In this document: in pieces, positions 1 through 20,000 of the stretch
How positions within the stretch are numbered: the stretch's first letter is position 1
How the letters are laid out: each line of letters begins with the position of its first letter
IMG/VR virus record: IMGVR_UViG_3300036719_002413
Length of the DNA stretch: 20,000 nucleotides
Strand: one strand, 5' to 3'
Source: an uncultured virus (IMG/VR IMGVR_UViG_3300036719_002413)
Lineage: Duplodnaviria > Heunggongvirae > Uroviricota > Caudoviricetes
Program-made: the position numbers and the translations under genes
The notes under the pieces: generated by a model
What the model was told of the DNA's origin: nothing
What the model saw: only the letters and a program-made list of their open reading frames with translations
The model's database searches: none

Positions 1-860
1 TTTGTATTTTTCTCATTATTAGCGCTTAATAATTTTTGTTCTTCTAATATAACCCTTTTTAAGGTATCTAAAATTGTACTTTCTAAAGGACAAGCATCGA
101 AGTTTCTATAAGCAATATTTCTTAAACTATCTATCATAGTATTATGTGTAGTAAATACTTCTCTTAAAGTATTTGTAGGTGATATTCTATCAAGAAATTG
201 TCTTTTTATATAATAAATAGTACCAAACATATTCTTTATCTTCTCCTCTAAATCATCTAACCCAATATAGAAATTTGTAGTAAGGTTATCTATATAGTTT
301 CCCTTCAAACAATATTCATGGTATCCAGATGATAGAATCTCTTTACTATTAGATATATTTTTAATATAATCTAGCAACACATTTAAATAACCTTTATCAC
401 CTATCCTATGATAATGCATCCACTTATTAAAAAAGTCTCTATTATAAACTTCTGAATTTTCTATTGAAAATTTAACAGTTATTGGTTGAAACATACCATA
501 TATAATGTTTTTTATTTCTACCTCTCTAGGTATTAATTCTTTTATACGATTTAGTAAATGAAATTGACTCGTTATATATGGTGATTCTTTATCTGATATT
601 GAGAATAAAGCATCATCACGTAATAGTATAGGGAGTTTAGCTGCTGTAGCGTCTTCTAATACAGAATTAGATTCTATTAAAAGATTTATATCTCCCGCCA
701 TAGAGTGTACAAATCCTGTACATTCTATATAATAAGCTTCTCCAAATTTATATACCTTAATATATTTAATAGGTATATTAGGATATTTTTTCTCTAAAGC
801 TTTTAATTCTTCTTGAGTTGGTTCTATTCTATTTATGTATGAATCTAATTCTATACTCAT
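1..860 (-). CDS. Hypothetical protein, 3' end beyond the window edge (not in ORF track)
   Basis: ATG at 860 just after the polymerase stop. Hand translation MSIELDSYINRIEPTQEELKALEKKYPNIPIKYIKVYKFGEAYYIECTGFVHSMAG... stays open for the >160 codons checked. Probably absent from the track because it runs off the window. Confidence 0.8.
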   Translation of the reverse strand, partial: MSIELDSYINRIEPTQEELKALEKKYPNIPIKYIKVYKFGEAYYIECTGFVHSMAGDINLLIESNSVLEDATAAKLPILLRDDALFSISDKESPYITSQFHLLNRIKELIPREVEIKNIIYGMFQPITVKFSIENSEVYNRDFFNKWMHYHRIGDKGYLNVLLDYIKNISNSKEILSSGYHEYCLKGNYIDNLTTNFYIGLDDLEEKIKNMFGTIYYIKRQFLDRISPTNTLREVFTTHNTMIDSLRNIAYRNFDACPLESTILDTLKRVILEEQKLLSANNEKNT

Positions 861-871
861 AAGTGTTTAAG

Positions 872-2776
872 TTATTTGGTCCAATTTCTGGTGATCGTAG
901 GATCTACATCCATTTTTACGTTTTTAACATATTTATTTCCTACCTCAATCATTAAAGTAGACATTTCTTTACAGAATATTTCAGCTAGATCTTCTCTAAC
1001 TTCAACATCAACCGCATCATGAACAGTACATATTAAATATGCTACCTCTTCATTATACTTGTTATTATATTCCTTTACTAAGTTTCTAACTTCTACTAAA
1101 GCTTCTTTACATATATCTGCGCCACTACCCTGAATTGGCATGTTCATACCATTACGTAGTATCTGACCTTTAATCTTACCCATCTCTTTCCACTCTTCTT
1201 TATCAAGAGTTTGTTTAGACTTTAATTCTAGATAAGTTTTAATCTCAGGGTACCATCTCCTACGCAATGCTGGGGCAAATGTTAGTGAATAACCATTAGT
1301 TAAAGCAAAATTAGCTTGTGAATCAAGCCATTTATTAAGTTTAGGGAATGATTCAGCATATACTCTAAATAGATCCTCAGCTTCCTGAATTGATATACTT
1401 AATGTATCTGCTAGTTTAAATGGTCCCATACCATACGGTTTACCAAAGTTAATAGTCTTAGCTTTATTTCTAAGATCTTTATCAGCCTTGGTTATGGGCC
1501 TTTTAAACATTATTGATCCAGCATAACAGTGTAAATCCTCACCCCTATTGATACAATCAATAAAAGCATCTTCATTACTACCATCAGCCATTAATCTTAA
1601 TTCTTGAGAAGAATAATCTACTGATACCCACATAAATCCAGGTCTAGCTTTAAAGCAATTCCTATATCTATTAGATGCTGGTATATTCTGTAGATTAGGA
1701 GCATTCATCTCATCATTCCCAGATGAAATACGTCCTGTATTAAGTACCTGCCAAAAATCTGTATGTACACGATTAGTATACTTATTAATATTATTAAGAA
1801 AGAGCCTACCATATCTCTCCACAGCAGTCTTAACCTCACGGTATTCTTGTAGCTTAGGGATAAATAAGTGACTCTTTTGAAGCTTCGATAAGCTCCTATC
1901 ACTAGTATCTTCAAAGGTTAAGTTTAATAGGTTAAGTACTTTAGTTATTTGAAGTGGAGAGCCATAATTTATTTTAGTCTTTCTAAGATTAGTCTCAAAT
2001 AAATCAAGCTGTTCATTACGAACTATTTTGTTCTTAAGATTAGGATCATTAAGTAGTATATCATCTAGCTCTATTTCGATATGTATAAGTTTACCCTCAT
2101 TTTCTTCAGCTATTTCTAACCAATCTTTACTATCTAAGTACATACCATTGTACTCTATATCAGCTAGAGCTTTAACTACACTATTCTCTAAAGCTACTAC
2201 ATAGTTTAAAGAATACTTATTAATGAAATCCTCTTGTTTTGCTTTTATCTCGTGGAGATATGTTACATCTCGTGCGGCATATAATATTTGATTTAACGTA
2301 AAAGGATTACTCTTAGTAAGAAAGAATTCTCCTCTTATCGTCTTATCTAATGTTACATTACAGTAACGAGTAGTTAATGCACTAAGACCATATCCCCACT
2401 TAGGATAACCACAATATATTACACATTCAGCTAGCATAGTATCGTATATATTTTCTATATTGATACCAGCAGCTTTAAAGAATTTATAATCAAATTTACT
2501 ATTATGTAAGATAAGCTTATTTTTCTCAAGTATATCTTTAAATAATAGGATATTATAATGCCTACAATCAATTACAAATTGATTTTCAGCATCTCCTAAT
2601 TGTAAGGTTAGTATCTTTTTATAATGATAATCCTTACCTTCAGTTTCAGTATCTACACCAATATAATCTTTATAATCTTTAAAATATTCAAGAATATCTT
2701 CTAGAGTACATTCTTCTATTAATGGTGTAGTATTAGAATCTGGAATTTTAGTTTGTTTTGATAAAAAGTAGATCAT
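872..2776 (-). CDS. polA: Phage family A DNA polymerase (3'-5' exonuclease plus polymerase, no 5'-3' exonuclease domain)
   Basis: ExoI VDTET, ExoII HNSKFD, ExoIII YAARD; TGRISS, PNLQNIP; motif A DYSSQELR; motif B RNKAKTINFGKPYG; NMPIQGSGAD; motif C VHDA. Confidence 0.96.
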   Translation of the reverse strand: MIYFLSKQTKIPDSNTTPLIEECTLEDILEYFKDYKDYIGVDTETEGKDYHYKKILTLQLGDAENQFVIDCRHYNILLFKDILEKNKLILHNSKFDYKFFKAAGINIENIYDTMLAECVIYCGYPKWGYGLSALTTRYCNVTLDKTIRGEFFLTKSNPFTLNQILYAARDVTYLHEIKAKQEDFINKYSLNYVVALENSVVKALADIEYNGMYLDSKDWLEIAEENEGKLIHIEIELDDILLNDPNLKNKIVRNEQLDLFETNLRKTKINYGSPLQITKVLNLLNLTFEDTSDRSLSKLQKSHLFIPKLQEYREVKTAVERYGRLFLNNINKYTNRVHTDFWQVLNTGRISSGNDEMNAPNLQNIPASNRYRNCFKARPGFMWVSVDYSSQELRLMADGSNEDAFIDCINRGEDLHCYAGSIMFKRPITKADKDLRNKAKTINFGKPYGMGPFKLADTLSISIQEAEDLFRVYAESFPKLNKWLDSQANFALTNGYSLTFAPALRRRWYPEIKTYLELKSKQTLDKEEWKEMGKIKGQILRNGMNMPIQGSGADICKEALVEVRNLVKEYNNKYNEEVAYLICTVHDAVDVEVREDLAEIFCKEMSTLMIEVGNKYVKNVKMDVDPTITRNWTK

Positions 2777-2812
2777 TGAAAAGGGTTTTTATAAAAAATA
2801 CTGTAAATATTA

Positions 2813-3211
2813 TTACAGCGCTATTACCATTTTAGGAGTATTACTATGGTTAGTAGCTCCTATTTTATTAAAGATATTTTCCCAGCTTGGGGACGTAGCA
2901 AAGAATTGTTTCCATAAGAATCTACGTTCTTCTTTAGTGAATACCTTCTTCACATTTAAGTCAAACATAAGCTTTTTGAAAGCCCTATATCTTCCTAACC
3001 TCTTATTGAAAGTATCTTTATGAAATAGTCTACCTGATGTAGCACTATAATGAGTTTCCTTACCAGTAATTTTATCTACGACATGAGTTGTAACAACTGT
3101 AGTACGAATTTTAAAAGGTTCGAATTGGTTAGTTTTCTTATTAAATTCACCGTTTAGGTGTTTAAAGTTAATTCTTACAGATGTATTTCCGTTATTGAGC
3201 AAGATATTCAT
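2813..3211 (-). CDS. Hypothetical phage protein
   Basis: 132-aa ORF tightly packed in the operon. The HKDTFNKRLGRYRAF segment resembles a small phage protein motif, but no function is assignable. Confidence 0.75.
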   Translation of the reverse strand: MNILLNNGNTSVRINFKHLNGEFNKKTNQFEPFKIRTTVVTTHVVDKITGKETHYSATSGRLFHKDTFNKRLGRYRAFKKLMFDLNVKKVFTKEERRFLWKQFFATSPSWENIFNKIGATNHSNTPKMVIAL

Positions 3212-4232
3212 TAGCTTTTGATTTAATTTTGTTAAATAATGCTTGGGTAGGTTTTGATTCAGGTAATTTACTTATATTCTGTTTTGCTACTTGAAGATCA
3301 CTAATAGTATTTTCAATTTGGCTATAAGGATATTGTTCTTTTAAAGCAACCCCATCGATTACAATGTTATTAACTTTTTCAATAATAATATCTTCTATTT
3401 TTGGTTTTTTATACTGACTTGTAGAAAATTTATTAAAACTATTTAATATCGTATCTAAGAAGTCTTTATTTTCACTTTGTTGTAGCTTATTTATAATATC
3501 GTGAGTATTAAAGAAATACTTACGCAAATTATTACCAGTATTAGAATTAGTATAATCAACAGTTAGGAAAGTTAACTTGTTTAATATGTAAGAATCTTTG
3601 ATAAAATTATAGCCATCATTATTAAGAACTATAGTTAAATCAATAATATTAGCAGCACTCCCCATTTTATTTACTATACCTCTAGATAATAGGAAAGAAA
3701 TTACTGTAAGTTCTTTAAATAAAGGACCATTATTAATTTCACTTCCTCTAGTATTCAATCTCATCTTATTAAATTTTGGATTTAAATCAAATAACATTGA
3801 AGTTAAAATATCATTAGACATAACGTCAAGACTTATATACTCAAATGTACCAAGACTATTCTCACCACAAGATATTGGAGAGTAGTTAAATTTAGTAAAA
3901 GTCTCTAAATTACTTAATAATGAAGTTGTTAAATCTCTATAAGCTTTATGATAATTAGAGGCAGCCCTATCACTATCTACAAAATATAAATTGTATAAGT
4001 GGTTTAATAAAGTTATTCCTGTTAGAGTAGCCTTTTTATCTACTGCTAAATAATTTATATCGTAAAGATTATTTTTATCGATTAAATTGTATTTTACGAC
4101 ATAATGAAAGTTTAACATCACTTTAGTTAGATTTATAGCTAACTTATAAAACTGACTATTTAAAGTACCCCTCTCACTATCCTTATTATAAATAAATTCA
4201 GCTTTTAATACTTTATCATACATAACTTTCAA
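3192..4232 (-). CDS. Hypothetical protein
   Basis: 346-aa ORF overlapping both neighbours; no motif recognised. Confidence 0.8.
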   Translation of the reverse strand: MKVMYDKVLKAEFIYNKDSERGTLNSQFYKLAINLTKVMLNFHYVVKYNLIDKNNLYDINYLAVDKKATLTGITLLNHLYNLYFVDSDRAASNYHKAYRDLTTSLLSNLETFTKFNYSPISCGENSLGTFEYISLDVMSNDILTSMLFDLNPKFNKMRLNTRGSEINNGPLFKELTVISFLLSRGIVNKMGSAANIIDLTIVLNNDGYNFIKDSYILNKLTFLTVDYTNSNTGNNLRKYFFNTHDIINKLQQSENKDFLDTILNSFNKFSTSQYKKPKIEDIIIEKVNNIVIDGVALKEQYPYSQIENTISDLQVAKQNISKLPESKPTQALFNKIKSKANEYLAQ

Positions 4233-4416
4233 CTTTAATTAATTTACCTTTAGGTATTTTGTTTTTATTTTCAAAATACTTTACATAGTAGTCTCTATGT
4301 ATAGCATACATTTGATCTTCATACTCATTAAAATGAAATACATACTCGTATAAGTTATGTATTATTTTATTAGGTATGTTTATTTTTAGTTTAGTTTTTG
4401 GTTGTATCGTGCTCAT
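4216..4416 (-). CDS. Small hypothetical protein
   Basis: 66-aa ORF filling the gap between neighbours with short overlaps. Confidence 0.65.
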   Translation of the reverse strand: MSTIQPKTKLKINIPNKIIHNLYEYVFHFNEYEDQMYAIHRDYYVKYFENKNKIPKGKLIKVESYV

Positions 4417-4960
4417 CTAAATCTAATATAAATATTGTTTGGTTATAACCTTTACCATGTTGTTTATTATTATAAGTTTTTAGAGTTGGTGTTTTAAGAT
4501 ATTCTTGAGCTATTTTTCTATAAATATCGTAAGTATCACCTAAAGTAAACATAAATGCAGAACATAACATACCCTTTAAACTTAAGTATTTAGATAGATT
4601 ATCTAAAAAGTCTTTTACTATAACTTTTCTACCATCCTCTGTACCACACTTATGTATTGCGTTAAGTAATGGTGTAATATTATACAACTGCATTAATCCA
4701 CAACCTGTAGCACATCCTACAATAGATACTTTAATATTATTAGATAGAGTTATAGTGTGATTACCATACCAATTTCTAGTAGTTTCAATTTCCTGTTCCT
4801 TAGTTAATTCTCTAAAATTATCTACTGGTAATTCTACCTTTTTTACTACAGGTTTAGGTGCAGGAGCAGGTGCAGGAGTTGGTAATTTAACTTGAGTGGT
4901 TTTAGTAGTTAATACTTTTTTAACACCACCTATTATTCCTTTTTTTCCGATTATAGCCAT
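4391..4960 (-). CDS. Hypothetical protein with basic N-terminus and Pro/Ala linker
   Basis: 189-aa ORF with PTPAPAPAPKP linker and CATGCG motif. Confidence 0.8.
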   Translation of the reverse strand: MAIIGKKGIIGGVKKVLTTKTTQVKLPTPAPAPAPKPVVKKVELPVDNFRELTKEQEIETTRNWYGNHTITLSNNIKVSIVGCATGCGLMQLYNITPLLNAIHKCGTEDGRKVIVKDFLDNLSKYLSLKGMLCSAFMFTLGDTYDIYRKIAQEYLKTPTLKTYNNKQHGKGYNQTIFILDLDEHDTTKN

Positions 4961-4963
4961 AAT

Positions 4964-5749
4964 TTAAAATACGCTTTGAAATCCTAATGAATGATATTGG
5001 GATGGATTACTTTTATATTGTTCGTAATCTTGATGTTCCATATAAATGAATGGTTGTACGGATACAATACTTAATTCTATAAATTTGATTAGTTTTAATA
5101 TTTTTACCATCAAACCTATATCAGTATTATGATTTTTAGACTCTTCCATACAAAAATCTTTTATATTGGTATTATCATTGTACTGCATACCAAGTCTTAA
5201 TAACCCAGAAGCTAATGAAATTAATACACCACTTTTACCCCAATAACTAGATAGTTTAACTATGTAATATTCTGATTTATCATCAGAACATTTAGCTGAG
5301 TAAATTGTACTTAATTCTAAATCACCTAAACGTTCAATCTCATTTAAAGGTTTTATTACAGTTTGTAAGTTTTCTCTTAAAAACTTTAAGTCTTGAGTAC
5401 GATTACGTCTGAGTTTATTGTTGTAAATTAAGTTATATTCACTATAAGGACTATCCTTCGTATACAAGCAGGTTAATCCCATATAAATATAATCTTCCTC
5501 TAAGATACCAGTTTTAGGTAATGTTTTAAGACCACAGGCATTCATAGTTACACCTGTATTTTCAGTGTAAATAACATCATTTAGATAATCTTTACAGCAA
5601 GAAAATGGGCTAATAGTTTCAAACGTATTATCATCAATTTTCTTTAGTAGGGCATAAGCTAATCCTGTACTTCTACCCTCATGTAGAGGATTTCTACTAC
5701 AAGTTATATTAATCTTTGGTAAGTCTTTTGATAAGTCTTCTTTACTCAT
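4964..5749 (-). CDS. Hypothetical phage protein
   Basis: 261-aa ORF containing SCCKDYLNDVIY; start overlaps the upstream stop (ATGA). Confidence 0.8.
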   Translation of the reverse strand: MSKEDLSKDLPKINITCSRNPLHEGRSTGLAYALLKKIDDNTFETISPFSCCKDYLNDVIYTENTGVTMNACGLKTLPKTGILEEDYIYMGLTCLYTKDSPYSEYNLIYNNKLRRNRTQDLKFLRENLQTVIKPLNEIERLGDLELSTIYSAKCSDDKSEYYIVKLSSYWGKSGVLISLASGLLRLGMQYNDNTNIKDFCMEESKNHNTDIGLMVKILKLIKFIELSIVSVQPFIYMEHQDYEQYKSNPSQYHSLGFQSVF

Positions 5750-6048
5750 ATTTGTTCAAATCTTTTTGTTTTAGACCACTCTGCAAATTTAGATAACTTT
5801 TCATAAACCCTATGATTTATTAAAGTACTATCATACTTTTTACATAGTATATTTAATCTAATAATAGCATCACCAATCTCATCAATAATTTCTTGATCTT
5901 TGACCTTATTAGGCTTTAAGTGCTTCTGCATTAAAGCTAATGATAGTTCTTGAAACTCCTCAGCAGCTTTAAGGTTATTATACTCTGGCGACTGCCTTTT
6001 TAGTAAATCTTCTATTATTTCTTCTTGTTGTAAATCTATTTTTACCAT
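5746..6048 (-). CDS. MazG-like nucleotide pyrophosphohydrolase
   Basis: 100 aa, helical, with KAAEEFQEL...IIDEIGDAII matching the EExxE...ExxD metal-binding pattern. Confidence 0.75.
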   Translation of the reverse strand: MVKIDLQQEEIIEDLLKRQSPEYNNLKAAEEFQELSLALMQKHLKPNKVKDQEIIDEIGDAIIRLNILCKKYDSTLINHRVYEKLSKFAEWSKTKRFEQI

Positions 6049-6064
6049 AGTTTTGTTTTAATTG

Positions 6065-6138
6065 TGGGCCTTCTTGGGATTGAACCAAGGACCTAATGAT
6101 TATGAGTCATTTGCTCTGACCAACTGAGCTAAAGGCCC
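6065..6138 (-). tRNA. tRNA with CAU anticodon, probably Ile2 (lysidine-modified); elongator Met not excluded
   Basis: GGGCCTT/AAGGCCC acceptor, GCTC/GAGC D arm, AATGA-CTCATAA-TCATT anticodon arm, CTTGG-TTCAATC-CCAAG T arm. C4-G69 and C5-G68 are typical of TilS substrates. CCA not encoded. Confidence 0.92.
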
Positions 6139-6183
6139 TTAAGGGGATATTTCTATCCCCCTAGAACTTGATTCCTTTTACTA

Positions 6184-6669
6184 TCAATGGTGATAGCTAT
6201 GTGGTATGTGTGATCGGCTAGTCCTAATAGGAGTTGTTGTTGGTCTAACAGTATTCCTACTAGTAACAGCATTGGATTTTGGTTGATAACTATTTGAGAC
6301 TGTTACAGATTTAAGTAATCTATACTGTCCGTTTATTTTACCATTATAAGCTACATTATTTGGTCTATCGTATATTTTTGTATAAGTTACATCAGAATGA
6401 TTTTGGCTATACTTAATAACTGCAGAACTTCCACCACTATTGTACAAATTACGCATCAATTGCTGATTCATAATAATGATATACATTGATGATGTTTCCA
6501 TATTCTCATTTGGTACAGTGTATACACCACATAAGAGTGTATCTTCATTCTTAGTGTCATACACCAAGTAATGATCGTCTTGAGACGCTGGAGATGGTGT
6601 ACATGATTGAGTTAATGTTGCTGTAAGCATTACTAATGACATTAGAAGCAATTTTGTGAATCGTTTCAT
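6184..6669 (-). CDS. Putative lipoprotein
   Basis: MKRFTK, hydrophobic stretch, then TQSC lipobox-like signal; low-complexity C-terminus. Confidence 0.7.
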   Translation of the reverse strand: MKRFTKLLLMSLVMLTATLTQSCTPSPASQDDHYLVYDTKNEDTLLCGVYTVPNENMETSSMYIIIMNQQLMRNLYNSGGSSAVIKYSQNHSDVTYTKIYDRPNNVAYNGKINGQYRLLKSVTVSNSYQPKSNAVTSRNTVRPTTTPIRTSRSHIPHSYHH

Positions 6670-6688
6670 TTTGTTTGTTTTTAATTAG

Positions 6689-7138
6689 TTAAATTGGGAT
6701 GAATAAGAACATCCAGAAATCTTCTACCTTTTTACAGTAGATTTGATAGTCTGGAAAGACATAGATTTCATAATCTTTGTCTAATACTTTAGATACGAGA
6801 TCGTACCTATTTTTAATTTTGTTTAGGAAGATATTATATATCTCTTTATCCTTACACCATAAGGAATAGTTTTTTACATTGTTGTAATACATTTCCCACA
6901 ATCTTACTGTGCCTAATGTATCAATGTAAAAGTAAGTAATACCTGAAATAATTTCTTTTTCTAATATTTCAGGTTGGGTTATAGTCACTAAATCTTTATG
7001 ATCGCAACCTAAGCAAGGTTGTGCATTACAAGAGCTAGTAAGTGCTATTAATAACCACATTATAAAGATTATAATTAGCAGTGAATACCAATTATCATCT
7101 GGGGTTTTTTGAATGGTAGCCATGTTGATTAGGGCCAA
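6689..7138 (-). CDS. Membrane-anchored or lipoprotein-like hypothetical protein
   Basis: Hydrophobic LLIIIFIMWLLIALTSSC segment; start uncertain. Confidence 0.65.
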   Translation of the reverse strand: MALINMATIQKTPDDNWYSLLIIIFIMWLLIALTSSCNAQPCLGCDHKDLVTITQPEILEKEIISGITYFYIDTLGTVRLWEMYYNNVKNYSLWCKDKEIYNIFLNKIKNRYDLVSKVLDKDYEIYVFPDYQIYCKKVEDFWMFLFIPI

Positions 7139-7154
7139 ACTACAATAATTTTCA

Positions 7155-7571
7155 TTATTCAGCTTGTTCGTTAGTGATTGATTCAGTTATTTTATGTGCT
7201 CTGTATAGATAAGTAGCTTGTCTTAAGATATTTAAAGCCTCTGTTAATCCAGCTCTATCATCTATATAAACATTACAATAGATTTTCCTATTATCACCAA
7301 ATGGTATAATAATATTCTCATTGATAGCAGTTATTTTTATACCAATTTTATCACAATAAGATTTAATAAAGTCATATCTATCAGGAGCAGATCCTGTATA
7401 GATAATAACACGAGCTCCAGTACTAACAGCTAATTTTACAGTAGCTATAACTTCTTCATGATCTGTTATATCTTCTCTATAAGGGAAGATAGTATCATCA
7501 AAGTCTAGTCCTATAATAATATTACCATGTTCCTTCCACTCATTAAATAGCCTTTCAATGTATTTTTTCAT
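7155..7571 (-). CDS. Cap-less HAD-superfamily phosphatase
   Basis: Motif I GLDFDDTI, motif II IIYTG, Lys in RKI, motif IV YIDDRA. Confidence 0.85.
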   Translation of the reverse strand: MKKYIERLFNEWKEHGNIIIGLDFDDTIFPYREDITDHEEVIATVKLAVSTGARVIIYTGSAPDRYDFIKSYCDKIGIKITAINENIIIPFGDNRKIYCNVYIDDRAGLTEALNILRQATYLYRAHKITESITNEQAE

Positions 7572-7575
7572 GATA

Positions 7576-9351
7576 CTAAATTTTTAATAATCTATCCCTA
7601 ACTTCCTTAAAGGTAGTTTGGTTATAGAATTTACCATTCTCATAGATTACTTGGAGTAAGCCTACTTCTTCTTGTTTAGGAGTACATTCTGTAAAAACTT
7701 TTATATCAGCATATTGATAATCTCCAGCCGAAGAAACATCTTGTACTTGTAATAACCCCTTCAAAGATTTCTTAGTACCATCATCAGTTACTGGATCTTT
7801 GTAGATGTTGTATGATTTTTTAACATTGTGAATATTTCCATCATCATCTGTCCAAGAATCTCCATTTTTAACTTCAAACCAAGCTCCTTTAGCAGCAAAT
7901 CCTAATGTATCTCTAGTAATGTATTGGTAAGTAAATGATCCTACACCTAATACAATGTTAGTAGAAGCAAAGCCTTTAGCAGCTAATCTCTCATATATTT
8001 GTCGTTGTCTATCAGGTGTAATACTATCACCATAGATTGCTCCAATATGAGGGTCTAATACTTTATAGCCCTGCTCATTAACAGTACCACCAAATATATC
8101 CCAAAGAAGTTCAATTACGCCTTTATCAGAAGGTTTCCAATCTAATTCTTCAACAGTAATTTTAGCTTCTTCATACATTTCTATAAAATAGTATTGTTTA
8201 TCATATCTATTCCATTGAATATTATGTATAGTAGCTTTATATAGCTTACCTCTTACTAAATAAATTTGTGTATATTCTGTTACTCCATATTCTCCGTGAG
8301 GTGTATTTTCTTTTACTTCTTCTAATAATGAATCTTTGAAATATTTAGGTAAAACATCTCCTTCTGGAAACCATTTAGTTAAGTCTTCATATTTAGTAGA
8401 AACACCACAAATAATATCAACAGGATCACCTGAATCAGGTCTAATTACTAATTTACCATCTCTAGCCATAATAGCTTCCTTGTTAGCTGGTAAATATTCA
8501 GTAATAAGTTTCCACAAATCAAATGTATCAGATACAATTGATAATATACCTTTAGGGAATAGTTTAATCCAATCAGCAATCATTTGATTCTCACCAACAG
8601 TAAATATCTTAGTAGTACTTACAGAGTGTTCTGATGCATTTACAGAATTAATAATAACTTCATCGTTAGGTTCATTATAGTAATATCTAGCAGCAGGTAT
8701 AGCTGCTAATGTATCACTACCTCTGAATGATGTAGCATGACCTAATCCTACACTTATCATATCATATGGACCACTCAATCCTCTAGCAGAGAAATCATGA
8801 CACATATAATCTACTAACCATAAGTTTTTAGGATCAGTCTTAGTTACCCACTCTTCAGCTTGTCTTCGATATAACTTAGCAATAGTAGCTGCTGTAGAAG
8901 CTTTCCATGCTAAATTAGATACCATAGTTTCCATATAAAGAGTTAACCAAGCAAATCCATCAACTGTATTAATGAAGGTCATATGAGGAATATTAGGATC
9001 AGTTTCAATACCTTCAGGTAATGCTTTTACTTTTAAAGGTAAGTAACCTAAATGATGAAGTTCTAAAAAATGTCTATCATTATATTCCATTCCAAGATAT
9101 TTATTCATATCCTCTCCAAATTTTAAAGCACCTGATAAATTGAGATTAAAGAAATGTTCTTCAAACACATCATGAATATATTTCCAAGCTAATTGCTGAC
9201 CAAATGATACTATCTTAGTAATACCTTTAGGTGCATGTTTGGTACTTCTTGGAATCCACGTACCATATAATCTAGTAGTTCCAGGAGCTAACATAGCTTT
9301 GTGACCTACTTTATAACCATCTGTTAAATATAATGGGTTAATTGTAAACAT
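7576..9351 (-). CDS. Nicotinamide phosphoribosyltransferase-family enzyme (Nampt/NadV, or NARP1 Namat)
   Basis: TDGYKVGH, HDFSARG, GSDT, ASEHSV, SIVSDTFD, VIRPDSGDP, IYGDSIT, GVGSFTYQ, TRDT, KDPVTDDGTKKS. Confidence 0.93.
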   Translation of the reverse strand: MFTINPLYLTDGYKVGHKAMLAPGTTRLYGTWIPRSTKHAPKGITKIVSFGQQLAWKYIHDVFEEHFFNLNLSGALKFGEDMNKYLGMEYNDRHFLELHHLGYLPLKVKALPEGIETDPNIPHMTFINTVDGFAWLTLYMETMVSNLAWKASTAATIAKLYRRQAEEWVTKTDPKNLWLVDYMCHDFSARGLSGPYDMISVGLGHATSFRGSDTLAAIPAARYYYNEPNDEVIINSVNASEHSVSTTKIFTVGENQMIADWIKLFPKGILSIVSDTFDLWKLITEYLPANKEAIMARDGKLVIRPDSGDPVDIICGVSTKYEDLTKWFPEGDVLPKYFKDSLLEEVKENTPHGEYGVTEYTQIYLVRGKLYKATIHNIQWNRYDKQYYFIEMYEEAKITVEELDWKPSDKGVIELLWDIFGGTVNEQGYKVLDPHIGAIYGDSITPDRQRQIYERLAAKGFASTNIVLGVGSFTYQYITRDTLGFAAKGAWFEVKNGDSWTDDDGNIHNVKKSYNIYKDPVTDDGTKKSLKGLLQVQDVSSAGDYQYADIKVFTECTPKQEEVGLLQVIYENGKFYNQTTFKEVRDRLLKI

Positions 9352-9680
9352 CAGATTAAATTTATTTGTGCGACTAATATAGAACCCTCTTCTTTAAATA
9401 AGAAGTGTTTGTACTTATCATGGAATTTTGATTCTTTAGCATTGAATACACAAACTTTATAACCAGCCTCTTCAAGTTGTTGAATCTCTTTACGTGAAAA
9501 CCAATTAAATAAGTTATCTAATGTATCTGTACAGGATAAGAATCCTCCAGTACACTCATTATTAAAATCCATTTCTAGATCTTTACAAGAAAGTTCAAAT
9601 TTACTAACTTCTTTAGTAAACTCTCCTTTACTATTATACCATAAACCTAAATTGTCTGGGTGATGAACTCTAAAGAACAT
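9351..9680 (-). CDS. Hypothetical phage protein
   Basis: 109-aa ORF (FRV...GLWYNSKGEF...LFNWF); its stop overlaps the Nampt-like start. Confidence 0.75.
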   Translation of the reverse strand: MFFRVHHPDNLGLWYNSKGEFTKEVSKFELSCKDLEMDFNNECTGGFLSCTDTLDNLFNWFSRKEIQQLEEAGYKVCVFNAKESKFHDKYKHFLFKEEGSILVAQINLI

Positions 9681-9684
9681 ATTT

Positions 9685-9798
9685 TTAATTTCTATCTTCT
9701 ACACAACCAAATGCGCAGAAAGGGTTAAGACAAGTACCACCAGTTACTGGACATTTACCAGCAAATGCTTTTTCAATTGTTGTTATTTTTATTTTCAT
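9685..9798 (-). CDS. 37-aa Cys-rich peptide (not in ORF track)
   Basis: MKIKITTIEKAFAGKCPVTGGTCLNPFCAFGCVEDRN fills the gap exactly between neighbours. Confidence 0.6.
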   Translation of the reverse strand: MKIKITTIEKAFAGKCPVTGGTCLNPFCAFGCVEDRN

Positions 9799-9801
9799 TG
9801 T

Positions 9802-10767
9802 TTAATTATTAATCTCATTAACTACAATAGGATCTGAAGCCTCATCACCCCAGGCTGTAACAATTAAGTAACCACCTTTAACTGGTTTTAATACAACAGG
9901 ATCTGGTACTTCTCTCATACCTTCTTTTAACATCCTGTCAAGATAACTAACATTAGTCATATCCATATCTGAAACTGGTGCACATATCATTAATTGTTGA
10001 GAATTACGATTTAAAGCTTGTGATATATCAGTAGGCTTAACACTATAATCTATATCTTTTAATTGAAAACACCTACCCCAACCTTCTATATTACTTCTAA
10101 ATCTACCGTGTGCACCTTCTTTTCCTATAAAAGAAAAATCTATATCCTTTAATTCTGTTTTTAATGAAGATAAATCTTTATTAATTTGTATATTATGTTT
10201 ACTAAAATCATCAAAGTCTATTAAACTCCAATCATTAAGTATAACATAAAATTTACCTAACTTAGGGCTTGTATCATCTTGAGGAAGTAATTTAAACTTT
10301 TCTATACTTCTTAAATTAGTTTCAGGTACAAAACCTTTGTAACGAGAAATATTACCACAAACTAAATTATATTTTTCACAAATAATTTTAACTTGATCTT
10401 CGGTAATAAACTTATTTAAAGGATACTTTCTTTTATAAGACATTATAAGATCAGCTTGTGTTTTACTAATTTCTGCCTTTTGTATTAAAGGTCTAATACT
10501 TCTAACTTCAGAAGATAATTTAAAACCTAAAGCTTCCAACCTTTTAACTTTATCAACATTCTTACTATCAGCTTCTTGAATAATATTATTTACTTCCTCT
10601 AATAGTTTATCAGAAGCTACCTCAAATTCATGATGAATCATCTCTATATCACTAGAGTATCTTTGTGTTGATGCGGGTCTTGGTGCTGGAGGTTCTTCAG
10701 CTATTAACACGTTAAATTTTGCTGGTGTTTTACCAAGATTTTTAAGTAATTTTAATGCAGTTATCAT
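9802..10767 (-). CDS. Hypothetical phage protein
   Basis: 321-aa ORF with C-terminal DPVVLKPVKGGYLIVTAWGDEASDP; function unknown. Confidence 0.85.
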   Translation of the reverse strand: MITALKLLKNLGKTPAKFNVLIAEEPPAPRPASTQRYSSDIEMIHHEFEVASDKLLEEVNNIIQEADSKNVDKVKRLEALGFKLSSEVRSIRPLIQKAEISKTQADLIMSYKRKYPLNKFITEDQVKIICEKYNLVCGNISRYKGFVPETNLRSIEKFKLLPQDDTSPKLGKFYVILNDWSLIDFDDFSKHNIQINKDLSSLKTELKDIDFSFIGKEGAHGRFRSNIEGWGRCFQLKDIDYSVKPTDISQALNRNSQQLMICAPVSDMDMTNVSYLDRMLKEGMREVPDPVVLKPVKGGYLIVTAWGDEASDPIVVNEINN

Positions 10768-11009
10768 GTTAAATATTCTAGTTTATAAGTACTGTTATTT
10801 GTTTTGAATATACCATTTTCATCTGGTAATGATATTACAGTAGAAGAAAGGAAATAACCTCCACCATACTTAGATATTAATCGATATCTATCTCCTATTT
10901 TAGGAGGATTTACTTCATATCCTATCTTCTCATACCCCTCATTAACACCATTAGGATGATTACCACCAAATTTATTATCTACTAGTTTTACTACTCTTAC
11001 CTTTTTCAT
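10764..11009 (-). CDS. Small hypothetical protein
   Basis: 81-aa ORF; stop overlaps the next start (ATGA). Confidence 0.7.
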   Translation of the reverse strand: MKKVRVVKLVDNKFGGNHPNGVNEGYEKIGYEVNPPKIGDRYRLISKYGGGYFLSSTVISLPDENGIFKTNNSTYKLEYLT

Positions 11010-11223
11010 TCTTTATTTCTCTTTTTATTTGGTTTATAGTATCGATCTTCTTGTTTACAATGTCTGCTAAAGCTAAAAGTCTTAAACTTTTTACATTACA
11101 TTTACTAACATTACCATCGCAAGACTCATTACCTCCTAAAGAACATGATGGACATTCACAACTACTACCTGATATGTATTCACCATTACCATGACCATCG
11201 TCATAGAATCTACATTTACTCAT
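10975..11223 (-). CDS. Small Cys-rich hypothetical protein
   Basis: 82 aa with six Cys (CECPSC, SCDG, KC). Confidence 0.65.
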   Translation of the reverse strand: MSKCRFYDDGHGNGEYISGSSCECPSCSLGGNESCDGNVSKCNVKSLRLLALADIVNKKIDTINQIKREIKNEKGKSSKTSR

Positions 11224-11232
11224 GATTTCTTA

Positions 11233-12147
11233 TTAGAATATATTTAATTGTTTAACTAAATCTGAATCATAATCATCACCTGGTTTAATATCTTTGTAAC
11301 TATTAGTACAGTAAATACCATTAAAATACTTTGAAAGAGTTTCAAATCCCTTAGAAAATATACCATGAGTTACTATGAGATAAATTTTAGATTTACATCC
11401 TCTATCTTTAAAAGCTTTAGTAATATTAATAAATGTTGCTCCCCCATCACAAATATCATCTATAATAATAATATCTTGTTTGTTTATTGAATCTTTTAAT
11501 AATCCAGGAATTTCAACTTTATTTAATTTACCTTGTTCATCACGAGATTTACTACAAGTAATAATTTCTCCTTTATAACCTATTTTTTCAGCTATTTTGT
11601 AGATTTTCTTACTTGCTCCAGCGTCAGGAGATACTAGAATATGTCGATGTTCTAATCTTTTTAAAGTAGAATAATTTCCATATAAAGAATCTAAAGCAAA
11701 AGTAACTAAACGTCCATTATTTTCCTTCTTAAAGTTATTTAAGCAAGCTTCTAATACATCAGAATGAGGATCTAATACAGTAACAGAATCAAATTCAAGA
11801 CTATTAATAATAGGACAGATAATATCTTTAAGATAATTATTACTACCACTTTCAAACTGTCTATCTGATCTAGCACCTAAAAAATATGGTGTATAAAGAT
11901 GAATTTCTTTAACACCTAAGTTTCTAAGTGATTTAGTAGCGCAGATAATGAGTTCAAGATCTGTAAAGGTATTTAAACGTGCTTTGATTTGAATAGAAAA
12001 TTTTGATATATGTCTATCTAAACTTTCATCAGTTTTTCCATCAAACCATATTCTATTAATAACAACCTGTTGTTGACCATCAGGGAATTTATCTACCCTG
12101 TATTTTATATCTGATTTCTCAGGATATGCTAAGTTTAGTGTTTTCAT
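11233..12147 (-). CDS. Ribose-phosphate pyrophosphokinase-family enzyme (Prs, or NARP1 Adps)
   Basis: FPDGQ, PYFLGARSDR, LDPHS, SPDAGA, KSRD, IIDDICDGGATF, VTHGIFS, TNS. Confidence 0.92.
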   Translation of the reverse strand: MKTLNLAYPEKSDIKYRVDKFPDGQQQVVINRIWFDGKTDESLDRHISKFSIQIKARLNTFTDLELIICATKSLRNLGVKEIHLYTPYFLGARSDRQFESGSNNYLKDIICPIINSLEFDSVTVLDPHSDVLEACLNNFKKENNGRLVTFALDSLYGNYSTLKRLEHRHILVSPDAGASKKIYKIAEKIGYKGEIITCSKSRDEQGKLNKVEIPGLLKDSINKQDIIIIDDICDGGATFINITKAFKDRGCKSKIYLIVTHGIFSKGFETLSKYFNGIYCTNSYKDIKPGDDYDSDLVKQLNIF

Positions 12148-12282
12148 TAGTTATAAGTTTAATTATAATAGTACTCAGGGAGAGGATCGAACTCTCAAGG
12201 ATTACTCCACAGGATTTTCTTACCACTATAGTTTTCACTACCTTTATAGTTTGTGGTCTGGACTATACCTTCACCTTTGATT

Positions 12283-12870
12283 TTATTCTTTAGGTGTTCC
12301 GTGTCTAGTCTCTACACCTTCTGTATTATTACAGCTTGGCTCGGTATTAGCAGTAAAGCTTTCACCGAATTTACGGAATTCTACATCTCGCTTTTCAGCA
12401 AGTGCACTCAATTTGTTTTTTCCCTTATGCGTATCAGTTAAAGCATGACAATTTGGACATAAAATTAATAAATTTGAAAGTTCGTGATTTAAATTATCTC
12501 CATCTTTATGGTGTAATTCTAATGGAATTTTTACACCTAACCATTCTGTAGATAAGCAATTTTCACAAATTTCTTTTTTTATACCCTCTTTGAATAACCT
12601 AAGTTTTAATTTATAAATAGAAAGATAATTAGAATTTTTAACTAGAATTTCTTCTAATGCTTGCGCCTTTTTAGGTACAAATTTTAATCCAACATTCCAT
12701 CCCTTACCCGTAAAATGTGAGGTATTTATTTCTAATAACTTAAGTTTATACTTTAAAGTTTTAAAATTACCGCCAGAGGGTCTTATAGAAAGACTTCTAC
12801 AAACACCTGCTAATGATAAATTAATACGTACAGCTTCTTCTAATTGTTCTTTTGTAAATTTGTATCTCAT
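12283..12870 (-). CDS. Intron-encoded HNH homing endonuclease
   Basis: CENC...LELHHKDGDNLNHELSNLLILCPNCH (HNH plus Zn-binding Cys pairs). ATG at 12870 (MRYKFTKEQL) is preferred over the track's TTG at 12951 because it lies downstream of the internal promoter. Confidence 0.88.
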   Translation of the reverse strand: MRYKFTKEQLEEAVRINLSLAGVCRSLSIRPSGGNFKTLKYKLKLLEINTSHFTGKGWNVGLKFVPKKAQALEEILVKNSNYLSIYKLKLRLFKEGIKKEICENCLSTEWLGVKIPLELHHKDGDNLNHELSNLLILCPNCHALTDTHKGKNKLSALAEKRDVEFRKFGESFTANTEPSCNNTEGVETRHGTPKE

Positions 12871-12886
12871 ATGTAAAAAGTTTACA

Positions 12887-12918
12887 CAAAAATACAAAAA
12901 TATTTCACGATTACCAAA
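12887..12918 (-). promoter_or_regulatory. Bacteroidota-type housekeeping sigma promoter inside the intron, upstream of the HNH gene
   Basis: TTTG (12918-12915), 20-nt spacer, TATTTTTG (12894-12887), matching the -33/-7 consensus TTTG-N19-21-TAnnTTTG; 16 nt before the ATG. Confidence 0.7.
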
Positions 12919-13076
12919 CATATTAGAAAATAAATGTATACTGATACTCAATAAGTTAGTTATAAGTCCTGCGTGTCTACCTATTTCACCACCTGAGCAT
13001 TAATAACAGGCTTAACCTACCTGTCATGAGTACCTATTTAAGCTATTAAGAGCAGTACAAGTGTATACACATATGA

Positions 13077-13472
13077 TTAATTCTCTACATCTTCAGCAAT
13101 CTCCTCCTTAATTGATGCTGCGATTTCTGAGCTAATACTCTGCTCTACAGTATCAAGGAGTGTGTTTACTTTCTGAACTTCAGGATTATTTTTAATAATC
13201 TCTTCCATTTCTGTTCTGATTTTCAGGGCAAAGATAATACGTTTTTCCCAATAAGTTTTACCCTTATTAGGAGTACCATCTTCATTATTTTTATAACCAC
13301 GAACTTTAGCTAAAGCTTTACGCAATTCATCTGAAGACATATCACCCAGTTTAGCTACTAGGATTTTAGTTGGATCTTCAGGGCTTTTTCCAATTTGGAA
13401 TTGCTCGTTTAACGTACGACGTGCAACCTTTAAGATTGCTTGTTCTTTTACAGAATACAATGTTTTGTTCAT
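13077..13472 (-). CDS. Hypothetical protein
   Basis: 131-aa ORF with acidic C-terminus. Confidence 0.75.
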   Translation of the reverse strand: MNKTLYSVKEQAILKVARRTLNEQFQIGKSPEDPTKILVAKLGDMSSDELRKALAKVRGYKNNEDGTPNKGKTYWEKRIIFALKIRTEMEEIIKNNPEVQKVNTLLDTVEQSISSEIAASIKEEIAEDVEN

Positions 13473-13484
13473 AATTGATATTAG

Positions 13485-13769
13485 TTAGTTTTTGATTTGT
13501 TTTTCAATTTCTTCGAGTTTATTATTTACTTCTTCCCATTGAGATTTCACTCTTATGGAATGAGTATATCTGAGATGTTCAGGTTTATAAGTATCCAAAC
13601 TCTCAAGTTGTTTGTAGAACCACATCCATGATTCTAGGTTTTGCTTCTTCTTAATAAGTTCACCTCGTAAAGAGTATAACTTATATTCTTCCTTTGTAAG
13701 CTTCTTTCTAATAGTTACCTTGATTTTAGGTACTTCAACTCTACTAGGATAGTGGCTTTTTTGTTCCAT
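13485..13769 (-). CDS. Hypothetical protein
   Basis: 94-aa ORF, coiled-coil-like. Confidence 0.7.
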   Translation of the reverse strand: MEQKSHYPSRVEVPKIKVTIRKKLTKEEYKLYSLRGELIKKKQNLESWMWFYKQLESLDTYKPEHLRYTHSIRVKSQWEEVNNKLEEIEKQIKN

Positions 13770-14094
13770 ATATTGTATCTGGATTAATGTAAGTATTCAA
13801 ATCATCTACTTCTTCCTCTTCATTAAGAGGACTTATTAGTCTTGGGTAAGGAATAATTCTTTCTTCCTCTAGATTATCTAGATTGGCTAAATTTTCCTTA
13901 TTAGGTAATACCTTGATTACCATACCAGCAAATTCATATGATATTAGCATAATAATGAATAATATCATATAAACGATTGTTGCTATTACAGTTAATATCA
14001 AATGTACTTCTAATACTCTTAGTGAAAAAAATATTGAAGATGATGATATTAAAAATATTATTGATGTAATCTGTATTTTATTGTTTCTTGTCAT
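13744..14094 (-). CDS. Hypothetical membrane protein
   Basis: Two N-terminal hydrophobic segments; TTAAAACC leader before the ATG. Confidence 0.7.
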   Translation of the reverse strand: MTRNNKIQITSIIFLISSSSIFFSLRVLEVHLILTVIATIVYMILFIIMLISYEFAGMVIKVLPNKENLANLDNLEEERIIPYPRLISPLNEEEEVDDLNTYINPDTIYGTKKPLS

Positions 14095-14103
14095 GGTTTT
14101 AAT

Positions 14104-14208
14104 AAATAGCGGCGGGGGATAATTTGATACCGTTACATGGGCTATCTACGGTATAAGCACTCATACCCAAAGCTGTTTTCTTCAAACTCTCCATCCCCCC
14201 CGCTATTT
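14104..14208 (-). ncRNA. Unclassified structured RNA candidate
   Basis: GC-rich terminal stem AAATAGCGG-GGGGGAT / ATCCCCC-G-CCGCTATTT enclosing an ATACCGT/ACGGTAT hairpin, in an intergenic gap. Strand inferred from context. Confidence 0.5.
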
Positions 14209-14219
14209 TTATAAATGTG

Positions 14220-14456
14220 TCAGACTTTAACGAGTAACACATTTTTCAATGGTTTACTCTCTTTTTTGTATTTCTTGAGTAGGAACCTTTCCTCCTCAAT
14301 TTTACCAAATCTCTCACCATGAGAGAATAGTTTTCTGGGTACACATTTAGTGCGATTACCCATTAATTTACCATCTTCTCTTTTGTCGTCAGAGATCAAC
14401 GTGGGAAAACGACCAGGCTCCGCCTGTATTTTACCAACTTTAGTGTCAATTATCAT
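14220..14456 (-). CDS. Small basic hypothetical protein
   Basis: 78-aa ORF. Confidence 0.55.
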   Translation of the reverse strand: MIIDTKVGKIQAEPGRFPTLISDDKREDGKLMGNRTKCVPRKLFSHGERFGKIEEERFLLKKYKKESKPLKNVLLVKV

Positions 14457-14568
14457 CTTGTAGATGTTCAGTTTGAGGGAAATCTATAGGTCTTCCCTCT
14501 GACCCAATTTTTTCATCATTTATTACTTTCAGAGCTAATCTGAGTAGTAATAAAATCTTATTAAACAT
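14446..14568 (-). CDS. 40-aa small protein (not in ORF track)
   Basis: MFNKILLLLRLALKVINDEKIGSEGRPIDFPQTEHLQDDN; its end overlaps the start of the next ORF. Confidence 0.4.
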   Translation of the reverse strand: MFNKILLLLRLALKVINDEKIGSEGRPIDFPQTEHLQDDN

Positions 14569-14611
14569 GTACGTAGCACATATAAATAAGATTATTAACA
14601 ATATGGTTGTA

Positions 14612-15145
14612 TTATCGTCCATTATAAATAAGTTTATTTAATCTATTAAATTCGTTTACAATAGATTTAGTATCAAATATATAAACCCAAATCATATTAC
14701 CTGAATTTGGATTTTTTATTGATGCTGATTTTTTACTATTTTTAGATAGTCTAACAAAACTATTTAAAATTTTAATTAAACCAGCGTCACATCTATTAGA
14801 TAATGAAGCTAATGTAAATGCTACATTTTTTGTTGTTTCTTGTTCATCAATAGCAAAATCAAAATCAGTAGATAATAAACTATGCAACATAAGATATCTT
14901 ATAACTAACCCAGAATCTTTTTTAGATAATTTTATCCTACCTTTAGATATATAACTATAAATATTACCTAATTCATATGCTAATTCTATTCCACAAGACA
15001 TACCAGTTTTTTCTACATAATGTTCATCACTAAGATAATCTATCATGTTTTCCATTACTTTAATTAACCTGTTAGATTTAGCTTTAGGAGATATTTTAGA
15101 AGCTATTTTTATAGTAGGTTTCTTTTTAATTTGTAGTGCTCTCAT
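14612..15145 (-). CDS. Hypothetical protein
   Basis: 177-aa ORF with A-rich leader TTAAAAACAAATTATG. Confidence 0.75.
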   Translation of the reverse strand: MRALQIKKKPTIKIASKISPKAKSNRLIKVMENMIDYLSDEHYVEKTGMSCGIELAYELGNIYSYISKGRIKLSKKDSGLVIRYLMLHSLLSTDFDFAIDEQETTKNVAFTLASLSNRCDAGLIKILNSFVRLSKNSKKSASIKNPNSGNMIWVYIFDTKSIVNEFNRLNKLIYNGR

Positions 15146-15168
15146 AATTTGTTTTTAATTAGTATTAG

Positions 15169-15245
15169 CGGTTAGGGGTAGACTCGAACTACCGAGAGAT
15201 AAGCCACTACTTATTCCCAATACCAACTCATGGGTTTCCTAACCG
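15169..15245 (-). ncRNA. Atypical tRNA-like RNA
   Basis: CGGTTAGG/CCTAACCG acceptor-like stem; perfect T arm GGTAG-TTCGAGT-CTACC; CCCA/TGGG D-like arm; ATAAG-TAGTGG-CTTAT arm with a non-canonical 6-nt loop. Confidence 0.65.
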
Positions 15246-15251
15246 ATGTAG

Positions 15252-15325
15252 TCTTCCCAACAGGAGTCGAACCTGTGACCATCTGCTTAGAAGGCAGATG
15301 CTCTATCCAGCTGAGCTATGGGAAG
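15252..15325 (-). tRNA. tRNA-Arg(UCU)
   Basis: CTTCCCA/TGGGAAG acceptor, GCTC/GAGC D arm, TCTGC-CTTCTAA-GCAGA anticodon arm, ACAGG-TTCGACT-CCTGT T arm. Confidence 0.95.
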
Positions 15326-15331
15326 GTATTA

Positions 15332-15541
15332 TTAATTAATTATTTTAATAATTGGTTTTGTATAATATCTACAAATATAATCTTGTGCTTGTTTCACAGA
15401 TTTAAAAGTAATATCATAATAAGTTTCTCCCAACTCATCACAAAATGAAGTTCTTTCATTACGCCACCAGAATAAGAATTTATATTGTACTTTATAAACA
15501 ATATTTCCACATTTCTCTTCTGAAATTATTCTTGTTTTCAT
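15332..15541 (-). CDS. Small hypothetical phage protein
   Basis: 69 aa with YKVQYKFLFWW motif. Confidence 0.7.
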   Translation of the reverse strand: MKTRIISEEKCGNIVYKVQYKFLFWWRNERTSFCDELGETYYDITFKSVKQAQDYICRYYTKPIIKIIN

Positions 15542-15550
15542 ATAAATATA

Positions 15551-15718
15551 TTATTTATTTGGATTTTGATAAATAAGTATAACAACGCTTAAAACTAATA
15601 AACTAATTAGTATTTTGAATGTTAAATATCCTATTTCTGTATCTGTTAACCAAATGCAGTTTATTATTATTAATCCTACTAGAATAATAATAATGTTGTA
15701 AATGATTTTATCTTTCAT
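15551..15718 (-). CDS. 55-aa two-TM membrane protein (not in ORF track)
   Basis: MKDKIIYNIIIILVGLIIINCIWLTDTEIGYLTFKILISLLVLSVVILIYQNPNK fills the gap. Confidence 0.55.
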   Translation of the reverse strand: MKDKIIYNIIIILVGLIIINCIWLTDTEIGYLTFKILISLLVLSVVILIYQNPNK

Positions 15719-15761
15719 ATCAATATTACGTTAGTCATGATTTTAAATTTTAAATGTTTAG

Positions 15762-15836
15762 TAGATCTGAAAGGAATCGAACCTTTATCCTAGGCTTACT
15801 AGAGTCCCCCTGCTCTACCAATTGAGCTACAGATCT
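15762..15836 (-). tRNA. tRNA with aberrant anticodon arm (possible CUA anticodon, or pseudo-tRNA)
   Basis: Perfect AGATCTG/CAGATCT acceptor, GCTC-AATTGGTA-GAGC D arm and AAAGG-TTCGATT-CCTTT T arm. The middle AGGGGGACTCTAGTAAGCCTAGGAT is 2 nt too long and pairs poorly. Confidence 0.7.
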
Positions 15837-15841
15837 ATTTG

Positions 15842-16172
15842 TGGACCCGGTGGAAGTCGAATCCACGTCCTAGTTAAATTTATAAGATTACGATATACAT
15901 GTTTAGTTGATTACAACCATTTGGGGTCTTAACTCATGACAAGAGATAAGGCCGCTCCACCAGTGTATTTTTAAGTTATACACAAACTAGAAATTATACC
16001 AGAACTTCTACTGGTTCAGCGATATTAGCTTCAATATGAGCCATTACATCGTTGAAGGTGGTGTTTGAAAGATTGTTGTCATTTCAAGTATAACGATCTG
16101 TTTTAGGTGAGTATCATCAAATCACCACATGCGTACTCTTACAATATTTACTAGTCGATACCTGGCGGGCCC
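15842..16172 (-). ncRNA. ssrA: tmRNA
   Basis: 5' GGGCCCG...TCGAC and 3' GGAC-GTGGA-TTCGACT-TCCAC-CGGGTCC-A, with G3-U70 alanine identity and a long helix 2 (CTAG...TAAG / CTTA...CTAG). Length 331 nt. Internal ORF after AAAT: DNNLSNTTFNDVMAHIEANIAEPVEVLV* (16080-15994). Confidence 0.93.
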
Positions 16173-16194
16173 AAATAATTAGCACAATTCCCAA

Positions 16195-16386
16195 CTAATT
16201 AACAGTTGAGAACTGTGCTTTATTGTTATTATTCCTTGTTTTTTTAGCTTTCTCACCATCAGATCTGTGTGTAGGATCTGAAGGTTTACGATAGCCTTCA
16301 CTTTGTCTACCCCAATCAGGGGTAATACAACTATTCATGACCATAACACTCATAGTCATAACGAACACTTTTAATATCTTGTTCAT
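16195..16386 (-). CDS. Small putative lipoprotein
   Basis: MNKILKVFVMTMSVMVMNSC lipobox-like signal; ATG at 16386 preferred over the track's 16431. Confidence 0.55.
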   Translation of the reverse strand: MNKILKVFVMTMSVMVMNSCITPDWGRQSEGYRKPSDPTHRSDGEKAKKTRNNNNKAQFSTVN

Positions 16387-16546
16387 TTTCCCTCCTTTGT
16401 TTTTTAACAATTTCAGCAATGTTAACAACACCGTACATAAAAAATATAACGCCTATTGGTAAGGCAAGTACATTGTTAGGTACGAAATATCCTAATACAG
16501 GTAATGCTATGATTACCATTAGGACTACTAATAAGTTTTTTTTCAT
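16331..16546 (-). CDS. Small two-TM membrane protein
   Basis: 71 aa with two hydrophobic helices; TTAAAA leader. Confidence 0.7.
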   Translation of the reverse strand: MKKNLLVVLMVIIALPVLGYFVPNNVLALPIGVIFFMYGVVNIAEIVKKQRRENEQDIKSVRYDYECYGHE

Positions 16547-17105
16547 TTGACTTGAGTTTTAATAAAGGGTAGACATTCGGGATTCATATATCAGTGAATT
16601 TATGTATGCCTACCCTTTAAATTAAATTATGTTTCAACTTGTTGTATGAGAACCAATTAACTCATACTTTAAACTCTCCAAACTTACTTGTTGAGTTATA
16701 AAGAACATTATGGTTTTTACACGGAATTTATGTCTATTTATCTATAGTTTAAGTTACCTATTAACATGTAATAAGTAATCTCATGTACGGGCTACGCTCC
16801 GTGCGTTACCTATCCACCTTAAACCGACTATCGCGTGTATAATTACGGTTAAATGAGTAATGTTGTGTATGTCTTAGGTAAATTAATACTAGATGTACCA
16901 TAAACAACACACAATATCCTAAGTTAATCATCATAGTTATATGGTGTTAAACAGTTCATAATAGAGATAGCTTAAAGGACTATCTATGAGGACTAATACT
17001 CTAAGAGTACTAGAACACCTTTTGTTCTCATTACGTATTTCTCACAGCCTAATTACGCTTTTACAAGACGCCACAAGCGCCTTAATTAGGATTATGAGTG
17101 TGAGT

Positions 17106-17255
17106 CTAATTAGCGCTAATTGGTATTAGTGCTATATTAATGCTAGTACTCCCTAATCTACCAATTGGTCCAAATATTTTATTGAAGCACCAACCAGTTT
17201 TATAGTATACTACTTCCTGTAATATACTATTAGTAGCTCTAAATGTTTTAGTCAT
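17106..17255 (-). CDS. 49-aa small protein (not in ORF track)
   Basis: MTKTFRATNSILQEVVYYKTGWCFNKIFGPIGRLGSTSINIALIPISAN starts 5 nt after the upstream stop. Confidence 0.4.
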   Translation of the reverse strand: MTKTFRATNSILQEVVYYKTGWCFNKIFGPIGRLGSTSINIALIPISAN

Positions 17256-17260
17256 TGTTT

Positions 17261-17413
17261 TTATAAGATATGGTATAATATAACACTTATGACACCAAAT
17301 AGTAAGTACATGGTGTAATCTTCCTTAGATGTTTTTTGGTAATCTGTAAGATATTTATCTGATAGACAAATAGTTAAACAGAATAATGCTACTATAAATA
17401 AGAATATATTCAT
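17261..17413 (-). CDS. 50-aa membrane peptide (not in ORF track)
   Basis: MNIFLFIVALFCLTICLSDKYLTDYQKTSKEDYTMYLLFGVISVILYHIL with TTAAAACCTTAAAATCATG leader like the other genes. Confidence 0.55.
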   Translation of the reverse strand: MNIFLFIVALFCLTICLSDKYLTDYQKTSKEDYTMYLLFGVISVILYHIL

Positions 17414-18100
17414 GATTTTAAGGTTTTAATTGTTAATACCTCTCTATCACCACAATAGAGCCGCACAATGTTGATACATACATTGCAGACTAGCCCCAAT
17501 GTAAGAACAACTACTACAATCATATTACTATGATTGAGGCACAGGGACGATAAGGAATAAGTAATAAACCTTAAAGTTTATGCTGCCACCATCATTGTTA
17601 TTTAGGTTATTAATCAGCACAATAATTAAATTACTATCCGATATTCTTTCACAATGACTTTATATCTTCTACCTACTATTTGCTACAATATTTTTATGTA
17701 GTTGGTATAGAGTATTCTAACTGTTTTGTAATAGGTAAATTGTTTATGGTCACTTATACCACTAACTAAGTATGTAGGATTGAATACCTACTATGTTCAA
17801 TTAATTTTGTATCCTATTACAAAACAATTAGATATGAGAATGATATTTGTGTTGTTAGTGGTAATACATCTTAAACTACTGAAATCCATTTCTCTTTCTC
17901 AAGGAGAAACAACACAATTTGTAGTATAAATAACTTACGATTACCTTTAAACGTATTACCAATCTTGATAAGGATATAATTGGATTATTTATTACTACAA
18001 CTTTTTATGTGAATTATAAACCTGATATTTAGTGGTAGAGAACTACATAAATAGAATTCACAAAGGTAAATATCCAACCTATTTCTTTACTAATTAATTA

Positions 18101-18234
18101 CCCCTCTGCACTCAGTTGTAATACTTCAGGAGCTTCACCTGCCTTCTAGTATACTTGTACTTCTCAGTTAAGAGTCAGTACGAGCTTTCTTACTTTGTAG
18201 TACAACTGCTCACCCGAAGGTTAGTGCAAAAGGA
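18101..18234 (-). repeat. Structured repeat module, copy B
   Basis: Shares 22-nt ccctctgcactcagttgtaata (18102-18123 = 18667-18688) and tacaactgct(c/a)accc (18201-18215 vs 18764-18778) with copy A; internal CAGTTGTA/TACAACTG stem. Confidence 0.85.
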
Positions 18235-18278
18235 AATTAAGTTCAGGTTTGATGTGATCTCCCCTAAACTCAATGTTG

Positions 18279-18446
18279 TTAACACTCATTTGATTGATTT
18301 TCTAAACCATTAAGCTCACATTCGTTTTTTAAATCTTGTAAATCTTCAGCTTTTTTTAAAGCCCATTTTAAAATACTTACTAATTCATCAATATCTTTAC
18401 CATCTCTGTTTATAGTATAGATTATGTGCTCTTTTAATTTATCCAT
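18279..18446 (-). CDS. 55-aa small protein (not in ORF track)
   Basis: MDKLKEHIIYTINRDGKDIDELVSILKWALKKAEDLQDLKNECELNGLENQSNEC with AAAACAAAATG leader. Confidence 0.6.
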   Translation of the reverse strand: MDKLKEHIIYTINRDGKDIDELVSILKWALKKAEDLQDLKNECELNGLENQSNEC

Positions 18447-18666
18447 TTTGTTTTACATTTTTACAACTTACCAGTTATTTGTTATTTTACAACACACTTT
18501 AATATAGGTAGTGTTGATTACCTAATTTCAATAGTTTATTCTATTTTACCCCCCTACACTGGGAAGTAGAAATGGTGCATTACAGAGTTTATGATATTTC
18601 TATCAACCACCACTCTAAGGACTGATTCTAATGTTTATAGTCTAATAATCAGTTAAATTTGGACTT

Positions 18667-18945
18667 CCCTCTGCACTCAGTTGTAATATAGTTTTCACAA
18701 AACATGGCTTTACATATCACTATGATATGATGGTCTTCACCTCATGATGTTTGTCACTATTATTACAACTGCTAACCCTTGGGAGCTGATTAAGTAAGAC
18801 TTACGTTATTGCTAACTGCGAGTTAATCAGGTAGTTTCACATCTTAGGGGCATCTCTTCGACGGTTATTTTACATTTCCCTACAGAGGCATTACTGCTTG
18901 TTTTTTCTAAGAAGTCTTTATATCTACGTGAGTTGTGGTGCATTA
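18667..18945 (-). ncRNA. Twister-ribozyme-like RNA with large inserted helices (repeat copy A)
   Basis: Ordered elements UAA-UGCA-CC (18945-18937), UCCC-AA-GG (18784-18777) and UGCA-GA-GGG (18675-18667) mirror the twister L1/P2/T2/L4/T1 pattern. P1 is weak. Confidence 0.45.
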
Positions 18946-19198
18946 ATAGTAGAGTTTCACTTCGCTTTATATCTCTACTAAACCCCGCTTCTAGGGCTTA
19001 ATTAAGTTTCTGGTGTAGGTGGACGTTTTCATCTCCTAATTGACCAGATTAATAGGGATAGTTTTACCTATTTTCAACAGTTTGATTACTGTCATTGAGA
19101 TCCTAACTACCATTAGGATGTTTAACTCTCTGTTATACCCAACCGCTACAGTGCTTAAAGCCCTTAGTCTCGGTCGGGTGGTAGCTCATTTGTATTTA

Positions 19199-19555
19199 CT
19201 AATAACCAGCAGCTATTGCATCATTTATCATGTGCATTACTCTGTCTTTTATTTCTTTCTCAGTATATGGTTTATAACACTCTGAATTATTAATGTGAGA
19301 ACCATCCATACTGAAATTATAACCAAGCTTATCTTTTAAGAATTTAGCTGTTAATTCCCTAGCACCATACCCATCACCCGCTACTGCTTTACAAGGCTCA
19401 GTCATACTCTTTGATTTATTGAAATGCATATTGATATGACCTAGGAAACAACAGTTTCCCACCTTATCAACAAACTTATGAGCAATGAATTGCTCTTTAG
19501 GTATAGGCTCAATGATCTCTTTGATCTGAGTGAAATTAGTGATTTTGTAGCTCAT
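19199..19555 (-). CDS. Hypothetical phage protein
   Basis: MSYKITNFTQ...CCFLGH...; ATG at 19555 preferred because the track's upstream extension runs through a terminator hairpin. Confidence 0.75.
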   Translation of the reverse strand: MSYKITNFTQIKEIIEPIPKEQFIAHKFVDKVGNCCFLGHINMHFNKSKSMTEPCKAVAGDGYGARELTAKFLKDKLGYNFSMDGSHINNSECYKPYTEKEIKDRVMHMINDAIAAGY

Positions 19556-19633
19556 TTGTGTTTGTATTATAAGGTTTATAAATAAGATTATAGTGCTATA
19601 TGTTATATGTACCTCATTAGAACTGACTAAGTT

Positions 19634-19672
19634 AAAAAAATAAGAGAGGTAGTGAGTGAACACTACCCCTCT
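19634..19672 (-). terminator. Intrinsic terminator
   Basis: AGAGGGGTAGTG-TTCACT-CACTACCTCTCT followed by TATTTTTTT, 13 nt after the stop at 19686. Confidence 0.75.
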
Positions 19673-19685
19673 GAGGATCAATTAC

Positions 19686-20000
19686 TTAAGGCTCAACGCG
19701 CTCAGGTTCTTTCACCGTTACTTCACTCATTTTCAAGTCAAGGTAAGGATTTCCCTTCTCATCAGTGTTTTTGCTTTCGACAACAACACAGTTGAACTTT
19801 TGACCTGCTTTAGAGTCCTGTAAACGGTTGAACGTACCATGCTCCTCTGATTGGTATTCGTAACCAATATACACAGCTTTCTTCAGTTGAGGGTTTTTCT
19901 CCCTTGCTTCGCGGCTCTTCTTCGTTTCAGCAACGAATACAGTCCCAGTTGAAGTAGCGTTGAATACATTGCCCACTTCTAATCCACTTGGTAAGCGCAT
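19686..20000 (-). CDS. Hypothetical protein, possibly 5'-truncated by the window edge
   Basis: Open to the window edge, higher GC than the rest, followed by a terminator. Confidence 0.7.
   Translation of the reverse strand: MRLPSGLEVGNVFNATSTGTVFVAETKKSREAREKNPQLKKAVYIGYEYQSEEHGTFNRLQDSKAGQKFNCVVVESKNTDEKGNPYLDLKMSEVTVKEPERVEP

Follow-up and report, generated by a model that had tools for sequence, protein, structure and literature searches.

Twister-type elements and a large structured RNA in an ORF-poor region upstream of the tmRNA/tRNA cluster of an uncultured phage

An ORF-poor region (16560-19195) in the DNA of an uncultured, distantly crAss-like phage is probably a gene-strand non-coding RNA cassette. 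It lies upstream of the tmRNA/tRNA cluster and consists of two independent modules, a set of twister-type elements and an RNA of ~650 nt. The main element of each module is conserved in other viral contigs and shows strong covariation in its stems, in keeping with the structured RNAs proposed in the first-pass annotation. The region looks like a combination of a known kind of device (the twister-type elements) with a new large phage RNA, and its most likely role is that of a processed non-coding cassette. The window referred to below is the whole 20,000-nt stretch of DNA that was analysed.

Organization of the region

As the first-pass annotation had noted, the region is poor in ORFs, the longest one lying wholly within 16560-19195 being 55 aa. 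Eight ORFs of at least 40 aa overlap the region on the two strands, one of which (81 aa, plus strand) crosses its edge. Stop-codon recoding was considered as the cause of this poverty and rejected, as no credible frame results: with TAG read as Q, or TGA as W (code 4), there is no ORF of 60 aa or more inside 16560-19195, while TAA read as Q gives only frames requiring 3-8 read-through stops. The gene (minus) strand carries one complete twister-type element (A), a remnant (C), a derivative (B), the ~650-nt RNA, tiny ORFs, a spacer of ~420 nt and two hairpins. They are given here in 5' to 3' order on that strand, together with the leader and the downstream tmRNA and tRNA.

18979-19195, minus strand: leader separating the upstream gene (stop near 19199) from twister-type element A, with moderately stable hairpins.
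18949-18978, minus strand: accessory (P0-like) hairpin of element A, placed by motif positions and present in the MFE structure of 18948-19085.
18667-18945, minus strand: element A, a complete expanded twister-type element (type 2), from the motif map and covariance model R1 (53.0 bits, E 4.9e-11).
18549-18582, minus strand: element C, a truncated twister-type copy (R1 24.2 bits, E 5e-4).
18279-18446, minus strand: small ORF of 55 aa from the ORF list, whose C-terminal 20-32 residues match L019, L024 and L070 (tblastn).
18101-18234, minus strand: element B, a twister-derived three-way junction (type 3), from alignment with element A and R1 (51.9 bits).
~18085-17436, minus strand: large structured RNA of ~650 nt, from alignments, RNAalifold, pair counts and fold z.
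17261-17413, minus strand: small hydrophobic ORF of 50 aa, with 94% amino acid identity over 50 residues in the near relative L193.
17106-17255, minus strand: small ORF of 49 aa (orf49), with 80% amino acid identity in L193 and a diverged C-terminus.
17041-17104, minus strand: hairpin just past orf49 (z -2.55; 3 of 200 shuffles fold as well).
16623-17040, minus strand: spacer with neither structure signal nor credible gene (fold z of three parts +0.10, +0.23 and -0.79).
16563-16619, minus strand: strong 14-bp hairpin (inverted repeat I14; -21.4 kcal/mol, z -5.74, matched by 0 of 200 shuffles).
15841-16172, minus strand: phage tmRNA (ARAGORN; Rfam tmRNA 85 bits).
15761-15836, minus strand: odd tRNA (ARAGORN; Rfam tRNA 53.8 bits).

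The region had been described as tiled with structured RNA elements. The inverted repeats listed in support of this do exist, but they are unequal, and ~420 nt (16622-17040) show no sign of structure, so that the description is overstated. Four of the repeats fall within the two modules: 18667-18945 is the complete twister-type element, 18101-18234 the twister-derived one, and the helices at 17714-17832 and 17441-17556 belong to one large RNA. The repeat at 16565-16617 forms an exceptional hairpin (z -5.74), which sits 14 nt upstream of the start of the next gene, is not followed by a U tract and is kept in L193 except for one loop base. Folding is moderately better than that of shuffles at 17041-17104, a hairpin kept in L193 with 3 substitutions, and over 18948-19180 (z -2.35 for 18948-19085, -3.01 for 19085-19198). 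The structure proposed at 16779-16857 shows no gain in folding over shuffled sequence (z +0.23), and neither do 16622-16770 (+0.10), 16900-17040 (-0.79) and 18584-18666 (-0.12).

In the leader, L049 is identical over the 30 nt at 19043-19014; from 19002 to 18928, the identity to L089, L054 and L023 is 88-95%. The spacer 16623-17040 is ~95% identical in L193 only, and the loci of the first motif scan (L003-L123) contain nothing that matches it. The 50-aa hydrophobic ORF is likely a real gene, while the coding status of orf49 is uncertain. Deposited phages have no nucleotide match to 16500-19250; the nearest records are identical to the window and end inside it, and hence carry no covariation information. 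Four runs among the RNA libraries contain 5-12% of the region's words, these being assembled contigs of relatives that possibly include DNA.

The tmRNA/tRNA cluster is on the same strand, ~1.3 kb downstream of the large RNA. A tRNA with an odd 'ctag' loop was seen near the ORF-poor region. A scan limited to sigma-70 promoters, as distinct from the Bacteroidota type, gave 13 sites against 19.9 expected. Apart from tRNAs, tmRNA, hatchet and a single hammerhead below threshold, Rfam scans of the window and 48 loci in all, at gathering and permissive thresholds, gave no match. The first-pass annotation had recognised no known family in the region, and indeed Rfam models score none of the elements, but three of them have the architecture of the twister class.

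Twister-type elements in the window

A search of the window with model R1 finds exactly three gene-strand copies, all within the region. The next best matches in the region are the reverse strand of the P5 stem of element A (23.8 bits) and a plus-strand match (14.3 bits), and in the rest of the window nothing exceeds 13 bits. Element A has U-1 at 18945 and A+1 at 18944, followed by P2, P4 with one mismatch, and the 3' G-A-GGG. A two-hairpin domain of ~130 nt is inserted at the 5' side of loop L4, and P5 is long with a variable tip. Cleavage is predicted between 18945 and 18944. The P0-like hairpin stops 3 nt short of the predicted cleavage-site U, and an equivalent hairpin also precedes type-1 copies in L089 and other loci. 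Comparison with shuffled sequences gives opposite results for the two main elements: the large RNA folds better (z -3.82), but element A as a whole does not (z -0.85), and its MFE structure contains neither P2 nor P4.

Element C retains U-A-A, P2 and a 15-nt loop with CCC, then a G run, and is without P4 and P5; it is probably a remnant. The idea that it is a recurrent minimal form was discarded, the pattern being found only in a contig identical to the window. Element B has the base of P5 and the 3' strand of a twister-type element, and its G-A-GGG is paired with an upstream C/U-rich strand in a continuous helix of ~11 bp; it has no U-A site ahead of P2 and no CCC loop. Because B has no cleavage site and C neither P4 nor P5, at most one of the three can cleave canonically. 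A split, switchable twister assembled from C and B was also rejected: an orphan 5' half upstream of type 3 occurs only in the window and in L007, and is absent upstream of type 3 in the contig of L014/L015 and in L017, L022 and L059.

The twister-type family in viral contigs

The 18-nt 3' core of the element occurs in at least 121 viral stretches. A second probe, which leaves free P1, the cleavage site, both P2 strands and G-A-GGG, finds at least 120 further viral stretches. The covariation alignment comprises 74 copies, those of up to 175 nt among 103 complete ones (drawn from at least 120 listed). In these copies, 99.3% of the cells are paired, vs 27.9-50.7% when the partners are slid, and the covariation score is reached by none of 500 shuffles. 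P4, where the L4 letters are set by the probe, has double changes at all five pairs (109 cells). P2, neither strand of which is set by the probe, has them at 3 of 5 pairs (11 cells), with 99.5% of cells pairing.

The U-A site and the key guanine hardly vary: of the 74 copies, 72 have U at U-1, 73 have A at A+1 and 72 have G below P2, a position at which the filter admitted A or G. In 73-74 of 74 the CCC of the loop could pair with the 3' GGG, with invariant letters, although the 3' GG is partly set by the filter. All 74 copies share the C after P2 and the loop GG. The fifth pair of P2 covaries, leaving a single C for T2 (L4 with L2), and since the positions of T1 (L4 with L1) and T2 never vary, these putative pseudoknots are compatible with the data. 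The L4 loop motif is present in 99 of the 114 copies of the first sample (among the matches listed). Type 2 has a domain of 85-261 nt inserted in L4; its architecture is conserved in 21 of 26 type-2-like copies, and 92 of 105 P4 cells are paired across the insertion. Type 3 accounts for 7 of 114 unique copies among the matches listed.

In this pattern of conservation, the elements follow the published plan of the twister ribozyme and are probably self-cutting, that is, candidate ribozymes. The strongest competing explanation, itself unlikely, is that they resemble the twister core without being ribozymes, and serve as conserved structured leaders or as protein-binding or regulatory elements. 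Rfam twister models (RF03160 for type P1) give them no score, neither at gathering thresholds in the window and 40 loci nor with E up to 10 in short stretches with compact copies, among them one of 141 nt that holds the most compact. No P1 is detectable: the longest complementary run between a copy's own flanks averages 4.64, against 4.56 +/- 0.13 for mismatched flanks. Many copies, judged by eye from their flanks, lie 40-50 nt upstream of a start codon, and the type-3 derivative keeps P5 and the 3' strand while dropping the cleavage site. However, the positions of twister chemistry (U-A, the G below P2, CCC, GGG) are the most conserved while the stems covary, and P1, phylogenetically conserved in twisters, is yet reported to be dispensable for their activity (PMC5408937). 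Of 20 loci, 4 also carry a hatchet ribozyme (76.6-81.1 bits; gathering score 51), which lies 0.9-1.5 kb upstream and on the same strand. A sub-threshold hammerhead adjoins one twister-type copy.

The large structured RNA

The 5' domain of the large RNA is closed by a covarying helix. It is followed by a helix of ~20 bp with a variable tip, and then by a 3' domain with a GNRA-capped hairpin and a second UGGUGG; in the terminal hairpin the stem covaries and the loop GUGG is conserved. Over 14 complete sequences, a structure of 85 pairs has 90.3% of its cells paired, vs 36.5-53.8% when slid, and double changes at 23 pairs vs 7-14, a level reached by none of 500 shuffles. The model has flaws, with three pairs out of register and helix 7 only 75% paired. 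RNAalifold independently gives 84 pairs, 17 of them compensatory. The excess of G-U over A-C cells (46:14) favours the gene strand.

About 20 relatives of the large RNA, from phages or metagenomes, were confirmed. Collinear conserved blocks with variable helix tips are found in 9 viral stretches and at least 10 of 32 metagenome stretches, the source contigs being those of lake and wastewater phages. Lengths range from 646 to 909 nt, nested inserts excluded. All 11 core-block matches in prokaryotic genomes lack every other block and represent chance. Of 34 matches to a 16-mer probe, only L142, L145 and L166 match the window beyond the probe, the rest looking like chance. The flanks vary by locus and include tRNAs, unrelated small ORFs and a twister-type element. 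In L175 and L213 there are tRNAs on both sides, with tRNA-Met directly after the large RNA, and in L202 a tRNA lies 360 nt downstream. The idea that a twister-type element belongs to the large RNA as its 5' part was rejected, as only 2 of 22 copies have one in the 320 nt upstream, two more copies having been dropped for want of the 5' landmark. The 3' domain is missing from L193, where the flanks are 95-100% identical, and is thus dispensable there; an equal skip occurs in an independent contig.

The family is absent from Rfam. No match was obtained to the GOLLD model in the window (E up to 10) or in 7 relatives (E up to 1), nor to the ROOL model in the window or the 7 relatives. The region had also been suggested to be one large ncRNA upstream of the tmRNA/tRNA cluster, a setting like that of GOLLD/ROOL-type RNAs near phage tRNAs; an RNA of ~650 nt is indeed there, with tRNAs beside it in relatives, but it matches neither of these Rfam families.

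A reading of the large RNA as a self-splicing intron or as an intron-derived mobile element, instead of a ncRNA standing on its own, is quite improbable. Such an origin would suit the HNH endonuclease ORF (178 aa) nested in a variable loop in L201, the varying presence and extent of the RNA among near relatives (L193), and one contig with three copies of the 5' block. Against this, among 14 complete copies only one has the nested ORF, the flanks are not conserved exons, and group I and group II intron models find no match in the window and seven relatives (E up to 1).

Proposed role of the region

Under the favoured reading, a processed non-coding cassette, the region would be part of a long precursor transcript that takes in its neighbours, because the gene strand has no terminator-like site within 16560-19195. 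Element A would then cut itself between 18945 and 18944, parting the upstream message from the downstream RNAs, and the large RNA, stably folded, could accumulate. RNase P cutting at the tRNA a few nucleotides further on may set its 3' end in relatives. The first-pass suggestion of an array of small RNAs, ribozymes and processing sites is borne out to the extent that ribozyme-type elements, which could be processing sites, are present, but they do not form a continuous array.

A decaying or junk spacer, or a function at the DNA level (origin, recombination hotspot) with incidental hairpins, would accommodate the ~420 nt that fold no better than shuffles, the remnant C, the 440-nt replacement in a near relative, the breaks inside the window of contigs from near-identical phages and the about equal folding of the two large-RNA strands (z -3.82 and -3.72), yet it is very improbable given compensatory changes in dozens of independent contigs, G-U cells exceeding A-C cells (46:14 and 14:5) and the location of all three twister-type copies on the gene strand.

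More tentatively than for the cassette as a whole, the large RNA may represent an undescribed class of ornate phage RNA with no sequence relationship to GOLLD or ROOL, one that is matured from a crAss-like tRNA/tmRNA precursor and acts as an autonomous RNA particle. Its GUGG loop and UGGUGG could be contacts for other RNAs, either its own copies or tRNA 3' ends. To our knowledge, the large structured RNAs that phages carry near tRNA islands fall into just a few classes (ROOL, GOLLD). ROOL and GOLLD have recently been found to self-assemble. A third, unrelated class from another phage lineage would provide an independent handle on the question of ROOL/GOLLD function, and natural variants are on offer in the relative without the 3' domain, the copy with the nested endonuclease gene and the tRNA-flanked copies.

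The twister-type family is very common in uncultured phages (at least 120 contigs per probe) and is missed by the standard catalogue, so that it is under-represented in phage annotation and in counts of natural ribozymes. No description of the family or of the large RNA was found in the literature searched. The words twister, ribozyme and GOLLD are absent from the main text of Fremin et al. 2023 (PMC10690425), and six contig identifiers are absent from 6 of its supplementary files, though its unnamed candidates may still include these motifs.

Comparison with known systems

The twister ribozyme is built from P2 and P4 with optional P0 and P5, its loop L4 pairing with L1 and L2, and it has a U-A cleavage site and a catalytic G at the bottom of P2 (PMC5408937; PMC6154101). 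The phage elements show the same order: U-A, P2, P4 with a C-rich terminal loop, an optional P5, the 3' strand of P2, and G-A-GGG. The likeness extends to the covariation of P2 and P4, the conserved A of the cleavage site, the conserved guanine below P2, the complementarity of the loop CCC to the 3' GGG and the presence of other self-cleaving ribozymes nearby. They differ in having no detectable P1 and no P3, and in being unscored by the Rfam twister models. Among annotated twisters P3 is present in 78% and a large P5 in 1% (PMC5408937; PMC6154101), whereas a large P5 is found in every aligned phage copy, and type 2 adds the 85-261-nt insertion in L4. If cleavage is confirmed, the large P5, the L4 insertions and the missing P1 would call for a wider definition of the twister class.

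Hatchet and hammerhead ribozymes in phage gene clusters have been suggested to cut polycistronic transcripts (PMC6765202). The twister-type elements share with them an intergenic position in phage operons, hatchet even co-occurring in 4 of 20 loci, but their fold is another one and the window itself has no hatchet or hammerhead match.

Group I introns with nested homing-endonuclease genes resemble the large RNA in being large multi-helix RNAs whose peripheral loops vary, an HNH ORF sitting in one such loop in L201. The large RNA differs from them in its intergenic or tRNA-flanked position and in having neither an Rfam match nor conserved exons.

The solved example of ROOL is 659 nt, while GOLLD exceeds 800 nt and has a universally conserved 3' region, the solved GOLLD having been identified downstream of a Met-tRNA (PMC12286853). 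The large RNA is set apart from ROOL by the missing Rfam match; from GOLLD it differs in this respect too, as well as in its shorter length and in a 3' domain that is missing in a near relative. Like ROOL, it is phage-encoded, ~650 nt long, multi-helix and situated beside tRNAs, and like GOLLD it is a phage RNA near tRNA islands, adjacent to Met-tRNA in L175 and L213. Phage-encoded, large, covarying and tRNA-adjacent in relatives, it fits the GOLLD/ROOL-like kind of RNA.

The ORF-poor region

The first-pass annotation had described an ORF-poor region (16560-19195, here considered on the gene, i.e. minus, strand) tiled with structured RNA. The scarcity of genes is confirmed: the longest ORF lying wholly inside is 55 aa, and reassigning stop codons (TAG or TAA to Gln, or TGA to Trp) yields no credible genes in the region. 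The inverted repeats it listed are present in the sequence, but as a tiling the picture is uneven. The hairpin at 16560-16622 is exceptional relative to shuffled sequence (z -5.74), and 17038-17107 (z -2.55), 18948-19085 (z -2.35) and 19085-19198 (z -3.01) are moderately above it, while 16775-16860, 16622-16770, 16900-17040 and 18584-18666 fold no better than shuffles. An Rfam scan of the region at E values up to 10 returned nothing credible. The original finding is real but heterogeneous.

Among the small ORFs, orf50 shares 94% amino-acid identity with its counterpart in the near relative L193 and probably represents a genuine gene; the coding status of orf49 and of a 42-aa frame is uncertain. 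The spacer of about 420 nt at 16623-17040 (minus strand) is about 95% identical in L193, although it contains no credible ORF and does not fold more strongly than expected. The hairpin at 16563-16619 is strong and conserved but lacks a U tract. On the gene strand the region contains no terminator-like site, which would fit read-through transcription. Four RNA-library runs contain 5-12% of the region's words, the matching sequences being contigs of relatives that do not bear on expression, strand or ends. No nucleotide match to the region was found among deposited phages. Two public contigs match parts of the window exactly and thus add nothing by way of comparison; they end at 11279 and 18517, the latter about 30 nt from element C (described below), and the repeated elements may be breaking assemblies.

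A twister-type family

Two stretches of about 115 nt within the region are related to each other. They have in common an 18-nt 3' core, which is present in at least 121 viral stretches, and its 114 unique copies sort into three designs with a common 3' half. Type 1 (72 of 114) has a 5' half that leads straight into a hairpin whose loop is C-rich, type 2-like copies (22) add a large insertion ahead of the loop, and type 3 (7) is without the C-rich-loop hairpin; seven copies are unclear and six have too little upstream DNA. The layout resembled that of the twister ribozyme, and was then tested on published criteria. As set out in two papers (PMC5408937, PMC6154101), the twister plan has stems P1, P2 and P4 with optional P0, P3 and P5 (in 21%, 78% and 1% of annotated twisters), and a loop L4 that pairs with L1 and L2 (pseudoknots T1 and T2); cleavage takes place at a U-A step, and the base of P2 carries a catalytic guanine.

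Because the first probe had a fixed 3' half, a second sample was drawn using a probe that covers L4 and the 5' strand of P5. It gave at least 120 stretches with 122 instances (111 unique rows, 103 of them complete copies), and the 74 copies of up to 175 nt were aligned. Paired cells reach 99.3%, compared with 27.9-50.7% after sliding the partners 1-3 columns, double changes occur at 5/5 pairs of P4 and 3/5 of P2, and the covariation score was reached by 0/500 shuffles. At positions free of the probe, the residues flanking the cleavage site (U-1, 72/74; A+1, 73/74) and the guanine below P2 (72/74) are near-invariant. P1 is not detectable in the 74 aligned copies, the complementary run of a copy's own flanks being 4.64 compared with 4.56 +/- 0.13 for mismatched flanks. 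T1 and T2 are compatible with the alignment and no more, since their positions never vary across it. Rfam twister models gave no score on any of the twister-type elements scanned. These three points speak against membership of the twister class. In four of 20 loci a hatchet ribozyme (76.6-81.1 bits; Rfam gathering score 51) lies 0.9-1.5 kb upstream, and a sub-threshold RAGATH-1 hammerhead (L084:298-383) adjoins a type-3 element; these neighbours support the twister reading by association.

Rfam hatchet ribozymes upstream of twister-type elements (same strand as the element)
L003:1779-1911
L007:1409-1546
L017:1961-2099
L031:1849-2011

Such ribozymes are found near phage genes, where processing of polycistronic transcripts has been suggested (PMC6765202, section 13). 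Judged from their sequences, the twister-type elements appear to be a variant form of an established class of ribozymes, one missed by Rfam.

Elements A, B and C

When the window is searched with a covariance model of the 74 aligned copies, the gene strand yields three copies and no more, all within the region.

Twister-type elements
18945-18667, minus strand: element A, complete type 2, 53.0 bits
18234-18101, minus strand: element B, type 3, 51.9 bits
18582-18549, minus strand: element C, keeps U-A-A and P2, 24.2 bits

The next-best match, also within the region, is the reverse strand of the near-palindromic P5 stem of element A (23.8 bits), followed by a plus-strand match there of 14.3 bits; in the rest of the window nothing exceeds 13 bits. 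Element A has a 5' half 161 nt ahead of its loop, a design retained in 21 of 26 type-2-like copies. Across the type-2 insertion, 92 of 105 P4 cells are paired (shuffled, 83.6 +/- 2.6; reached by 6/1000 shuffles), with one mismatch in element A, which as a whole is thermodynamically ordinary (z -0.85 against shuffles). Element B lacks both the U-A site and the C-rich loop, and its G-A-GGG forms one strand segment of an unbroken helix, so that canonical cleavage would not be expected. Element C lacks P4 and P5; it retains U-A-A and P2, with a loop of 15 nt enclosed, and is most simply read as a remnant, since its form recurs only in a contig identical to the window. Other loci give no support to C and B as one split ribozyme. 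An accessory motif, in which an A/U-rich strand with AAAG at its end faces GUGAAA, recurs at three places and may be a shared tertiary module.

Sites of the accessory motif
18978-18949, minus strand: hairpin before element A
18923-18831, minus strand: type-2 L4 insertion
17665-17640, minus strand: variant form inside the large RNA

Phage and tRNA setting

The source appears to be an uncultured, distant crAss-like phage, as the closest deposited relatives of the window's DNA polymerase are crAss-like phages at 27-32% identity; its host probably belongs to the Bacteroidota. Like the polymerase gene, the window's genes for NAMPT, PRPP synthase and an HNH endonuclease lie on the minus strand. The first two (7576-9351 and 11233-12147) form an NAD-salvage pair in a crAss-like phage, and the endonuclease gene is at 12283-12951. 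The minus strand carries tRNA-Met, tRNA-Arg, a tmRNA (15841-16172, 85 bits) and, directly after it, an odd tRNA (15761-15836) that scores 53.8 bits as an Rfam tRNA and to which ARAGORN assigns an 8-nt anticodon loop ('ctag'). It could be amber-suppressor-like or a quadruplet decoder; despite its presence, there is no sign of TAG recoding within the window. Rfam tRNAs of 86-117 nt occur in six other loci.

Long tRNAs (Rfam)
L134:7318-7417 and 8321-8434
L096:326-425
L013:481-597
L213:1462-1566
L041:1723-1808
L034:4894-4979

ARAGORN reported no tRNA in L134, the sole locus compared. Alignments place inserts of 30 nt (L041) and 22 nt (L034) in the anticodon arm, and the long tRNAs may be phage tRNAs that have been expanded or contain introns.

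A large structured RNA

Between element B and orf50 (about 18085-17436, minus strand) is a stretch with collinear conserved blocks and variable segments in common with other contigs. Probes found nine viral and 32 metagenome stretches; ten of the latter share at least three additional blocks, and several others share one or two. All 11 prokaryotic-genome matches lack every other block and were discarded. In 14 copies that are complete or nearly so (one is truncated by the 5' end of its contig), an 85-pair, 12-helix structure is 90.3% paired, compared with 36.5-53.8% when slid, and 23 pairs show double changes (7-14 slid; matched by 0/500 shuffles). A 1-nt indel in the window puts three of the 85 pairs out of register. 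An independent RNAalifold prediction from 10 sequences has 84 pairs, 17 of them with compensatory changes. The helix closing the 5' domain has both-side changes in two sequences, in a GNRA-capped hairpin individual pairs show as many as 7 double changes, and the terminal hairpin changes at 6/6 stem pairs around a loop (GUGG) at least 90% conserved. The fold beats shuffles on either strand (z -3.82; opposite strand nearly equal, z -3.72), and G-U cells are commoner than A-C cells (46 vs 14), which favours the gene strand. This is a covariation-supported large phage RNA, whose existence and class are held with moderate confidence.

Copies are 646-909 nt long, or 1201-1387 nt with nested inserts, one of which is a 178-aa HNH endonuclease ORF in a variable loop (L201:1773-2309). 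The L213 contig has three copies of the 5' block. L193 shows 95-100% identity throughout the small ORFs and the whole of the sequence beyond them, yet retains only the 5' domain and long helix of the large RNA; the whole 3' domain is missing, and an independent contig shows the same skip, which argues against an essential role. Only 2 of 22 copies have the 3' end of a twister-type element in the 320 nt upstream of them, which makes the two modules independent.

No family in Rfam, at E values up to 1, matches the large RNA in the window or seven relatives; GOLLD, ROOL and intron families, all in Rfam, matched none of them. No description was found in Rfam or the literature searched, including the searchable part of the PMC10690425 supplements. 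In L175 and L213 the large RNA has tRNAs on either side, in L202 a tRNA follows 360 nt downstream, and the window's tmRNA/tRNA cluster is 1.3 kb downstream. ROOL and GOLLD are described as phage RNAs near tRNA islands (PMC12286853). The large RNA is proposed to be of the same kind as ROOL and GOLLD, stable and produced by processing, with low confidence in the mechanism.

Follow-up and report, generated by a model that had tools for sequence, protein, structure and literature searches.

Theta (HDV-like) ribozymes next to phage tRNAs have been proposed to process polycistronic transcripts, and the PeSL cassettes of T4-type phages bring repeated conserved elements with modular shuffling among small early ORFs. 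For the twister ribozyme a consensus has been described, in which P1 is dispensable in vitro (PMC5408937, accessible part, reviewing Roth et al. 2014). According to the accessible sections of PMC11662667, which name the Rfam model twister-P1 as RF03160, twister tolerates flaws in P1, P2 and P4, changes at position 1 of L4 and a variable P5; the two-pair pseudoknot T2, for which an 'NC' descriptor is given, is mismatch-sensitive.

Genomic setting and architecture of the element

The window (the whole stretch of 20,000 nt that was analysed) is phage DNA with leftward genes for DNA polymerase A, a NAPRTase-family protein (7576-9351, minus strand) and a PRPP-synthetase-like protein (11233-12147, minus strand), the latter two being a phage NAD salvage pair, together with tRNAs and a tmRNA. 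As judged from sequence comparison, positions 18945-18667 on the minus strand are a real feature, namely an enlarged type-P1 twister-like RNA of crAss-like phages. In a tblastn search, the DNA polymerase A matched crAss-like phages best, at about 30% identity, so that 'crAss-like' is a weak label for this phage. A blastn search with 18000-19200 against annotated phages gave no match, and a promoter and terminator scan gave signals not above shuffles.

The element sits in a gene-poor stretch of 2.6 kb, bounded by an ORF that ends at 19199 and by the tmRNA/tRNA cluster. In this cluster, the tmRNA (16172-15839, minus strand; Rfam E 4.7e-32) is directly followed by a tRNA (15836-15762, minus strand), which has an anticodon loop of 8 bases and for which ARAGORN gives no assignment. 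A tRNA-like stretch after tRNA-Arg (15229-15164, minus strand) has a T-loop-like hairpin at its end and is called by neither ARAGORN nor Rfam. A tRNA-Leu(UAA) (12998-12172, minus strand) is interrupted within its anticodon by an intron of group I (Rfam Intron_gpI, E 1.2e-9, under the gathering score), which harbours an HNH endonuclease ORF (12951-12283, minus strand; PHROG E 3.6e-44); the split tRNA is missed by ARAGORN, and the insertion point was read from the sequence.

The spacer around the element is a mosaic of modules that occur in different orders at other loci. The minus-strand modules at 18665-18584, 18546-18432, 18284-18243 and 17817-17732 are non-coding, lack an Rfam match and are also present in other phage loci in other arrangements, and a multi-hairpin region at 19185-18990 (minus strand) folds better than shuffles (z -3.47). 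Across 57 loci, the elements of the family share the strand of the genes and have small ORFs around them (ORF cover 0.42 in sense vs 0.08 in antisense, median length 84 aa), with a median distance of 100 nt to the next ORF. Only 7 of 82 family loci have tRNA genes within 1.5 kb, the nearest at about 0.5 kb, and tRNA processing of the theta type was rejected on this ground.

The preliminary description of this DNA had recognised the conserved twister order, and UAA, P2, L4 and GAGGG all lie on the minus strand where it had placed them. All coordinates of the element given here refer to this strand. The whole element (18667-18945) is an expanded, twister-type candidate ribozyme, 'form B', supported by comparison of 191 unique copies. 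It starts with the 5' strand of L1, UAA (18943-18945), and the scissile bond predicted there, U18945/A18944, is placed by analogy with twister (PMC5408937, accessible part). The 5' strand of P2, UGCAC (18938-18942), forms five pairs with GUGCA at 18676-18672, with UGCA 18942-18939 and UGCA 18675-18672 as the core. The 5' strand of P4 (18928-18932) pairs with 18776-18772, with one C.U mismatch in this copy and a possible sixth pair, C18785-G18777. The insert of 142 nt (18927-18786) precedes the L4-region strand UCCCAAGG (18784-18777). Within the L4 loop UCCCAAG (18778-18784), CCC pairs with GGG 18669-18667 to form T1, and G18778 pairs with C18937 to form T2. The P5 stem CAGUUGUAAUA/UAUUACAACUG (18771-18761/18688-18678) has a predicted pairing probability of 0.95 in this copy and carries variable arm 3, together spanning 18678-18771. 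The 3' strand of L1, GAGGG (18667-18671), contains G18671 as the general base predicted by twister analogy, and the 3' strand of P1, AAGU (18663-18666), can pair with 18950-18946 in a constrained fold with four pairs and one bulge. The conserved bases of L1 and L4, including the predicted acid A and base G, are all present.

As a single sequence, 18945-18667 folds no better than shuffles (z -0.47), and the support for the element is therefore comparative. The window contains a 16-mer from its 3' end two times, where 0.09 occurrences would be expected by chance, and an exact 22-nt repeat of the main element at 18102-18123 was the first lead.

Copies of the family and their covariation

Exact-motif scans of viral contigs with four different anchors gave at least about 120 matches each, some of them by chance (36 of 99 unique anchors in one check). 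The 16-mer from the 3' end was found in at least 121 viral-contig stretches, a few of them by chance. From 491 loci and the window, 364 anchors were obtained, of which 302 were complete and 62, cut or unclassified, were left out. After removal of duplicates, 191 unique complete copies were retained, including a few misparsed ones (L337, L483, L001, L181, L292): 138 are compact (form A) and 53 carry the insert (form B), in each case with the same two helices where P4 meets L4. Since the search anchors fix some columns, conservation is overstated in this set, and the intactness of bases A7, A8, G45 and A46 in 131 of 138 compact and 52 of 53 expanded complete copies is inflated by the way these were found. 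An unbiased view comes from 51 readable form B copies located by the insert alone: the AA and the P2 strand are present in 50, and the core is strictly intact in 30; adding seven copies that failed through parse slips gives about 37, which leaves about a quarter with core damage. A search of 185,579 species genomes with the 3' motif gave 9 matches, all in short or phage-sized MAG contigs.

A match to the Rfam twister models, which had been suggested as a check, was not obtained: with E values of up to 10 allowed, Rfam 15 gave none in the window or in one compact copy, nor did 12 loci match the twister models at E up to 5. No Rfam family of any other kind matched the element. This miss, which includes the compact form, is a catalogue gap and not a biochemical criterion. 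A literature search, with most subscription papers outside its reach, found no paper describing this family, and it is not described in the accessible parts of PMC10085705, PMC5737381, PMC10136315 and PMC4919913; some members may already stand in published twister alignments.

Comparison of the copies establishes the fold (P2, P4, P5, T1, a weak P1 and the two insert helices) and its strand. P2, P4, P5 and the insert helices covary. In an alignment of 28 of the 53 form B copies, including this one, 96.5% of the cells are paired, and 23 of 46 pairs are changed on both sides compared to 8.7 in shuffles (0/500 shuffles), a count uncorrected for kinship. Changes on both sides affect 7 of the 11 pairs of P5, in line with the P5-like arm proposed earlier, and 6 of the 8 pairs of insert helix B. 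Insert helix A is paired in 53/53 copies, one of its pairs being GC in 38 and AU in 15. Within the compact form, each of the five P4 pairs shows covariation. P1, a short AU-rich stem, has runs that average 2.98 and 2.83 pairs in the two forms, compared to 2.13 and 2.14 with shuffled partners (0/500 in either form). The weakness of P1 and P4 noted previously thus holds for P1 and, owing to the C.U mismatch 18930/18774, for P4 in this copy; across the family, P1 pairs above shuffled partners and P4 covaries. In the stems, G.U is seen in 41 cases vs A.C in 11, which favours an RNA on the minus strand.

The proposed T1 pairing of UCCC-AA with GA-GGG is present in this copy. Of the 138 compact copies, 9 have AU in place of CG at its middle pair, spread over four P4 backgrounds; of the 53 expanded copies, 0 do, so T1 covariation is confined to the compact form. 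Together with the G.U bias, it points to RNA, and a MITE-like DNA element was dropped accordingly. RNase P, a group I core, a hammerhead, a spliced intron in L4 and a CRISPR-repeat mimic were dropped as well, the element order being absent.

T2 is less straightforward. The numbering used here (nt13 = 18938, nt31 = 18777, nt40 = 18676) is taken to follow rice twister. The preliminary description had read a CC/GG T2 as a compensated pair, with covariation of both pseudoknots among homologues as its test. Position 18938 covaries with 18676: this fifth P2 pair (nt13-nt40) is CG in 171, UA in 16, UG in 3 and other in 1 of the 191 copies, A40 is found in 16 of the 19 U13 copies and in none of the 171 C13 copies, and UA occurs on at least nine P4 backgrounds. 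By contrast, nt31 follows nt13 in only 1 of 19 changes, and C13 is mismatched with it in 9 of 171 copies. This nt31 can pair with the base before UCCC, as the sixth P4 pair, in 136/138 compact and 49/53 expanded copies; in three cases both bases have changed to give U-A, and two of these cases are probably related. The CC/GG combination is a compensation relative to canonical twister and not within the family. The C18937-G18778 pair is C-G in 184/191 copies, near-invariant and without a double change, leaving covariation for T1 only. On the other side, G31 is strongly conserved, U13.G31 is a valid wobble, a five-pair P2 and a two-pair T2 score alike on a 40-copy alignment (97.8% and 97.7% paired), and both T2 pairs are able to form in this copy. 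In T2, then, the C-G pair is sure and the other pair is contested. A two-pair T2 is possible, and the two T2/P2 registers may both be used during folding.

Searches for members with a changed T2 did not yield any. No other base at G31 on the commonest P4 was found in viral contigs; directed scans gave at least 119 matches in one case and 20 in the other, and in none of those listed was P4 accompanied by P5 or by the 3' end; a search with model R1 in 100 of 139 loci gave none; and a metagenome scan for a changed T2 G returned 2 matches, one unrelated and one a cut copy without a recognisable 5' strand. The suggestion of an undescribed twister subclass stands as far as a subfamily unseen by Rfam is concerned; the CC/GG T2 is no new subclass feature in itself, since it fits the 'NC' descriptor in the accessible part of PMC11662667.

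Insert, variable arms and condition of this copy

The structured insert of about 140 nt that had been noticed is a conserved domain with covarying helices. It takes the place of a single U between P4 and L4 and consists of two helices that would make a four-way junction. Insert helix A (18831-18927) comprises GUAG/CUAC (18927-24/18834-31), a conserved internal loop and UCUUAG/CUAAGA (18912-07/18847-42), both pairings as first read; the variable arm 1 occupies about 18906-18848 within it. Helix B of the insert, CUGAUUAA/UUAAUCAG (18830-23/18793-86), together with variable arm 2 spans 18786-18830. The insert presumably opens the top of P4 into the junction outside the active site.

In 44 copies found with anchors outside the insert, the unpaired bases of the internal loop are near invariant, the strands matching AUAURAAGACU in 37 and UGURAAA in 42, with UAA (31/44) or UGA (8/44) opposite GAAA. 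The UAA/GAN and UGA/gAN internal-loop motifs are docking motifs according to the accessible part of PMC2615604; the insert loop matches their sequence signature, with UAA or UGA facing GAAA and an adjacent G.U in its short versions, and differs in extra 5'-strand bases in the common version. The longest version fits the UAA/GAN signature only with extra bulged bases. The motif also stands alone in a hairpin, of which the family loci contain four distinct versions whose stem pairs have changed, one of them at 18980-18947 in the window; it is absent from 139 control loci. We infer that the loop acts as a tertiary docking strut of the UAA/GAN type and not as a ligand sensor.

The near-invariant loop bases could alternatively reflect a conditional ribozyme, in which a ligand, a protein or a tRNA at the internal loop, or release of a competitor in arm 1, turns cleavage on. 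P2 folds less readily in expanded than in compact copies (median probability 0.54 vs 0.97), and the two registers at 18938/18777/18676 could represent off and on states. However, the loop also exists as a stand-alone hairpin and is deleted in one locus (L052) that keeps the junction, an internal competitor matching 8/8 is found in only 5/52 expanded copies, and tRNA genes are rarely nearby, as given above. The tRNA-elbow double T-loop requires AG..A and UG..A on facing strands (PMC3664808, accessible part); the insert loop has UG..A and no AG..A, and this motif was rejected. Conditional control is therefore considered very improbable.

Several features suggest that this copy would cleave poorly. 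Of the 46 copies that have the insert and a P4 strand of 5 nt, the other 45 lack the C.U mismatch that weakens its P4, and its arm 1 holds an 8/8 complement of the catalytic 3' strand. Predictions that leave pseudoknots uncounted put its nested twister fold 10.4 kcal/mol higher than the predicted minimum, and the P2 probability of 0.016 is the eighth lowest of 52 (medians 0.54 for form B, 0.97 for form A). The upstream hairpin (18947-18980), a stand-alone copy of the internal-loop motif that is common to L100, L170, L226, L058 and L023, overlaps the 5' strand of P1 and competes for it in a P0-like manner; P0 hairpins lowered cleavage in the accessible part of PMC11662667. A collapsed remnant at 18549-18582 (minus strand; model hit E 0.0013), in which the 5' half of a compact copy is fused to a damaged 3' end, is found here and in the near-identical locus L347 only. 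These flaws, the neighbouring remnant and non-catalytic relative, and the frequency of damaged copies in the family would fit a true twister family of which this particular copy is decaying and non-cutting. Yet every core base and T1 are intact, the same sequence is present in two near-identical loci (L217 and L347), and fold predictions omit pseudoknots and tertiary contacts. Decay is thus quite improbable, and the models point to a copy that is probably a slow or partial cutter.

The 296 arms fall into 236 clusters, 186 of them singletons and 14 spanning different slots or forms. They are weakly structured (median z -0.5 to -1.0 vs shuffles), no 9-mer is shared by more than 7 arms, and no Rfam family matched any arm in the loci scanned. 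Words resembling the tRNA T-loop are seen in several arms (L117, L018, L054, L067). The module at 19043-19014, free in the window as a piece of the multi-hairpin region, is arm 2 in two other loci (L216 and L052). The three arms appear to be tolerated insertion sites, reshuffled by recombination between conserved frames.

A relative without UAA and L4, 'form C', lies at 18096-18238 (minus strand; model hit E 2.6e-8, fold z -3.65) and shares the 22-nt exact repeat with the main element. It has an 11-pair closing stem and a UUCG hairpin replacing P4/L4, and it keeps P2, a P4-like hairpin and the same P5 stem, with another arm. About 17 of the 25 matches listed are form C copies, in a graded series from copies keeping AA to fully paired stems. 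In one other locus (L091, 26-83), a weak pistol match (25.4 bits, gathering score 34.5) lies about 150 bases upstream of a compact twister. For the element, pistol was dropped because the element order is absent, and it was dropped for the upstream module too, no conserved pistol frame being present.

A P2/P4/P5 junction and an arm retained in form C without catalytic loops, with stem changes on both sides, and the exchange of arms between slots, forms and free modules raise the question of whether the family serves to display its arms: a stable scaffold would present interchangeable arms of 30-170 nt as decoys or aptamers against host proteins, with cleavage as one way to set the 5' end. The base of P5 is also far more conserved in sequence than P4. 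Against this, the arms fold barely above shuffles and lack widely shared 9-mers and, in the loci scanned, Rfam matches, the P5 loops of twister vary strongly and have no consensus (PMC11662667, accessible part), the P5 conservation comes partly from the search anchors, and repeat recombination would also give common frames. Display as the main role is deemed unlikely. A related proposal combines both functions: the twister would carry a natural library of RNA arms and release itself as their chassis, its cut freeing a nuclease-resistant scaffold with a 5'-OH; this is rather unlikely too. Such a chassis would display one arm (compact) or three interchangeable arms (expanded) that target host defence or regulatory proteins as decoys or aptamers; recombination would exchange hundreds of arm types, and the scaffold would persist even where catalysis is lost.

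Proposed function and comparison with known systems

The explanation that we consider likely is a phage-encoded type-P1 twister whose cis cut, at U^A 18945/18944, would punctuate the leftward transcript. By twister chemistry, A18944 would act as the acid and G18671 as the base, giving a 2',3'-cyclic phosphate upstream and a heavily folded RNA with a 5'-OH downstream. The cut may separate the small genes and structured RNA modules that a polycistronic transcript contains, and, given what is generally known of 5'-end-dependent decay, may shield the downstream piece from it. The L4 loop, which equals the rice loop at 7 of 8 bases (rice loop as in the accessible part of PMC11662667), argues for a twister. 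Arguing against are T2, which is flaw-sensitive in that source, does not covary and has a second pair that rivals the fifth P2 pair, the confinement of T1 covariation to the compact form, and the quarter or so of insert-anchored copies with core damage.

The family can thus be regarded as the twister class in a new variant that is large, widespread, phage-borne and outside Rfam, with self-cleavage predicted from sequence comparison. It widens the known twister architecture by a natural insertion at P4/L4 with a predicted four-way junction and by a possible exchange of the P2/T2 register, and the insertion point may serve as a site for engineered switches. As compact, expanded, non-catalytic and decayed forms are found side by side, the family offers a direct handle on the role of self-cleaving RNAs and variable arms in DNA phages; the role of P3/P5 is called unclear in the accessible part of PMC11662667.

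Compared to theta ribozymes, the family shares the proposed processing of phage transcripts by a self-cleaving RNA, but it has another fold and no tRNA adjacency. It resembles the PeSL cassettes in being repeated among small ORFs; its repeat, however, is a pseudoknotted RNA with a catalytic signature, present in a single copy in each of the four complete records that carry it (113-127 kb) and in two copies within 3 kb in 11/57 loci. The closest system is twister type P1 with auxiliary P5 and P0, with which it has in common the order and identity of L1 and L4, P1/P2/P4, T1, the C-G pair of T2, termini in P1 and a variable P5. It differs from this type in being Rfam-negative and without P3, and in having a five-pair P2, a contested second T2 pair, a P4 of 5-6 pairs, the 142-nt two-helix insertion at P4/L4 and a fixed P5 base that bears a long arm.
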